A stretch of 64,000 bases of DNA from Syntrophales bacterium (GTDB lineage Bacteria; Desulfobacterota; Syntrophia; Syntrophales; PHBD01). The stretch is from positions 3,840,001-3,904,000 of the forward strand of contig OY764159.1 of assembly GCA_963668175.1 (NCBI GenBank), given 5' to 3'. A program made the translations under genes and the position numbers. Numbering within the stretch: the first letter of the stretch is position 1; every line of letters begins with the position of its first letter. The notes under the pieces are model-generated. The model was not told the origin of the DNA, ran no database searches, and saw only the letters and a program-made list of their open reading frames with translations. Below are positions 1 through 64,000 of this stretch, piece after piece.

Positions 1-2580
1 TTCTGGAGGAAAGACGGCAGCCATTTCCCCGTCGAATATACGAGCACGCCGATCATGGAAAACGGGCGGCCGACAGGTGCCGTCCTGACCTTCAAGGACA
101 TTACCGATCGCATCCGGACTGAAAGAATGCTTCGTAAGGGTTTGGAACGGGGGAACGCCCTTCTGAAACTCTACGAAGAAGCCCCCAAACTGGATGAAAA
201 AGAACTCTACGATTTTGCCCTGGAGCTGGCAGTCAAGTTGACGGACAGCTCCATCGGCTTCTTTCATTTCGTCTCGGACGACCAGCAGAACGTCGTTTTA
301 ACGACATGGAACCAAGAGGCCCTTGAGAGCTGCTCTGCACCTTTTGAAACGCATTATCCTATAGATCAAGCAGGCAACTGGACCGATTGCATCCGTCTGA
401 AAAAACCTGTCGTCTATAACGAATTCTCCAGCGCTCCCAATAGAAAGGGGCTGCCGGAAGGGCACATACGCATTGAAAGGTTCATGTCCATTCCCGTGCT
501 GGAGAAAGGAAAGGTTTTGATCATCTTCGGCGTCGGCAACAAGGCGGAACCGTACGACGATCACGACGTTCTCCAAATACAGCTTGTGGCGAACGAACTT
601 CACAAAATCATGCGGCAGCGCAAATCCGATCAGTTTCTGAGAGAAAGCGAGGAACTTCATCGAATGCTGGCGGAAAAATCCATGGCCGGGGTTTATATCG
701 TCCAAAACTCCAAATTTAAATTTCTCAATGCCAATGCCGCATCCTACGCCGGTTACCTTCCGGAAGAGCTGATCGGCCGCGATGCGATGTTGATCATTCA
801 TTCCGAAGACCGGACGAAAGTGAAGGAAAACGCCGCCGCCATGCTCAAGGGGGAGAGGATGGCTCCTTATGAATTCAGGATCATGTGCAAAGACGGAAGC
901 GCGCGGTGGATCATGGAATCGGTAACCCATATCCAATACGAGGGCAAGCAGGCCGTTCTCGGCAACTCCATGGACATCACGGAGATTATCCTCGCCAAGC
1001 ATGAGTTGGACTCCAGGAAGGCCCTCGAACTATCCATTCTGGACGCCATCCCTCATGCCGTGATCGGTCTTGAGAACCGCAAGATCATCTTTGCCAACAG
1101 CCATGTGAAAGAAACGTTCGGATGGTCGCCCGAAGAGTTAATCGGCAAGTATACGAGGGTTCTATACAAAAACGATGAAGACTACGAAGAGATAGGCCGA
1201 TCCATCTATCCTGTTTTATTAAAACAGAGGACCTACAGCATGGAGTGCATTTGCCGCCGTAAGGACGAACAGGATATCGTATGTCTCCTGAACGGGGCGG
1301 TGATAGGAGAAGCGCTCGTCGACGGAAGAGTCGTCGTGGTCTATGAGGATATAACGGCCTTAAAACGGACCGAGAACGAAAGCCGTAAAATGGAAGCACA
1401 ACTCAGGCAGGCCCAGAAAATGGAGGCACTGGGAACCCTGGCAGGAGGGATCGCCCATGACTTTAACAATATCCTTGGAGGCATCATCGGTTATGCCGAG
1501 CTCTACAAAGATCAGGTACACGATCGTCCCAATGTGTATCATGGCATCGAAGAGGTGCTGAACGCATCCAACCGTGCCAAGGATCTCGTCCAGCAGATAC
1601 TCACATTCAGCCGTCAACGAGAGCAGGAACGTGTTCCTATCAAGCTGTCGCCGATTGTTAAAGAGGTTACAAAATTCATGAGAGCGTCTCTCCCGGCAAC
1701 GATTCAGATAAGGCATCATATCGATGCAAAGTGGGACAAAATCACGGCCGATGCGACCCAGATTCACCAAGTGCTCACGAATCTCTGCACAAACGCCGGA
1801 CACGCCATGAAGGACGCCGGGGGTATATTGGAGATCACGCTGGAACAAATCGACATCAGCGGTAACAATATGTTTAATCTGAGGTCATTGCAGCCCGTGC
1901 CTCATCTTAAGCTGACGGTTTCGGACACCGGCTGCGGCATTACGGAGGAAAATCTCGAGAGGATATTCGAACCGTACTTCACAACCAAGGAAATCGGGGA
2001 AGGGACAGGCCTCGGACTTGCCGTCGTTCACGGAATTATCAAGAGTCACGGCGGTGAAATCAAGGTTTACAGCGAAGTCGGCAAGGGAACGAAATTTCAT
2101 GTGTACATACCCCTGTTGAAAGAACAGACGGGAACCGATCAAGCGGCTCAACCGACTCCCTTGCCCAGAGGAAAAGAAATAATCCTTTTTGTGGATGACG
2201 AAAAGATGCTCGCACAAGTGGGAAAATTATCATTGGAAAAGCTTGGTTACGAAGTCGTTGCCGAAACGGACCCCATCAAGGCCGTTGATCTGTTCAAAGA
2301 GGAAAAGGATCGCTTCGATTTGGTCATAACGGACAAAACCATGCCTAAAATGACGGGGTTCGATCTGGCCAGGGACTTGAAAAGGATACGGCCCGATGTC
2401 CCCGTTATCCTGTGCTCGGGTTTTCAGGAGAAGACCGACGAAGCGGAACTTTCCGCCGCCGGCATAAGCCACTTCATCAGCAAACCGATTGATATCGGCA
2501 TAATGGCAAGAGCCATCCGCGCCGTTCTGAAAGAGAACAAGGATACATATCCCGTAGCCCGAACGGCCGAGAAGCACTAA
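1..2580 (+). CDS. Hybrid sensor histidine kinase (PAS-GAF-PAS-PAS-HisKA-HATPase-REC), 5' truncated
   Basis: Frame is open from base 1 ([16 protein letters not shown]-like). H-box IAHDFNN, N-box [15 protein letters not shown]2 GTGLGL, C-terminal receiver ([14 protein letters not shown]). Confidence 0.95.
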
Positions 2581-2763
2581 TGGTTCTCGCATCGCAAGAT
2601 CGAAACCATAGCCAAATCTTTGACTTAACACCGGAGATACCGAGCGGATTTCAGGCAACACCTATCCCTCAGGCCTATTCGGTCGGAAGAACAGGTCTTT
2701 AGGTGCGGGGGAACACGACGTTCTTTGACCGCGTTCAGTTATGTATCTTCACAGGAAAGATTG

Positions 2764-3978
2764 CTAAAGGACGCCTTCTTCCTTCAGTTGTTTCACTTCT
2801 TCCTTGTCGATATTAAGATATTTTTTCAGGATCGCCTCGTTGTGTTCGCCGACCAATGGCGACGGCCGATCGATTGAACCGGGTGTCTCCGACATCTTAA
2901 ACGGCATCCCGGGAACTCTTGCCTTGCCGATAATCGAGTGATCGACCTCCACGAAGTAACCGCGTTCCTTGAGATGGGGATCTTCGGCAACCTCCTTGAT
3001 GTTGAGGATGCGGGACGTAGCTACGCGTCCGTTCTCCATCATCTTCTCCACCTCGTTGACCGTCATGTCGGCGGTGATCTTTTCGATCTGTTCCTGAAGG
3101 ATGTGCCTCTTGGCCCAGCGGAGTTTCTTGTTGGCGTACCCCGGGTCTTCGATCCACTCCGGCTTGCCCAGGGCCCGGCAGAACCGATGCCAGTGCTCGT
3201 CGCCCACCGTACAGATGATAATATAGCCGTCCTTGCACTGATAGGCCTGCATGGGCGCATCGTTCGGGTTGGCGGAACCGATCGGTCCCATGACTTCGCC
3301 GCCGATGGTATAACGCACGATGGCGTTTTCCAGAATCGAGATCATGGCCTCCTGCATGGAAAGATCGATATGCTGGCCTTGCCCCGTCCGCTGCCTGTTC
3401 CAGAGGGCGAGCATGGCGGCGAATGCTCCGTGAACCCCCGCATTCACATCGCCGAGGGATGTTCCTGCTTTCGTCGGAGGACAGTTCGGGTGCCCGGTCA
3501 GGGAGATGAAACCGCTCATCGCCTGGGCAACGACGTCGAAGGCCATTTTGCTCGCATAAGGGCCGTTCTGGCCGAATCCGCTGATACTGACCAGAATAAT
3601 ACGCGGATTGAGATCGCGAAGCTTCGGATAGTCTATTCCCAGCTTCTTCATAACGCCGGGCGTGTAATTCTCGACGACAATATCCGCTTTTTTAACCAAA
3701 TCATTGAAAATCTTGAGACCCTTCGGGCTTTTAAGATTCAAGGTCATTCCATACTTATTGCGATTGAGACCGAGAAAATAGCCGCTCCTGTTCCGCTCAT
3801 TCGGTCCGCCTTTCCCGTTCTCCACCCAAGGGGGGTTATCCCTCATGGGCTCGCCCCCGAGAGGTTCGATCTTAATGATTTCCGCTCCGTAATCGCCCAA
3901 CAGCGTCGTGCAATACGGACCTGCGTAGAATCTCGTCAAATCGAGAACTACAATACCTTCCAATGCTTTCGATGACAT
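2764..3978 (-). CDS. CaiB/BaiF family III CoA-transferase
   Basis: LEGIVVLDLTRFYAGPY, VENYTPG, SISGFGQNGP, LGD catalytic Asp region. GGAGGAG RBS precedes ATG at 3978. Confidence 0.93.
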   Translation of the reverse strand: MSSKALEGIVVLDLTRFYAGPYCTTLLGDYGAEIIKIEPLGGEPMRDNPPWVENGKGGPNERNRSGYFLGLNRNKYGMTLNLKSPKGLKIFNDLVKKADIVVENYTPGVMKKLGIDYPKLRDLNPRIILVSISGFGQNGPYASKMAFDVVAQAMSGFISLTGHPNCPPTKAGTSLGDVNAGVHGAFAAMLALWNRQRTGQGQHIDLSMQEAMISILENAIVRYTIGGEVMGPIGSANPNDAPMQAYQCKDGYIIICTVGDEHWHRFCRALGKPEWIEDPGYANKKLRWAKRHILQEQIEKITADMTVNEVEKMMENGRVATSRILNIKEVAEDPHLKERGYFVEVDHSIIGKARVPGMPFKMSETPGSIDRPSPLVGEHNEAILKKYLNIDKEEVKQLKEEGVL

Positions 3979-4018
3979 AAACTCCTCCATGGACCATAGA
4001 TTTTATTCAAAAAGCAGC

Positions 4019-4103
4019 AGACCCAAAAACAAATGAGAGATGGATCAGATTGCCAGAAGAATCAGAGCATGCAATCATCGATCCATCTCTCGGGGGTCTT
4101 GCT
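4019..4103. other. Long interrupted intergenic stem-loop
   Basis: GAGAGATGGATC (4035-4046) pairs with GATCCATCTCTC (4080-4091). Inner GATTGC/GCAATC and outer AGACCC/GGGTCT also pair. Confidence 0.75.
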
Positions 4104-4130
4104 ATCTTTTTTCTCTTCACTGTAAATTCA

Positions 4131-5354
4131 TCATCCGCCGCCGCCCATCAGCTTAATCGTTTCCTCGACGGCCTTTTCCGCAAATATAGCATCGTTGATA
4201 TGGGCATCGATCTCTTTCACTACGACATTGCTCCGCAGGTAACTTTTGATGGCCTTGATGAAGGTCGCATCCCGCTCGGGATCGCACAGCGGTTCACCCT
4301 CATGGCAATACATCGAAAAGCCTTTCAGTGGAATGAGCAGCAATACAGGGCCTTTTGCCTTGTTGAGCTTCTCGGCCATTACGCCGGCGATCCGTTCCAT
4401 CTCTTCAGGCGTGGTGCTTACAAGGGAACAGGCGGGATTGAATTTATACTTCTTACGCTGTTTGAATTCAGGGGCCAGGTTGTCGATCGGGCCCTTGAGA
4501 ATAAAGTCGACGCATCCCGGCACGACAACCTGGGGAATACCTTTCCTGGCGGCGGCCTCCAACCTGCTCGGCCCGCCGGCGTGAAAGCCGTCATAGAGCC
4601 AATCGGTAATCTCGTGGGTCGTCAAATCGAAAACGCCGTTGAAGAGCCCCTGTTCGATCAACTCTTCCATGCACATCCCGCCCGTGCCGTTGGGATGGAA
4701 GACGACAACCTCATAACCCTTCTCTTCGAACTTCTGTTTGGCCACCATGGCGGCCGGCGTCGTGTTGCCGTACATCGTCATTGCAACGACTTTCTTACCC
4801 TCAAGCTTGGTGCTCACATCCATGTCCAACATACCGCAGATGGCCCCGACAGCCGTTTTGAAGACCTTGCGGCTCACTTCGTTGACACCGAAGATATCGA
4901 TGACGGAATGCATGATGACCATATCGCTTGTGCCGACAAAATCCCCGAACGTCTGTTTTCCCTGGGCGACGGGGGTGAGCAGAAACTTCGGCACACCCAG
5001 GGGAAGCGCCCGCATGGCGCCCGACGCAAGAAGCGCGCCGTCGAACCCCCCCAGTGTCATGATCGCCTGAAATCTACCCTCATTATACAGCTGGCTTACG
5101 ACTTTGACAATGCCGGGAATCATTGTTTCGATGGCTTCCCCGCGCCCCATGGCCGAAAGGGTTTCCATGTCGATCTTCGCGGCCTCCAGAAGAACGTTCC
5201 TGCTGACATCGCAGCAGATGCCTTCTCCCGAGCCCCGCAGACTCATGTCCAGCACCATCGCCTGTGTTCCCTTTGTCTCCAGCTGTTCTTTGATGTAATT
5301 GACTTCCGCCCCCTTCGTATCGAGGGTCGCCATGATCAGGACTGTCTTTCCCAT
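4131..5354 (-). CDS. Tm-1-like ATP-binding domain protein (UPF0261)
   Basis: TLDTKGAE, MRALPLGVPK, MHSVIDIFGVN, TMYGNTTP, FHPNGTGG, DLTTHEI, DAHIND motifs; 407 aa. Confidence 0.9.
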   Translation of the reverse strand: MGKTVLIMATLDTKGAEVNYIKEQLETKGTQAMVLDMSLRGSGEGICCDVSRNVLLEAAKIDMETLSAMGRGEAIETMIPGIVKVVSQLYNEGRFQAIMTLGGFDGALLASGAMRALPLGVPKFLLTPVAQGKQTFGDFVGTSDMVIMHSVIDIFGVNEVSRKVFKTAVGAICGMLDMDVSTKLEGKKVVAMTMYGNTTPAAMVAKQKFEEKGYEVVVFHPNGTGGMCMEELIEQGLFNGVFDLTTHEITDWLYDGFHAGGPSRLEAAARKGIPQVVVPGCVDFILKGPIDNLAPEFKQRKKYKFNPACSLVSTTPEEMERIAGVMAEKLNKAKGPVLLLIPLKGFSMYCHEGEPLCDPERDATFIKAIKSYLRSNVVVKEIDAHINDAIFAEKAVEETIKLMGGGG

Positions 5355-5398
5355 AACATTACTCCAATCTCACCACGCCGCCTGCCACTTCTCCGGCC

Positions 5399-6700
5399 TT
5401 ACAACAGAAAAGTGATGATTTGCGGGAAGACCATCATGAGGGGCATTCCCACGCACATGATGATGAAATAGACCATCGAACCGGCGAACACGTCCTCCAG
5501 GGAAACATCCGGCTCCGCCACGGCCTTGACGGTGAAGACGGACAGACCGAAGGGCGGCGTGATGATTCCGATCTGCGAGGCGTAGATCATGAACACGGCA
5601 AAGAAATAAGGATCGATCCCCAACTCGGTGATGATAGGATGGAGGATCGGTATCGTGATGGTCAGCATGGACGTCGAATCCATCAGGCAGCCGAGGATCA
5701 GGTACACGAAGGCCAAAATGGACAACAGGACGTAATTGTTCAGCTGGGCCTCGACAATGGCCTGAACGACGGCGTCGCTGAGGCCCGTCACTACGAGATA
5801 GCGGGAGAAGACACAGGCACCGGCCATGGTGAGAAAGATCATCGCCGATGTCGTCGCCGTCTCCTTGATCCCGTCGACGATATGGGGAATGCACGCCTTC
5901 TTCATCGTCACGATGAGGAGGATCAGGATGACCACCGTGGCCACCGCGGAGGCCTCCGTGGGACTGAAAATACCGCCGAAGATGCCGCCGAAGATAACGA
6001 CCGCGGTCACGATGACCGGCCAGAAGCTCGGGATGGTCGCGAGTTTCTGCTTGAACGTATAGTCGGGCATTTCCTGGGGTGCGATCCGGTCCGGACGATA
6101 ACGGGCCGTATAATAGACGTGGATGCACATGAGGGCCGTGAGCATAAGTCCCGGTCCGATGCCGCCCAAAAGGAGCTTGCCGACGGAAAGGCCGGTCAGG
6201 ATGCCGTAGATGACCGCCAGGATGCTCGGGGGGATGAGCATGCCGATCATGCCCGCCGACGCCGTAATACCGTAGGCGATCTTCTTATCGTAGCCGTGTC
6301 GCCTCATCTCCGGCGAGCTGACCTTGGCGAAGACCGCCGCTGTGACGATGGACGACCCGCATACGGCGCCGAAAGCGGCACAGCCGAGAATCGTGGCGAT
6401 GCCGAGGCTGCCGCGGATCTTCCCGGTCCAGACGAGCAAGCCGTCGTAGAGCCGTTTGCTGATGCCGCCCGCCGCGCCCCAGAGCCCCATGAGGATGAAG
6501 AGGGGCAGCGTAACGAGGGCGTAGTTGGCGTTGTTGAAATACATGCTGCTCGTGGCGAGGTTGAAGGCATTGTCCAATCCCATGAGCAGCGCCATGCCCC
6601 CTATCCCGACGATGCCCAGGGCGATGCCGACGTGCACGCCGACAGCAATTAAAATCAAGAGGACGAATATCCCCGTAATACCGATGGCCATTGGGTCCAT
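5399..6700 (-). CDS. dctM: TRAP transporter large permease
   Basis: Highly hydrophobic 433 aa; LPLFILMG, GMLIPPS, FSPTEA, ITPPFG motifs. Confidence 0.95.
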   Translation of the reverse strand: MDPMAIGITGIFVLLILIAVGVHVGIALGIVGIGGMALLMGLDNAFNLATSSMYFNNANYALVTLPLFILMGLWGAAGGISKRLYDGLLVWTGKIRGSLGIATILGCAAFGAVCGSSIVTAAVFAKVSSPEMRRHGYDKKIAYGITASAGMIGMLIPPSILAVIYGILTGLSVGKLLLGGIGPGLMLTALMCIHVYYTARYRPDRIAPQEMPDYTFKQKLATIPSFWPVIVTAVVIFGGIFGGIFSPTEASAVATVVILILLIVTMKKACIPHIVDGIKETATTSAMIFLTMAGACVFSRYLVVTGLSDAVVQAIVEAQLNNYVLLSILAFVYLILGCLMDSTSMLTITIPILHPIITELGIDPYFFAVFMIYASQIGIITPPFGLSVFTVKAVAEPDVSLEDVFAGSMVYFIIMCVGMPLMMVFPQIITFLL

Positions 6701-6714
6701 ATTGAAGATCCTCC

Positions 6715-7245
6715 TTATAATGCACTAGAACGGCCGGATAGACTCAGGACCGTGTCTAAGAAATTGACGATGTACTGGAGCGTGAAAAACAGGAAGCCCA
6801 GCGGCATGGCGAATTTGCCCACATACCAGGGCAGCTTGATGACGGCGAGCATCTCTTCGCGAATCTCTAACGAGTGCATGAAGAAATCCCAGGCGTAATA
6901 GGTCACCATCGCGCAGAAACCGGCCCCGAGGACGGCGGCGAACAAATCGAAGTAGGGTTTTGCACCCTTGGGAATGTATTCGAAAAGGACGGTGACGCGG
7001 ATATGCAGCCCCAGCGAAAGGGTGTAGCCCAGGGTAAGAAATACGATGTACGCCATGAGAAGTTCCGACACCTCGACGGTGGCCGGAAGCGGAGCGTTGA
7101 AGGCAAACCGGGAGAACACGTCGTAAACGATCATGAACGTCAGGATCACAAGGGCGATCCCCGTAAGCAGATTGAGGACGTTGTCGATGTATCCGAGAAC
7201 TTTTTTAACAGGTTGTAAAAAGTTTGCAGTTTCGTTTTGAGTCAT
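6715..7245 (-). CDS. dctQ: TRAP transporter small permease
   Basis: About four TM segments with DVFSR, EVSE and HIRV motifs; lies between dctP and dctM. GAAGGAG RBS precedes ATG at 7245. Confidence 0.92.
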   Translation of the reverse strand: MTQNETANFLQPVKKVLGYIDNVLNLLTGIALVILTFMIVYDVFSRFAFNAPLPATVEVSELLMAYIVFLTLGYTLSLGLHIRVTVLFEYIPKGAKPYFDLFAAVLGAGFCAMVTYYAWDFFMHSLEIREEMLAVIKLPWYVGKFAMPLGFLFFTLQYIVNFLDTVLSLSGRSSAL

Positions 7246-7306
7246 CTTATTTACTCCTTCTCCAATGATGGGGGGAGACGGATAGCTGCGGCGCATACGG
7301 CTCAGA

Positions 7307-7340
7307 GTGCGGCGGTGTCGCAAAAGGCCCGCCGCCGCAC
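7307..7340 (-). other. GC-rich stem-loop between dctP and dctQ (probable mRNA stabiliser or partial terminator)
   Basis: GTGCGGCGG (7307-7315) / CCGCCGCAC (7332-7340) perfect 9-bp inverted repeat. Confidence 0.6.
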
Positions 7341-7385
7341 CCGTCAACCAACAATACGGAGAGCAACGAATCCCGATTCAGACTG

Positions 7386-8459
7386 TTATTTCTTGACCCC
7401 CCATTGCCGTATCCATTTGTGTCCCATGCCGGCGGTGATTTCCTGATACCGCTTCACGATTTCCCAGCCGGGATATCCCATGGCCGTCACTTCGGCGGCC
7501 CACTCGGCCGGTGTGTCCGGACAGGCCTGGGCCCACTTCTTGCGGTCCGCTTCCGACATCTTGACGAACGTATAATTGGGCGTCTTCTTCCAGTCCGCAA
7601 AGATCTTCTTTTCCCAAGCCGGGTTGATCTCCTTGGCGGCCATGATCTCCAGCTTCTTGCCCGACTCCAGCATGATCTTCTGCACATCGGGCGACATGCT
7701 CTTGAACTTGTTCAGGTTCATCCACGTGCCGACCCAGTTGGTCGTCAGCAGTTCGGGATGAAAAACATGCGGGGCCTGCTCGATGATCTTGAAGGCGTAC
7801 AGCAGGTCGGCCGTGTCCATCGCCATGTCGATAACGCCCGTCTGCATCATCGTATAGACTTCCGATCCGGGAGCCGCGACGGGCCCCATTCCCAGCGGGG
7901 TCAGCCACTTGCCGAAATAACGGCCGATGACCTTGCAGCGTTTTCCTTTCAACTGATCCAGGCTCGTGACTTTATCCTTCGTCAGGAAGACTTCCGTAAT
8001 ACCGGGGCTCTGGAACATCTTCACGATGTTGTTGCGCTCCATGTCCTTCCGGAACTGGGGGAACTCTTCATAAATCTGGCGCATCGCCTTGGTGAGAATG
8101 AGGGGATCGGTGGGGCCGAAGGGGAAGGCGTAATCGTAGTCTTCCAGAGGAAGATCCTTCGGCGTGTACCAGCCGTAACTGACCACGAGGTCGACAGCGC
8201 CGGTCTTCACGAGGGAAAGATGCTCGGCCGGCTTGCCGAGGGCGCCGCCGTAGTAATTCTTGAACGTTACCGCGCCGCCGGTCTGCTGTGTGACCATTTT
8301 TTCCCAGGCCACCAGATGGGCTGTCGCCAGAGAACTCTCAGGAGGCGGATAAGGAGTTGCGACTCTCAAGACGACGGACTTCGGGGCCGCCTGAACCGGA
8401 AGGGCGCATACGGCCATCATCAATACCGCACTGATAAACAGATAGATGCATTTTTTCAT
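7386..8459 (-). CDS. dctP: TRAP transporter substrate-binding protein
   Basis: Sec signal peptide (MKK...VQA); YYGGALG, GAVDL, LDQLKGKRCKV, EVYTMMQTGVID motifs. Confidence 0.93.
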   Translation of the reverse strand: MKKCIYLFISAVLMMAVCALPVQAAPKSVVLRVATPYPPPESSLATAHLVAWEKMVTQQTGGAVTFKNYYGGALGKPAEHLSLVKTGAVDLVVSYGWYTPKDLPLEDYDYAFPFGPTDPLILTKAMRQIYEEFPQFRKDMERNNIVKMFQSPGITEVFLTKDKVTSLDQLKGKRCKVIGRYFGKWLTPLGMGPVAAPGSEVYTMMQTGVIDMAMDTADLLYAFKIIEQAPHVFHPELLTTNWVGTWMNLNKFKSMSPDVQKIMLESGKKLEIMAAKEINPAWEKKIFADWKKTPNYTFVKMSEADRKKWAQACPDTPAEWAAEVTAMGYPGWEIVKRYQEITAGMGHKWIRQWGVKK

Positions 8460-8477
8460 GTCGATTTCCTTTCTCGA

Positions 8478-9410
8478 TCAGAAGGGTCTGTAGGTCCTGC
8501 TCCAGTACTCGCGATTCTTCACTTCACCCGTCTTGAACTTCTTGACGTCTTCAAGGAACTCCGCCATCAGCTTCGCCTTGGCGTACAGCATTCTCTTTCC
8601 CTTGTCCGCCGTTGCCACAAAGGGGTTGCCCGGACAGCCGATCAGGCCGTTGTCGCTGTATTCCTGATGTTCCATCGGAACCCAGGCCAGGTCCTTACCG
8701 TCCATCTTGATGTAAGGCGAGCCGTTGTTCTTCGTGTATTTCTTGCTCACGTCGGAGGCCCATTTCGGCGCGTGGGTGTAATCCTTCGTCGCCCGCTCGA
8801 TATGAACGATCTTCTTGCCGTAAAGCTGCTCGAAATAGAGGCATTCGGAGGCCTCGATCTCGCTGCCGTGCCAGCCGGGACATTCCTCGGGGGGACACTC
8901 GTAAATACCCTGGTCTTTGAAGAGATCCGGAGCGGCTTCCGCATCGTTCCTGACGCAGCAGACGAACGCGTTGGTCTCGTAACGCAGGGCGCGCATGGCC
9001 GGGTCGATCGCCTTCATGTTCGAGGTATGACCGGTGGCATAAACGAGCTTGTTGAACCCGTTGTGGATCAGGCAGCGGCCGATCTCGTAAATAATGTTCT
9101 GATAGGTGCTGGAACTGAAGGTGATGGTGCCCGAACCGATACCGGCCGGATGAAGATGCTGGGGGGAATAGCCGATCGGCATGGTCTGCACGTAGGGCAC
9201 ATTGGCCAGTTCGGCTGCAAGCTGGCAGGGAATTTCCGTGGCAATCGTGTCCGTACAGACCGGACAGTGCTTGCCGTGCTGCTCCGTACTACCGAGAGGG
9301 ATGATAACGACATCCGTCTCTTTCAGCCATTCCCGAACCTCGACATATGTGCAACGAAACAAATTGTAAATCTTTTCAACTTTTACTTCTTTTTTTTCTT
9401 CCCATTCCAT
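8478..9410 (-). CDS. Creatininase-family binuclear metal amidohydrolase
   Basis: IPLGSTEQHGKHCPVCTD (E,H,D ligands), GYSPQH, TGHTSN, WHGSEIE, ATADKG. Confidence 0.9.
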   Translation of the reverse strand: MEWEEKKEVKVEKIYNLFRCTYVEVREWLKETDVVIIPLGSTEQHGKHCPVCTDTIATEIPCQLAAELANVPYVQTMPIGYSPQHLHPAGIGSGTITFSSSTYQNIIYEIGRCLIHNGFNKLVYATGHTSNMKAIDPAMRALRYETNAFVCCVRNDAEAAPDLFKDQGIYECPPEECPGWHGSEIEASECLYFEQLYGKKIVHIERATKDYTHAPKWASDVSKKYTKNNGSPYIKMDGKDLAWVPMEHQEYSDNGLIGCPGNPFVATADKGKRMLYAKAKLMAEFLEDVKKFKTGEVKNREYWSRTYRPF

Positions 9411-9510
9411 GACACAAAACCTCCAATCAAATTTTCATTGAACTGTTTTCTCTTGCTTCTTGGAGAACGATCATCTTCACATTCGGGGCAACCCGATTTA
9501 TTCAATCTTG

Positions 9511-9981
9511 TCATGCTCCCGATTTTGAGAAGAACAGATTCATTCCCACGATGACAAACAGAAGTCCCGTCAACCGCAACCCCGTGATGGGAATCTTGGA
9601 CACTGCAAACCACCCCGTCGCGTCAAGGACGAGAGAGGCGGCAAACTGGCCGACGAGGATGGCCGAAAATGCCGCGGCGACCCCCATTTTGGGCGCCACG
9701 TAGATAACGCTGCCGACAAAGACGGCGGCAGCAACGCCGCCCAGATAGCTGTACCAGGGCGCACTGAACCATCCGCCTCCGGGGCTGGAATCTGAAAACC
9801 CGCTAACCACGGCCACAGCGACCAGGATGGTCAACAGTCCGACGGCAAAGGGGGCAATAACCGCCTTCAGGACGCCGACATGATGGCCCAGCAGAGAATT
9901 GAGGCTTCCTTCGACGGCTACGCATACGCCGCCTACAATACCTACGAGTACATACAGCATTGTTTGTGCGTCCATTTTCAT
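9511..9981 (-). CDS. DMT-superfamily small membrane protein (YdcZ/DUF606-like)
   Basis: About five TMs; GSLNSLL, PWYSYLGG, GQFAASLVLD motifs. Confidence 0.85.
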   Translation of the reverse strand: MKMDAQTMLYVLVGIVGGVCVAVEGSLNSLLGHHVGVLKAVIAPFAVGLLTILVAVAVVSGFSDSSPGGGWFSAPWYSYLGGVAAAVFVGSVIYVAPKMGVAAAFSAILVGQFAASLVLDATGWFAVSKIPITGLRLTGLLFVIVGMNLFFSKSGA

Positions 9982-10003
9982 CCCTTCGTCTCCCTGTTTT
10001 CCG

Positions 10004-11545
10004 CTATTTTAGTTTGGCCAGTACGGCAAAATCCTCTTTCACGTGTTCATAAATGCTCTTGTAGACGCCGAAGAGATCGGCGTACCTTCCCGCGTATTCC
10101 CGGCGGGGCTCGACGACGCGCTCGATCTTGATCACCTGCTTCGCCGCAGAGGCCATATCCTTGTGGATGCCGACGCCGAAACCCGCCAGGATGCTGTTGC
10201 CGATGGCCTCGCTCTCTTTGACCTTCACGACATTCATTCTCTTGCCTGAAACGTCGGCATGGATCTGCTGCCAGATTCTGCTCTTGGCGCCGCCGCCGCT
10301 CAGGTTGACTTCTTCCATTTTCACGCCCAGCGCATTTTCGAACAGGTCGATATTATGAGCGAAGGCGAAGGCCACGCCTTCCAGGATCGCCCTGATGACG
10401 TCCGAGCGCTTGTGGCTTCCCGAAAGCCCGAAGAGAACGCCGCGCGCATACGGGTCCCAGATGGGAGAACGCTCGCCGTTCAGGTACGGCAGATAGATGA
10501 TCCCGTTGGCTCCCGGAGGAGAAAGTTCCGCCTGCTCGTCGAGGTAATCGAAGGCATTGGTCTTCGTGAGGGCGGAAAGGCTCACTTCCTGCTGCCCGAA
10601 CAAATCCCGGAACCACTTGATGGACGATCCCGCGTTTTCCAGGACGCCCAGGGAGAACCAGCAACCGGGAACACCATGGCAGCAGTTGACCACCCGGGGA
10701 TCGAAGACCGGTTTGTCGAGAACGACACAGGGACGCGCCGTCGTGCCGATAACGTGGCAGGTGGCCCCCGGCATCACGGCGCCGGTTCCAATGCCCGCCG
10801 CAGGCGTATCCGCCATGCCGCCGACAACGGGCGTGCCTTTCGCCAGACCCGTGATGGCCGCCGCCTTGTCCGTGACCTCCCCGACAACCTGCCAGGACGG
10901 ATAAAGCGTCGGCAGCTTCTCCATGGGGATGTCCATCTCGCTGCACAGCTCGGCAGACCATTGCTGCTTCCCACCCGTCTCGAACAGGCATGTCCAGCTC
11001 GCCCGCGACCATTCCATCGTGAAGTTTCCCGTCAGCTTGTGGACGACAAATCCACCCGGCCACAGGAATTTGTGCGTCTTCGCGAATATCTCCGGTTCGT
11101 TTTCCTTGATCCATAAAATGATGGGGGCGCTGGTGCCGCTCGCCGCAGGCTGGTTGCCGGTGATCCTGATGACCTTCTCCCCGACCTTCGCCTTGATCCT
11201 GTCGACTTGAGCAATGGTCCGCTTGTCGAACTGCATAATGGCCGGCCGCAGAGGATTACCCTCTTTATCGACCGCCACCAGGGCATTCGTACAGCTGATG
11301 GAGACACCCTTGATCTCTTTGGCGTCGATGCCGCTCTGCGCCAACACTTCCCGCGTCGTATCGACCGTTGCCTGCCACCACCCCGTTTCGGCATCATGCT
11401 CCACCCATGAAATACGCGGGTAGATCAGCGGGTATTCCCGATAGGAACGGGCGACGGTATTGCCCTCGACATCAAGCAGTTCCGTCTTGCATCCCGTCGT
11501 CCCGACATCGATTCCCAACAAAAAAGGCGCACTGAATTGATTCAT
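10004..11545 (-). CDS. FGGY-family carbohydrate kinase (xylulokinase-like)
   Basis: GIDVGTTGCK, DKRT, GGMADT, YLPYLNGERSP, RAILEGVA, SGGGAKS. Confidence 0.92.
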   Translation of the reverse strand: MNQFSAPFLLGIDVGTTGCKTELLDVEGNTVARSYREYPLIYPRISWVEHDAETGWWQATVDTTREVLAQSGIDAKEIKGVSISCTNALVAVDKEGNPLRPAIMQFDKRTIAQVDRIKAKVGEKVIRITGNQPAASGTSAPIILWIKENEPEIFAKTHKFLWPGGFVVHKLTGNFTMEWSRASWTCLFETGGKQQWSAELCSEMDIPMEKLPTLYPSWQVVGEVTDKAAAITGLAKGTPVVGGMADTPAAGIGTGAVMPGATCHVIGTTARPCVVLDKPVFDPRVVNCCHGVPGCWFSLGVLENAGSSIKWFRDLFGQQEVSLSALTKTNAFDYLDEQAELSPPGANGIIYLPYLNGERSPIWDPYARGVLFGLSGSHKRSDVIRAILEGVAFAFAHNIDLFENALGVKMEEVNLSGGGAKSRIWQQIHADVSGKRMNVVKVKESEAIGNSILAGFGVGIHKDMASAAKQVIKIERVVEPRREYAGRYADLFGVYKSIYEHVKEDFAVLAKLK

Positions 11546-11568
11546 AACTTCATCTTCTCCTCGTTTGA

Positions 11569-12333
11569 TTAAGCAGCCAGCCAGCCCCCGTCGACATTGA
11601 TGACATGACCCGTAATGTAATCGGATGCCGCTGAGGCCAGAAATACAACCGCGCCCTTCAAGTCTTCCGCATCACCGGTTCTGCCGATGGGGATCTTTCC
11701 GAGAACCCATTTGGCCCTTTCGGGATCCTTGAAGAGGGCCGCCGTCAGCTCCGTGATGAAATATCCCGGCGCAATGGCATTCACCTGGATGTTGCTCTTT
11801 GCCAATTCGATCGCAAACTGGCGCGTCATGGAGACGACACCGCCTTTGCTCGTTCCGTAGATGCTGATGTTGCTAAGCCCGATAAAGCTCGACAGGGATG
11901 CGATATTGATGATCTTTCCCTTCTTTTTTTCCACCATCGCTTTCGCCGCCGCCTGGCTCAAAAAATAGATGGATTTCAGATTCACGCTCATCAGGTAATC
12001 GTAATCTTCTTCCGTCATCTCAAAGATAGGCTTGCGAACCTGGGTCCCTGCGGCGTTCAGCAGGATATCGATCTGGCCGTAATGTCCGATGGTGTCTTTT
12101 ATAACCCGCTGGGCCTCGCTGCTTATGGACAGATCGGCGGGCACAACCAGCGCTTTGGCTCCTGTCTTCTTAATCAACGATGCCGTCTCTTCCAATGCGG
12201 AGCCGGTCCTGGCCACCAGCGCCACATCCGCGCCGGCTTCGGCAAGAGCAAGGGCCATTCCCTGGCCCAAGCCCCGGCTTGCACCCGTTACCAGAGCCAC
12301 ACTTCCTTTTAAGTTAAATTTATCCAGAATCAT
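11569..12333 (-). CDS. SDR oxidoreductase (KduD / gluconate 5-dehydrogenase-like)
   Basis: TGASRGLG, NAAG, YGTSK (YxxxK), NAIAPGY, VDGGW. AAAGGAGG RBS precedes ATG at 12333. Confidence 0.92.
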   Translation of the reverse strand: MILDKFNLKGSVALVTGASRGLGQGMALALAEAGADVALVARTGSALEETASLIKKTGAKALVVPADLSISSEAQRVIKDTIGHYGQIDILLNAAGTQVRKPIFEMTEEDYDYLMSVNLKSIYFLSQAAAKAMVEKKKGKIINIASLSSFIGLSNISIYGTSKGGVVSMTRQFAIELAKSNIQVNAIAPGYFITELTAALFKDPERAKWVLGKIPIGRTGDAEDLKGAVVFLASAASDYITGHVINVDGGWLAA

Positions 12334-12411
12334 TTTTTCCTCCTTTAAAGACCGCCTACAGCCGTTGCTATTTATGTAGCGCATACGTGCCTTTAGCTGC
12401 CATGTCTAAAA

Positions 12412-12467
12412 TGTTGCATACAATTTGGGTTGACAATATTGCTATGATTAATTGTATTAATTGTCAA
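12412..12467 (-). promoter_or_regulatory. Promoter/operator of the SDR-kinase-TRAP operon
   Basis: Minus-strand TTGACA (12467-12462)-N17-TAGCAA; inverted TTGACAAT/ATTGTCAA; GntR-like box TGTTGCATACAA at 12412-12423. Confidence 0.55.
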
Positions 12468-12608
12468 GGCCAAATTTACCCTTTCCGCCTCACTGCACCT
12501 TGCAAAAAAAGGCCCACTTGCACGCATAAACAGCAGATATCTCTAGTCTTTATGATTGCATGACCGGGTTCGGATCGTTGATAGGACAAATCAGGGGAAT
12601 ATCGGTAC

Positions 12609-13490
12609 TTATTGTGGCTTGCTGTATCGAAATTCGGAAGGACACATCAGGCAGTGCTTCCGGAAGTAACGAGCAAAATAGGAGGGATCTTCAAAGTTCA
12701 GATAATAGGCTATTTCGGACACGGACATATCGGTGTATCGCAAGAGCCTTTTCGCCTCGATCAGGATGCGGTTCCGGATCACTTCACCCGCCGATCGATT
12801 GATAGTCTTACGAATGGATTCACAGAGATGTCCGGTCGTCACGTGCAGTTGTCTTGCATAATCGGATACAGACGAATTCTTCAGGAAGTCCGTCTCGACG
12901 AGACTCAAGAATCGGCGGGCCAGAGGAGCGCATTTATCATCCAGCGACATCAAGCGCAAATCGTTTGCTATCCGCAATGATTCAATCAGCCATAGCCTTA
13001 AATAAGCGCGCAGGGCCTCTTCTCTGCCCAGTCTTGATATCAAATATTCACCCTCCATCATTCGGGCAATGGACTCGAACTTTTCGAACTGCTCCCATTG
13101 CAGATGTATGACCGGGCTGCCCCCGATGGTGATGAAGATATAGAGTTCTGGGGAATAGGTCGTGTTCATTTCGCCGGAAAGGAGGAACTCAGAGGAGAAC
13201 CTTATCATCATTCCCGAACGATTCCTTGATTTTTCCCAGGAATGAACCCGGCCCGGGGCGAAGAACAGAAGTTGCGGCGTGGTCAAAGGGTAATCTTCAT
13301 AATCGATGGAAATCGCTCCTTCGCCTCCGGAAAGAATAAAGGTCTCGTAAAAATCATGTCGGTGCGGACCGACAACGTTTTGTTTCGCCTTTTCGAACGC
13401 CGCTTCAAGAGACAATACCTCGAAGTAGGGGATTTTATCTCCTATGGCCACATCCGTAATGTTGTAGATAGGAATACTCTTCTGCTTCAT
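12609..13490 (-). CDS. AraC family transcriptional regulator
   Basis: PHRHDFYE cupin-like N-domain; C-terminal EAKRLL...EIAYYLNFEDPSYFARYFRK HTH. Confidence 0.93.
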   Translation of the reverse strand: MKQKSIPIYNITDVAIGDKIPYFEVLSLEAAFEKAKQNVVGPHRHDFYETFILSGGEGAISIDYEDYPLTTPQLLFFAPGRVHSWEKSRNRSGMMIRFSSEFLLSGEMNTTYSPELYIFITIGGSPVIHLQWEQFEKFESIARMMEGEYLISRLGREEALRAYLRLWLIESLRIANDLRLMSLDDKCAPLARRFLSLVETDFLKNSSVSDYARQLHVTTGHLCESIRKTINRSAGEVIRNRILIEAKRLLRYTDMSVSEIAYYLNFEDPSYFARYFRKHCLMCPSEFRYSKPQ

Positions 13491-13830
13491 ACGCCATAAA
13501 ATGAAACAACGGCCTATTTTTGTCAACTTTTTTTGCAGTCCTGTTCATATTGTCAGGTATGCCGAAGCTATGCTGCGGAGCTATCTTATCCTTTTTCAGA
13601 CGCGGTTGAAACGGAGTATCAGAATTTATTTTTTGATTCAACGGGTAGGGGAATATTCCGGCGCCTTCACTGCCGAAGAGAAAAAAAGGATACTGCCTGA
13701 AATGCATGAAGGCCTTCCCCCCCATCGGGGGATAAAGCCCTCATGCACATGAATATCTGCTTCAAACCGCGGATTCCTATCGGATGAGACGATAGAACAC
13801 ACCGGCGGCGGATGACTATCCGCTCATATA

Positions 13831-14388
13831 TCATACGTACTCGAGTACAACGGCCATATGATCGGTCAGTTCCACGAGAATTTCGAGGTCATCCAAACAA
13901 AAAGCCGACGGCCTGTCGCTGTCGACAACAAGAACGCCTAAGACATTTCGTTCGCTTATGATCGGTACGGCCAGCTTCGATCTGATACCCGGGATGTATT
14001 CGATATAACGGGGCTCGTCATAAATATCGGCAATCAGTAGCGGTATTCCATGAGCAGCAGCGCAACCGGCAATACCTTCACCTATCCTTATGCTGAACTT
14101 TTTAACGTCGATTTCCTCGCCGCGCCCGATATGAAGAACGATTCTTAAATGCTCCCGGGCCGCTATGAAGAGCGTACATACAGACGCGTCGGTCATCTTC
14201 ATGACACTCTTCATGACGGCTTCAATGCGTTTATCCAGATTTAACTTGGATACCGTCTTTTGGGTATCTTTAGGAAACGTCAATATCCTGGCATGCTTCC
14301 TCTGATATCGTCTTTTATATTCTGTATTTTCAGAACTATCCGATAAACATTCCACTGCCGATGCATCGGAGATACTGTTGACATTCAT
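13831..14388 (-). CDS. Stand-alone GAF domain protein
   Basis: GEGIAG, DIYDEPRY, RSKLAVPI, LGVLVVDS..AF..DDLEIL. Confidence 0.8.
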   Translation of the reverse strand: MNVNSISDASAVECLSDSSENTEYKRRYQRKHARILTFPKDTQKTVSKLNLDKRIEAVMKSVMKMTDASVCTLFIAAREHLRIVLHIGRGEEIDVKKFSIRIGEGIAGCAAAHGIPLLIADIYDEPRYIEYIPGIRSKLAVPIISERNVLGVLVVDSDRPSAFCLDDLEILVELTDHMAVVLEYV

Positions 14389-14504
14389 TTTTTTCAGTCA
14401 CGCCTTCCACACGACACAACCGTGATATCGCCTAAAGGCCCTTTTTTGCTATAACCTGCCTCAGTTTCAAAATCATCTTTGAAACCATATAATTCACCAG
14501 ATAA

Positions 14505-15278
14505 CTACTTCTTCGCCGCCCTGGCTGCCGCAAGCTTTGCCTGGAGGGCATCGATGCGCTGGTGGTTGTCCTCGGAGCCGATATACGTCCTGAACAGCCA
14601 TTCCTGGACCTTCATGGCGCCGTCAAGGTCTTCGTCCAGAATGTGGTTCGCAAGCTGCTTCGTCTCCTTCAGGCACATACGGTCGTAGGAGGCCATCTCC
14701 TTCGCGATCGCCATGACAGACGTCAGCAACTGCCCTTCCGGGAACACCTTCGTCACGTAGCCCATCTTCTCCGCCTCGTACGCATCGTAGATACGGCCCG
14801 TCAGCGCCACTTCCTTCGCACGGCCCAGACCGATGATACGCCACAGCGGGTCCATGATCGGCGTCAGCGACAGAACGATTTCCCGCTGACCGAACTTCGC
14901 CCGTTCGGACGCATACCGGATATCGCACATCAAGGTCAGGTCGAATCCGCCCGCGATGGCCGGCCCGCCAACGGCGCAGATCACCGGCTGCTCGCAGAAC
15001 ATGATCGCACGGTACGCTCGGTGGAACAGCGCCGTGTAGTCCTCGTTCGAGACCTTCTCCAGCTTCCGGATGATCGTGAGATCGAAGCCCGCCGAGAAGT
15101 ACTTCTCGCCGCCCGTGAACACGACCACGTTCACGTCCTGACGCTTCGCGATCTCCGTAAAGATATATTCCACTTCCTGAAGAACCTCGGGCGCCAGCGC
15201 ATTCCCCTTGTCCGGACGATGGATCGTCACCGTCGCCACCTTGTCTTCCACATTCAACAGCAGATACTTCATGTCCAT
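14505..15278 (-). CDS. Enoyl-CoA hydratase/isomerase family protein
   Basis: FSAGFDL, PVICAVGGPAIAGGFDL, KFGQRE, ALTGR. Start chosen by GAGGAG spacing; 15284 is an alternative. Confidence 0.92.
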   Translation of the reverse strand: MDMKYLLLNVEDKVATVTIHRPDKGNALAPEVLQEVEYIFTEIAKRQDVNVVVFTGGEKYFSAGFDLTIIRKLEKVSNEDYTALFHRAYRAIMFCEQPVICAVGGPAIAGGFDLTLMCDIRYASERAKFGQREIVLSLTPIMDPLWRIIGLGRAKEVALTGRIYDAYEAEKMGYVTKVFPEGQLLTSVMAIAKEMASYDRMCLKETKQLANHILDEDLDGAMKVQEWLFRTYIGSEDNHQRIDALQAKLAAARAAKK

Positions 15279-15301
15279 AAGCATACTCCTCTATTCTATG
15301 A

Positions 15302-16441
15302 TTAGCGCAAATACTCCGCCGCAGCCATGATACGCTGGATCTCGTTTACGCCCTCGTAGATCTCCGCCAGCTTCATGTCGCGGAAGATCCGCTCCACGTT
15401 GAACTCCTTCGAATACGAAAACGCGCCCAACACCTGCATCGCATTGCTCGCCACACGATGGCACGCCTGCGACACAAACAGCCGCGTCCGCGCAGACTTG
15501 AACAGGATGTCCTGCTTCTGGGACTTGTGGTACGCCGTCGCATACGTATAGTAACGCGCCGCCTCCACATCCGAAGACATCTCGCCCAGAAGCCACTGGA
15601 TCGTCTGGAAACTCGTGATCGGCTTGCCTCGCTGCACGCGCTCCTTCGCATACTTGATCGCCTCTTCGAACGCGCCCTGGGCCATGCCCACGCATTCCGC
15701 GGATATGCCCAGCTTGCCGATCGCGATCTCCGTCGTCAGGATCTTGAAGCCCTTGCCGCGGTTCGCCTCGCCGCCCGTCGTGTTCTCGATCGGCACCCGA
15801 ACGTCTTCAAGGACCACATCGGCCACTTCCATCCCGTTCATGCCCATCTTCTCCACCAGCTTCGGCGTCGAATAACCCTTCGCATCCTTCGGAACGATAA
15901 TGTTCGTCACCTTCCCGTCCTTCGCCACGTCCTTGCAGAATACAACGATGTAACCGGGAAGCGTCGAGTTCGTGATGAAGATCTTCTCGCCGTTGATCAC
16001 CCATTCGTTGCCGTCCTGAACGCACGTCGTCTTGATGTTGTCCGGGTCCGATCCCGTCGACGGCTCCGTGAAGGCAAAACTCCCCACAGCCTCTCCCGCC
16101 ACGATCTGCGGCAGGTACTTCTTCTTCTGCTCCTCCGTCCCGAAGTCGTTGATCGTCCCCGCACAGAGGCAGTTCACCGAGATGTGGCCGCCGATCGAAC
16201 AATACACCCGAGACAGCTCCTCGATCACCATCACGTACTCCAGGTACGTGCTCCCCACCCCGCCGTACGCAGCAGGGTACTGTATCCCGTAAAAGCTCAG
16301 CTCCCGCATCTTCTTGATCAGCTCGCGGGGAGTACGCTTCTTCTCCTCCATCTCCGGGATCAAAGGGCGAATCTCCGTCTCCGCGAACTTCCGCGCGGTA
16401 TCCCTGAACATCACTTGTTCTTCCGTCAAACCAAATTCCAT
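15302..16441 (-). CDS. Acyl-CoA dehydrogenase
   Basis: FAFTEPSTGSD, NGEKIFITN, ERVQRGKPI..FQ, IYEGVNEIQR (catalytic Glu). Confidence 0.95.
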   Translation of the reverse strand: MEFGLTEEQVMFRDTARKFAETEIRPLIPEMEEKKRTPRELIKKMRELSFYGIQYPAAYGGVGSTYLEYVMVIEELSRVYCSIGGHISVNCLCAGTINDFGTEEQKKKYLPQIVAGEAVGSFAFTEPSTGSDPDNIKTTCVQDGNEWVINGEKIFITNSTLPGYIVVFCKDVAKDGKVTNIIVPKDAKGYSTPKLVEKMGMNGMEVADVVLEDVRVPIENTTGGEANRGKGFKILTTEIAIGKLGISAECVGMAQGAFEEAIKYAKERVQRGKPITSFQTIQWLLGEMSSDVEAARYYTYATAYHKSQKQDILFKSARTRLFVSQACHRVASNAMQVLGAFSYSKEFNVERIFRDMKLAEIYEGVNEIQRIMAAAEYLR

Positions 16442-16486
16442 AGATTCCTCCAGTTATATGTTTAATCCAGATTCGATCCTTTTCTC

Positions 16487-17959
16487 TTAATACCAGGAAC
16501 GCTTCGCACGGAAGATCCCCTTCGTCGATTCCTTCACCGGAATCCCCGCCAGCTTCTTCACCAGGTTCTTCGAATGCTCGATGTTGTGGTCGCGGTAGAT
16601 AGCCACCTTCTCGATCACGGGCGAACCCCCGCCGTGCAGCGCGTCGATCAGCTTGTGGCCGCCCCACGTCGACGTCATCATGTCCTGGAACAGACGGAAC
16701 GCACGGTGCTGATCCTCGCCCGATACATCCGGATTCCTCATGATGTATTTCTCCAGGAACGGACCGATCTTCTTGTCCGCAAAATCCTCCTCCGCAGGCA
16801 GCGTACAAGCCAAACCGCCAGCGATCGCCGCCAGGTGCTCGTACTCCTGGTAGATCGACTCGCCCGCCAGCATCCGGCCCGCGTTCACGTAGTTCGTATC
16901 CGGTACGTACGTCCCCGAATCCGCACGCGTCGAATGGATCGCCGACGCAATCCCCGCCGCATAGATCAAATCCACGATCTGGATCATCTCCGCCAACGTA
17001 TGACGAACATGGCCCGCATTGCCGATCCCGTTGTACTCCGCCGCCAGCGCCGTCGCTCCCAGAACAACCTCGGAAAGCGCCGCCTTGCAGCCCGTGTAGC
17101 TGTGTCGGTGGAACAACGCAAAATACAGCGCCGCCTTGCCCGCCTGCTCCGTCTCGCCGCACAAAAACACACGCTCCCACGGCACAAACACATGGTCCAA
17201 TATCGTCAACGAATGCGAAAAACCGATGTTCGAATGCGGAGCCATCAGCTTTTGACGCTGAGGTGGATGGAACGGCGCATTCACCAGCGTCACGCCCTCC
17301 GCGTCCGCCGGAATCGCAAACGCCACCGCCCAGTCCGACTCGTCTTCCATCATGTTCCGGTAAGGCAAAAAGATGATCTCGTCCGCATACACCGACGCCG
17401 AGTTGTGCGCCTTCGCCCCGTTCACGATGATGCCGTCCGGCCTCTTCTCCACCACACGCACATACAAATCCGGGTCCTTCTGCTTCGCAGGACGCCACGC
17501 ACGGTTACCCTTCGCGTCCGTCTGCGCACACACCAGACACAGGTCCTCTTTCTGCACCTTCTTCAGGTATTCCAGAAACCGCTTGTTGTACTCCGTCCCG
17601 TGCTTCTGGTCCGCATCGTACGTCGCAATCGACAGCGAGTTCAAGCCGTCCACGCCCATGCAGCGCTGGATGCAACCGCCCACTTCCTGGCAGTACAGAC
17701 GCGTCATCTTCTGCTTGTTCAAAAGGTCTTCCACGCTCTGATGGATATGCGTGTAGCGGTTGATCGTCTCGCCCGTCAGATGCGACTTCGTCACACCCAC
17801 GCTCTCAAAATCCGGGTCCTTCACAAAATCGTACGTCGTCGTCATGACGTTGATGCCCCCGACGATCGACGGATCGAACCTGTCCACAAACTGCCCTCTC
17901 TGAAATACATTCCGCCGCATCTTTGCAATGCGCTCCCTGTATTGCTTTCCCGTTATCAT
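16487..17959 (-). CDS. 4-hydroxybutyryl-CoA dehydratase-like [4Fe-4S]/FAD protein (AbfD/HpaB fold)
   Basis: CIQRC and HRHSYTGCK supply the Cys3-His cluster ligands of AbfD; also TDAKGNR, GAKAH, HGGGSP. Confidence 0.88.
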   Translation of the reverse strand: MITGKQYRERIAKMRRNVFQRGQFVDRFDPSIVGGINVMTTTYDFVKDPDFESVGVTKSHLTGETINRYTHIHQSVEDLLNKQKMTRLYCQEVGGCIQRCMGVDGLNSLSIATYDADQKHGTEYNKRFLEYLKKVQKEDLCLVCAQTDAKGNRAWRPAKQKDPDLYVRVVEKRPDGIIVNGAKAHNSASVYADEIIFLPYRNMMEDESDWAVAFAIPADAEGVTLVNAPFHPPQRQKLMAPHSNIGFSHSLTILDHVFVPWERVFLCGETEQAGKAALYFALFHRHSYTGCKAALSEVVLGATALAAEYNGIGNAGHVRHTLAEMIQIVDLIYAAGIASAIHSTRADSGTYVPDTNYVNAGRMLAGESIYQEYEHLAAIAGGLACTLPAEEDFADKKIGPFLEKYIMRNPDVSGEDQHRAFRLFQDMMTSTWGGHKLIDALHGGGSPVIEKVAIYRDHNIEHSKNLVKKLAGIPVKESTKGIFRAKRSWY

Positions 17960-18051
17960 GTTTCAAACTCCTTATTCGTTTTGATATTTTATTTGTTTAA
18001 TGACGATATTTTTTTCTTCATCCGCTCTATGCCGATCCGCCGGCAACAACG

Positions 18052-18109
18052 TATTGTCTATAATATTGTCGACACTATTGTATGTACCTCTCCGGAGTAC
18101 CATTGTCAA
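18052..18109 (-). promoter_or_regulatory. Promoter with three tandem 12-bp GntR-like operator boxes
   Basis: TATTGTCTATAA, TATTGTCGACAC, TATTGTATGTAC at 18052, 18064 and 18076; minus-strand TTGACA (18109-18104)-N17-TACATA. Confidence 0.7.
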
Positions 18110-18425
18110 GTGTTTTTTAGCCGTTACGGAAGAAATGCGAATCAGGGGTGGATTCGTGTAATACAATATAATAATTAGCGATTGACGGCATTCCGCTTAG
18201 GCATAGGCAGGGACTGCTTCAAAATACCGCCTTGTCTGGTCATCGTGAATTGGTGAAATGATATGGGGCCTGGTCCGGTTGGTATCCGGAAGGTGCTCTT
18301 CTTCTGAAAAGAGAAGATGATGTTCAAAATCCTTGCAGGAAATGACTTGGAAACTATAACCGACGAATTTTTCGACTGATTTATGTACCTTTACCTTAAT
18401 TTTTGCGGAGGAACCCGTGAATCGT

Positions 18426-19097
18426 TTAGAGAAGCAAATTTCTGCCTATGGACAGCGACTCGATGACAAAACGTTTCGTCGTCCGCACGTGAAGGATCAT
18501 GCTCTGCTCGGCGGAGTCCGCCTCTTTCTTCTTACATGAATCCAAGATGGCCGCATGATGTTCTATGTACGTCTCGAATGCCCTCTCATAACTTACCGAC
18601 ATGTTTTGATAATGATAAGTCCTTCGTTTCAGCATGACGATCAACTGGCTGATCGTTTCATTTCCCGCCTTCTCACGGAAATAGCCGTGAAACTGGGCAT
18701 TGTTCTGCAGCCACAAAGGAATATCCTTGTCTTTGGCCGCTTTGATCAACTTCCTATGAATGTCGGATAGGTTTATGATATCCTTGTTATCCATCCTGTC
18801 GACGCTGATTCGGACTGCGTATCCCTCCAGCAACGCCCGCGATTCATAGATGTCTTCAATCTGGTTTATGGACAGTTTCCTGACCTCGATCCCTTTGTTC
18901 CTTTCGAAACTGAGCAGTCCTTCGCTTTCCAACTGTCTCAATGCTTCTCGAATCGGGCTCCGGCTGACGCCATAAATATCCGACAGTTTTTTTTCCGTCA
19001 GCCTTTCGCCGGGCATGAGGTTCCCGTAGGTTATATCATCTCTTATTCTCTCATAAATGTTCTGCCGTATCGATTTATCACTTTGTCCTTCGGCCAT
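18426..19097 (-). CDS. GntR family regulator (FCD type)
   Basis: LMPGERLTE..LS..YGVSRSPIREAL wHTH; C-terminal NAQFH and EHHAAIL FCD motifs. Confidence 0.95.
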   Translation of the reverse strand: MAEGQSDKSIRQNIYERIRDDITYGNLMPGERLTEKKLSDIYGVSRSPIREALRQLESEGLLSFERNKGIEVRKLSINQIEDIYESRALLEGYAVRISVDRMDNKDIINLSDIHRKLIKAAKDKDIPLWLQNNAQFHGYFREKAGNETISQLIVMLKRRTYHYQNMSVSYERAFETYIEHHAAILDSCKKKEADSAEQSMILHVRTTKRFVIESLSIGRNLLL

Positions 19098-19183
19098 TTT
19101 CGTGCCTGTCCTATTCTTTTATTTTATTGAGTTGCCCACGGGTTCTGCGATTGCCATAAAAATCTATATGTTACAACACGAAA

Positions 19184-19226
19184 TATTGTATACGCTGCTA
19201 TTAACATCACACCTATCCGCTGTCAA
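19184..19226 (-). promoter_or_regulatory. gntR promoter with probable autoregulatory box
   Basis: TATTGTATACGC at 19184-19195; minus-strand TTGACA (19226-19221)-N17-TAATAG. Confidence 0.55.
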
Positions 19227-19258
19227 GGTAATATGGAATTGATTTTTCTTCATTCAAA

Positions 19259-19954
19259 TCATGCAATTACCGTCTCTCTAGCTATTTTCTGCAACTGTGT
19301 CGCCTGTGAAACGGATAGGTCGCTGAGTATTTCCCCTCTGTTTATCAACCTGCCGGATAACCCTTCCGGGGAGGCACCGTAGATAGAAGCATAAAAAACG
19401 CAGGCTGCCAGATATGCCCCTATCTGATTGGAATGCCGCCCATCTTCGTCGTATAGATCCAGATCGGGATACTGCATCAGAGCATTCTCCCAAGCCAGTC
19501 CTACCGGCACCAATTTTGCTCCGAGTCCCGAAGCCGTTCTCTCATAGGCTTCCGTAATGTCTTTCTGTGTCTCACGGCGATTCCGGTTTGCCCATGTCAT
19601 GTACAGGGCCACTCTTCCTCTGTTTCTTAATATCTCATCGTTCAGTCTGCTCGCATTCAGAAGCATTTTATCCGGATCATCGAGAGGACCGGAACTCTTT
19701 TCCTGAAGGACGACATAGTCCCATATTCCCTGTGCAATGAACGACCGGCTTCGCTCATTCTGCCAATGCCATTCAAGACTCACACCGGCACCTGCATTGA
19801 CTTCGACTTCCAGGTCTTTCCCTGAATCCGACGCCCTGACCAGAGAAACCAACAGTCTCGGGACATCGTGTCTGTATGTGTGACTGTTACCCAAAAACAA
19901 TATTCTGCTGCAACATGCAGGTCCATCCATACCGACCTTCTGTACCTTACTCAA
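19259..19954 (-). CDS. SGNH/GDSL-like hydrolase
   Basis: ILFLGNSHT block I, WDYVVLQE, DGRH (DxxH). Start uncertain. Confidence 0.8.
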   Translation of the reverse strand: MSKVQKVGMDGPACCSRILFLGNSHTYRHDVPRLLVSLVRASDSGKDLEVEVNAGAGVSLEWHWQNERSRSFIAQGIWDYVVLQEKSSGPLDDPDKMLLNASRLNDEILRNRGRVALYMTWANRNRRETQKDITEAYERTASGLGAKLVPVGLAWENALMQYPDLDLYDEDGRHSNQIGAYLAACVFYASIYGASPEGLSGRLINRGEILSDLSVSQATQLQKIARETVIA

Positions 19955-19970
19955 ATATGTCCATGCGTCA

Positions 19971-20771
19971 CTAAGAACACTTTACCAAGGATTCGAGGTC
20001 CGCGGCGATGATATTCACCGGCGGATGCCAAGCCTCGGCTTCTTCCCGTGACGAAACACCGCTCAGCACCAGAGCTACCGGACATCCGGCTTTCTGCCCC
20101 GCCGCAATATCCGTATCTAATCGATCGCCGACGACCAATACCCGCTCCCTCGGCAGCCCCAGGCGCCGACAAGCGAGGTCTATCAGCGCAGGAGAAGGTT
20201 TACCGGCATAAATGGGACATATTCCCGTTGCCGTAGATATTACGGATATCCAGGAACCGGCTCCCGGGATCTTGCCGCGCGGCGTCGGAAAAGTCCTGTC
20301 CGGGTTCGTGGCATAAAACGGAAGGCCGCTCTGCACCAATAAGGCGGCTTCGGAAAATTTCCTGACAGTAAGATGCCTATCCATTCCTATCGCGACGGCC
20401 TGCGCCTTTTCAGCCTCTTCAAGGGACAGAGTAACAAAATTCCTATCTTTCAAGGCTTCGATCAGACCCGACTCGCCAACCGCAAAAACGTTTCCCCCCT
20501 GAGGAAATCTTTCACCCAGCATATGAGCCAGAACAAGGGATGATGTAATGATTTGCCTTTCCTCCACTTTCAGGCCGAATCCATCCATCCGCTTGACGTA
20601 CTCGCGGGGAGTCCGGGTACCGTTGTTTGTAGCGAAGACCGTCTTAAGCCCGCGCGTTCTTATTGCGTTGAAGATGGCCGTCAAATCCCCGATGGGTGAA
20701 TCCGATTTCCATAAAACGCCGTCCATGTCCAATATTAACGCGCGTATATCATCCGGTATGGTACAAATCAT
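19971..20771 (-). CDS. HAD-IIA family phosphatase (NagD-like)
   Basis: LDMDGVL, TNN, ATNPD, GKP, VGDRLDTDI, VLSGVS. Confidence 0.93.
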   Translation of the reverse strand: MICTIPDDIRALILDMDGVLWKSDSPIGDLTAIFNAIRTRGLKTVFATNNGTRTPREYVKRMDGFGLKVEERQIITSSLVLAHMLGERFPQGGNVFAVGESGLIEALKDRNFVTLSLEEAEKAQAVAIGMDRHLTVRKFSEAALLVQSGLPFYATNPDRTFPTPRGKIPGAGSWISVISTATGICPIYAGKPSPALIDLACRRLGLPRERVLVVGDRLDTDIAAGQKAGCPVALVLSGVSSREEAEAWHPPVNIIAADLESLVKCS

Positions 20772-20982
20772 AGAGAAACGATATCCCAAAACCGGATCGA
20801 TTCGCACGTACTACGCTCATTTTTGCCGTAAATCCCACCGGTAATAGTATTCACCATTCTAAGACAATATTTCATACAATTCTGTATCACTTATGCAGAC
20901 GTTCAGCAAGTCTTTTTTGTATGACAAAACCGCTGAGACAGGAACTGGTATAGAAGATTCGAGAAATATGTGGAGACTGTTG

Positions 20983-21009
20983 AAAAAGGGCTTCCCTCGG
21001 GAAGCCCTT
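20983..21009 (-). terminator. Rho-independent terminator of tRNA-Arg
   Basis: AAGGGCTTCCC/GGGAAGCCCTT hairpin followed by a T-run on the minus strand, immediately 3' of the tRNA CCA. Confidence 0.85.
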
Positions 21010-21013
21010 GTAA

Positions 21014-21090
<77 letters not shown>

Positions 21091-21163
21091 ATGTCCAATG
21101 ATATGTGTAAAGAAAGAGCGTCTTAACCCCTTTTGACCGCTTTTGTCAAGATATCTTGTCGGT

Positions 21164-22870
21164 TCAGCGAACATAGCCCGCTATCCCGTCGAAGCGGTAG
21201 CCTTTCTGCCTCATTCCTTCACCAGAAGGATCTGTCGTGTAAAAGTGGTTCCCCCTGGAAGGATTGTACCACCGATACAGTTCCTTGGTTCCGGTCAAAC
21301 GCGACGAACCGATATTGCCGATGACACCTTCATAAATATAACCGTTCAAGGATTTCCCGCCGCCCTTAAGGTCATAGGAATAGAAACGGTCGCCTTTCTG
21401 TGGGTTGTACCATCGGTGAAAATTCGTGGTTCCTGGTGTGCCTGGTACAAAAAGCCGAAAGGCGATTCCCTGCTTCTGGTAGTTGCCGGCCTGTATGCTC
21501 TTCGCCTCTGCCTGGGGGTTGCTCGTAAGAAAATAGTCGTATCCGCGGACGAAACGGTACACGTCAAGGATCTTCGGCATATTTGACAACCCGACCTCGA
21601 CGGAAACCTCGACCATTTTCCGACCGCCGTTGGAGGTGAAAAGAATATTTTCCGTATAAGACCCGGGACTCATGGACTGCGGGTTTACTGTGAGGGTAAT
21701 GTAGTCGGTTTCCCGAACCGTCCTTCCACTGATCGGAAACGCCTTCAGCCAGCCGGGGGGTCCTTTCATGAATTCTTTACCCAAAATCCGAACGCCTTCG
21801 ATGGCAACGTGCCCCTCTTTGCTCATCAGGGTCAGGGTATGTTGACCGTCCGGAAGGCCTTCGACGACGGCAAATTCCGCTTCTTCCTTTTGTTCGCTCA
21901 ACGATTCGGCGCGGCTGACAAATTTATCATCGATATATGCCGACAGGTTGCCCCCGTCGGGACCTTTCCAAAACAGAACGGAAATTCCCGTCCCGCTGAA
22001 TTGGTAGCGAAGCGTGCTATTCGGTGCCGCTGCTACGGGATAGCCGTTATCCTCCGACCATAAGCCGAACGTTTCCACGCTGTCTTTCAACGGTATCGGC
22101 AGGACGTAGGCCCGGCTTCCCCTGACGGCTTCGTTTATGAAGGAAACATAACGCCCTTTCCTGGCCGGTCCCGCCTGGTCTCCGGCCTGTGTATTCGGCG
22201 CAACCTTCAGCGTCCACCGGAGAATATCCTTTCCTTTATTGGCCAATTCAAGTCTTTTGGTAACCGTGGCATTCCCGCTGATATTGCCGAAATCCACCCG
22301 GGACGGGAAGACTTCCAGAATGGGCTCCGTATCCACCGGCGTAATTTTAAATTTCAGAAAAAGACTTCTCACAATGCCGCTGGAACTGATTTTGAGACTC
22401 TCCCGGTAGAATCCCGGCATCATCTCCTTCCGGCACGTCATGGTCATATTTTCTATCGTCAGGCTGAGAATCATGGTCCCGAAGTGATTTTTCGGCCGGG
22501 AACTATTCTCTTCGCCGTTGGCCTTTACATACTTAAGCATGATACGCATGGGGACGATTGAACTTTCCAGGTTGCCCTTCAGCATTTGATCGTCTGTACA
22601 GAACCAGCCTTCGGGCTTGCTTATCATCCAGTTCATGCTGCCGCTGCCAAGATTCCGCAGGGAAATCGTGCTTGACGCCTCCGCGCCGGGTGAAATTGTA
22701 CCGAGATCCACTTCTTTGGGCGATATCGACAGAATAGGGCGCATCACGTTATACTGATCGTTGCCCCGGGCGGCGGAAAGGATCAATTTGCCGTCCCTGC
22801 CGTAAACGGTCCCGGATAGGGCCAGGCACAAGAGAAGGGCCGCCCAAACATGTAATAGTTTCCTTGCCAT
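21164..22870 (-). CDS. Exported multidomain surface protein (Ig/BACON-like domains, beta-sandwich insert, C-terminal YRWYNP-type repeats, DUF5648-like)
   Basis: Signal peptide; two P..VDxG..S...NxG..L.W Ig-like starts; repeats YRFVRG, HRWYNP, YRWYNP. AAAGGAG precedes ATG at 22870. Confidence 0.7.
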   Translation of the reverse strand: MARKLLHVWAALLLCLALSGTVYGRDGKLILSAARGNDQYNVMRPILSISPKEVDLGTISPGAEASSTISLRNLGSGSMNWMISKPEGWFCTDDQMLKGNLESSIVPMRIMLKYVKANGEENSSRPKNHFGTMILSLTIENMTMTCRKEMMPGFYRESLKISSSGIVRSLFLKFKITPVDTEPILEVFPSRVDFGNISGNATVTKRLELANKGKDILRWTLKVAPNTQAGDQAGPARKGRYVSFINEAVRGSRAYVLPIPLKDSVETFGLWSEDNGYPVAAAPNSTLRYQFSGTGISVLFWKGPDGGNLSAYIDDKFVSRAESLSEQKEEAEFAVVEGLPDGQHTLTLMSKEGHVAIEGVRILGKEFMKGPPGWLKAFPISGRTVRETDYITLTVNPQSMSPGSYTENILFTSNGGRKMVEVSVEVGLSNMPKILDVYRFVRGYDYFLTSNPQAEAKSIQAGNYQKQGIAFRLFVPGTPGTTNFHRWYNPQKGDRFYSYDLKGGGKSLNGYIYEGVIGNIGSSRLTGTKELYRWYNPSRGNHFYTTDPSGEGMRQKGYRFDGIAGYVR

Positions 22871-23025
22871 GCCTGAAATGAACTCCTTTCGTGGCATTAC
22901 CTAGCGTATACCCGTGAAGAAAGCAAAGGTTTTTCGCAAAACTGAAAATACTTGACACCCCATAAAAATCCGATATATCGTCGCGCGGTTTTTCATTGAC
23001 ATACATTTATGTGATACTATCGAAT

Positions 23026-24171
23026 ATGACCGATAGCGAAGACAAATACTGGCTTGCCCTGAAATCGATCGACGGGGTGGGCAATGTCGGCATGAAAAAA
23101 CTGGTGGATGCCTGCGGATCGGCCCGCCGGGTTTTTTCCGCGCCTGTCGGAAATTTGAAAACAATAGGAGGAATTGGCTCCACAATCATTGCACGGATCA
23201 AGGCCTTTGACGACTGGGATAAGGTGGATGGCGAACTCGAAAAAGTGGCCAAGCTTCAGGCTTATATCCTTAATTATCAGGATCCTATTTATCCGGCCGC
23301 CCTCCTCAATATATACGATTTTCCGCCTTTTCTTTACGTAAAGGGAAGATTGGACCCTGACGACGTTTACATAGCCGTCGTCGGTTCGAGAATGGCCAGC
23401 AGTTACGGTCGATATACGACGGAGAGACTGTGCAGAGAAATGGGGATGAAAGGCATTACCATCGTGAGCGGCATGGCCAGGGGTATCGATTCAGCGGCGC
23501 ACCGCGGAGCCCTGACGGGGAAAGGAAGAACGGTTGCCGTTCTGGGTTGCGGACTGGATATCGTCTATCCGCCTGAAAATGCAAGTCTCATGGAAGAAAT
23601 AGCCTCACACGGCGCCGTCATCACGGAATTTCCCTTGGGAACGCAACCCAACGGACCCAATTTTCCCGCCCGTAACCGGATCATCAGCGGCATGTCTCTC
23701 GGTGTGGTCGTCGTCGAAGCAACGGACAAAAGCGGTTCTCTCATCACGGCAAGAATGGCCCTGGAACAGGGCCGGGAAGTTTTCGCCGTTCCCGGCAGCA
23801 TCGACGCCAGCGGATCGAAAGGCACAAACCGTCTGATCAAAGACGGGGCAAAACTTGTAGAAAGTGTCGATGACATTCTGGAAGAGCTTCTGCCCCAGAT
23901 CGCGGGAAGACGGGAACAAGAACCTCTTAAGGAAACGGGTACGAAAAAGACGGAAAGGGCAAGCACGAAGGCCTCCGCCCCTGATGACGGTCTGATGGAG
24001 GAAAACGAGAGAATTCTATATAGGATGATCTCGACCGATCCGGTCGATGCCGACAGCCTGATAGCCTCTTCGGGTCTCGGGACGGGCATTGTGTTGACGA
24101 CCCTCATGAACATGGAGTTGAAGGGCCGCATCCGGCAATTGCCGGGCAAAACATTCATACGCAAGGAATAA
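23026..24171 (+). CDS. dprA: DNA-processing protein DprA
   Basis: AVVGSR, VSGMARGID, NFPARNRIISG, SGSLITA, GREVFAVPG; lies upstream of topA. Confidence 0.96.
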   Translation: MTDSEDKYWLALKSIDGVGNVGMKKLVDACGSARRVFSAPVGNLKTIGGIGSTIIARIKAFDDWDKVDGELEKVAKLQAYILNYQDPIYPAALLNIYDFPPFLYVKGRLDPDDVYIAVVGSRMASSYGRYTTERLCREMGMKGITIVSGMARGIDSAAHRGALTGKGRTVAVLGCGLDIVYPPENASLMEEIASHGAVITEFPLGTQPNGPNFPARNRIISGMSLGVVVVEATDKSGSLITARMALEQGREVFAVPGSIDASGSKGTNRLIKDGAKLVESVDDILEELLPQIAGRREQEPLKETGTKKTERASTKASAPDDGLMEENERILYRMISTDPVDADSLIASSGLGTGIVLTTLMNMELKGRIRQLPGKTFIRKE

Positions 24172-24173
24172 AC

Positions 24174-26582
24174 ATGTCAACATCTCTTATCATTGTGGAA
24201 TCGCCGACCAAGGTCAAGACGATCAAGAAATATCTGCCCGCCAGTTTCGAGGTCGTCGCATCGGTGGGACACATCAAGGATTTACCCAAGAGCAAGCTCG
24301 GGATCGACGTGGAAAACAATTTCGAGCCGACCTATCTGGTTCTGGAAAGCAAGAAGAAGGTCATCAGCGATCTCAAGAAGGCAGCCAAGCAAGCCGATCA
24401 TATCTACCTGGCGCCGGACCCGGACCGGGAGGGCGAAGCCATCGCCTGGCATATCGCCGAAGAGGTCAAAGCCAAGGGCAAGACGATTGAACGTGTTCTC
24501 TTCAACGATCTCACGAAAAACACGATTCTCGAATCGCTCCGGCACCCCCTGCAGCTCAACTTCAACAAATACGAGGCCCAGCAGACGCGCCGCATCCTGG
24601 ACCGCCTGGTCGGCTATACGATCAGTCCCATCCTCTGGGAAAAAGTGAAACGGGGGCTTAGCGCCGGGCGCGTCCAGTCGGTCGCCGTCCGGCTGATTTG
24701 CGACCGGGAAGCGGAGATCAGAAAATTCGTGGCCGTCGAGTACTGGAATATCAACGTCCTTCTGGAAGGTTCGGTACCGCCGACGTTCGAGGCCCGGCTT
24801 CTCAAGATAGACGGAAAAAAGGCCAAAGTCGAAAACGAGGCCCAGTCCCAAAATATCGTAGAGACCCTGGAAAAATCGACCTTCATCGTCCGAAAGCTGG
24901 AGAAGAAGGAGGTCAGGAAGGCACCGCCGCCGCCGTTTACGACGAGCAAGCTCCAGCAGGAAGCGTCCAGGTGGCACCGGTTTTCCGCCAAGAAGACGAT
25001 GAGCGTGGCCCAGAAACTGTACGAAGGCATCGAATTAGGCAAGGAAGGCCCGGTAGGGCTCATTACCTATATGAGAACGGACTCGGTTCGTATTGCCGAA
25101 GACGCCCTGAAGGAGGTAAGGGAGTATATCGTCGCGACCTACGACAAGAGCTATCTGCCGGACAAGCCCCGCCTGTTCAAGAACGCCGCGGAGGCCCAGG
25201 ACGCCCACGAAGCCATCAGGCCGTCGTCCCTGGCCTACAAGCCCCAGGATATCAAACAATACCTGACTCCGGATCAATTCAAACTGTATCAGCTCATCTG
25301 GAACAGATTCGTCGCGAGCCAAATGAATCCAGCCGTATTCGATCAGACGACGATCGACATCGGCGCCGGGATATACCTGTTCCGTGCACAGGGACTCGTC
25401 ATGAAATTCCCGGGTTTCACCGCCCTCTATACCGAAGGCAAAGAGGACAACGGGAACGGCGGCGATCCGGAGACGGGCAAGATACTTCCGGCCGTTGCGG
25501 AAGGGGAGATCCTCAAGCTTCTCTCCATTACGCCCGAACAGAAATTCACCCAACCGCCCCCCCGGTTTTCCGAGGCATCCCTTGTCCGGGAACTGGAAGA
25601 GAAGGGGATCGGCAGACCGAGCACCTATGCCGCGATTCTCAGTACGATCCAGGACCGGGAGTATGTGCGTCTCGACAAGAGCAAATTCTTCCCCACCGAA
25701 CTGGGAGAACTGGTCAACGAACTTCTCGTAAACAATTTCCCGAAAATCCTCGACGTGGCCTTTACGGCGTCGCTGGAGACGCAACTGGATATGATCGAGG
25801 AAGGCAAAACGGGCAGGCAGGAAACCCTGAAGGGTTTTTACCAGCCCTTCGAAGAGGAACTGAAAACCGCCAAGACTCAGATGAGAAAGGTGAAGGGGGA
25901 AGAGACGCCGACCGATCTGACTTGCGACAAGTGCGGCAGCCCCATGGTGATCAAATGGGGAAAGAACGGAAAATTCCTGGCCTGCTCCAACTATCCGGCC
26001 TGCAAGAATACCATGAACTTTACCCAGGACGAAAACGGCAAGATCGTCCACGAAGAAACGCCAAAGACGGAGACCGTCTGCAACAAATGCGGTAAGCCCA
26101 TGGTCGTCAAGAGAGGCCGGTTCGGTCAGTTTCTGGCCTGTTCGGGCTACCCGGATTGCAAAAACACAATGAACATCGCCGGCGGCACGGCCGAAACACA
26201 ACCGGTTGCCGAAGAAGTCACCGATATCAAATGCCCCAAATGCGGCCAGCCCATGGCCGTAAAAAAAGGCCGGTTCGGAAAATTCCTCGGCTGCACGGGT
26301 TATCCCGCCTGCCGGAACATTATGCCGATAAGCACCAACATCCCCTGCCCGGAAGAAGGCTGTACAGGCTTCCTGACGGAGAAAAGATCCAAGACAGGCC
26401 GGTCGTTCTACAGCTGCTCCCGATATCCCCAGTGTAAATACGCGATCTGGAACAAACCGCTGCCCGAACCCTGCCCCAAATGCGGCGCCCCGTTCATCGT
26501 AGAGAAATATTCGGCCAAAACGGGAAACACCAAGGAATGTATTAAAAAAGGGTGCGGGTACAAGGAACCCATAGCGCCGTGA
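24174..26582 (+). CDS. topA: DNA topoisomerase I with multiple C-terminal zinc ribbons
   Basis: [29 protein letters not shown] (catalytic Tyr), GIGRPSTY, repeated CxxC...C..YP.C. Confidence 0.98.
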
Positions 26583-27898
26583 CCACAGGTCGCCCCATCA
26601 GTGTGATCGGCGGCGGGCTTGCCGGAACGGAAGCGGCCTGGCAGCTTCTCAAGCGCGGTCACGCGGTGGACCTCTTCGAAATGAGGCCCGCTAAAAGTTC
26701 ACCGGCCCACAAAACCGCCCTGCTCGCCGAACTCGTGTGCAGCAACTCCCTGCGCGCGAGCAGCCGAGAAAACGCCGTCGGCCTTCTTAAAGAGGAGATG
26801 CGCCTCCTAGGGTCCATCATGATCGATTCCGCCGCCAAGGCGGCCGTCCCGGCCGGTCGGGCCCTGGCCGTCGACCGCCGGCTTTTCTCCCTTTTCACGG
26901 AAAACCAGCTCCTGTCCCGGGAACGATTCCGCCTCATCCGCCGGGAATGTACAGAAATACCGGATACTGCGCCCGCCATTATCGCCACGGGCCCGCTGAC
27001 TTCCGACAGTCTCGCCGCCAACATCGCTTCACTCACCGGCAACCGCGACCTCTATTTCTACGACGCCATTTCGCCGATTATTGAAACGGATTCCATCGAT
27101 TTCGATCAGGTCTTCCCGGCCTCACGATATGACGACGAGGACGGCGGGGATTATCTGAACTGCCCTCTGGAAAAGGAAGCGTATGAGCTTTTCTGGAACG
27201 CCCTCGTGGCGGCTGAAGAAGTACCTCTCCGGGATTTCGAAGACGCGAAGTTCTTCGAGGGCTGCCTGCCCGTCGAAGTTATCGCCAAAAGAGGAATAGA
27301 AACGCTTGTTTTCGGGCCGATGAAACCCGTCGGCCTCAGGGACCCGAGAACCGGCAAACAGCCCTATGCCGTCGTCCAACTCCGGCGGGAAAACCGTGAA
27401 GCCACCCTTTACAACATGGTCGGCTTCCAGACCAAGTTGACCTGGCCGGAACAGAGACGAATCTTCAGGATGATTCCGGGACTTAAGGAGGCGGAATTCG
27501 CCCGGCTCGGGTCCATTCACCGCAACACCTACATCAACTCGCCCGTCCTCCTCGATCAATCCCTCCAATTGCGCACCAGACCCGGTATATTCTTTGCCGG
27601 ACAGATTACCGGCGTGGAAGGCTATGTCGAATCGGCGGCCATGGGACTGCTCGCCGGTTTGAGCGCCGCCCGTCTTGCGGAAGGAAGGCCTTTTTTGCCG
27701 CCCCCTCCGACAACGGCCCTGGGCGCCCTCCTGCGTTACATCACATCGGCGGAAAGCCGGACATTCCAGCCGATGAACGTCAACTTCGGTATCTTTCCGC
27801 CCATCACCGAGAGAATTCGCCGCAGGGAGAGAGGTGCATATCGGGCCGAACGGTCCCTGGCCGATCTCGGTCAATGGAAGGAAGCCTGCGGATACTGA
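26579..27898 (+). CDS. trmFO: tRNA m5U54 methyltransferase, FAD/folate-dependent
   Basis: [54 protein letters not shown] start overlaps the topA TGA. Confidence 0.96.
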
Positions 27899-27998
27899 TG
27901 CCTCCCCTGTCACCGGCATACATTCATGCCATTGCTGTGCAGACCGACAGGAAAAACAACGAATGCAATCGAGGGATTTTGACTAGATTCAGCCGGCG

Positions 27999-28775
27999 TC
28001 AGGCCTTGGCATCCCGGTACAGCTGGGTGATCCGCGAAATATACGTGCGGGTCTCCGCCGGAAGCTTTTGCGGATATTTCTCGACGTTGCCCATGCCCCA
28101 GTTATAGGCGGCGAGGGCAAGAGAGACATTGCCGTTGTATCGTTTCAGGAGTCCCTTCAGATATCGCGTCCCGGCCATGATGTTCTCCTCGGGATCGCAG
28201 GCATTCTTAACCCCCAATTCCCGGGCCGTATCGGGCATCAACTGCATCAATCCCATGGCCCCCTTGGGAGAAACGGCATTTGTATTGAAATTGCTTTCCG
28301 CTTTGATGACGCTCCGGATCAGATCGGCATCGATCTGGTAGGTGTCGGCGGCGCGCTCGATGATCGGCTCCAACTCTTTTTTGGAAAACGGAACGGCAGT
28401 TTTTTGATGAGACCGTCGGGATTTTGACGATACCGAAAGATTTTCGGAGGAAAGGTTTTCCGACAGGGCCAAGAGAGACGAAAGAAACGAATTCGAAGGC
28501 GTTTCGTCTTCCTTGTCGCTGACAACGGACAGCCAGAGACGTGCGCTCATCTCCATCTGCATCCTGTTGAGCAGGTTTTCGATTTCCGTCTTGGTTGGGG
28601 GAGATGACGGGCTATTGGAATCCTGCCCGCTTTTCCCTGCAACAAGGACCTCTTTCAGCAGGGCATCGAACCCATTCTCTCTTTTCGCCGTACCGGCACG
28701 CACATCAGACTTAAAACTCGCCTGCTTTTCAAGAGTTATCCAATGTTGGATTCCCCTACCTGATGGTATGGACAT
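27999..28775 (-). CDS. Lytic transglycosylase (SLT domain) with low-complexity N-terminal region
   Basis: VIKAESNF (catalytic Glu), GAMGLMQLMP, ALAAYNWG, ETRTY. Confidence 0.92.
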   Translation of the reverse strand: MSIPSGRGIQHWITLEKQASFKSDVRAGTAKRENGFDALLKEVLVAGKSGQDSNSPSSPPTKTEIENLLNRMQMEMSARLWLSVVSDKEDETPSNSFLSSLLALSENLSSENLSVSSKSRRSHQKTAVPFSKKELEPIIERAADTYQIDADLIRSVIKAESNFNTNAVSPKGAMGLMQLMPDTARELGVKNACDPEENIMAGTRYLKGLLKRYNGNVSLALAAYNWGMGNVEKYPQKLPAETRTYISRITQLYRDAKA

Positions 28776-28807
28776 GCATCACCTCGACGCGGAGATGATA
28801 AATATAA

Positions 28808-28823
28808 ATCAAATTCCATGCCA
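28808..28823 (-). promoter_or_regulatory. Putative sigma54 promoter of the SLT gene
   Basis: Minus strand TGGCAT-GGAAT-TTGAT, 32 nt upstream of the ATG. Confidence 0.55.
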
Positions 28824-28894
28824 TCGTTTAAAAATCGTATGCGATGATTGAATCGGAGGGCTTGGACCGGTACGGTCGATCGGACAGGCAGACC

Positions 28895-29104
28895 TTACGA
28901 TTTTTTCGGAATGAGGTCTTCCCAGGTATAGGCATTTTTTACCGGTGTCTCGTCATGGATGTCGGTTTTTACGGATATCGTCACAACGTCCACAAACTTC
29001 TCCTTCGTGCCGCTTTCAGATACGACAGGGGTTCTGAGGCGCACTTTGTTTTGTTTGCTGTAGGCCTCAACACCGGTATTTATGGGATAGGTCGATATGG
29101 TCAT
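28895..29104 (-). CDS. Small hypothetical protein, possibly FlgM-associated DVU0524-like
   Basis: 69 aa with GGGAAG RBS; MTIS..AY.KQ start and DVVTIS motif; sigma54-like TGGCAA-AAGGG-TTTCA at 29160-29145. Confidence 0.6.
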   Translation of the reverse strand: MTISTYPINTGVEAYSKQNKVRLRTPVVSESGTKEKFVDVVTISVKTDIHDETPVKNAYTWEDLIPKKS

Positions 29105-29366
29105 AAGAATTCTTCCCTATACTATAACTTGCATATACGCCTGTTGAAACCCTTTTGCCATCCTTTTTTTATTCCGGCCGGCCATGCCACTTTTATATAT
29201 TATCCTCATATCATTTTTATAATTGAGCGAAATATTCCCTTATGAACCATTTTTTCCCTAACGATGGACTCTTTTTTGCTAAGGATTCAGAAAGCTACCG
29301 GAAGATACGGAGTATCGCGCTTCTTATGCCGGCTTGAAAGATTTCCCGGCCCGGAAGAGAAAAATT

Positions 29367-29393
29367 TAACATTTTCTTTAAAAATGCCGATAA
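29367..29393 (+). promoter_or_regulatory. Putative sigma28 (FliA) promoter
   Basis: TAAC-N15-GCCGATAA, near-consensus with a perfect -10 element. Confidence 0.75.
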
Positions 29394-29492
29394 ACATACT
29401 ATATCATACGAGACCGTCGATCTGTAACGTATCATAACGATCCGGTCGGGTATCGCGATACGGCGTGCGGGAAAGGGGATGTACTTATCGGT

Positions 29493-30704
29493 ATGGCTTC
29501 ATTATCTGATATTCTGGCACTGAACAGCAGCGACGGCATAGCGTCGGCGCTTCTAAGCCAGCAGACCACAAGAACGCAGCTTGCGAACAACGCCCTCAGT
29601 ACCGGCATCTCGCTGTATCAGGACGGGAAGACAGAGAAGGCCGTTGAGGCGTTCAAGACGGCAGCGGCCTACAACCCGTCGCTCTCCACGGCCTATAAAT
29701 ACATGGGCATGGCCTATTCCAAACTGGGGGATTTCGAATCGGCCATCGAAGCCTACAAAAAGCCCGTTCGGCTCGATCCCGCCTCGACCGAAGCGCGGAC
29801 CGACCTTGCCAATGCGTATATCGACAACAAACAGTATGACGAGGCAGAGGCCCAGTTCAAAGAGGAGATCAGGCTCAATCCCAGATCCGACACGGCCTAT
29901 TACTCGCTCGGCCAGCTTGACCTGCAGAACGGCAAATACGACGACGCCGTAGATGCCTTCAAAAAGGTCACCAGTCTGAAGCCGGATCAGTACAACGGTT
30001 ATTACGGATTGGGGCTTGCGTACAACAAACAGAAAAACTACGCCGCCGCCGTAGACCAATTCCAGAAGTCTATTACCCTGAAGAAAGACTTCGCCTATGC
30101 CTACAACGACCTCGGATACGCCTATGCCGGTTTGGGGGAGACAGACAAGGCCAACGAGCAGGTGAACACCCTCTACAACATGAACACGGCGCAGAGCTAC
30201 TCACTTGCCGCCGAACTCGAGCTTTCCCTCTATACACCCAAGATCGCCGGTATCGATATGTCGTCGTCCAACAACACCTTCACCACGGGTTTCGGCCCCG
30301 ACACGAGTGTCGCTTTTCTCGATCCGTCGCTGTGGACTCCCGGTGCGTCGCATACCTTTTCCGTCGTTATTCAGTTCAACCAGGCCATGGACATATCATC
30401 CGTTCAAAACACGCTCAACTGGTCGATCAGCCAGGCCCAGGGCGGAAAGGGCGGTTGGTACAACAACGGCATCACCATGCATGCCGACAAGGAAATATCC
30501 ATTCCTCCCATGCCCCTCTACGTCGCCTACGATCCTTCAACCTATCAGGCAACCGTATTCTTTAAGATCAATCAGAACGCCACCGGGGATGGGGTTACCG
30601 ATCCGTCCCATTGGGTCTTCAAGTTCACCGGCACGGATATCAGCGGCAATGCCATGGATAAAACCGGAGATGAATACGACAGATTCGCCAATGAGTCCTT
30701 CTGA
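29493..30704 (+). CDS. TPR-repeat protein with C-terminal beta-rich domain
   Basis: About six 34-aa TPRs (AY..MG.AY, AYY.LG, AYNDLG); Ser/Thr/Asn-rich C-terminus. Confidence 0.88.
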   Translation: MASLSDILALNSSDGIASALLSQQTTRTQLANNALSTGISLYQDGKTEKAVEAFKTAAAYNPSLSTAYKYMGMAYSKLGDFESAIEAYKKPVRLDPASTEARTDLANAYIDNKQYDEAEAQFKEEIRLNPRSDTAYYSLGQLDLQNGKYDDAVDAFKKVTSLKPDQYNGYYGLGLAYNKQKNYAAAVDQFQKSITLKKDFAYAYNDLGYAYAGLGETDKANEQVNTLYNMNTAQSYSLAAELELSLYTPKIAGIDMSSSNNTFTTGFGPDTSVAFLDPSLWTPGASHTFSVVIQFNQAMDISSVQNTLNWSISQAQGGKGGWYNNGITMHADKEISIPPMPLYVAYDPSTYQATVFFKINQNATGDGVTDPSHWVFKFTGTDISGNAMDKTGDEYDRFANESF

Positions 30705-30787
30705 TGCCGTCCATTCGGAAGTTTGCTGTGAGAAAACGAAACGTCGACGAACCTCATCGTCAGGTATCCCTTCCCCTGCCCCGCCAT

Positions 30788-31735
30788 TCAGATGACAAGT
30801 GAACCTTTGCCGTCGATCATCAGCAGACTTTTAATACGCCTTCCCCAGCGCCGCCACAAGGACAGCGCATCGTCAATATGAACCACGGCCTGGCGGGTTG
30901 CACGTTCGCCCTCACGGACGAGCTCTTCAAGGTGCGAAAAATCCGTCCAGTGCCATCCGCCGACATGAGGACGGATGACCACATCGGCGTCCTTCAGTTC
31001 GTATCTCTCCAATTTGTCGGCCGTAATCTCACCGGCCCGGTAATAGATATCCTTGGCGGTCTTGTTTTCGTCCCAGACAAGGATATCCCGGTCCACAACG
31101 ACGGCAACGACGACATCCGCCCCCTGTTCCCGCAGGACATGCACGGGGACCAGGCTGACAATCCCGCCGTCCGCCAACAGCCGGTGACCCTCCCTGATCG
31201 GCTCAACCGCCCCGGGAACCGCGCAGCTGGCCAAAACGGCCTTCCGCAGGGACCCTTTGGAAAAAGTGACCCGTTCTCCCGTCATAAGATCCGTTGCCAC
31301 GGCATAAAAAGGAATCTTCAAATCCTCGATGCGGATGTCGGGAATAAAATAGTCGATCATCATCTGGAAATCCGCCGCGGGAAGGATACCGGGCCTGTAC
31401 ATCGTCCGCGCCATATAGAAACGTCCTTTGAAAAACCGGGCGATTTTCTTTGACAGCTTTTCTTCTGCCGGCTCCGGCAATTCGGATATGGCACGCACGG
31501 GAGAATTCTGGAACGACGGGCTATTAATGAATTCAGTCACTTTCCGCTGCAATTCCGAAGATTTCATTCCCCCGGCATAGGCTGCCCCCATGACGGCCCC
31601 CATGCTCGTCCCGGCGATCATATCGATTTTCACATTCTCAGCTTCCAGGGCATGGAAGACCCCGATGTGGGCGAACCCCCGGGCGCCGCCACCCCCCAAA
31701 GCAAGACCTACCTTCTTATCCGTCCACTTAGACAT
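30788..31735 (-). CDS. Patatin-like phospholipase (RssA-like)
   Basis: LALGGGGARG, GTSMG (GxSxG), ASCAVPG, DGG. Confidence 0.93.
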   Translation of the reverse strand: MSKWTDKKVGLALGGGGARGFAHIGVFHALEAENVKIDMIAGTSMGAVMGAAYAGGMKSSELQRKVTEFINSPSFQNSPVRAISELPEPAEEKLSKKIARFFKGRFYMARTMYRPGILPAADFQMMIDYFIPDIRIEDLKIPFYAVATDLMTGERVTFSKGSLRKAVLASCAVPGAVEPIREGHRLLADGGIVSLVPVHVLREQGADVVVAVVVDRDILVWDENKTAKDIYYRAGEITADKLERYELKDADVVIRPHVGGWHWTDFSHLEELVREGERATRQAVVHIDDALSLWRRWGRRIKSLLMIDGKGSLVI

Positions 31736-31879
31736 GATTTTTGCTCCAACCGCTATCCGGCGCAATCGCCCGGATCGTACCTTAACGACAAAAAGCCCGG
31801 CAGACACTCATCCGGTGTTCTGCCGGGCTCCTTCGAACGTCATGATAATCCGCCATTAGGATCTGCGCATGAGAAAATA

Positions 31880-32173
31880 TTACGACTGGGGTGATCCGGC
31901 CTTTTCCTCTTTGAAAGCCTCAACACCCGCCTCGATGGCTCTTCTCAGCCGTTCCTTCTTTTCGGCGTAGGCTTCCTTGCCGTGGCTGCCCAAATCTTCC
32001 ATTTTCACTTTGGCTTGTTCGTACTGCTCTTTGGCCTTTACAAGCAGTTCTTCCGTGGATTTGAAAATGTCCTCTCGGGTCTCTCTGCCGCTTTTCGGTG
32101 CATAGAGAATCCCCAGTACGGCACCGACCAATCCTCCTACGATAAATCCCTTGACCCAATCGTTGGCTGCCAT
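31880..32173 (-). CDS. YtxH domain protein
   Basis: GFIVGGLVGAVLGILYAPKSGRETR followed by coiled coil. AAGGAGG RBS. Confidence 0.9.
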   Translation of the reverse strand: MAANDWVKGFIVGGLVGAVLGILYAPKSGRETREDIFKSTEELLVKAKEQYEQAKVKMEDLGSHGKEAYAEKKERLRRAIEAGVEAFKEEKAGSPQS

Positions 32174-32391
32174 GATGTAATCCTCCTTTGTCGTATCGGT
32201 TTCGGTCAAATCATTCATTTTATACTATCACATCGCTGGCGAAGAGACAACCGGCAGAGCGAATTCGAAAACGATCAGGACTTTGCGCAGGCTTCGTCGC
32301 AAGCAATCCCCGCTGTCCCGATTGAGGGGCGTACAAGTTTTGATTGAAAAAACAGCCACAATCGCATAGATTTCTTGCCCAGGGTTCCAAT

Positions 32392-33030
32392 ATGAAGCGA
32401 TACAACGCCATGGCAACTCTGCTTACCGTCCTCTTTACGACTTTCGTCTTTTCGTACGGCATAGTGATGGCACAGGAAAAATCCGAAGACGTAATCATAG
32501 ACAGCGCCATGACTTTTGACGAAGCGGTGGCGGGAACAAATGCCCCAAAAAGCGCGCTCGCTTCCCTTTGCATCGTCAATGTTCGCTATTACGCCTTCGA
32601 CGGCCGTCTCCATCAGGGCCAGTTGGTCGTTCACCGGGCGGTCCGCAACGACACCCTGGAGATATTCCGACTGATCGAACGGCTACGTTTTCCGATAGAA
32701 AAAGCCGTGCCCGTCAGCAAGTACGGGTGGTCCGACGAGGCATCGATGGCCGACAACAACAGTTCGGCCTTCAACTACCGCGTCATCGAAGGCACCCGAC
32801 GTCTTTCCCGGCACGCCGCGGGGAAAGCCATCGACATCAATCCCCGCCTCAATCCGGTATTTTACAGAAATGGCGCCGTTCAGCCCGAAGGGGCCGTATA
32901 CGACCGGCAGCGGCCGGGAACGCTTCACGGACGGCACACAATCGTGAAGATGTTTCGGAGGCTCGGATGGGACTGGGGCGGCAGGTTCAAATCCGTGAAA
33001 GACTACCACCATTTCGAAAAGCCCGATTAA
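32392..33030 (+). CDS. M15 family metallopeptidase (D,D-carboxypeptidase-like), exported
   Basis: Signal peptide; NNSSAFNYR, SRHAAGKAIDINP, WGG..DYHHFE zinc motifs. Confidence 0.9.
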   Translation: MKRYNAMATLLTVLFTTFVFSYGIVMAQEKSEDVIIDSAMTFDEAVAGTNAPKSALASLCIVNVRYYAFDGRLHQGQLVVHRAVRNDTLEIFRLIERLRFPIEKAVPVSKYGWSDEASMADNNSSAFNYRVIEGTRRLSRHAAGKAIDINPRLNPVFYRNGAVQPEGAVYDRQRPGTLHGRHTIVKMFRRLGWDWGGRFKSVKDYHHFEKPD

Positions 33031-33225
33031 CCGTCCTAATTCTCTTCTTGCGCGATCCGACCGTCTCATCTTACCGTTCCGGCATAGCTCTTCGTTGTCT
33101 GCCTGCAACATCCGGCGCACGGAAAAACCATGTCGTCCTCCGGTTACGATCATGAATTCTGATTTCTCAGATCATCTTGAGAACCGGGTTTTCATTTCTC
33201 ATGGCGTTATCCTGCAAATTCATCC

Positions 33226-33254
33226 TTGACGGCCGGACGGCGACTCATTAAGCT
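33226..33254 (+). promoter_or_regulatory. Putative sigma70 promoter
   Basis: TTGACG-N17-TAAGCT. Confidence 0.6.
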
Positions 33255-33312
33255 TTTCTTTAGGGGTCCTGTCAGTATCCGGAGTTCGCGAAATGCCGAC
33301 GAAGGGATATCC

Positions 33313-33561
33313 ATGTTCACCATGCAATCGCGGATTCGAATGAATCGAACCGCCAGCGATCCTCCCGTTGCGGGATATCCCGTATGCCGTAGAAAGGCGG
33401 AGAGGTTGATCAGCAGCAACGGATTCATTGTAAAAGACCGGCGGGATGATCTGCTCCCGGAAGAAGGAAAAACGACTGTGGCACCCTGCCCGGACGATGC
33501 AGGGAGGCACCGGCGCCGGGTCTGCGGGATGAACTTTAAAGCGCGGCGAGCCGACAGATAA
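33313..33561 (+). CDS. Small Arg-rich hypothetical protein
   Basis: GAAGGGA RBS before ATG at 33313, downstream of a good promoter; RRxxER...DRR pattern. No recognised family. Confidence 0.4.
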   Translation: MFTMQSRIRMNRTASDPPVAGYPVCRRKAERLISSNGFIVKDRRDDLLPEEGKTTVAPCPDDAGRHRRRVCGMNFKARRADR

Positions 33562-33626
33562 CAGGAAACAGCCATCTGACGGCGGATTCATATCGTTAAC
33601 GAGCCACCTTGAAAGGAGGGCGCATC

Positions 33627-34172
33627 ATGAAACCCATTGGACCCCTCATGTGGGAACACAGGTTGATCGAGCGGCTGCTGAAATCATTCGAGGACGAAGT
33701 CAACCACATCAAAGAACAGCATAAACTGGACACCGTCTTCATCGATACGGCCGTCGACTTCATTCGCATGTATGCAGACAGGACGCATCATGGCAAGGAG
33801 GAAGACATCCTTTTCAGAGACCTGGGAAAAAAGCCGCTTGTCGCCGAACATGCCCGGATAATGGCCGAACTTGTGGAGGAGCATATCTATGCCCGGAGCC
33901 GGGTCTCCGCCCTGGTCGATGCCAAGGAGAGATATTTAAGCGGCGAGGATACCGTCACGGAGGCCGTCGCCATCCTGCTGGAGCTTGCCGAATTTTACCC
34001 CCGGCATATCGAGAAGGAAGACAAGCATTTTTTTTATCCCTGCCTGGAATATTTCACGGCGGAAGAGCAGGACCGGATGCTTCGCGAATTCTTCACATTC
34101 GACAGGAATCTGATTCACGAAAAATACAGGAAGGTCGTGGATCAGATCGAGGACCGCAAGAAGCGGTGGTGA
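33627..34172 (+). CDS. Hemerythrin (HHE) domain protein
   Basis: LMWEHRLI, HHGKEEDILF, EEH, HIEKEDKHFFY. AAAGGAGG RBS. Confidence 0.92.
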   Translation: MKPIGPLMWEHRLIERLLKSFEDEVNHIKEQHKLDTVFIDTAVDFIRMYADRTHHGKEEDILFRDLGKKPLVAEHARIMAELVEEHIYARSRVSALVDAKERYLSGEDTVTEAVAILLELAEFYPRHIEKEDKHFFYPCLEYFTAEEQDRMLREFFTFDRNLIHEKYRKVVDQIEDRKKRW

Positions 34173-34218
34173 TAACCGTTCTTCTTGCGGACAGCCGCCT
34201 CAACCGAAAACAGTGCTT

Positions 34219-34947
34219 TCATTCGTGGTCGAAGATATAGCCGATCGAGCGCAGGCTGCGGAAGAACACGGGATTTTGCGGGTCGTCTTCAAAATACTTC
34301 CGCAGGCGCACGATGAAATTGTCTACGGTGCGCGTTGTCGTTACGCCGGAATATCCCCAGCACACCTCCAGCAGGGTCTTTCTTGATAATGGCTTGCGGC
34401 GGTTCAGAATAAAGGTCCGCAAAAGCCGCACCTCCTGATCCGTCAACTGGATGATCCCCTGCCGGCAATAAGCGGTCATCGTCTTGAAGTCGATGGTGTT
34501 TCCCCCGAACGTGTACGGCTGGCTCCCGTCCAGGTCAAGAAGATCTTCGGCCTTGACCTGTCCGCCCCAGGATGCCCGCATCAGCAGACGTTCGACCCTG
34601 AGAAGGAACTCTTCCAGGTTGAAGGGCTTGGCGAGATAGTCGTCCACTCCGTAAGAGAACCCTTTGATTTTGTCTTCCGAACCGCTCTTGGCGGACAGAA
34701 TCAGGACGGGCAACTTCTCGTCCTCCAATCGGATATGGCGCAGCACGGACAAGCCGTCCATTCCGGGGAGCATGATATCGAGCACGATAAGATCCGGATT
34801 TTCGAGCTTCCACATCTGGAGTCCCTGGGTGCCGTTTCCCGACACGGATACCTCATACCCTTGAAGAGTCAGATTTAATTTTAATCCTTCCGCTATATGG
34901 CCGTCATCCTCGATGATGAGGATGCGTTTTGCATGGACCTGCTTCAT
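34219..34947 (-). CDS. OmpR/PhoB family response regulator
   Basis: IIEDD, LDIMLP, DDYLAKPF, TRTVDNFIVRLRK, GY.F. Confidence 0.95.
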   Translation of the reverse strand: MKQVHAKRILIIEDDGHIAEGLKLNLTLQGYEVSVSGNGTQGLQMWKLENPDLIVLDIMLPGMDGLSVLRHIRLEDEKLPVLILSAKSGSEDKIKGFSYGVDDYLAKPFNLEEFLLRVERLLMRASWGGQVKAEDLLDLDGSQPYTFGGNTIDFKTMTAYCRQGIIQLTDQEVRLLRTFILNRRKPLSRKTLLEVCWGYSGVTTTRTVDNFIVRLRKYFEDDPQNPVFFRSLRSIGYIFDHE

Positions 34948-35915
34948 CCCTCATCTCCTTCTTTCTTACTGTAAGACAATGCCAAAGTGAACAGAGATCC
35001 TTTTCCTTCCCCTTCGCTGTCGGCGGTGATCTTTCCCCTGTGAAGGCGGGCGATTTGCTGGACAAGGTACAGGCCGATGCCGCTTCCTCCCGACGTTGTA
35101 TTGTCGGGCCTGTGACCTTGATAAAACTTCTTGAATATACTTTTCTTTTCTACCTTGGTGAGGCCGATGCCGTTGTCCCGGAAGCGGATAAACAGGGCAT
35201 CCCTGCCCTCTTCAAAGGAGATGACCATCCGGGGCTTACCCGATGCGTTGTATTTGATGGCATTGGTCAGGATATTCATTAAAAGCATCTCGAAGAGGGA
35301 TACGATGATCGGATGGAAAATCGCCTGCCCCACAGGGGCATCCACCTGTATTTCTGAATCCCTGAAAATATGGCGGTTGGCGGCCAGAAAACGCCTGACC
35401 GTATCAATCACATCGACCAGAACGAATTCTTTTTCATAAACCCGGCTTTCTATCCGGGCGAGATTCAGCATGCTGTTGATGTTGACGGAAAGACGCTCGA
35501 CGTCCTGAAGCATAAAGCCGATATATTTGAGCAACTCCTCCCGGGGAAGCTCATGGCGGTTAAACGTTTCAAGGTAAAGTTTCAACGAAGTCACCGGCGT
35601 TTTAAGCTCATGGGTGAAATTATTGATGAACGTGTTCTGCAGGCGATAGAGTTGAAGCGTCTTTAGATTATAGATCAGGATGATCAAGATGCCCACAAGA
35701 ATGACACTGACGAGGAGAGACATGACGAGGATGACAACCCAGGTCTTGGCCTCGAAAAACTGGTTCGGATCGAGGTTATAATGACTGACAACCGATTTGA
35801 GGCCGGCACTGATTCCTATATACCAGTAAATATAAAGGAATAGTGAAATAGCCAGACAGACCGTCGAGAGCACGAAAACGAAAATGGGATGAAAAAACCA
35901 TCTTGCTTGTTTCAT
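34944..35915 (-). CDS. Sensor histidine kinase with two TMs and a short extracytoplasmic loop
   Basis: THELKTP, NILTNAIKY, DNGIG, GSGIGL. Four-base overlap with the regulator. Confidence 0.95.
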   Translation of the reverse strand: MKQARWFFHPIFVFVLSTVCLAISLFLYIYWYIGISAGLKSVVSHYNLDPNQFFEAKTWVVILVMSLLVSVILVGILIILIYNLKTLQLYRLQNTFINNFTHELKTPVTSLKLYLETFNRHELPREELLKYIGFMLQDVERLSVNINSMLNLARIESRVYEKEFVLVDVIDTVRRFLAANRHIFRDSEIQVDAPVGQAIFHPIIVSLFEMLLMNILTNAIKYNASGKPRMVISFEEGRDALFIRFRDNGIGLTKVEKKSIFKKFYQGHRPDNTTSGGSGIGLYLVQQIARLHRGKITADSEGEGKGSLFTLALSYSKKEGDEG

Positions 35916-35982
35916 ACGTGCAGTAACTATCCGACCCTACGTCCCATGTCAACTTCCCATTTTCAGAACCTGCGACATGCCC

Positions 35983-36000
35983 TGTAAAAATAATGTAAAA
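35983..36000 (+). promoter_or_regulatory. OmpR-family (CpxR-like) direct-repeat box
   Basis: TGTAAAA-ATAA-TGTAAAA with an 11-bp period, between divergent TTGACA elements (35952-35947 minus; 36054-36059 plus). Confidence 0.55.
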
Positions 36001-36098
36001 CGAGACGGGATAACGTCAAAAATGGGCTTCTTTTTTATAACTTGCAATACCTTTTGACATCGGATAAAGATTTAGTAATTCTAACAGCGAGTCAGACG

Positions 36099-36434
36099 AT
36101 GATCCGGCATTATGGAGACATTATTCCCGGAAGGATACAGTTGTTCCTATCCTTTCTCATCTTGGCGATTTTCACGGGCGCCGCATATTTTGAGGACGGC
36201 GGCCTTCGCCTGACTGCGGACATTGCCGCGATCAGCAGCAATACGGACGACCCTGGAACGGACCGTTGCGCAGTAAAATTGAAACAGACGATTTCATTCT
36301 GGTCTGCTCGCTCATTGCAGGGTATATTTCCGGAAATAACCCGATTGACTTCATTTCAAGACTACAGGATTCCGAAAAACCACATCGTCTCTCCATCTCT
36401 GGGGAACAGAGCACCGCCGACAGCCTTCTCATAA
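36099..36434 (+). CDS. Putative leader/arrest peptide with N-terminal hydrophobic segment and C-terminal RAPP motif
   Basis: LFLSFLILAIFTGAAYF hydrophobic stretch; ends SLGNRAPPTAFS* with RAPP at 36408-36419; follows a TTGACA element. Confidence 0.65.
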   Translation: MIRHYGDIIPGRIQLFLSFLILAIFTGAAYFEDGGLRLTADIAAISSNTDDPGTDRCAVKLKQTISFWSARSLQGIFPEITRLTSFQDYRIPKNHIVSPSLGNRAPPTAFS

Positions 36435-36528
36435 TCATCCGTTTATTGTCGATCTTTCTTGAGGTCATTGTACAGACCGCGCAACGCCAAGAATACAGCG
36501 GCTGACGCGTATCGGGAGGGAGAAAACC

Positions 36529-36981
36529 ATGAAAAAAAAGATTGGTCTTGCAGCAGGATGCATGTTATTCATGATATTCATCTCGTCGGCCTCGACGTAT
36601 GGCGCGTCGAGAGAAGGCAACATCCTGACCGTTCGCTGGTGGGAGCAGCCGCAATATGTCGAGATGTTGGGGTTAACCGATCAACAAATCGACAGCATTA
36701 AAGAGAAATATCTGAGGGAATCCGGCAAGCTAAACAAGATGCGAATAGACATCAAGCGTCAGCGCAGCGCCCTTGCCAAGATGCTGCTTGAAGGTAAACG
36801 GGATGAAGTGAACACAGACATCCTGGTGGATAAACTGGCCGCCTCGATGTCGGAAGAAACCAGGACGGAGCTCTCGCTCAGGATATTGCTGATCAAGGAA
36901 TTAACGGACGAACAACGGACGAAATTCAAGGAAGCCGATAAAAGAAAATATTCTGATCGTTATAAACCTAAGAGCGATTGA
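36529..36981 (+). CDS. Spy/CpxP/ZraP-like periplasmic helical protein
   Basis: Signal peptide; two LTxxQ motifs (LGLTDQQ, ELTDEQR); 150 aa; strong RBS. Confidence 0.85.
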   Translation: MKKKIGLAAGCMLFMIFISSASTYGASREGNILTVRWWEQPQYVEMLGLTDQQIDSIKEKYLRESGKLNKMRIDIKRQRSALAKMLLEGKRDEVNTDILVDKLAASMSEETRTELSLRILLIKELTDEQRTKFKEADKRKYSDRYKPKSD

Positions 36982-37040
36982 GAGGAAGAAAAATAAGTTT
37001 GGAACATGAGAAATGAATCTCTTAAAGGAGGAATAAACCT

Positions 37041-37241
37041 ATGTTTGGTAGTATAGGTATGCCCGAAATGATCATCATCCTGGTGATCGCCCTCGTTGTA
37101 TTTGGCCCGGGAAAGTTGCCGGAAATCGGCGGTGCCATCGGCAAGGGCATCAAGGATTTCAAGCGGGCGATGACCGAACCCGAGAAAAAGGCTGACGACC
37201 AGTCGGACGCGAAACGCATCAAAGACGGGCAGAATACATAA
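37041..37241 (+). CDS. tatA: Twin-arginine translocase subunit TatA/E
   Basis: MFGSIGMPEMIIILVIALVVFGPGKLPEIG..IGKGIKDFK. AAAGGAGG RBS. Confidence 0.95.
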   Translation: MFGSIGMPEMIIILVIALVVFGPGKLPEIGGAIGKGIKDFKRAMTEPEKKADDQSDAKRIKDGQNT

Positions 37242-37257
37242 TCCGGAACCGGATTAT
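37238..37257 (+). terminator. Hairpin at the tatA stop (possible terminator)
   Basis: ATAATCCGG-AA-CCGGATTAT perfect inverted repeat; no long U-tract. Confidence 0.4.
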
Positions 37258-37408
37258 AGCGTCAAACGGTTCATTCGGCGGCACGATTTGCAGGCATGGC
37301 CGTCTCTAATCTGGCACAGAAGGGTTACGGCCGATGCGATAGCCGTATCGTAAGATATCACTGCGCAATCCGCAACCTACAGAAACTTTTCAGCGAAAGC
37401 GTACAAGC

Positions 37409-38671
37409 ATGCTGACGGAGACGACACCGCAGGTTTTTCTCTTCTTGAGCCATATCCTGCGAAAGAAGATTCTGACTCCCGACGGAACGGCGATCGGCAG
37501 GATCGACGATCTTGTGATCAATATCGCCGAGCAATACCCTGTTGTCACCGATGTCGTTGTGTCTCCGAAGGGAAAGAAGACAAAGGGCATTGTCCCATGG
37601 CATAAGTTCAGCCCCGGCGACGGTACGCTCGTTTTTAAAGAAACGTCGGTGGATACCTTTCCCGATCGGCATTTGTCGGATACGGAACTCCTGCTCAACC
37701 AGTCCATGATGGACCAGCAGATCGTGGATACAGACGGCGCGAAAGTTAGGCGTGTCAACGACTTGCAGTTCCTGAGGGCAAGGGACAATCTGTACCTCGT
37801 TCACGTGGACGTCGGGTTTCGGGGACTGATGCGGCGGGTGGGGCTTGAAAAACCCGTCGTTTCCATTTTGCGTTCCCTGTTCGATTACGACCTTCCCGAC
37901 CAGTTCATCTCCTGGAAATTCGTTCAGCCCGTTGCGCACCCCGACCTGCTGCGGTTGAACATCACCCAGAACCGTCTGGCGCAACTGCACCCGGCCGATT
38001 TGGCCGATATTATTGAAGATTTGGACATTTACCAGAGAACGGCCGTCTTTCAATCTCTCGACGTGGAGACGGCGGCGGAAACCCTGGAAGAAACGGACCC
38101 GAAAATCCAGGTGAGCTTGATCGAGGATATGGAAGCGTCCGAAGCCTCCGATATCATCGAAGAGATGTCCCTGAGCGAGGCGGCGGACCTCTTGGGAGAT
38201 CTCCCCAAGCACAAGGCGGAAGGCATCCTCAAGGAGATGGAGCATGAAGTGGCCGAAGATGTGAAAGAACTGCTTGCCCATCCCGACGAAAAGGCCGGAG
38301 GACTCATGACGACGGCCTTTCCCCATTTCCATCCGGACCTGACCGCCGCCGAAGCATTGGAGACCCTGCGGCGGGAGGCCGAAGACATGGACATCATCTA
38401 TTACGTCTATGTCATCGATCATGACGAGCATCTCCTCGGCGTCGTCAGTCTTCGGGAACTGCTTACCGCGCGGCCGGACGTCATACTCTCCGAGCTTATG
38501 GACACCAGGATCGTTTCCGTAGGTATCGACGAAGATGAGAAGAACATCGCCGATATCTTCGCCAAGTACGGCGTTATGGCCGTTCCGGTTACGGACGAGG
38601 AAAACCGCATTCAGGGAGTGATCGACTTCAAGAACCTCCTGGAGATCGTGGCGCCCCAGTTGGGAAAATAA
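37409..38671 (+). CDS. Soluble MgtE intracellular-domain protein (PRC-barrel + MgtE_N + CBS pair, no TM domain)
   Basis: VDTDGAKVRRVNDL, LHPADLADIIE, AGGLMTT, IYYVYVID, two CBS domains; no hydrophobic C-terminus. Confidence 0.9.
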   Translation: MLTETTPQVFLFLSHILRKKILTPDGTAIGRIDDLVINIAEQYPVVTDVVVSPKGKKTKGIVPWHKFSPGDGTLVFKETSVDTFPDRHLSDTELLLNQSMMDQQIVDTDGAKVRRVNDLQFLRARDNLYLVHVDVGFRGLMRRVGLEKPVVSILRSLFDYDLPDQFISWKFVQPVAHPDLLRLNITQNRLAQLHPADLADIIEDLDIYQRTAVFQSLDVETAAETLEETDPKIQVSLIEDMEASEASDIIEEMSLSEAADLLGDLPKHKAEGILKEMEHEVAEDVKELLAHPDEKAGGLMTTAFPHFHPDLTAAEALETLRREAEDMDIIYYVYVIDHDEHLLGVVSLRELLTARPDVILSELMDTRIVSVGIDEDEKNIADIFAKYGVMAVPVTDEENRIQGVIDFKNLLEIVAPQLGK

Positions 38672-38833
38672 ATCTTGACGATCCGACAAAAAAAGTCCAT
38701 AGGCACATCGGACGATTATCGGGATTGAACGGCGGTATCGGCCGAAGCAGGATCAAGGTTTAGCAATTCAATACACACTGTCATCATACTATTCGAGGTC
38801 TATAGCTGTTATGGATGAAGGCGGGGGCTGTCG

Positions 38834-40114
38834 ATGCCTGACCAGGTCGCGGAGAAAACAAGCACGGGCTTCGTCCGTCGCCTTTCTGAGGGGCGTTCAT
38901 GGCGGTCGTTCGTCCTTTTCTTCGCCCTCATCGGTCCCGGAATCATCACCTCGAATGTCGATAACGATGCCGGCGGCATAACCACCTATTCTCTCGCCGG
39001 AGCCAATTACGGCCTCGGCCTTCTGTGGATACTCATCCCCATCACCCTTGCCCTGATCATCATTCAGGAAATGAATGCCCGTATGGGCGTCGTTTCCGGC
39101 AAAGGTCTTTCGGACCTCATCCGCGAACGTTTCGGCGCCAAGGTGACATTCTACCTGATGGTCACGATGTTTATCGCCAATCTCGGCAATACCGTATCCG
39201 AGTTCGCCGGCGTGGCGGCCAGCCTGGAAATCTTCGGCATCAGCCGCTACGTGTCCGTGCCTCTGGCCGCAATCTTTGTCTGGTGGCTCATCGTCAAAGG
39301 AAATTATAAATCTGTCGAGAAGGCCTTTCTTTTCGCCTGCGTCTTTTACGTCGCCTATATTATCTCCGGTTTCATGGGGAGACCGAACTGGTCCGTCGTC
39401 GGGAACGCGCTTATAACACCGACGATCAAAGCAGATCCCGCTTTTCTGACGATGGCCGTGGGCGTTATCGGGACGACCATCGCCCCCTGGATGCAGTTTT
39501 TCCTACAGTCGTCGATCGTCGACAAAGGACTGAAGGCCGAGGATTATAAATATTCCAGGATGGATGTTATCTTCGGTTCGTTGACCGTCAATGTCGTCGC
39601 CTTTTTTATCATTATGATTTGCGCTGTGACGCTTTTCGAGCACGGCATCAAGATCGAGACGGCCAAGGATGCGGCCCTGGCCCTGAAGCCCCTGGCCGGC
39701 GAATATTGTTCCTGGCTTTTCGCTTTCGGACTCCTCAACGCCTCGCTTTTTGCGGCATCGATCCTGCCGCTATCCACCGCATACACCATCTGCGAGGCCT
39801 TCGGCTGGGAATCCGGCCTCAATCACCGCTTCATCGACGCGCCTCAATTCTACGGTATGTACACATTGATGATCCTTCTCGGAGCGGGGCTCATCCTCCT
39901 GCCGAACGCTCCCTTGATCTCCATCATGTTCTACTCGCAGGTCATCAACGGCCTTCTCCTGCCCTTCATACTGGTCTTTATGCTTCTGCTCATCAACGAT
40001 CGGCGGATCATGGGGGAATACGTCAACGGTCTGACCGTGAATATCCTGGCCTGGACGACGGTCATCGTCCTTATCGTACTTTCCTTAGCGATTGTAGTTA
40101 CTTCCTTCTTGTGA
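38834..40114 (+). CDS. NRAMP-related Mg2+ transporter (NRMT clade)
   Basis: About 11 TMs; GPG...DNDAGG in place of DPGN; GTTIAPW in place of the MPH motif; QEMNARMG. Confidence 0.88.
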   Translation: MPDQVAEKTSTGFVRRLSEGRSWRSFVLFFALIGPGIITSNVDNDAGGITTYSLAGANYGLGLLWILIPITLALIIIQEMNARMGVVSGKGLSDLIRERFGAKVTFYLMVTMFIANLGNTVSEFAGVAASLEIFGISRYVSVPLAAIFVWWLIVKGNYKSVEKAFLFACVFYVAYIISGFMGRPNWSVVGNALITPTIKADPAFLTMAVGVIGTTIAPWMQFFLQSSIVDKGLKAEDYKYSRMDVIFGSLTVNVVAFFIIMICAVTLFEHGIKIETAKDAALALKPLAGEYCSWLFAFGLLNASLFAASILPLSTAYTICEAFGWESGLNHRFIDAPQFYGMYTLMILLGAGLILLPNAPLISIMFYSQVINGLLLPFILVFMLLLINDRRIMGEYVNGLTVNILAWTTVIVLIVLSLAIVVTSFL

Positions 40115-40212
40115 CGCAACGGTCCGTACAACACCTGCACCGGGTAAACCATAAAACCGGGGCTCCCGTCACCTGCGGCACGCGTGCGCAAGATAACCCG
40201 GTGAATTGGCTA

Positions 40213-40241
40213 TTGACTACCGGGACGTTTTTCAATATGCT
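40213..40241 (+). promoter_or_regulatory. Putative sigma70 promoter
   Basis: TTGACT-N17-TATGCT, about 50 nt upstream of the ATG at 40293. Confidence 0.65.
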
Positions 40242-40292
40242 CCTTCATCGGATTTTAACATTCCCCTATACCCCTAACGAATCGGAGCCGAC

Positions 40293-41009
40293 ATGTCCAT
40301 TCTCAGCTGGAAAAAAGAAGATTCCGTCGCCGTCGTCACCATGACCAATGGTGAAAACAGGAACAATCCCGTTTTTGTGGCGGAGGTATTGAACGCCCTC
40401 GATGAAATAGAAAAGGATGAATCGATTTCTTCAGTTATTTTAACATCTTCTGACGAAAAGAACTGGTCCCAGGGCATCGACATCCAATGGATCATGACGG
40501 CATACGGCAACAAGGATTTTCAGGCCATCAAGGACTTCATGTACGGTTTGAATAAAATTTATACAAGAATCCTCCTCTATCCGATGCCGGTGATCGCGGC
40601 ACTGAACGGACACGCGTTCGGCGCCGGCGCCATCCTCGCCTGCACCTGTGACTTCCGCTTCATGCGAAAGGACCGGGGCTTTTTCTGCTTCCCGGAAATC
40701 GACATCAATATTCCGTTCCTGCCGGGGATGCAGGCCATTATCAAGAAGGCTTTCCCTTACTACAAGCTCGAAGAAGCGGCCCTCACGGGGAAGCGTTACG
40801 GGGCGGCAGAACTGGAAGAGCATCACGTCATCACGAAAGCGAGCGACAATCTGGAGGCGCTGATAAACGACGCCCTGGCCTTTGCCAGGACATTCAACAA
40901 GAAGAGACCCATCTTCGGGGAGATGAAGCGGCGGTTCAACAAGGGGTCCATCGAAGCCATCGAAAAGGACGACCCCTACTATATAGACTCATTAAAGCTT
41001 TTCATGTAA
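40293..41009 (+). CDS. Enoyl-CoA hydratase/isomerase family protein (delta-isomerase-like)
   Basis: WSQGID, PVIAALNGHAFGAG, CDFR, FCFPEID. Confidence 0.9.
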   Translation: MSILSWKKEDSVAVVTMTNGENRNNPVFVAEVLNALDEIEKDESISSVILTSSDEKNWSQGIDIQWIMTAYGNKDFQAIKDFMYGLNKIYTRILLYPMPVIAALNGHAFGAGAILACTCDFRFMRKDRGFFCFPEIDINIPFLPGMQAIIKKAFPYYKLEEAALTGKRYGAAELEEHHVITKASDNLEALINDALAFARTFNKKRPIFGEMKRRFNKGSIEAIEKDDPYYIDSLKLFM

Positions 41010-41121
41010 TGTCCATGTAAGGCCTGTCGTACATGCGGCGAGCCGCCGGGGCGGTTTCGGATCGACTCCGTTTTGCCGCGACGCCGCTTTTTTAGCGTTT
41101 CCCGTCCGGACAACTTCCTTT

Positions 41122-42348
41122 ATGCTCAAGCGATTGACCATCAATAAGTATATACTGAAAGAAATCGCCATTCCCTGCATGATGATTCTCTTTGTGCTGA
41201 CGTTTGTTCTGCTCATGGGCAAGATCGTCCAGCTTATGGATCTGATGGTCAATAAGGGCGTCAGTTTCCTGGACATATCCAAACTCATCATCTTCCTGAT
41301 GCCGTCGTTTCTGATTTTCACGGTGCCCATCTCCTTGCTCATCTCCATCCTCATCGGACTGGGAAGGCTTTCCGGCGACAACGAAATCACGGTCCTCAAG
41401 GTTTCCGGCGTCAGCCTTTACCAGCTCGCACAGCCGATCGTTTTCGCGTCGTTTGTCGCCTTCCTGATCACGGCCGTCGTCAGTTTCTTTCTTGTTCCGC
41501 AAGGCAATTACGCCACCAAGCGTCTGCTCTTCGATATCGTGAGACAAAAGGCGACGGTGGGCATCAAGGAAAAGGTCTTCAACGACGACTTCAAAGGGAT
41601 TCTGATCTATGCGGACAGGATCCCCGTCAGCGCGGAATACATGGAAGGCATCATTATCAACGACAACCGGATGATCAAGGAGCCGAGCACGATCTTCGCG
41701 CAGAAGGCCTACCTCATCTCCGATCCCAAGACCATGACCATCACGTTAAGGCTGGAAAAGGGGAGTTCCCACGTCGTCGATACCAACATGAAGTATTACC
41801 GGAAAATGGATTTCGCCGTCTACGACGTCAATCTCGACCTGGAATCCTCCGTATCGGACGAAGCCAAGGCTAAATCGAAATCGAGCACGGAGATGACCGT
41901 TGCCGAGCTGGTCTCCCAGATACGGAAGAAGGGGCTGGCGGAGACCGACATCCGCGAACTGGCCATCGAACTCAACAAAAAGATGACGATCCCCTTTTCC
42001 TGCATATTCTTCGGCATTCTCAGCATCCCTTTAGGCATAACAGCCCAAAGATCCGTCAAATCAAGGGGGTTCACTATCGGTTTTGCCGTTGTCCTGGCCT
42101 ACTACCTCCTGCAGATCGGCGGTGAAGCCCTGGCGGAAATGGGCAGGATATCCCCCGCTGTCGGGGCATGGACGCCTAATGTGATTTTCGGGACTCTTGG
42201 CGCTTACCTATTCATCATGGCGGCCCGGGAAAGGCCTTTGCCCCTTCACGCTCTTTTTGACCGCTGGATGGGGAAGATCAGAGAGAAACGTGCGGCGGCA
42301 AAGCATGAAGAGGTTCGCCATCCGGGCCGGAACGGCGATCAGAAATGA
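41122..42348 (+). CDS. lptF: LPS export permease LptF
   Basis: RLTINKYILKE, GRLSGDNEI.VLK.SG, 3+3 TM layout with periplasmic domain, AWTPN. Confidence 0.88.
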   Translation: MLKRLTINKYILKEIAIPCMMILFVLTFVLLMGKIVQLMDLMVNKGVSFLDISKLIIFLMPSFLIFTVPISLLISILIGLGRLSGDNEITVLKVSGVSLYQLAQPIVFASFVAFLITAVVSFFLVPQGNYATKRLLFDIVRQKATVGIKEKVFNDDFKGILIYADRIPVSAEYMEGIIINDNRMIKEPSTIFAQKAYLISDPKTMTITLRLEKGSSHVVDTNMKYYRKMDFAVYDVNLDLESSVSDEAKAKSKSSTEMTVAELVSQIRKKGLAETDIRELAIELNKKMTIPFSCIFFGILSIPLGITAQRSVKSRGFTIGFAVVLAYYLLQIGGEALAEMGRISPAVGAWTPNVIFGTLGAYLFIMAARERPLPLHALFDRWMGKIREKRAAAKHEEVRHPGRNGDQK

Positions 42349-42353
42349 CGACA

Positions 42354-42397
42354 AAAAAACGGGATAGGCTTTTCTGTTTCCGCCTACCCCGTTTTTT
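42354..42397. terminator. Bidirectional rho-independent terminator (lptF/ahcY)
   Basis: AAAAAACGGGATAGGC...GCCTACCCCGTTTTTT between convergent genes. Confidence 0.85.
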
Positions 42398-42423
42398 ATT
42401 TCTTCTTTATTGGCCCGATCACG

Positions 42424-43848
42424 CTAGTAGCGGTAGTGGTCCGCCTTGAAGGGCCCTTCGACGGGCACCCCGAGATAATCCGCCTGCTTCTTGGTCAGCT
42501 TGGTCAGCTTCACACCCAAGCGGCCGAGATGGAGACGCGCCACTTCTTCATCGAGCTTTTTCGGCAGCGTGTAAACGCCGGGCTTGAATTTCTTCGCTGC
42601 CAGTTCTATCTGTGCCAGGCACTGGTTGGTGAAACTGTTGCTCATAACGAAGCTGGGATGCCCCGTAGCGCAACCCAGGTTGACCAGCCGGCCTTCGGCA
42701 AGGACGATAATGGAACGACCCGACTTCAAGGTCCATTTATCGACCTGGGGCTTGATATTCTCCTTCTTGCAGCCTTTCGTCGTCTCCAGGTAATGCATAT
42801 CGATTTCGCTGTCGAAGTGGCCGATATTGCAGACAATGGCTTCGTTCTTCATCTGTTCCATGTGCTTGCCGGTAATGACGTTGCAGCAGCCGGTCGCGGT
42901 AACGAAGATATCGCCTTCCGGAAGGGCGTCTTCCAGGGTCGTAACTTCATAACCTTCCATGGCGGCCTGAAGGGCGCAGATAGGATCGATCTCCGTGATC
43001 AGAACCCTGGCGCCGAACCCTCTCATGGATTGCGCCGATCCTTTGCCCACATCGCCGTAGCCGCAAACGACCACGACTTTGCCCGCCACCATGATGTCCG
43101 TGGCCCGCTTGATCCCGTCGGCAAGGGATTCCCGGCAACCGTACAGGTTGTCGAATTTCGATTTCGTGACCGAATCGTTGACGTTGATCGCGGGAAAGAG
43201 GAGCTCACCGGCTCCCGCCATCTGGTACAGGCGGTGCACACCCGTTGTCGTCTCTTCCGACACGCCGCGTATCTTGGCCGCCATCTTCTGCCAGCGGCCG
43301 GGGTTCACCTTCAAGCGATGTTTGAGCCGGTCGACGATAACCTGCATTTCCTTGTTGTCGGACGGCTTGTTCAGAACAGAGGGATTCTTTTCCGCCTTGA
43401 CCCCCTGATGGACAAGAAGAGTGGCGTCACCGCCGTCGTCGACGATCAGATCGGGACCGGCCCCGTCCGGCCAGGTCAACGCCTGCTCCGTGCACCACCA
43501 GTATTCCTCCAGGGTCTCTCCCTTCCAGGCAAAGACCGCGGCGATGCCAGACTTCGCAACGGCCGCAGCGGCATGATCCTGGGTCGAAAAGATATTGCAG
43601 GAAGCCCAGCGGATATCCGCTCCCAGGAGACGCAACGTCTCGATCAGCATGGCCGTCTGAATGGTCATGTGCAGACTGCCCATGATCCTGAGGCCGGCAA
43701 GGGGCTTCTTGGAACCGTATTTCTTACGGACAGCCATGAGACCCGGCATTTCGTTTTCGGAAAGCTTCATTTCCTTCCTCCCCCACTCGGCGAGGGAGAG
43801 GTCGGCCACCTTGTATTTCAATTTCGGATCAATTTCCAAGAAAGCCAT
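42424..43848 (-). CDS. ahcY: Adenosylhomocysteinase
   Basis: [53 protein letters not shown]. Confidence 0.98.
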
Positions 43849-43861
43849 AAATTCCCTTTCT

Positions 43862-45034
43862 CTAGGCAAGTGCTTTTTTCAATGCGTCTGCCTTGTCGGT
43901 CTTTTCCCAGGGATAATCGTCCAGGAAGAGTGTTCTGCAGATTTTCCTGTAGATATCTCCCCGCAACATGCCGAAACCTTCGATCATTCCCCGGGGGGTC
44001 AAATCGAAAATATCCCTGACGGCGTCGGCGATACGTTCATCGGAAACGGCGCCCGTGCCGAACGTATTCACATAAATAGAGATCGGCTTCGCCATGCCGA
44101 TGGCGTAGGCCAATTGTACGGAACATTTCTTGGCGAGACCCGCCGCAACGATGTTTTTCGCCACATACCGCACACCGAAGGCCGCCGTGCAATCGACCTT
44201 CTCGGGCGACTTGTTGACGACCGAACCGCCACCCAACTGGGCACCGGGATAACCGCCGTAAAGCTGGACCACCAACTTCCGTCCTGTAACACCGGAATCG
44301 GCCGCGCTGCAGGAGTTGACGGCCTGCCATTCCCCTGTCGGATTGAAGAGAAATTCCGTATTCTTGTCGATCCATCCGTTCAGGCAATCCAGGGCAATCT
44401 GCCGGGCCTGCTGTTCGACACTGTTTTTGAAGCTGTCCGGCACCTGGCGATAATCTATGGCATTGGACATCAGGACCGTGGAGACCCTTTTCGGAACACC
44501 GTCGACATATTCCACGGTCACCTGCCCTTTACCGTCCGGGGCAAACACCGGATTCCCGCAATGCTCAAAGGCCTTCATCATCCGGCTCACAAGGACATAG
44601 GGAAGCGGCAGCAGTTCCGGCGTTTCATCGCAGGCGAATCCATACATAATCCCCTGGTCGCCGGCCCCTATTTCTTTATATTTGCCGAGGTCGGCCCTTG
44701 TTCCAATATTGATGTCCGGAGATTGGGGGATGATGGCGTTCAAAACACCGATCGAATAACCGTTCAGACCCAAGGCCGTTTCTTTGTAACCCAATGAGAC
44801 AACGGTGTCCCGTACGCTCTTTTCGATATCGACATAAACCCTCGTGGAAACCTCTCCGCCGACTATACAGAGCCCTTTGCCGAGAAAAACCTCAAGCCCG
44901 CAATGAGGCATCGTATCGATGGTCATGCCTTTCTTCAGTTCGCGGTCGATGATCTCGGCAATAATGTTGGACGCTATGCAATCGGCTACGATATCCGGAT
45001 GGCCTACTTTGACACCTTCTGACGTAATGCGCAT
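43862..45034 (-). CDS. metK: S-adenosylmethionine synthetase (divergent)
   Basis: [40 protein letters not shown]; operonic with ahcY. Confidence 0.92.
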
Positions 45035-45106
45035 ATGTTATCTCCTTTTTTTATTCATTCTCTTTATCATATTTAACCACGATGGGAATTTCCTGCAAAT
45101 CTATCA

Positions 45107-45727
45107 TTAATCCGCTCCACCAGGACTCAAAGCGGGAAGTACGATGCCGCAGGACATAACAAGCGTAAAGGCTTCCTCCACGGACATTTCCGAAGGAATC
45201 ACGTCACTTTCGGGAACGATCAAGAAATACCCGTTGGTGGGCATGGGTGTCGTCGGTACAAAAACGCATAGATTCCCGCTTCCCGAAGATTTCTGTAACG
45301 CCCCCTCGACGTGGCCTGTAACAAAGCCGACTGTATACATCCCTTTTCTTGGAAACTCAAGAAGTACGACTTTCTTAAAGCTACGTCCCCTGTCGGCAAA
45401 CATACCGTCCACGACTTGTTTTGTCGCTCTGTAAATACTGCCTACTACAGGTATTCTGTTCACAAGGTTTTCGCCGGTTGTAACGGCCCTCTTGCCTATA
45501 TAACTCTTGGTAATGAGACCGCATATCAGGATCAGAATGACCATGACTATCACCCCCAGCCCCGGTATGTGAAACCCTAGGAAATTATCAGGATGATAAG
45601 CTTTCGGAATTAAAAGAAATAAACCGTCCATCAGGGTAATCAAAAAGAACAGGATATAGATCGTCACCCCTACGGGAATGGTTACGACCAACCCTGTCAA
45701 AAATATCTGTTTGATTTTTTTCTTCAA
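45107..45727 (-). CDS. DUF502 family membrane protein
   Basis: FLTGL..IP..T, RIPVV.SIY, EFPRKG, VFVPTTP.PT.G, MSVEEA..MS.G. TTG start inferred. Confidence 0.88.
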   Translation of the reverse strand: MKKKIKQIFLTGLVVTIPVGVTIYILFFLITLMDGLFLLIPKAYHPDNFLGFHIPGLGVIVMVILILICGLITKSYIGKRAVTTGENLVNRIPVVGSIYRATKQVVDGMFADRGRSFKKVVLLEFPRKGMYTVGFVTGHVEGALQKSSGSGNLCVFVPTTPMPTNGYFLIVPESDVIPSEMSVEEAFTLVMSCGIVLPALSPGGAD

Positions 45728-45832
45728 TTCCCAAAAACCCGATTCTCGGGGAGTCGAGGATTTACTAGCAAAAAGAATTCCAATTATCAACCATAATTAT
45801 AAATAATTCCGTCCTCTACCCGTCAAGCCTTC

Positions 45833-46663
45833 CTAAAGCACGCGCCGCTTCAGTTTGTTCTCATGGATGATGGTTGCGGCGATCTCCTCGACGGACATGG
45901 TCGTAATATTGATATAAGGTATATCTTCCGAGATAAACAGCGATTCCGCCATGGCAATCTCCCGCTGGCATTGAAACAGGGATGCGTAACGCGAGTCCGG
46001 GCGCCTCTCCGACCGTATCTTCTGCAGGCGGTCCGGATTGATGGTCAATCCGAACAGTTTGTTTCTGAAAGGCGCCAGGATTGAGCGAATTTTCTTATCC
46101 GTGCTGAAGAAATCCTCTTCGGTCAGGGGGTAGTTGGCGGCATAGATGCCGAATTGCAGCCCGAGATAGATGCAGGTCGGCGTTTTTCCCGCCCGGGAGA
46201 CGCCGATCAGGATAACATCGGCATGGTCATAGTTTTTTATCATGATCCCGTCGTCATGTCCCAGGGCATAATTGACGGCATCGATACGGACATTATAGGT
46301 GCTGTCGTTCACCATCCCGTGGAAACGGCCGACGGTATGGGACGACTGCATGCTGAGAACATTTTCCAGACGGGTGATAAAGGTATCGATAAAGTCGAAC
46401 ACGACCCCAGAGCTGTTCATGATTTTCTGGCGTATCTCCGGTTCCACGAGCGTGCTGAAGACGATGGGACTGATCCCGGATTCCACGGCGCTGTTGTTGA
46501 TCCTGTGAACGGCATTATCAGCCTTGGCTACACTGTCGATGAAGGGAAGGATCACTTGATCGAACTGAATATGGTCGAACTGCGTCAGCAGGCTTTGGCC
46601 CAAGGTTTGAACTGTAATGGCCGTGCTGTCCGAGATGAAAAATATTGTTCGCTTAGGATTCAT
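45833..46663 (-). CDS. ppsR: PEP synthase/PPDK regulatory kinase-pyrophosphorylase (DUF299)
   Basis: ISDSTAIT, HDDG, GVSRAGKTPTCIYL, ANYPL, SVEEIA. Confidence 0.93.
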   Translation of the reverse strand: MNPKRTIFFISDSTAITVQTLGQSLLTQFDHIQFDQVILPFIDSVAKADNAVHRINNSAVESGISPIVFSTLVEPEIRQKIMNSSGVVFDFIDTFITRLENVLSMQSSHTVGRFHGMVNDSTYNVRIDAVNYALGHDDGIMIKNYDHADVILIGVSRAGKTPTCIYLGLQFGIYAANYPLTEEDFFSTDKKIRSILAPFRNKLFGLTINPDRLQKIRSERRPDSRYASLFQCQREIAMAESLFISEDIPYINITTMSVEEIAATIIHENKLKRRVL

Positions 46664-46898
46664 GAATAATATACCTCTCGTATGGATTTACTATAATCAA
46701 ATTTAGGAAGCAATTTCTTTTGAGCTTGTCCGCCGAGAAAAAGCCTTTCCGATCGATGCGGTCCGCCGTGCCATCGCTTATGTCTTTGGCAAATTTGTGA
46801 CGTCAGGGTGGCACCATTGCTTCCCGCCTTCCATCTCTGCAGTTCATGTTGAATAGAGATTGGGTATATGCTAGACAATTGGGTTTTAAGGAATACGC

Positions 46899-49800
46899 AT
46901 GCGAAAAATCATCACCAGACAACAGACGGATTTTGACCGGGCCTTCAGCGAACTTGTCGGCGCCATCGATGCCGGCGAAACAGGTATCAGGATCGCCGGA
47001 TTGCAGGGGGCGGCATGGACCTTTCTTATCGCCGTCCTTTTTACACGCATACAGAAGACACTGGTCCTGGTCACGGCGAACGAACAGGAAGCCGTCCGTT
47101 TCCATAATGACCTGACATTCTTCCTGGACGAACGGGACGTCCTGCTCTATCCCCCCTGGGATATCCTGTCGGTCGATCTCTTCTCCGTCCGCAGGGAAGT
47201 GGAGATTCCCCGCATCGAAGTCCTCTGCCGGATGTTGTCCGGGCACCCTTCGATCATTGTCGTTCCTTATCTCGCGATGCTGCAAAAAACCATGCCCAGG
47301 ACCGTTCTGGAGGAATACCGGCAGAACATTTCCATCGGCGACAATCTTGACAGAGAGTTGTTGGCCGCAAAAATGATCGCGGGCGGGTATCACCGGACAA
47401 CCCTTGTGGAAGAGCCGGGAGCATTCAGTATCCGTGGCCACATGGTGGACGTTTTTCCTCCCACGGAGGCAGAGCCGCTGCGTATCGAGATGTTCGGAGA
47501 CGAGATAGAATCCATTCGCTATTTCGACCCGGTGTCGCAAAGATCGATCAGGGAAATTACGGATTTCTTTCTCACGCCCGCCCGAGAGGAGATTATCACA
47601 GACGATGACCGGCCCCTCGTAATCGCCAACGTCAAGAAGCGGATCCAGGAGCTTGACCTTTCCAAAAGCGTCAGGAACAGACTCATCGAGACCATCGACG
47701 GCCAATGGACGTCTTCCTTCAACCCCCTTTTCCTTCCCCTGTTCTACGACTATGACAACGCGGGCGCTGACGACCGCGAAAGTTCTCATGGGAACCCTGT
47801 CGCCCGGACATCCGGCGTATTCCTGGACTTTGTCCCGGAGGACGGCATTGTCGTCTTTGACGACTTAAGGGAGCTGGAAAGGGGCGGCGACAGGGTCGCA
47901 ACGGATATCGACCGGTTGCTTGCCAAAGCGGCCTCTGAGGAAAAATTCTATCTTCCCAGGGAAAGATCTTTTGCCGACGCGGAGGACGTCTTCGAGGATG
48001 CCGGAAAATTCCAGCGGATCGACAGAGGGGGACTCCTTGCCGAAATCGAAGAGACCGATTTCGCCCATACCATCAGGATCTCTTCGGAACAAGTGGAGGG
48101 AATCAAGGGCGTCGCCAGGGAACCGGGAGGTGACGGCGGTCTTTTAGACCCCTTGATCGATCACATACGAACCTGGGCGTCCAGAGGTTTCCTCATGGCC
48201 ATCGTCTGTACCGGTCAGGAGGACCTGCAGAGAATGGCCCACCTGCTGGATCAATACGACCTCATACCCGCGCGGATGGACCCCCGGCAGTTGACCGATA
48301 TCGATCATTACGACGTCCGCAGCAGCCTTGTCCTCTCGGAAGGCAGGATTTCCAACAGTTTCAGCATTCCAGGACTGAAACTTGCCATCATCAACGCCAA
48401 CGACATCTTCGGCAGGAAAGCAGCCAGACGGCGCCAGCGTTCCGCCAGGGAGGGATTCTTCCTCAAATCCTTCAGCGAGCTTTCGGAAGGAGACTTTGTC
48501 GTCCACACCGAACACGGCATCGGCATCTACAGGGGACTGCAGAAGCTTACCGTGGGGAACATCGGCAACGATTTTCTCGTCGTGGAATATCTTGACAATG
48601 ACAAGCTCTACCTGCCCGTGGACCGCCTGGAGCATATCCAGCGATATCTGGGCCCGGAGGAGCATATACCTAAAATGGACAAGCTGGGAGGCACATCCTG
48701 GGAGGCTGTCAAGGAACGGGTCAAAAAGTCCGTCCGCGAAGTGGCCGAAGAGCTTGTCTCCATTTACGCCGCCCGGGAAATCATGGAACGGGATGCCTTT
48801 ACGCCGCCCGACAGGCTCTATCAGGAATTTGCCTCCTGCTTCCCCTTCGAGGAAACTCCCGACCAGATCAGGGCGATCGACGATATTCACCAGGATCTGA
48901 GCGATTCGAAACCGATGGACCGGCTGATATGCGGCGATGCGGGATTCGGAAAAACGGAAGTCGCCATCAGGGCGTCGTTTCGGGCCGTCATGGACGGCAA
49001 GCAGGTTGCTGTCCTCGTTCCCACGACCATCCTGGCCGAGCAGCATTATCATACGTTCTGCGACCGTCTGAAGGAGTATCCGATTCAGGTCGCCGTGATG
49101 AACCGCCTGAAGACCAAAGTTCAGCAGCAGGAAATATTAAAAGGCATCCAGGATGGAAGCGTCGATATCCTCGTGGGCACGCATCGCATCCTGCAGAAAG
49201 ACGTCCAATTCAAGAACCTGGGTCTCGTCATCGTCGACGAGGAACAGCGCTTCGGGGTCGCACACAAGGAAAAACTGAAGAAAATGAGGACCCTTGTCGA
49301 CGTCCTGACGCTGTCGGCAACCCCGATTCCCAGGACGCTCCACCTCTCGCTTGTCGGCATCCGCGATCTTTCCATCATCAACACGCCGCCCGAGGATCGC
49401 ATGCCCATAAAAACATATGTTCTCGAATTTAATGAAGATGTTATAAAAGAGGCCGTCGAGAAAGAACTGGCGCGGAAGGGACAGGTCTTTTTCGTTCACG
49501 ATCGAATCCAATCGATCTATGCCATGGCGAGACTGGTATCGAAGCTGGTTCCCGAAGCCAAAATCGGTATCGTCCACGGCCGCATGAAAAGCAAAGACAT
49601 CGAAGATACGATGGTAAAATTCGTGAAAAAAGACTATGATGTTTTGGTTTGCACGACCATTGTCGCCTCAGGCGTCGACATCCCTGCGGCCAATACCATC
49701 GTCATCAACCGGGCCGACCGGTTCGGACTTTCACAGTTGTACCAGATAAGAGGCAGAGTGGGCCGCTCCAGGGAAGAGGCGTATGCATATCTGCTGGTTC

Positions 49801-50486
49801 CAAAAGGGGCCATGCTTTCGAGAGACGCCCAAAAACGTCTTCAGGTCATCATGGATTTATCCGAACCCGGCTCCGGTTTCCGTATCGCCTCCAACGACCT
49901 GGAGATTCGGGGAGCGGGAAATCTCCTCGGGATATCCCAATCGGGGCATGTTTCCGCCGTGGGATACGAGCTGTACACGGAGTTGATGGAGAAGACCATC
50001 AGGGAACTGAAAGGGGAGGCCATACCGGAAGAGGAGACGAAACCCGAGATCCAACTGGGAATCCCGGCCTTCATCCCCGAAGATTACATGACCGACAAAC
50101 ATACGAGACTGCTAACCTATAAGAAATTGTCCATCGCGGCGGCGGACGAAGAATTGGATGAAATCAGGGAAGGACTGGTCGACAATTACGGCTATATCCC
50201 CGATGAACTCACCAATCTTTTCCAGGTGATCCGGATCAAAAACTGCTTGAAGAAGATCAAAGGAAAGCGCATGCTTTACGATGGAAGTGTTCTTTCGATC
50301 ATGTTCGACCGGAACAGCCCGCTGGACCCGTTGCGGCTCGTAAAACTATCCAAGCGGGAGTTGAAGGGTATGCGGTTTACCCCCGATTTCAAATTGAGCA
50401 TACCTCTCACAAGCCCTTCCGCGCAAGACCTCGCCGGAAAGATTATGTACATTCTTCATGACCTGAAGGAAGACCGCCATGCGTAA
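46899..50486 (+). CDS. mfd: Transcription-repair coupling factor
   Basis: UvrB-like N-terminus, VVH.EHGIG RID, GDAGFGKT, DEEQRFG, SATPIPRT, QIRGRVGR, DLEIRGAG. Confidence 0.98.
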   Translation: MRKIITRQQTDFDRAFSELVGAIDAGETGIRIAGLQGAAWTFLIAVLFTRIQKTLVLVTANEQEAVRFHNDLTFFLDERDVLLYPPWDILSVDLFSVRREVEIPRIEVLCRMLSGHPSIIVVPYLAMLQKTMPRTVLEEYRQNISIGDNLDRELLAAKMIAGGYHRTTLVEEPGAFSIRGHMVDVFPPTEAEPLRIEMFGDEIESIRYFDPVSQRSIREITDFFLTPAREEIITDDDRPLVIANVKKRIQELDLSKSVRNRLIETIDGQWTSSFNPLFLPLFYDYDNAGADDRESSHGNPVARTSGVFLDFVPEDGIVVFDDLRELERGGDRVATDIDRLLAKAASEEKFYLPRERSFADAEDVFEDAGKFQRIDRGGLLAEIEETDFAHTIRISSEQVEGIKGVAREPGGDGGLLDPLIDHIRTWASRGFLMAIVCTGQEDLQRMAHLLDQYDLIPARMDPRQLTDIDHYDVRSSLVLSEGRISNSFSIPGLKLAIINANDIFGRKAARRRQRSAREGFFLKSFSELSEGDFVVHTEHGIGIYRGLQKLTVGNIGNDFLVVEYLDNDKLYLPVDRLEHIQRYLGPEEHIPKMDKLGGTSWEAVKERVKKSVREVAEELVSIYAAREIMERDAFTPPDRLYQEFASCFPFEETPDQIRAIDDIHQDLSDSKPMDRLICGDAGFGKTEVAIRASFRAVMDGKQVAVLVPTTILAEQHYHTFCDRLKEYPIQVAVMNRLKTKVQQQEILKGIQDGSVDILVGTHRILQKDVQFKNLGLVIVDEEQRFGVAHKEKLKKMRTLVDVLTLSATPIPRTLHLSLVGIRDLSIINTPPEDRMPIKTYVLEFNEDVIKEAVEKELARKGQVFFVHDRIQSIYAMARLVSKLVPEAKIGIVHGRMKSKDIEDTMVKFVKKDYDVLVCTTIVASGVDIPAANTIVINRADRFGLSQLYQIRGRVGRSREEAYAYLLVPKGAMLSRDAQKRLQVIMDLSEPGSGFRIASNDLEIRGAGNLLGISQSGHVSAVGYELYTELMEKTIRELKGEAIPEEETKPEIQLGIPAFIPEDYMTDKHTRLLTYKKLSIAAADEELDEIREGLVDNYGYIPDELTNLFQVIRIKNCLKKIKGKRMLYDGSVLSIMFDRNSPLDPLRLVKLSKRELKGMRFTPDFKLSIPLTSPSAQDLAGKIMYILHDLKEDRHA

Positions 50487-51444
50487 CGGGCTGATATGGA
50501 TAACATGTGCGCTGATCGCCCTCGTTATCGTATCGGGCTGCCAGAAACAGGATGCTGTTTATGTGGCCTCGATCAACGCCGATAAAATCACCCTTACTGA
50601 ATATCGGGACCGGATTTTCAAACAATTGAATCCCTCCGGCCCAAAGGCTCCCGTCACGGTTCCCGATGAGGAGAAGCTCAAGGACGAAGTCCTGAACATC
50701 ATGATTATGGAAAGGCTGATGCTGCAAAGGGCGCGTGAGCTTTCCCTGAGCGTGAGCGATGCCGAGTTGGAAAAGGTTGTCCAGGAGATCAAGAAAGATT
50801 ATAGTGAAGAGCGTTTTCAACAGAACTTTTCGCAGGACAAGGCAAGCTTCGATCTCTGGAAAGGGGAACTCAGAAACCGCATCCTGATGGAAAAACTGGT
50901 CCAGGTCGAGGTCAACTCGAAAATTACGGTCGCAGACACTGAAGCAGCGGCCTTTTACAAGACCCACATGGGTAATTTCAAATCGGCTCCAAGGGTTCAT
51001 GTCGCCCAAATCGTCGTGAGGGATCAGGCCAAAGCAGAGGCGATTTTGCAGAAATTGAATTCGGGGGCTTCTTTCGAAACGATTGCGAAAGAAGAATCGA
51101 TTGCCCCGGAAGCAGAGAGGGGCGGCGACCTCGGTTTTTTTTCCCGCGGAATCCTGCCGGAGGAAATCGATTCCGTCGTCTTTGTCCTGCCCGTGGGAAA
51201 GATAAGCCGGATTGTCAAGAGCGTTTATGGATATCATATTTTTAAAGTAATCAAAAAGGAACAGGGCGGCCAGAAGTCTTTCGCTGATGTCAAAGAGCAG
51301 ATCCTGGCCGACCTAAAAAAACAGAAGGAAGAACAGGCTTATGTCCAATGGCTTCAGGCCCTGCGTTCCAAGGCCACGATCCGAATCCATGCGGACGTCG
51401 TGAAAAAGCTGGATATCAAATCCAAATCGGACCGGCAGAAATAG
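50479..51444 (+). CDS. Parvulin-type peptidyl-prolyl isomerase lipoprotein (PrsA/SurA-like)
   Basis: Lipobox VSGC; SurA-N-like region; GGDLG, GYHI. Confidence 0.9.
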   Translation: MRNGLIWITCALIALVIVSGCQKQDAVYVASINADKITLTEYRDRIFKQLNPSGPKAPVTVPDEEKLKDEVLNIMIMERLMLQRARELSLSVSDAELEKVVQEIKKDYSEERFQQNFSQDKASFDLWKGELRNRILMEKLVQVEVNSKITVADTEAAAFYKTHMGNFKSAPRVHVAQIVVRDQAKAEAILQKLNSGASFETIAKEESIAPEAERGGDLGFFSRGILPEEIDSVVFVLPVGKISRIVKSVYGYHIFKVIKKEQGGQKSFADVKEQILADLKKQKEEQAYVQWLQALRSKATIRIHADVVKKLDIKSKSDRQK

Positions 51445-51513
51445 CGGCCCCCTCGGATGATAGGCCGCGATAAGCCGGGGAAATTGGTTCATCAAGCACA
51501 CGGGGAGGTTCAA

Positions 51514-52482
51514 TTGAAGAAAATTTTTCTGCTCTTCGCCATGATGGCATGGCTTGTTTCGGGTTTAGAAGCATCCGGGGCCGTCGTCACCGAGAGGGTT
51601 ATCGCCGTTGTAAACGGGGATGCCATTACGCTTTACGATTTAGATATGGCCATGGAACCCGTATTGAAGAGAATCCATGAATTTTATAAAGGGTCCAATA
51701 AGGATAAGGTTATCGCCGATGCACGTCAATCCGTCCTTAACCGCTTGATCGTCGATCGTCTAATCGACCAGGAAGCCAAGAAGTACGGTACAACCATGAA
51801 AGACGACGACGTCATGACGGCGATCCGCGGCATGCTGGCCGGCCAGAATCTTTCCATGGAGGAATTCCAGGCGAGACTGGCCAAGTCGGGCATGACGCTC
51901 GATCAGTACAAGGAAAAGACAAAGGAACAGATGTTAAAATCGAGGATCCTCAAATTTGAAGTCAACTACAAGGTCAGTGTCTCCGACCAGGAAATAGGGG
52001 AATATTACGGCAAGCACCGGGACGAATACGAAGGAAAAGACGCGGTAAGGATCAAACAAATACTGCTTCCGTTCCCGAAAGGTGCCGACGGACGCCGCAA
52101 AGAAATGCTTTGGACAGAGGCGGAAAAGATACATCGGAGCCTTATGGCCGGCGAGCCTTTCGATGCCGTAGCCGCCAGATATGCCCAAAATCAGCAAGTA
52201 GTGGCCATGGGCGACATGGGCTTTTTGGAGAAGGGAACCATGGTTTCCGAGGTCGACCAGATAGCCTTCCGCCTGCAAGTGAAAGAGATCAGCCCCGTCA
52301 TCGAATCGTCCATCGGCTACCATATTATCCAGGTCACGGACAAGCGCGGCGAAGGGTTGAAATCCATCGAATCGGTCCGCAACGAAATCAAGTTAAAAAT
52401 CGAAGAAGAAAAGATGGAAAAGAAATTCGATGAATGGGTCGACGGCCTGAAAAAGAAATCCTTAATCGAGATCAAGTCTTAA
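51514..52482 (+). CDS. SurA-like chaperone/PPIase
   Basis: Signal peptide; ERVIAVVNG..IT, GDMG, GYHII. GGGGAGG RBS precedes TTG at 51514. Confidence 0.9.
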   Translation: MKKIFLLFAMMAWLVSGLEASGAVVTERVIAVVNGDAITLYDLDMAMEPVLKRIHEFYKGSNKDKVIADARQSVLNRLIVDRLIDQEAKKYGTTMKDDDVMTAIRGMLAGQNLSMEEFQARLAKSGMTLDQYKEKTKEQMLKSRILKFEVNYKVSVSDQEIGEYYGKHRDEYEGKDAVRIKQILLPFPKGADGRRKEMLWTEAEKIHRSLMAGEPFDAVAARYAQNQQVVAMGDMGFLEKGTMVSEVDQIAFRLQVKEISPVIESSIGYHIIQVTDKRGEGLKSIESVRNEIKLKIEEEKMEKKFDEWVDGLKKKSLIEIKS

Positions 52483-52567
52483 CGGTGCAATGGACCGATA
52501 CCCGATATATCCGTCGAACATGTCGGTCTCATACGGAATGCCCATAGGACTTATAACCTAATCCTAT

Positions 52568-55417
52568 ATGAATGCCATAAGAGTCAAAGGCGCGGCGCAG
52601 CATAATCTGAAACACGTCAGTATCGACATCCCCCGAGATCAACTTGTCGTTATCACCGGTGTGAGCGGTTCAGGTAAGTCCTCTCTTGCTTTCGACACGA
52701 TCTATGCGGAAGGACAGAGGCGGTACGTGGAATCGCTTTCGTCCTACGCACGGCAGTTCATCGGTCAGATGGACAAGCCCGACGTGGAATCGATAGAAGG
52801 GCTCTCGCCGGCCATCGCCATCGAACAGAGAACGGCCAGCCAGAATCCGCGATCCACCGTGGGAACGATTACCGAAATCTATGACTATCTGCGCCTTCTA
52901 TTCGCCCGTATCGGGACACCCCATTGCTACCAGTGCGGCAGGGAAATAAAATCGCAGACTATAGACATGATGCTGGAGGCCGTGCTCGCCTATCCGGAAA
53001 GGACGAAGATCACGCTCCTGGCGCCGGTCGTGCGCGGCAAAAAGGGTGAGTTTCAGAAAGAATTCAAAAAATTGCTGAAAGAAGGTTATCTGAGGGTCCG
53101 CATCGACGGAGAAACCCGGGAACTCACCGACGAGATCACACTGGATAAAAACAAACGGCACGATATCGATGTCGTCGTGGACCGCATCATGATGAAAGAC
53201 GGTATCCGCAAGCGCCTCCGGGATTCACTCGAACTGGCTTCCGGACTATCCGACGGCCTGGTCCGGATCATAACCGCCGATGGAGAAGAAACGCTTTTCA
53301 GCGAAAAATACGCCTGTCCGGATTGCGGTATTGGCATTTCCGAACTGGCGCCGCGGATGTTCTCCTTCAACAGTCCTTACGGGGCCTGTCCCGAATGCGG
53401 GGGACTGGGCACCAAGATGTACTTCGATGAGGAACTGGTTGTGCCAGACAGGTCCGTCTCCATCAGGGAAGGAGCCATTCTCCCCTGGGCCGGCCGTCAT
53501 TCCGTTTATTTTCATCAGATTCTCGATGCCATCGCCCAACATTATCGTTTCGACATCAATACCCCTTTCAACCAGTTGCCGGAAGACGTCCAGAATGTCC
53601 TCCTTTACGGCTCCGGAACGGAGAAAATCAAATTTTACATGGATCGCAGCGGACGGCGATATTTCTATTCGCGCCCGTTCGAAGGCATCCTGAACCAATT
53701 GGACCGGCGTTACCGGGAAACGACATCCAATGCCGTCCGGATGGATCTCTCCCGCTATATCAACCAGCGGGAATGTCCCACTTGCCTGGGGGCAAGGCTG
53801 AAGAAAGAAAGCCTTTCCGTGACCGTTGCCGGCAAGAATATCTATGAGGTCTGCTGCCTCTCCATCCGCGAATGTTGCAATTTCTTTCAATCTCTGCCCC
53901 TGACCCACCAGGAAGCGGTCATCTCCGAAAGGATTCTCAAAGAAATCAGGGAACGGCTCAGATTCCTCCTGGATGTCGGCATGGATTACCTGAGTCTGGA
54001 ACGCTCATCAGGCACCCTGTCCGGAGGCGAAGGCCAGAGGATCAGGCTGGCTACCCAGATAGGATCGGGCCTGGTCGGCGTCCTCTACGTCCTGGACGAG
54101 CCTACTGTCGGCCTGCACCAGCGGGACAACGAACGCCTGATTAAAACCCTGAAGCGCCTGAAGGACATGGGGAATACCGTACTCGTCGTCGAGCACGATG
54201 CGGACATGATTCTGGCCTCCGACCAGGTCATCGATATAGGCCCCGGCGCGGGCCAGGACGGCGGCGAAGTCGTCTTCCAGGGAACGCCGGAAGAAATTTA
54301 CCGGAGCGAGCGCTCCCTGACGGGCCTTTATCTGTCCGGCAAGAGATCCATCCCGGTCCCAGAAAAGAGGCGTCCCCTGCCGAAACGCCACATCGTCATC
54401 GAAGGCGCCCATGAACACAATCTCAAGCATATCGATATCCGCATCCCCGTCGGTGTTTTCACCGCGGTGACCGGCGTCTCCGGGTCGGGCAAGAGTACGA
54501 TGATTATCGAAACCCTTTTCAAAGCCCTCTCCAAGAAAATCTATCATTTAAAAGGAGGATTCGGGAAGATCAAAAGGATCGCCGACACGGGCGATATCGA
54601 ACGGATCATCATGATCAACCAGCAACCGATCGGCCGCACGCCCCGGTCAAATCCCGTCACCTACACGGGGGCCTTTTCCCATATCCGCGACCTTTTTACG
54701 GGGCTCCCCGAGTCCCGGCTCCGGGGATACAAGCCCGGACGATTCAGTTTCAACGTCAAAGGCGGACGTTGCGAAGCATGCCAGGGAAACGGCCTGATCA
54801 AGATCGAGATGCATTTCCTTCCCGATGTCTATGTGACCTGCGACGTCTGCCGGGGGAAACGGTTCAACCACGACACCCTCGACATCCGCTACAAGGACAA
54901 GAATATCGCCGAGGTGCTCGATATGACGGTAGACCAGGCCCTCTCCTTTTTTGAAAACATCCCGGCCATCCGTTCCAAACTGAAGCTCCTCACGGACGTG
55001 GGACTCGGGTATATCAGGCTGGGACAATCCGCCACTACCCTGTCCGGAGGAGAGGCCCAGCGCATCAAGCTGTCCCGCGAACTGGGCAAGCGTACCAACA
55101 GCAACACGCTCTACATCCTTGACGAACCCACCATCGGACTCCATTTCGCCGATATCCAGAAGCTCTTGGAAGTCCTCATGAGGCTGGTCGACATGGGGAA
55201 TACCATGGTGGTCATCGAACACAACCTCGATATCATAAAATCCGCCGATTTCATTATTGATTTGGGTCCGGAAGGGGGACCGGGGGGCGGAGAAATCGTC
55301 ACATCCGGAACACCCGAGGAGGTTGCCGATTCGGAAATATCCCTGACCGGGAGCTTCTTAAAAAAAATCCTCGAGGATTCCAGACCTGCGGCCGTCACGA
55401 AGCAAGCTCATTCCTGA
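52568..55417 (+). CDS. uvrA: Excinuclease ABC subunit A
   Basis: Two GVSGSGKS Walker A motifs, two LSGGE signatures, zinc fingers, EGQRRYVESLS. Confidence 0.98.
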   Translation: MNAIRVKGAAQHNLKHVSIDIPRDQLVVITGVSGSGKSSLAFDTIYAEGQRRYVESLSSYARQFIGQMDKPDVESIEGLSPAIAIEQRTASQNPRSTVGTITEIYDYLRLLFARIGTPHCYQCGREIKSQTIDMMLEAVLAYPERTKITLLAPVVRGKKGEFQKEFKKLLKEGYLRVRIDGETRELTDEITLDKNKRHDIDVVVDRIMMKDGIRKRLRDSLELASGLSDGLVRIITADGEETLFSEKYACPDCGIGISELAPRMFSFNSPYGACPECGGLGTKMYFDEELVVPDRSVSIREGAILPWAGRHSVYFHQILDAIAQHYRFDINTPFNQLPEDVQNVLLYGSGTEKIKFYMDRSGRRYFYSRPFEGILNQLDRRYRETTSNAVRMDLSRYINQRECPTCLGARLKKESLSVTVAGKNIYEVCCLSIRECCNFFQSLPLTHQEAVISERILKEIRERLRFLLDVGMDYLSLERSSGTLSGGEGQRIRLATQIGSGLVGVLYVLDEPTVGLHQRDNERLIKTLKRLKDMGNTVLVVEHDADMILASDQVIDIGPGAGQDGGEVVFQGTPEEIYRSERSLTGLYLSGKRSIPVPEKRRPLPKRHIVIEGAHEHNLKHIDIRIPVGVFTAVTGVSGSGKSTMIIETLFKALSKKIYHLKGGFGKIKRIADTGDIERIIMINQQPIGRTPRSNPVTYTGAFSHIRDLFTGLPESRLRGYKPGRFSFNVKGGRCEACQGNGLIKIEMHFLPDVYVTCDVCRGKRFNHDTLDIRYKDKNIAEVLDMTVDQALSFFENIPAIRSKLKLLTDVGLGYIRLGQSATTLSGGEAQRIKLSRELGKRTNSNTLYILDEPTIGLHFADIQKLLEVLMRLVDMGNTMVVIEHNLDIIKSADFIIDLGPEGGPGGGEIVTSGTPEEVADSEISLTGSFLKKILEDSRPAAVTKQAHS

Positions 55418-55901
55418 TGCCTCTGGTAAATCCTTCCGCAATCGCGGACGATTTTACCCCGTCAAGTCACAGCACCCCGACACGGTCATTCACGGCATGA
55501 CGGTGGCCCGCCAGGATCTGACCCGCCCTGCCCTGTAATGGTCAACTTCCGTATCACGCTGCTTCGGCCATCGCCAAAATTATGACGCTTTTTGGAACAC
55601 ATGGTTCTCGGAACCCATATGCATATTCTGGCGGCGTTATGACTTTATTTAAGCGCCGACTATAGACTTTATCTAATAAAAATGCGATACTCCCACGTAA
55701 TGATCGTTATAATGGTGCATGATTCGACTCAGACGGCGCGTTCACGCCGCCACCCAAGGACTGGCGGAGACGAGCGGTGCCTTTAACCGAATTTTTTATT
55801 CATTATTTTAGGATATCCTGCCGATAGAAAGGGTAAGGTCACGCGACAGGCCGAGGGATATTCGATAAAAGAAACGACGTCTTCTGTTTTCGAAGATACG
55901 A

Positions 55902-55931
55902 TGAATAATGGCATGTCTCGTGCATTATTCA
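55902..55931 (+). promoter_or_regulatory. Putative sigma54 promoter overlapped by an inverted repeat
   Basis: TGGCAT-GTCTC-GTGCA (55909-55924, GG-N10-GC) flanked by TGAATAATG/CATTATTCA. Confidence 0.6.
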
Positions 55932-56115
55932 CGATCGTTTCATGCAATATTTTGATTTTTCAGAAGAGTACACAAGACTGCATGGAAGGTCGTCATCTCC
56001 AGGGGCCATGATGGGTAAACGACGGGGCGGAGCTGTGCCCGGAACCGGATATCCATCCGGTTACGAGGATAGATGATGCGAACAAGGATATAATGGACAC
56101 TTCAGGTTTCCCGAT

Positions 56116-57126
56116 ATGAACGCACTTATTACGGGCATCACAGGCATGGTCGGTTCTCATCTTGCCGATTTCCTTCTGGAAAATACGGACTGGACTATCT
56201 ACGGCATGTGCCGCTGGCGAAGTCCGTTGGACAACGTCGAGCACCTCACCGACCGGGCCAACCGCAAGGAGCGGATATTCTTCATCTTCGGTGATTTGTG
56301 CGATTATGTCTCCCTGGAAAACGCCGTCGAGGAATCGCGTCCCGACTATGTCTTTCACCTGGCCGCTCAGAGTTACCCCAAAACCAGCTTCACGTCACCC
56401 CTGCAAACCCTCGATACGAATATCCTGGGGACGGAGCGTCTTCTTGAATCATTGAGAAGATGTCCCGGCATCGATCCGCTCATCCACGTCTGTTCGTCCT
56501 CGGAAGTCTTCGGCCGGGTCCCCCGCGAAAACCTGCCGATTGCGGAAGAATGCGCTTTTCATCCTGCGTCCCCCTATGCCATCTCCAAAGCGGGCACCGA
56601 CCTCCTGGGCAGATTCCACGCTGAAGCATACGGTCAGAAGGTCCTGGTCACGCGCATGTTCACCCATACGGGGCCGCGTCGGGGCGACGTCTTCGCCGAA
56701 TCCACCTTTGCCAAACAGATTGCCATGATTGAAAAAGGATTGATTCCACCTGTCGTCAAAACAGGCAATCTCAATTCCCTGCGCACCTGGTCCGACGTGC
56801 GGGATGCTGTTAGGGCTTACTACATGCTGCTGACCGTCGACCCCGTTCCGGGGTCTTATTTTAATATCGGAGGGACGTTCTCCTGCACAGTAGGCGACAT
56901 GCTCGACCATCTCGTTTCCATATCCGCCTGTAAGGACAAAATCAAGGTGGAGACGGAAGACGCGAGGCTGCGACCCCTCGATGCCGACCTGCAGGTGCCG
57001 GATACCGCCAAATTTCAGACGCACACCGGCTGGAAACCGGAAATCCCTTTTGAAAAGACCATGCAGGATCTCCTCGACTACTGGAGAGACCGTGTCTCCA
57101 AAGGAAAGGGTTTCCTGACCAGGTAG
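56116..57126 (+). CDS. GDP-sugar 4,6-dehydratase, DmhA/WcbK-like (GDP-manno-heptose type)
   Basis: TGITGMVGS, HLAAQSYP, SSSEVFG, PYAISK, RMFTHTGPRRGDVF.ES.FAKQIA; adjacent to hddA and hddC. Confidence 0.85.
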   Translation: MNALITGITGMVGSHLADFLLENTDWTIYGMCRWRSPLDNVEHLTDRANRKERIFFIFGDLCDYVSLENAVEESRPDYVFHLAAQSYPKTSFTSPLQTLDTNILGTERLLESLRRCPGIDPLIHVCSSSEVFGRVPRENLPIAEECAFHPASPYAISKAGTDLLGRFHAEAYGQKVLVTRMFTHTGPRRGDVFAESTFAKQIAMIEKGLIPPVVKTGNLNSLRTWSDVRDAVRAYYMLLTVDPVPGSYFNIGGTFSCTVGDMLDHLVSISACKDKIKVETEDARLRPLDADLQVPDTAKFQTHTGWKPEIPFEKTMQDLLDYWRDRVSKGKGFLTR

Positions 57127-57149
57127 ACTCTCCGGCGGCTTCGATATCC

Positions 57150-58097
57150 ATGAATAAAGATGCAAAAATCTTCGTAGCCGGACACAGGGGCCTGGTCGGC
57201 TCGGCCGTAACAAGGGAGTTGATCCGGGAGGGATATAACCATCTGTGCCTTCGAGCCCATGAAGAACTCGATCTGACCAGTCAGCAGGCGGTGGACGATT
57301 TCTTTACCGCCGAAAGGCCCGAATACGTTTTCCTATGCGCGGCCAAGGTGGGCGGGATCCTGGCCAACAGCACCTATCCGGCCCAGTTCATTTACGAAAA
57401 TATCATGATCGGCGCGAACATCATCCATGCAAGCCATAAAAGCGGCGTCAAGAAACTCCTCAACCTGGGATCGTCCTGCATCTATCCCAAAGACGCCGCC
57501 CAGCCCCTCAAGGAAGACGATTTGCTGACCGGCAAGCTGGAGCCAACCAACGAGCCTTACGCCGTCGCCAAGATCGCCGCCATCATCCTCTGCCGTTCCT
57601 ATAACAGACAGTACGGCACCAATTTTGTATCAGCCATGCCGGCGAATCTCTATGGCCCGCATGACAATTTCAACCTGGAAACGGCGCACGTTTTGCCCTC
57701 CCTGCTGCGGAAGTTCCACGAAGCCAAGGTTGCGGCAAGCTCCTCTGTTGAAATATGGGGATCGGGCAGCCCCGTCCGCGAATTCCTTTACGTTGAAGAC
57801 CTGGCACGGGCTCTGTTGCATATCATGCGGCACCACGATGCGGATGACATCGGCGATTTCATCAATATAGGCACGGGGCGCGGCATCACGATCAAGGCGT
57901 TGGGTGAGATGATAGCCGGTATTGTCGGCTTTGCGGGCGATATCCGTTTCAACACCGGCAAGCCGGACGGTATGGCCGAAAAGATTCTCGACACGGGGCG
58001 GATGAGCGAGCTGGGCTGGAAAGCATCGACAAGCCTGGAAGAAGGGATCAGGATGACCTACCGGTGGTATCTTGACGAACGTCCCCGCATAATCTGA
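57150..58097 (+). CDS. fcl: GDP-L-fucose synthase-type 3,5-epimerase/4-reductase
   Basis: AGHRGLVGS, AAKVGGILAN, SSCIYP, EPYAVAK, NLYGPHDNF, HVLP. Confidence 0.9.
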   Translation: MNKDAKIFVAGHRGLVGSAVTRELIREGYNHLCLRAHEELDLTSQQAVDDFFTAERPEYVFLCAAKVGGILANSTYPAQFIYENIMIGANIIHASHKSGVKKLLNLGSSCIYPKDAAQPLKEDDLLTGKLEPTNEPYAVAKIAAIILCRSYNRQYGTNFVSAMPANLYGPHDNFNLETAHVLPSLLRKFHEAKVAASSSVEIWGSGSPVREFLYVEDLARALLHIMRHHDADDIGDFINIGTGRGITIKALGEMIAGIVGFAGDIRFNTGKPDGMAEKILDTGRMSELGWKASTSLEEGIRMTYRWYLDERPRII

Positions 58098-58106
58098 ATA
58101 TCTATC

Positions 58107-58880
58107 TTGCAAAAAACAGCGAGCGAGACGATAGCGAACGCATCAGATAACAACAGCCTCGCCGGGACCACATCCATCATTCTGGCGGGAGGGAAAGGGA
58201 CACGACTCAGCGGTACCGTGAATGATCGCCCCAAGGTGCTGGCGGCGGTTAACGGAAGGCCATTCCTGGTGTATCTCCTCGACCAGTTGAAAGCCGCCGA
58301 CGTCCGGTGTGTCGTTTTGTGCACGGGTTACATGGGTGACATGGTCCGCGAATCCTTCGGCAGAGATTATGACGGGATGGCGCTTGCCTATTCCCACGAG
58401 ACCGTCCCTCTGGGGACGGGCGGAGCCCTCCGTCTGGCGTTGCCATTGCTTAACTCGGACCCTGTCCTCGTCATGAACGGCGATTCTTACTGTCAGCTCG
58501 ATCTGGAGACATTCTTCGTCTGGCGTCGCGAACAGCATATGCCGAACGCTATGGTATTGACGTTTCTTGACGATGTCGCCCGTTTCGGCAGCGTCGAAAT
58601 GGACGGCCGGAATCGAATCACCCGTTTTCGTGAAAAGACGCAAAAAAGGTCCCCCGGATTCATCAATGCGGGCGTCTATCTGCTTACCAGAGAATCAATC
58701 GCGCGTATTCCGTCGGACCGGCCGGTTTCCCTGGAACGAGATATCTTTCCAACCCTAATCGAGGAAGGTATCACCGGCTTTCAAAGCCGGGGCCGGTTTA
58801 TCGACATCGGGACCCCCGATTCCTATCGGGAAGCGGAAACATTCTTTGCCGATCCGGGCGTTGGGCGGAATCGCCATTGA
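58107..58880 (+). CDS. hddC: Sugar-1-phosphate nucleotidyltransferase, HddC-like
   Basis: LAGGKGTRL..PK, E..PLGTGGA, NGDSY, INAGVY, FIDIGTP. Start uncertain. Confidence 0.8.
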   Translation: MQKTASETIANASDNNSLAGTTSIILAGGKGTRLSGTVNDRPKVLAAVNGRPFLVYLLDQLKAADVRCVVLCTGYMGDMVRESFGRDYDGMALAYSHETVPLGTGGALRLALPLLNSDPVLVMNGDSYCQLDLETFFVWRREQHMPNAMVLTFLDDVARFGSVEMDGRNRITRFREKTQKRSPGFINAGVYLLTRESIARIPSDRPVSLERDIFPTLIEEGITGFQSRGRFIDIGTPDSYREAETFFADPGVGRNRH

Positions 58881-58934
58881 TCGTGCGTCAAGTGGAATGA
58901 ACGGATATCATCCCTTTTCGAGGAGAAAAACCCC

Positions 58935-59930
58935 ATGGTCATAAGCAAGACACCCTACCGGATCTCCTTTTTCGGCGGCGGAACCGACTATCCGCAGTGG
59001 TACTCGAAGCACGGCGGGACAGTCCTTTCCACGACCATCGATAAATACTGCTATATCACGTGCCGCGTGTTGCCGCCTTTTTTCGCCCACCGCTACCTGA
59101 TCGTATGGTCACACATCGAAGCCGTATCCACGTTATCCGAGATACTCCACCCGGCCGTGCGGGAAGGGCTGAAATATCTTGGCGTAAACGGCGAATCGGG
59201 ACTGGAGATCCATCACCAGGGCGATCTTCCGGCCAGGGCAGGCATGGGTTCCAGTTCGTCCTTTTCCGTCGGATTGATCAAGGCCGTCATGGCCCACCAG
59301 GGCAAGATGATCGGCAGACACGATCTGGCGTTGAAGGCGATCGATCTGGAGCAGAACATCCTGAAGGAGAATGTCGGATCTCAAGACCAGGTGGCGGCGG
59401 CCTACGGCGGTTTTAACCATATCTCCTTTTTCCCAAACGGCGAGATCCGTGTCGAGCCCGTCATCATGGATTCCGAACGTCTCGCGGCTTTAGAATCGAG
59501 TATGATGCTCATCTACACGGGTACCAGCCGCCTTTCCTCCGAAGTGGCCGGCGCCGTGATCGCCAATCTTGATAAAAAACAGGATGAGATGAAGCAGATG
59601 AGCCGCATGGTCGATCAGGGCCTCGCCATCTTGAACGGCCAGGGCAGCCTGGATGACTTTGGGTATCTGATGCACGAAAACTGGCTCTTGAAGCAATCGG
59701 TCAACGAAAACACCTCCAACGACGTCGTCAACAGGATCTACGATAGTGCCCTTAAACACGGAGCCCTTGGCGGCAAACTTCTCGGCGCGGGCGCCTCGGG
59801 TTTCATGGTCTTCTATGTTCCCCCCGAAAAGCAGACGGCCGTGCGCGCGGCATTGGGCGGATATCTCCATGTCCCCTTCAAGTTCGAGCACGAAGGCAGC
59901 TCGATTGTCTATTATACGACGCGAATCTGA
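58935..59930 (+). CDS. hddA: D-glycero-alpha-D-manno-heptose 7-phosphate kinase-like GHMP kinase
   Basis: TPYRISFFGGGTD, DLPARAGMGSSS, GSQDQ..AYGG, GGKLLGAG. Confidence 0.88.
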   Translation: MVISKTPYRISFFGGGTDYPQWYSKHGGTVLSTTIDKYCYITCRVLPPFFAHRYLIVWSHIEAVSTLSEILHPAVREGLKYLGVNGESGLEIHHQGDLPARAGMGSSSSFSVGLIKAVMAHQGKMIGRHDLALKAIDLEQNILKENVGSQDQVAAAYGGFNHISFFPNGEIRVEPVIMDSERLAALESSMMLIYTGTSRLSSEVAGAVIANLDKKQDEMKQMSRMVDQGLAILNGQGSLDDFGYLMHENWLLKQSVNENTSNDVVNRIYDSALKHGALGGKLLGAGASGFMVFYVPPEKQTAVRAALGGYLHVPFKFEHEGSSIVYYTTRI

Positions 59931-59944
59931 AGGCGGAGAATTTT

Positions 59945-61390
59945 ATGATGCATGACATCAATCCCATAAAACAAGATTTGACCGGTCTGGATATGCTGTT
60001 GATCAATCCCAGTACCGACTTTGAAGCTGAAATATTGCAGAAAAGAACGATGCGGATCGAGAAGGACGTCCCGAATCAGGAAACACCGCCGTCCAATATC
60101 GGCTATCTTATGGCTGCCGCAAAAAAAGAAGGTTTGAAAGTAAAATTCGTAGATATGGTTGTGGATAGCGTCAGCGTAGATGAGCTATTGCGTTTCGTCG
60201 CCGATCTCAAGCCGTCATTGGTCGGGTTCAGTGCCTTTACCAAACAGATTTGCGCGGCAGGACAGATCGCTGCCCAAATAAAGCAGGCGGCTCCCTCGGT
60301 CATGACGTGTGTCGGTGGCTGCCACGCCATCGCCATGCCGAAAGCGACCCTCGAGGAGTTTCCCGGCATCGATTTTGTCTTTGCCGGAGAGGCGGAAACG
60401 CAGTTGCCCCACATTTTCAACTGCCTTCAGAAGCCCCGCGAGTTGGTCAAACTGCACGGTGTCGTAACCAGGGACACAGCGGATTTTTCACCTTTGTACA
60501 TCGACGATTTGGATAACCTGCCTTTTCCCGCCTGGGAGGATTTCGATCTAACCAGGTACCCCGGGAATTTGCCTCATCGGACAAACCGGGAACTACCCAT
60601 GATTACAACCAGAGGCTGCCCCTATAAGTGCTCCTTTTGCTGTCGCTCCAACGGGGATAGAATCCGCTATCGAAGCGTTAACTCGGTGATTTCCGAGATC
60701 AAGAGGAATATCGAGGATTTCGGGTGCGAAGCCATCGTCTTCAACGACGAAAATTTCATTCTCGATAAGAAGCGGACGGACTATCTCTTCTCCGAATTCA
60801 AGAGGCAGGGCATCAACCGGAAGATTAAATGGGGATGCAGCATGCGTGTCGATAACGCAACCCCGGCGTTGATGCAGAAGATGAAGGAGGCCGGCTGCTT
60901 TTACGTCTTCTTCGGCTTTGAAAGCGCCAACGACGATACGCTTATACGCATTCAGAAGAGAACGGCCGTCGCTCAGATGCTCCAGGCGGTGAATGCGGCC
61001 AAACGCGCCGGAATTGTTCCGGTCGGATCTTTCATCATCGGCCTCCCCGGCGACACAAAGGAAGATATCTACAAGGCCATAGCATTGGGCAAGGAATTGG
61101 ACCTCTACTCGATCACTTTCCCGATCGCCGTTCCCTATCCCGGGACAGCCTTGCGGGAACAAGCCTTGAAGCACATGTACGGCATGAGAGTTCTATCCAA
61201 CAACTGGGAATACTACGGAAGAAAAGCGGTTAATTCCAAGGAAGATTTTGAAATTCTGGAAAGCGACGACATGCCCGCCAAGATGCGAAAGGAGTTGCAG
61301 GATCTCGCCTACGCCACGCATCCGAAGAAGATATTTGATGAATACGTGAAGCGATTGAACGAATGGCGGTCAAGCCAAGGCCTGCCGTAA
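59945..61390 (+). CDS. Cobalamin-binding radical SAM protein (class B methyltransferase-like)
   Basis: N-terminal B12-binding domain (VGFS, VGGCHA, GEAE); TTRGCPYKCSFC; GFES, FIIGLPG, PYPGT. Confidence 0.9.
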   Translation: MMHDINPIKQDLTGLDMLLINPSTDFEAEILQKRTMRIEKDVPNQETPPSNIGYLMAAAKKEGLKVKFVDMVVDSVSVDELLRFVADLKPSLVGFSAFTKQICAAGQIAAQIKQAAPSVMTCVGGCHAIAMPKATLEEFPGIDFVFAGEAETQLPHIFNCLQKPRELVKLHGVVTRDTADFSPLYIDDLDNLPFPAWEDFDLTRYPGNLPHRTNRELPMITTRGCPYKCSFCCRSNGDRIRYRSVNSVISEIKRNIEDFGCEAIVFNDENFILDKKRTDYLFSEFKRQGINRKIKWGCSMRVDNATPALMQKMKEAGCFYVFFGFESANDDTLIRIQKRTAVAQMLQAVNAAKRAGIVPVGSFIIGLPGDTKEDIYKAIALGKELDLYSITFPIAVPYPGTALREQALKHMYGMRVLSNNWEYYGRKAVNSKEDFEILESDDMPAKMRKELQDLAYATHPKKIFDEYVKRLNEWRSSQGLP

Positions 61391-61513
61391 AGGCAACGTT
61401 GTGGCTTTGCGTGCGGCGTTTTCCGACGCAAATCGCAACGAACGATACCGGCCTCCCGTAAGAACGACGGCCGAATCACACCTCTTGAATCTTTTTTCGA
61501 AGGAGCGCGTAAC

Positions 61514-62035
61514 ATGCAGAAGCGTGCCGTTATCATAACCGCCCAGGGTTTTCAGGATGAGGAATTCGTCTATCCCTACTATCGCCTCCTGGAGGCAGGC
61601 TTCACGGTGGACGTGGCTACCAAAGACAAGGCGGCCGTGACAGGCAAGTTCGGCGTGCCGGCCCGGCCGACGATCGGCACGGATGATATTAAAAGTGAGA
61701 ATTACGATCTCGTTCTTCTTCCCGGCGGCTTCGAGGCGCCTGATCGGCTGCGCATCCTGCCGGAAGTTCTTGCCTTTATCAGAGATATGGATAAGCAAAA
61801 AAAGCTGGTCGCTGCCATCTGCCACGGCCCGTGGGTATTGATTTCGGCGGGGATCACCAGGGGCCGCAAGATGACCGGCTACTGGAGCATAGAGGCCGAT
61901 CTTCGCAATTCCGGGGCGGATTACCGACACAAAGCGCCGGTGGTCGTCGACGGCAATCTGATCACCTCGCCTCACTACAACAATAATGGCGATTTCATGA
62001 AGGCCGTGATCGCCTATTTCGAACAGAGTAAATAA
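61514..62035 (+). CDS. DJ-1/PfpI family protein
   Basis: GFQDEE, LPGG, AICHGPW, VVVDGNLITS. Confidence 0.92.
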   Translation: MQKRAVIITAQGFQDEEFVYPYYRLLEAGFTVDVATKDKAAVTGKFGVPARPTIGTDDIKSENYDLVLLPGGFEAPDRLRILPEVLAFIRDMDKQKKLVAAICHGPWVLISAGITRGRKMTGYWSIEADLRNSGADYRHKAPVVVDGNLITSPHYNNNGDFMKAVIAYFEQSK

Positions 62036-62041
62036 CTGTCC

Positions 62042-62917
62042 ATGAGATCTCTCGACTTCGGCCTGCGCGAAGACGCCGCAAAGAACATGAGTCCGGAAAT
62101 ATCGCTGGAGATGTACAGAAACATCTGCCGGTGCCGGTTCTTCGACGAGGCAGTCATCAAGGCCGTCCGGGACGGCCGCATAACCTATCAGGTATACCTC
62201 TCGCGAGGACAGGAGGCGGTCGCCGCAGGCCTCGCTTCCGCCGTTGCCGGCTCCATGCTGTTCACACAGCACCGCTGCCATGCCTACTATCTTGCGTTCG
62301 GCGGACGGCCGGAGAGGCTCCGCGACGAACTGCTGGGGCGACCCGGCGGGACAAGCAGCGGCCGGGCCGGCTCGAACTGCATTCAGTGCCACGATGAAAA
62401 CCTTGTCATGTTCGGTCATCACGGTCTGATCGGTGAAAACGTCCCGCAGGCGGTCGGAGCGGCCCTCGGCAGCGGCAGAAATACGCTTTGCATTGTCGGC
62501 GACGGTGCAGCGGAAGAGGACTACGTCTACCCTTCTCTCGGTTTCGCCGTCACCCATCGCCTGCCGGTTCTTTTTATCTGCGACGACAACGACCTGTCGA
62601 TCCTGACGCCGATCAGCGTACGGCGATCATGGAAGATTACCGATGTCGCCAGGGGCCTCGGCATGCCTGCCGTCGATATCGCCGACGATCCCTGGACGGT
62701 CCGGTCCGTCGCCCGAGAGTTGAGCACGTCCCTTCCGGCCCTGATGAACATCTATACCTGCCGCATGAACTGGCATGTCGGTGTCGGAATCGACGGCCCT
62801 CCCGAATGGGACCGCCTTTCCCTCGTTACGCAAAAACTGGCGGACTTGGGGCTTTCGGCCCCGGCAGAATGCATTCGCAAGGAAGAGCAAACCGCCATGG
62901 AGAAGCTATGGGCCTGA
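62042..62917 (+). CDS. TPP-dependent E1 alpha-like subunit
   Basis: GQEAV, QHRCH, GRAGS, GDGA...DDN TPP-binding motif. Confidence 0.88.
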   Translation: MRSLDFGLREDAAKNMSPEISLEMYRNICRCRFFDEAVIKAVRDGRITYQVYLSRGQEAVAAGLASAVAGSMLFTQHRCHAYYLAFGGRPERLRDELLGRPGGTSSGRAGSNCIQCHDENLVMFGHHGLIGENVPQAVGAALGSGRNTLCIVGDGAAEEDYVYPSLGFAVTHRLPVLFICDDNDLSILTPISVRRSWKITDVARGLGMPAVDIADDPWTVRSVARELSTSLPALMNIYTCRMNWHVGVGIDGPPEWDRLSLVTQKLADLGLSAPAECIRKEEQTAMEKLWA

Positions 62918-63807
62918 CCGTAGCGGATACGATCCGGGAAATCAGCAGGCGGCATCTCGAAGAGAACAACGGCCTTCTGCTCGGCCAAGCGATTACGGCC
63001 GTCGGCTGGATCAACAACACGGTCCCCGATTGCCGGAACATCGTCGAACTGCCCATGACCGACGTCGCTGGCGCCGGCATCGCCGTCGGTGCAGCCATGG
63101 TCGGCAGGCGGCCCATATTTGTCATCAGGTTCCAGGATTTTCTCATACTGAACGGCAGCCCGCTTATCTTTTACGCCGCCAAATCGAAGGAACTCCACGG
63201 GAGAAGCACCCCCATTTTCGTCCGGGCGATTGCAACCGACGGGATCGGGCCCGTTCATTCGGGCGTCTTGCACAGCGTCTTCATGCATTTTCCGGGTTTC
63301 CGGATCTGTTCGCCCATGACGCCCGGCGAATATCGAACTATCTGGGACGACTTTATGGCCCATGACGATCCCATGATCGTGAGCGAACATCGAGCGAGTT
63401 TTGCCAATACCCGCGAACTCGCCGACATTGTCCACGACGATGCCGTCGTGACCCTTTACCCCATCTCGGCGACCCGATTCGCAGCGGAGGAAGCGGCAGC
63501 GCAGCTTTTATCCGTGGGAATCAAATGCAACGTCCTGCACATCCTGTGGCTGAAACCCTTTACTGCTGACCGGAGACTGATCGAGCCCCTGCGCTCGTCC
63601 CGCCGCGGCATCGTGATCGACGCGGGACATGAAATCGCCGGCGCTTCCCGGTCTATCGCCTACGAACTGACACAGGCGACGGGAATTCCCGTTGCGGCCC
63701 TGGGACTTGAGGACAAAACGAAATGCCTGTGTCCGCCCCTGAAAAACGAAACCCCCACGGCAGAGCGGATCGTGACGGCCGTGCGGACACTCCTCAGGAC
63801 GGCTTAG
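62908..63807 (+). CDS. TPP-dependent E1 beta / transketolase C-terminal-like subunit
   Basis: G.AVGAA..G.RP, GPVHS, SPMTP, DDP..VSEHR; ATG at 62908 overlaps the alpha gene. Confidence 0.85.
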   Translation: MGLTVADTIREISRRHLEENNGLLLGQAITAVGWINNTVPDCRNIVELPMTDVAGAGIAVGAAMVGRRPIFVIRFQDFLILNGSPLIFYAAKSKELHGRSTPIFVRAIATDGIGPVHSGVLHSVFMHFPGFRICSPMTPGEYRTIWDDFMAHDDPMIVSEHRASFANTRELADIVHDDAVVTLYPISATRFAAEEAAAQLLSVGIKCNVLHILWLKPFTADRRLIEPLRSSRRGIVIDAGHEIAGASRSIAYELTQATGIPVAALGLEDKTKCLCPPLKNETPTAERIVTAVRTLLRTA

Positions 63808-63813
63808 AATATT

Positions 63814-64000
63814 ATGCCGGAATACGATAAGGGCATCGTCAGCAAGCCTTGGGGTTACGAATATCTCATGTACCAGAGCGACCGGATCGGCATCTGGTTC
63901 CTGCACATCGCGGCAGGGCGGAAGACCTCTCTTCATTGTCATCCCGCCAAGAAGACGGGCTATATCCTCCTGTCGGGAGAAGCAGAAGTATCGTTTTTGA
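63814..64000 (+). CDS. Cupin-domain protein (mannose-6-phosphate isomerase-like), 3' truncated
   Basis: Translated by hand: MPEYDKGIVSKPWGYEYLMY...KTSLHCHPAKKTGYILLSGEA; frame open to the window end. Confidence 0.8.
   Translation, partial: MPEYDKGIVSKPWGYEYLMYQSDRIGIWFLHIAAGRKTSLHCHPAKKTGYILLSGEAEVSFL

Follow-up and report, generated by a model that had tools for sequence, protein, structure and literature searches.

What does a 111-codon open reading frame ending in Arg-Ala-Pro-Pro do immediately ahead of a gene for a Spy-like periplasmic protein and a tatA gene? This question is raised by a locus in the stretch of DNA analyzed here, 64,000 nucleotides of a Syntrophales genome (the window; features in Table 1), which a preliminary description had proposed to encode a ribosome-arrest leader, with a targeting helix at one end, an arrest motif at the other, and a linker in between. 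Comparative data, among them an alignment of 28 related sequences, lend strong support to this layout and to the reading of the frame as a RAPP arrest-type leader preceding the two genes.

Table 1. Features of the leader locus and of the divergently oriented genes beside it (window positions).
Feature	Position	Strand	Description and basis
OmpR-type response regulator, divergent	34219..34947	-	Pfam Response_reg, Trans_reg_C
Histidine kinase, divergent	34944..35915	-	Pfam HisKA, HATPase_c
Leader ORF, 111 aa, MIRHYGD...GNRAPPTAFS*	36099..36434	+	RxPP-terminated small membrane protein family, subfamily D; sequence, homologs, profile match
Predicted transmembrane or signal-anchor helix, single, N-terminal, codons 11-32	36129..36194	+	AlphaFold, Kyte-Doolittle
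RAPP codons AGA GCA CCG CCG	36408..36419	+	Residues 104-107 of 111; sequence
Stop codon TAA, four codons past RAPP	36432..36434	+	Sequence
Spacer between leader and spy-like gene, 94 nt	36435..36528	+	SD GGGAGGG at about 36514-36520
Spy/CpxP/ZraP-family periplasmic protein, 150 aa, signal peptide	36529..36981	+	LTxxQ motifs LTDQQ and LTDEQ; profile matches
tatA, 66 aa	37041..37241	+	PF02416, E 1.9e-19, 69.1 bits (cut-off 21); TIGR01411, 71.2 bits (cut-off 53.9)

The leader frame opens at an ATG, and its longest in-frame start, TTG 36042, would extend the product to 130 aa. We favor the ATG because both close homologs also begin with MIRHY. AlphaFold predicts a sole confident helix (pLDDT ~90), with low confidence elsewhere, and the Kyte-Doolittle 17-residue maximum of the leader is 2.21; the net charge is positive before this helix and acidic after it. 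The frame thus carries the N-terminal membrane segment and the R-[A/G]-P-P near the C-terminus that characterize RAPP-type arrest peptides, and it is co-directional with the genes that follow. Sequence, predicted helix, coordinates, and profile matches bear out the frame, its one hydrophobic segment, its terminus, the distance to the spy/cpxP-like gene, and tatA as the next gene, all as first described. No terminator-like site was found in 35800-37500, hence none between the leader and tatA, and Rfam gave no match. The leader is absent from the called proteins of the source genome, having no self-match in the protein collection, while the spy-like gene and tatA both match themselves.

By sequence, the first downstream gene is a member of the Spy/CpxP/ZraP (LTXXQ) family, and its resemblance to these proteins suggests a chaperone role. 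A profile of its product and seven relatives matched Spy (3oeo, 1.2e-9), ZraP (3lay, 6.7e-8), and CpxP (3itf, 6.1e-7); PF13801 was matched by seven of these eight proteins, the window protein alone giving weak matches below threshold. Close homologs carry the source name "Spy/CpxP family protein refolding chaperone." The source genome holds four TatA/B-family genes, and the tatA gene of the window is not linked to tatC.

Detection of relatives of the leader needed a profile, built once the in-genome paralogs had been found. Compared with 60 relatives, the leader sequence alone gave a best match of only E 0.02; against the family profile it scored E 6.9e-33. With this profile, four paralogs were found in the source genome, and members were present in 8 of 339 Syntrophales genomes (the source and seven others); a class-level search covered the same 339 genomes. 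The other 400 genomes of a 401-genome phylum sample, which included 13 further Syntrophales, yielded no member. Among 1.84 billion proteins, the family has 18 cluster representatives. Two homologs are particularly close: P0001, with 59% identity (65 of 111 residues, free of gaps, and alike in start and end), and P0007, with 61% identity and equal length. At the DNA level, two metagenome scans and a scan of a genome collection gave no relative. None of the 28 aligned family members matches a Pfam or NCBIfam model. The family is uncatalogued and, within the genomes searched, is detected in Syntrophales only.

A terminal RAPP is also rare in the source genome as a whole. Only 19 of 33,614 six-frame ORFs of at least 40 aa contain R[AG]PP within the last 15 residues, whereas a relaxed version of the motif lies close to the C-terminus in 145 ORFs. 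When these 145 are ordered by the hydrophobicity of their N-termini, the four that combine a helix, a length of ~110 aa, and a RAPPxxS* end take places 1, 2, 3, and 5. RAPP is depleted in a crude gene set (11 observed versus 23 expected in 4,191 genes), and 4 of these 11 occurrences are C-terminal, 3 of the 4 being family members. A chance ORF inside a long intergenic region would agree with the missing protein call and with the weak SD of the leader. This reading is already contradicted by the homologs, which share the exact length without gaps, and by the family profile, the cluster representatives, and the 28-member alignment, and we consider it extremely improbable. A search for RNA runs containing the region returned none. 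Contigs from four DNA runs, compared with the region, gave only near-identical pieces and one 96%-identical metagenome contig of 405 nt; the latter has 4 listed differences over 242 nt in the ORF versus 9 listed over 163 nt upstream, with no indels, which argues against a chance frame, the changes being too few for a selection test.

Across the 28 sequences the motif is conserved while the rest diverges, and nearly all members keep the helix and the terminal RxPP. Mean column identity is 33%, and the only invariant columns are P106 and P107; R104 is kept in 27 of the 28 members, and position 105, the x of RxPP, is Ala in 25, with Gly, Ser, and Pro occurring once each. In systematic mutagenesis of ApdA/ApdP (PMC12992588), Arg and Pro were irreplaceable, Ala-to-Gly was fully permissive, and Ser, Asp, or Pro was partly permissive. 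As far as sequence can indicate, the natural variation at x matches these arrest-permissive substitutions. The exception at Arg counts against an arrest leader: in P0001, which with P0007 is closest to the leader, KAPPP takes the place of RAPP, despite the reported irreplaceability of Arg. The natural variants RGPP, RSPP, RPPP, and KAPPP offer ready-made controls.

The geometry of the family is similarly constrained. In 27 of the 28 members, a stretch of 70-79 aa separates Arg from the end of the helix, although the linker sequence is poorly conserved, and 24 members have two to four residues after the motif; tails of 8-19 residues in the other four count against the arrest-leader reading. The hydropathy maximum is at least 1.7 in all members except P0014, which is N-terminally short, and members have an average charge of +2.6 ahead of the helix and of -3.4 in the 35 residues that follow. 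Judged from these alignments, a positive N-terminus, one helix, a linker of fixed length, and a near-terminal motif match the layout of monitoring substrates.

The additional prolines in KAPPP (P0001), RAPPP (P0007 and G156), and RPPP (G336) raise the alternative of an ordinary EF-P-dependent polyproline pause, which would report on translation capacity and not on membrane insertion. However, in most members the motif is exactly RAPP, and the next residue is Ser, Thr, Leu, Ile, Val, or Phe; resistance of RAPP arrest to EF-P has been reported (PMC12992588); and a simple pause would give no role to the helix, conserved as it is, or to the constant length of the linker. We therefore regard such a pause as very improbable.

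Comparison of 12 genomic loci placed tatA downstream of the leader in five of them, in three gene arrangements: leader, spy-like gene, and tatA in the window; leader, a receiver-domain protein gene, and tatA in G122, G162, and G180; and leader directly followed by tatA in G002:C67. The upstream neighbors differ among the tatA loci, and therefore leader and tatA travel together. In the g13 loci, 92-98 nt separate the leader from the next gene; in G002:C67, the gap is 130 nt. Outside the tatA-linked set the picture is less uniform. The next co-directional gene lies ~340-490 nt away from paralogs A, B, and C, and no close co-directional gene was seen downstream in G002:C46; both observations count against the arrest-leader reading. 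One genome may thus hold several paralogous leaders of the RAPP type before unrelated operons.

Both close homologs also seem to be paired with a spy-like gene, as judged only from equal contig sizes: P0001 comes from a single JGI contig 3,896 bp long, as does a spy-like protein of 79% identity, and the lengths likewise agree (984 bp) for the single contigs that carry P0007 and a spy-like protein of 77% identity. A spy-like gene of 95% identity lies on a contig of 19,879 bp. No TatA on a contig of 3,896 bp was present among the best 120 TatA matches. A spy-like fragment, P0027, and a TatA, P0034, are on contigs of equal size (3,863 bp).

The histidine kinase and response regulator genes are divergent from the leader. 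In enterobacteria, cpxP-cpxRA and zraP-zraSR likewise have a Spy/CpxP/ZraP-family gene divergent from a two-component system; the divergent layout is common to all three loci, whereas in the window a 111-codon RAPP leader intervenes and tatA follows the spy-like gene. From this arrangement, it is possible that the kinase/regulator pair controls transcription of leader, spy-like gene, and tatA. A stronger version would have the spy-like gene and tatA run essentially by this pair, with the leader merely co-transcribed or situated upstream of the real promoter, and it draws on the same layout and on the family membership of the downstream protein. Control by the pair is compatible with a leader mechanism, though, and as the essential explanation it leaves the conserved RxPP family unaccounted for. 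Furthermore, no such pair was seen at the other tatA loci, where the g13 loci have a receiver-domain protein only and G002:C67 has tatA directly after the leader, and a scan of the whole of 35800-37500 gave no sigma-70-like promoter for the + strand. We consider this version quite unlikely. TTGACA at 36054 was rejected as a sigma-70 promoter element: it is not listed by the + strand scan, and the related contig alters two of its bases.

How an arrest in the leader might be coupled to the downstream genes was first thought to involve pairing of CCTTCTC (36424-36430), just after the RAPP codons, with the SD of the spy-like gene. The site exists and forms seven pairs with GGGAGGG on paper (two of them G-U), yet it is absent from the predicted partners of the SD. 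Folding gave a z-score of 0.64, with no structure in the spacer beyond shuffled controls, and SD occlusion (0.175) was not above the shuffled mean (0.188). Folding with and without a ribosome, a check suggested at the outset, predicted no stall-driven unmasking: a modelled stalled ribosome shifted SD accessibility by at most 0.07, and it freed the SD in none of the five tatA-linked loci. A switch based on SD sequestration is unsupported by all three analyses.

A folding pattern devoid of a stall-responsive switch is also what would be expected if the family were small single-pass membrane proteins with a job of their own, for instance as accessories of TatA or of envelope upkeep, in which RxPP serves as a pause for their own targeting or insertion or as a binding motif, with no control of downstream genes. 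The members lacking a close downstream gene, or separated from it by the long gaps described above, fit this idea, and so does the B-like subfamily, in which the post-helix segment is fairly conserved (D-D-x-S-x-F-W-Q-P-x-N), more than a mere linker would need. On the other hand, the RxPP prolines are the sole family-wide invariants, AlphaFold predicts no fold past the helix, and the residues tolerated at x match arrest competence. The fixed helix-to-motif distance and a stop two to four codons later fit a ribosome-based device, and in G156 the leader frame, receiver gene, and tatA look jointly degraded. We judge an independent function of this kind to be unlikely, although it deserves consideration.

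On balance, we favor the interpretation that the leader ORF is a real, conserved small membrane protein and probably a RAPP-type arrest leader that would adjust the spy-like gene and tatA, which would make the family a new one of such leaders, linked here to the Tat pathway. In the mechanism that we envisage, the signal-anchor would insert co-translationally in an N-in/C-out orientation. As in ApdA/ApdP, the next peptide bond would fail to form once the P-site tRNA carries Arg104-Ala105-Pro106 and Pro107-tRNA occupies the A site; in this borrowed geometry, the predicted stall places codon 36414-36416 (Pro106) in the P site and codon 36417-36419 (Pro107) in the A site. A pull on the chain, exerted by membrane insertion or by translocation of the acidic post-helix segment, would release the arrest, and the ribosome would terminate four codons on. 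If the arrest lasted, conversely, the spy-like gene and tatA would be expressed more strongly. SD unmasking is disfavored as the coupling route because folding gives no support for it, and coupling could instead run via blocked Rho or an altered mRNA fate. Two further points weigh against an arrest leader: the Shine-Dalgarno sequences before the family leader ORFs are weak or poorly spaced, and most RAPP-containing proteins do not stall ribosomes, according to PMC10987492.

We speculate, with considerable reserve, that the four paralogous RxPP leaders might form a small translational regulon. To be pulled across, the acidic segment of each signal-anchored peptide would need the membrane potential or free insertase capacity, so that a weakened membrane would cause arrest and, in turn, extra TatA, Spy-like chaperone, and Tat-exported periplasmic [NiFe] hydrogenase. 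Such a regulon, doubtful as it is at present, would connect an arrest-peptide monitor with the Tat pathway and with energy conservation for the first time.

Feedback by arrest peptides is well documented for export via Sec and YidC, and metal and redox genes have recently been added to its targets. MifM of Bacillus subtilis is a 95-aa YidC monitor encoded upstream of yidC2. Like the leader, it is ~100 aa long and spans the membrane once, with an N-terminal helix that a linker of about 60-75 residues connects to an arrest site close to the C-terminus. It differs in having another arrest sequence and several stall sites and in freeing the yidC2 SD from a hairpin, whereas no such switch is predicted for the leader.

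ApdA/ApdP and the "RQH" class, encoded upstream of secDF or secA (Sakiyama 2021, PMC7897499; Fujiwara 2024, PMC10987492; Morici 2024, PMC10951233), share with the leader the terminal R-A-P-P a few residues before the stop and an N-terminal localization signal. They also resemble the family in lacking between-group conservation outside the motif, in their patchy order-level distribution, and in having an export gene downstream. The leader family nevertheless shows no sequence similarity to ApdA/ApdP, is followed by a spy-like gene and tatA or by a receiver-domain protein gene and tatA rather than by sec or yidC genes, and has four paralogs in one genome, and the stalling of its leader is predicted only. 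The preliminary description had named ApcA, CutF, and RAGP alongside ApdA/ApdP; ApcA carries RAPG, CutF is a polyproline leader and not a RAPP one, and RAGP belongs to SecM (PMC10987492 and PMC12992588).

RAPP/RGPP small secretory or membrane ORFs before diverse genes, including CruR/DUF2946, have been described (Fujiwara 2025, PMC12992588). Like the leader, they are shorter than 300 aa, have a signal peptide or a helix, carry RAPP within 2-6 residues of the end (RAPPAFA*, RAPPAVS*), and precede genes other than Sec/YidC. The leader family differs from them in what follows it: Tat, Spy/CpxP, receiver-domain, and hydrogenase genes are all missing from the 30 enriched downstream products tabulated there. 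With none of the 28 members matching DUF2946 or any other model, homology to the ApdA/ApdP or CruR families was not found, and, unlike CruR/DUF2946, the leader family has no conserved Cys/His metal motif. A full-text search found no literature link of arrest-peptide feedback to the Tat pathway, the supplements of PMC12992588 being covered in part, and "tat" and "tatA" have no occurrence in the main texts of PMC7897499, PMC10987492, and PMC12992588. Set beside these systems, the family described here is a defined and testable Tat-linked candidate, with a single helix, a fixed ruler of ~73 residues, RxPP, and tatA downstream in three arrangements.

We consider it moderately likely, and the best-supported reading of the locus, that the 111-codon ORF is a RAPP-type arrest leader placed upstream of the spy-like gene and tatA, as the preliminary description had proposed; the RNA pairing proposed along with it was not supported by folding. 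The ORF with its C-terminal RAPP motif, the spacer, the gene for the LTxxQ protein, and tatA were all found in the window sequence as described. A promoter scan of 35800-37500 assigned no promoter on the + strand. Beyond tatA, 37409-38671 encodes a protein in which PRC-barrel, MgtE_N, and CBS domains but no membrane domain were detected, and 38834-40114 encodes an Nramp transporter.

Features of the leader locus (window positions)
Feature	Position or extent	Strand	Basis
Leader ORF, 111 codons	36099-36434	+	ATG at 36099; C terminus GNRAPPTAFS; TAA at 36432-36434
RAPP codons of the leader	36408-36419	+	Sequence
Spacer, leader to spy-like gene	94 nt	+	Sequence
Spy/CpxP-like protein, 150 aa	36529-36981	+	Signal-peptide-like start; two LTxxQ motifs
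tatA	37041-37241	+	PF02416 at 1.9e-19; TIGR01411 above cut-off
Histidine kinase and OmpR-type response regulator	Other side of leader	Divergent to leader	Domain matches

As sole query, the leader peptide matched nothing in 60 related genomes and a single protein, P0001, among 5.8 billion. P0001 (111 aa) aligns without gaps at 59% identity, shares the first and last residues, and ends in GNKAPPPAFS. In the same collection the spy-like gene and tatA matched themselves and the leader did not; thus, it was seemingly not called as a gene in the source genome, where the ORF appears to be unannotated. P0001 and P0007, the two closest homologs of the leader, are both entered as hypothetical proteins. 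Window positions 35936-36340 are matched at 96% identity by a contig from a wetland metagenome. Nine differences are listed in the 163 nt ahead of the leader and four inside it, namely F16L, T26A, V59A, and a silent change; of these four, three shift toward P0001 residues.

What proved decisive was to scan the entire genome in all six frames: among 33,614 ORFs at least 40 aa long, 19 carried R[AG]PP within the last 15 residues. Four of the 19, the window leader included, share a common layout: approximately 108 to 111 aa from the likely start, a single hydrophobic helix near the N terminus, and RAPP with three to four further residues, the last being Ser (ENRAPPLFS*, RKRAPPSFS*, TGRAPPTKS*, and GNRAPPTAFS*). 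No DNA similarity was found among these four ORFs, which are therefore not repeat copies. RAPP is depleted about twofold in a crude set of this genome's genes (11 observed versus 23 expected), and 4 of the 11 occurrences are C-terminal, family members accounting for three of them. The three other paralogs are separated from their next genes by 340 to 490 nt, and their role as leaders is thus less clear. Paralog A (G000:C1:1377280-1377609, - strand; 4281-4610 of locus L034; 109 aa, ending in ENRAPPLFS*) is encoded some 350 nt ahead of an operon for a periplasmic [NiFe] hydrogenase, comprising the genes for the small subunit, the large subunit, and cytochrome b. The small subunit bears the twin-arginine signal RRSFMK, and the N terminus of paralog A itself, KSRRAVLAV, resembles a twin-arginine motif. 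Another paralog precedes an HU/IHF-like gene and a DUF1003 gene, and the remaining one an unassigned ORF without a Pfam match. The product of the gene upstream of paralog B (G000:C1:2590169-2591587, - strand; 4170-5588 of locus L035) is 472 aa long and matches the FYVE zinc finger model (PF01363, E 1.3e-20), a domain typical of eukaryotes.

Judged from sequence, the leader genuinely belongs to a new family, restricted to the order, of signal-anchored peptides with a terminal RxPP. A profile built from the paralog sequences detected members in seven other genomes of the order, giving 12 loci in 8 of 339 genomes (the class-level set comprises the same 339). The other 400 genomes of a phylum sample (401 in all), 13 of them from the same order, yielded no member. 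Among 1.84 billion proteins, the profile picked out 18 cluster representatives, and none of the 28 members compared matched Pfam or NCBIfam. Conservation of the ORF, helix, and terminal motif in relatives was borne out by the 28-sequence alignment, in which Pro106 and Pro107 are the sole residues without any substitution. Arg104 is kept in 27 members (Lys in P0001), and 25 members have Ala at position 105, with Gly, Ser, and Pro occurring there once each. The distance from helix end to Arg is 70 to 79 residues in 27 of the 28, with a poorly conserved linker sequence, and the tail after the motif measures two to four residues in 24. The N terminus is net positive and the 35 residues behind the helix are net acidic. 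From this alignment, AlphaFold predicted one confident helix (residues 11 to 32) and nothing else confidently, in agreement with the single N-terminal hydrophobic segment noted earlier.

The label Spy/CpxP-like for the downstream protein proved fair, with a putative chaperone role. The protein alone scored only weakly against CpxP, Spy, Metal_resist, and LTXXQ models. The label is fair because a profile built with seven same-order relatives matched the solved structures of Spy (3oeo, 1.2e-9), ZraP (3lay), and CpxP (3itf), PF13801 was matched by seven of these eight proteins, and the source records of close metagenomic homologs label them as Spy/CpxP family chaperones. P0001 and a 79% identical spy-like protein each come from a contig of exactly 3,896 bp, and P0007 and a 77% identical one each from a contig of exactly 984 bp; these matching sizes suggest that the leader/spy-like pairing is conserved in the window's subfamily.

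The repeated link to tatA is what makes this family of interest. At 5 of the 12 genomic loci, tatA lies downstream of a family member. Three arrangements occur: in the window, the leader is followed by the spy-like gene and tatA; in genomes G122, G162, and G180, by a single-domain response regulator gene and tatA; and in G002:C67, by tatA directly. Genes upstream of the leader differ among these loci. Of the four TatA/B-family genes in the window's genome, which has a single tatC, only the window's tatA sits behind such a leader. The names carried by the nearest TatA relatives, Syntrophus and Smithella, point to Syntrophales as the order of this genome. In G156:C20 (locus L055), the cassette looks degraded: the leader frame extends to 124 aa, beyond the customary stop position (RAPPPFHSS...), the receiver protein has 97 instead of 121 aa, and tatA was not seen on the strand concerned.

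A ribosome stalled on the Pro106/Pro107 codons (36414-36419) would cover approximately 36399-36429, including CCTTCTC (36424-36430), for which pairing with the downstream Shine-Dalgarno (SD) sequence had been suggested. CCTTCTC is absent from the predicted SD partners (36388-36394 and 36453-36460). The region folded no better than shuffled sequences (z 0.64), SD occlusion equaled that of shuffled controls, and at each of the five tatA-linked loci the SD became little more or less accessible when the footprint of the stalled ribosome was forced open. Since these predictions do not support an SD switch, other routes of coupling come into consideration: the arrest might interfere with Rho, affect mRNA stability, or tether the mRNA to the membrane. 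The predicted P-site Pro codon lies 115 nt from the next AUG in the window (36414 to 36529) and 115 to 116 nt in the three leader/receiver/tatA loci (L052, L053, and L054); the spacers are not related to each other, and different genes follow. The leader/receiver spacers of L052 to L055 contain a small hairpin (CCUGG-UAAUA-CCAGG in G122 and G180, UUGG...CCAA in G162) with paired changes between loci and no U run after it.

No publication connecting arrest peptides with Tat came up in full-text literature searches. The word tat does not occur in the main texts of PMC7897499, PMC10987492, and PMC12992588, and the 30 classes of downstream genes listed as enriched by Fujiwara 2025 (PMC12992588) include no Tat or Spy entry, as far as the covered part of its supplements goes. 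No sequence homology links the window leader to ApdA, ApdP, or CruR/DUF2946. Taken together, the family's features match what has been published on RAPP/RGPP arrest peptides. Systematic mutagenesis of ApdA and ApdP found Arg and Pro irreplaceable, Ala-to-Gly fully permissive, and Ser, Asp, and Pro partly so (PMC12992588), and the natural motif variation of the family mirrors these permitted substitutions. Its sequence features thus place the window leader among the RAPP-type arrest leaders, with which it would share its mode of action, arrest itself, its release by force, and regulation in cis being predicted.
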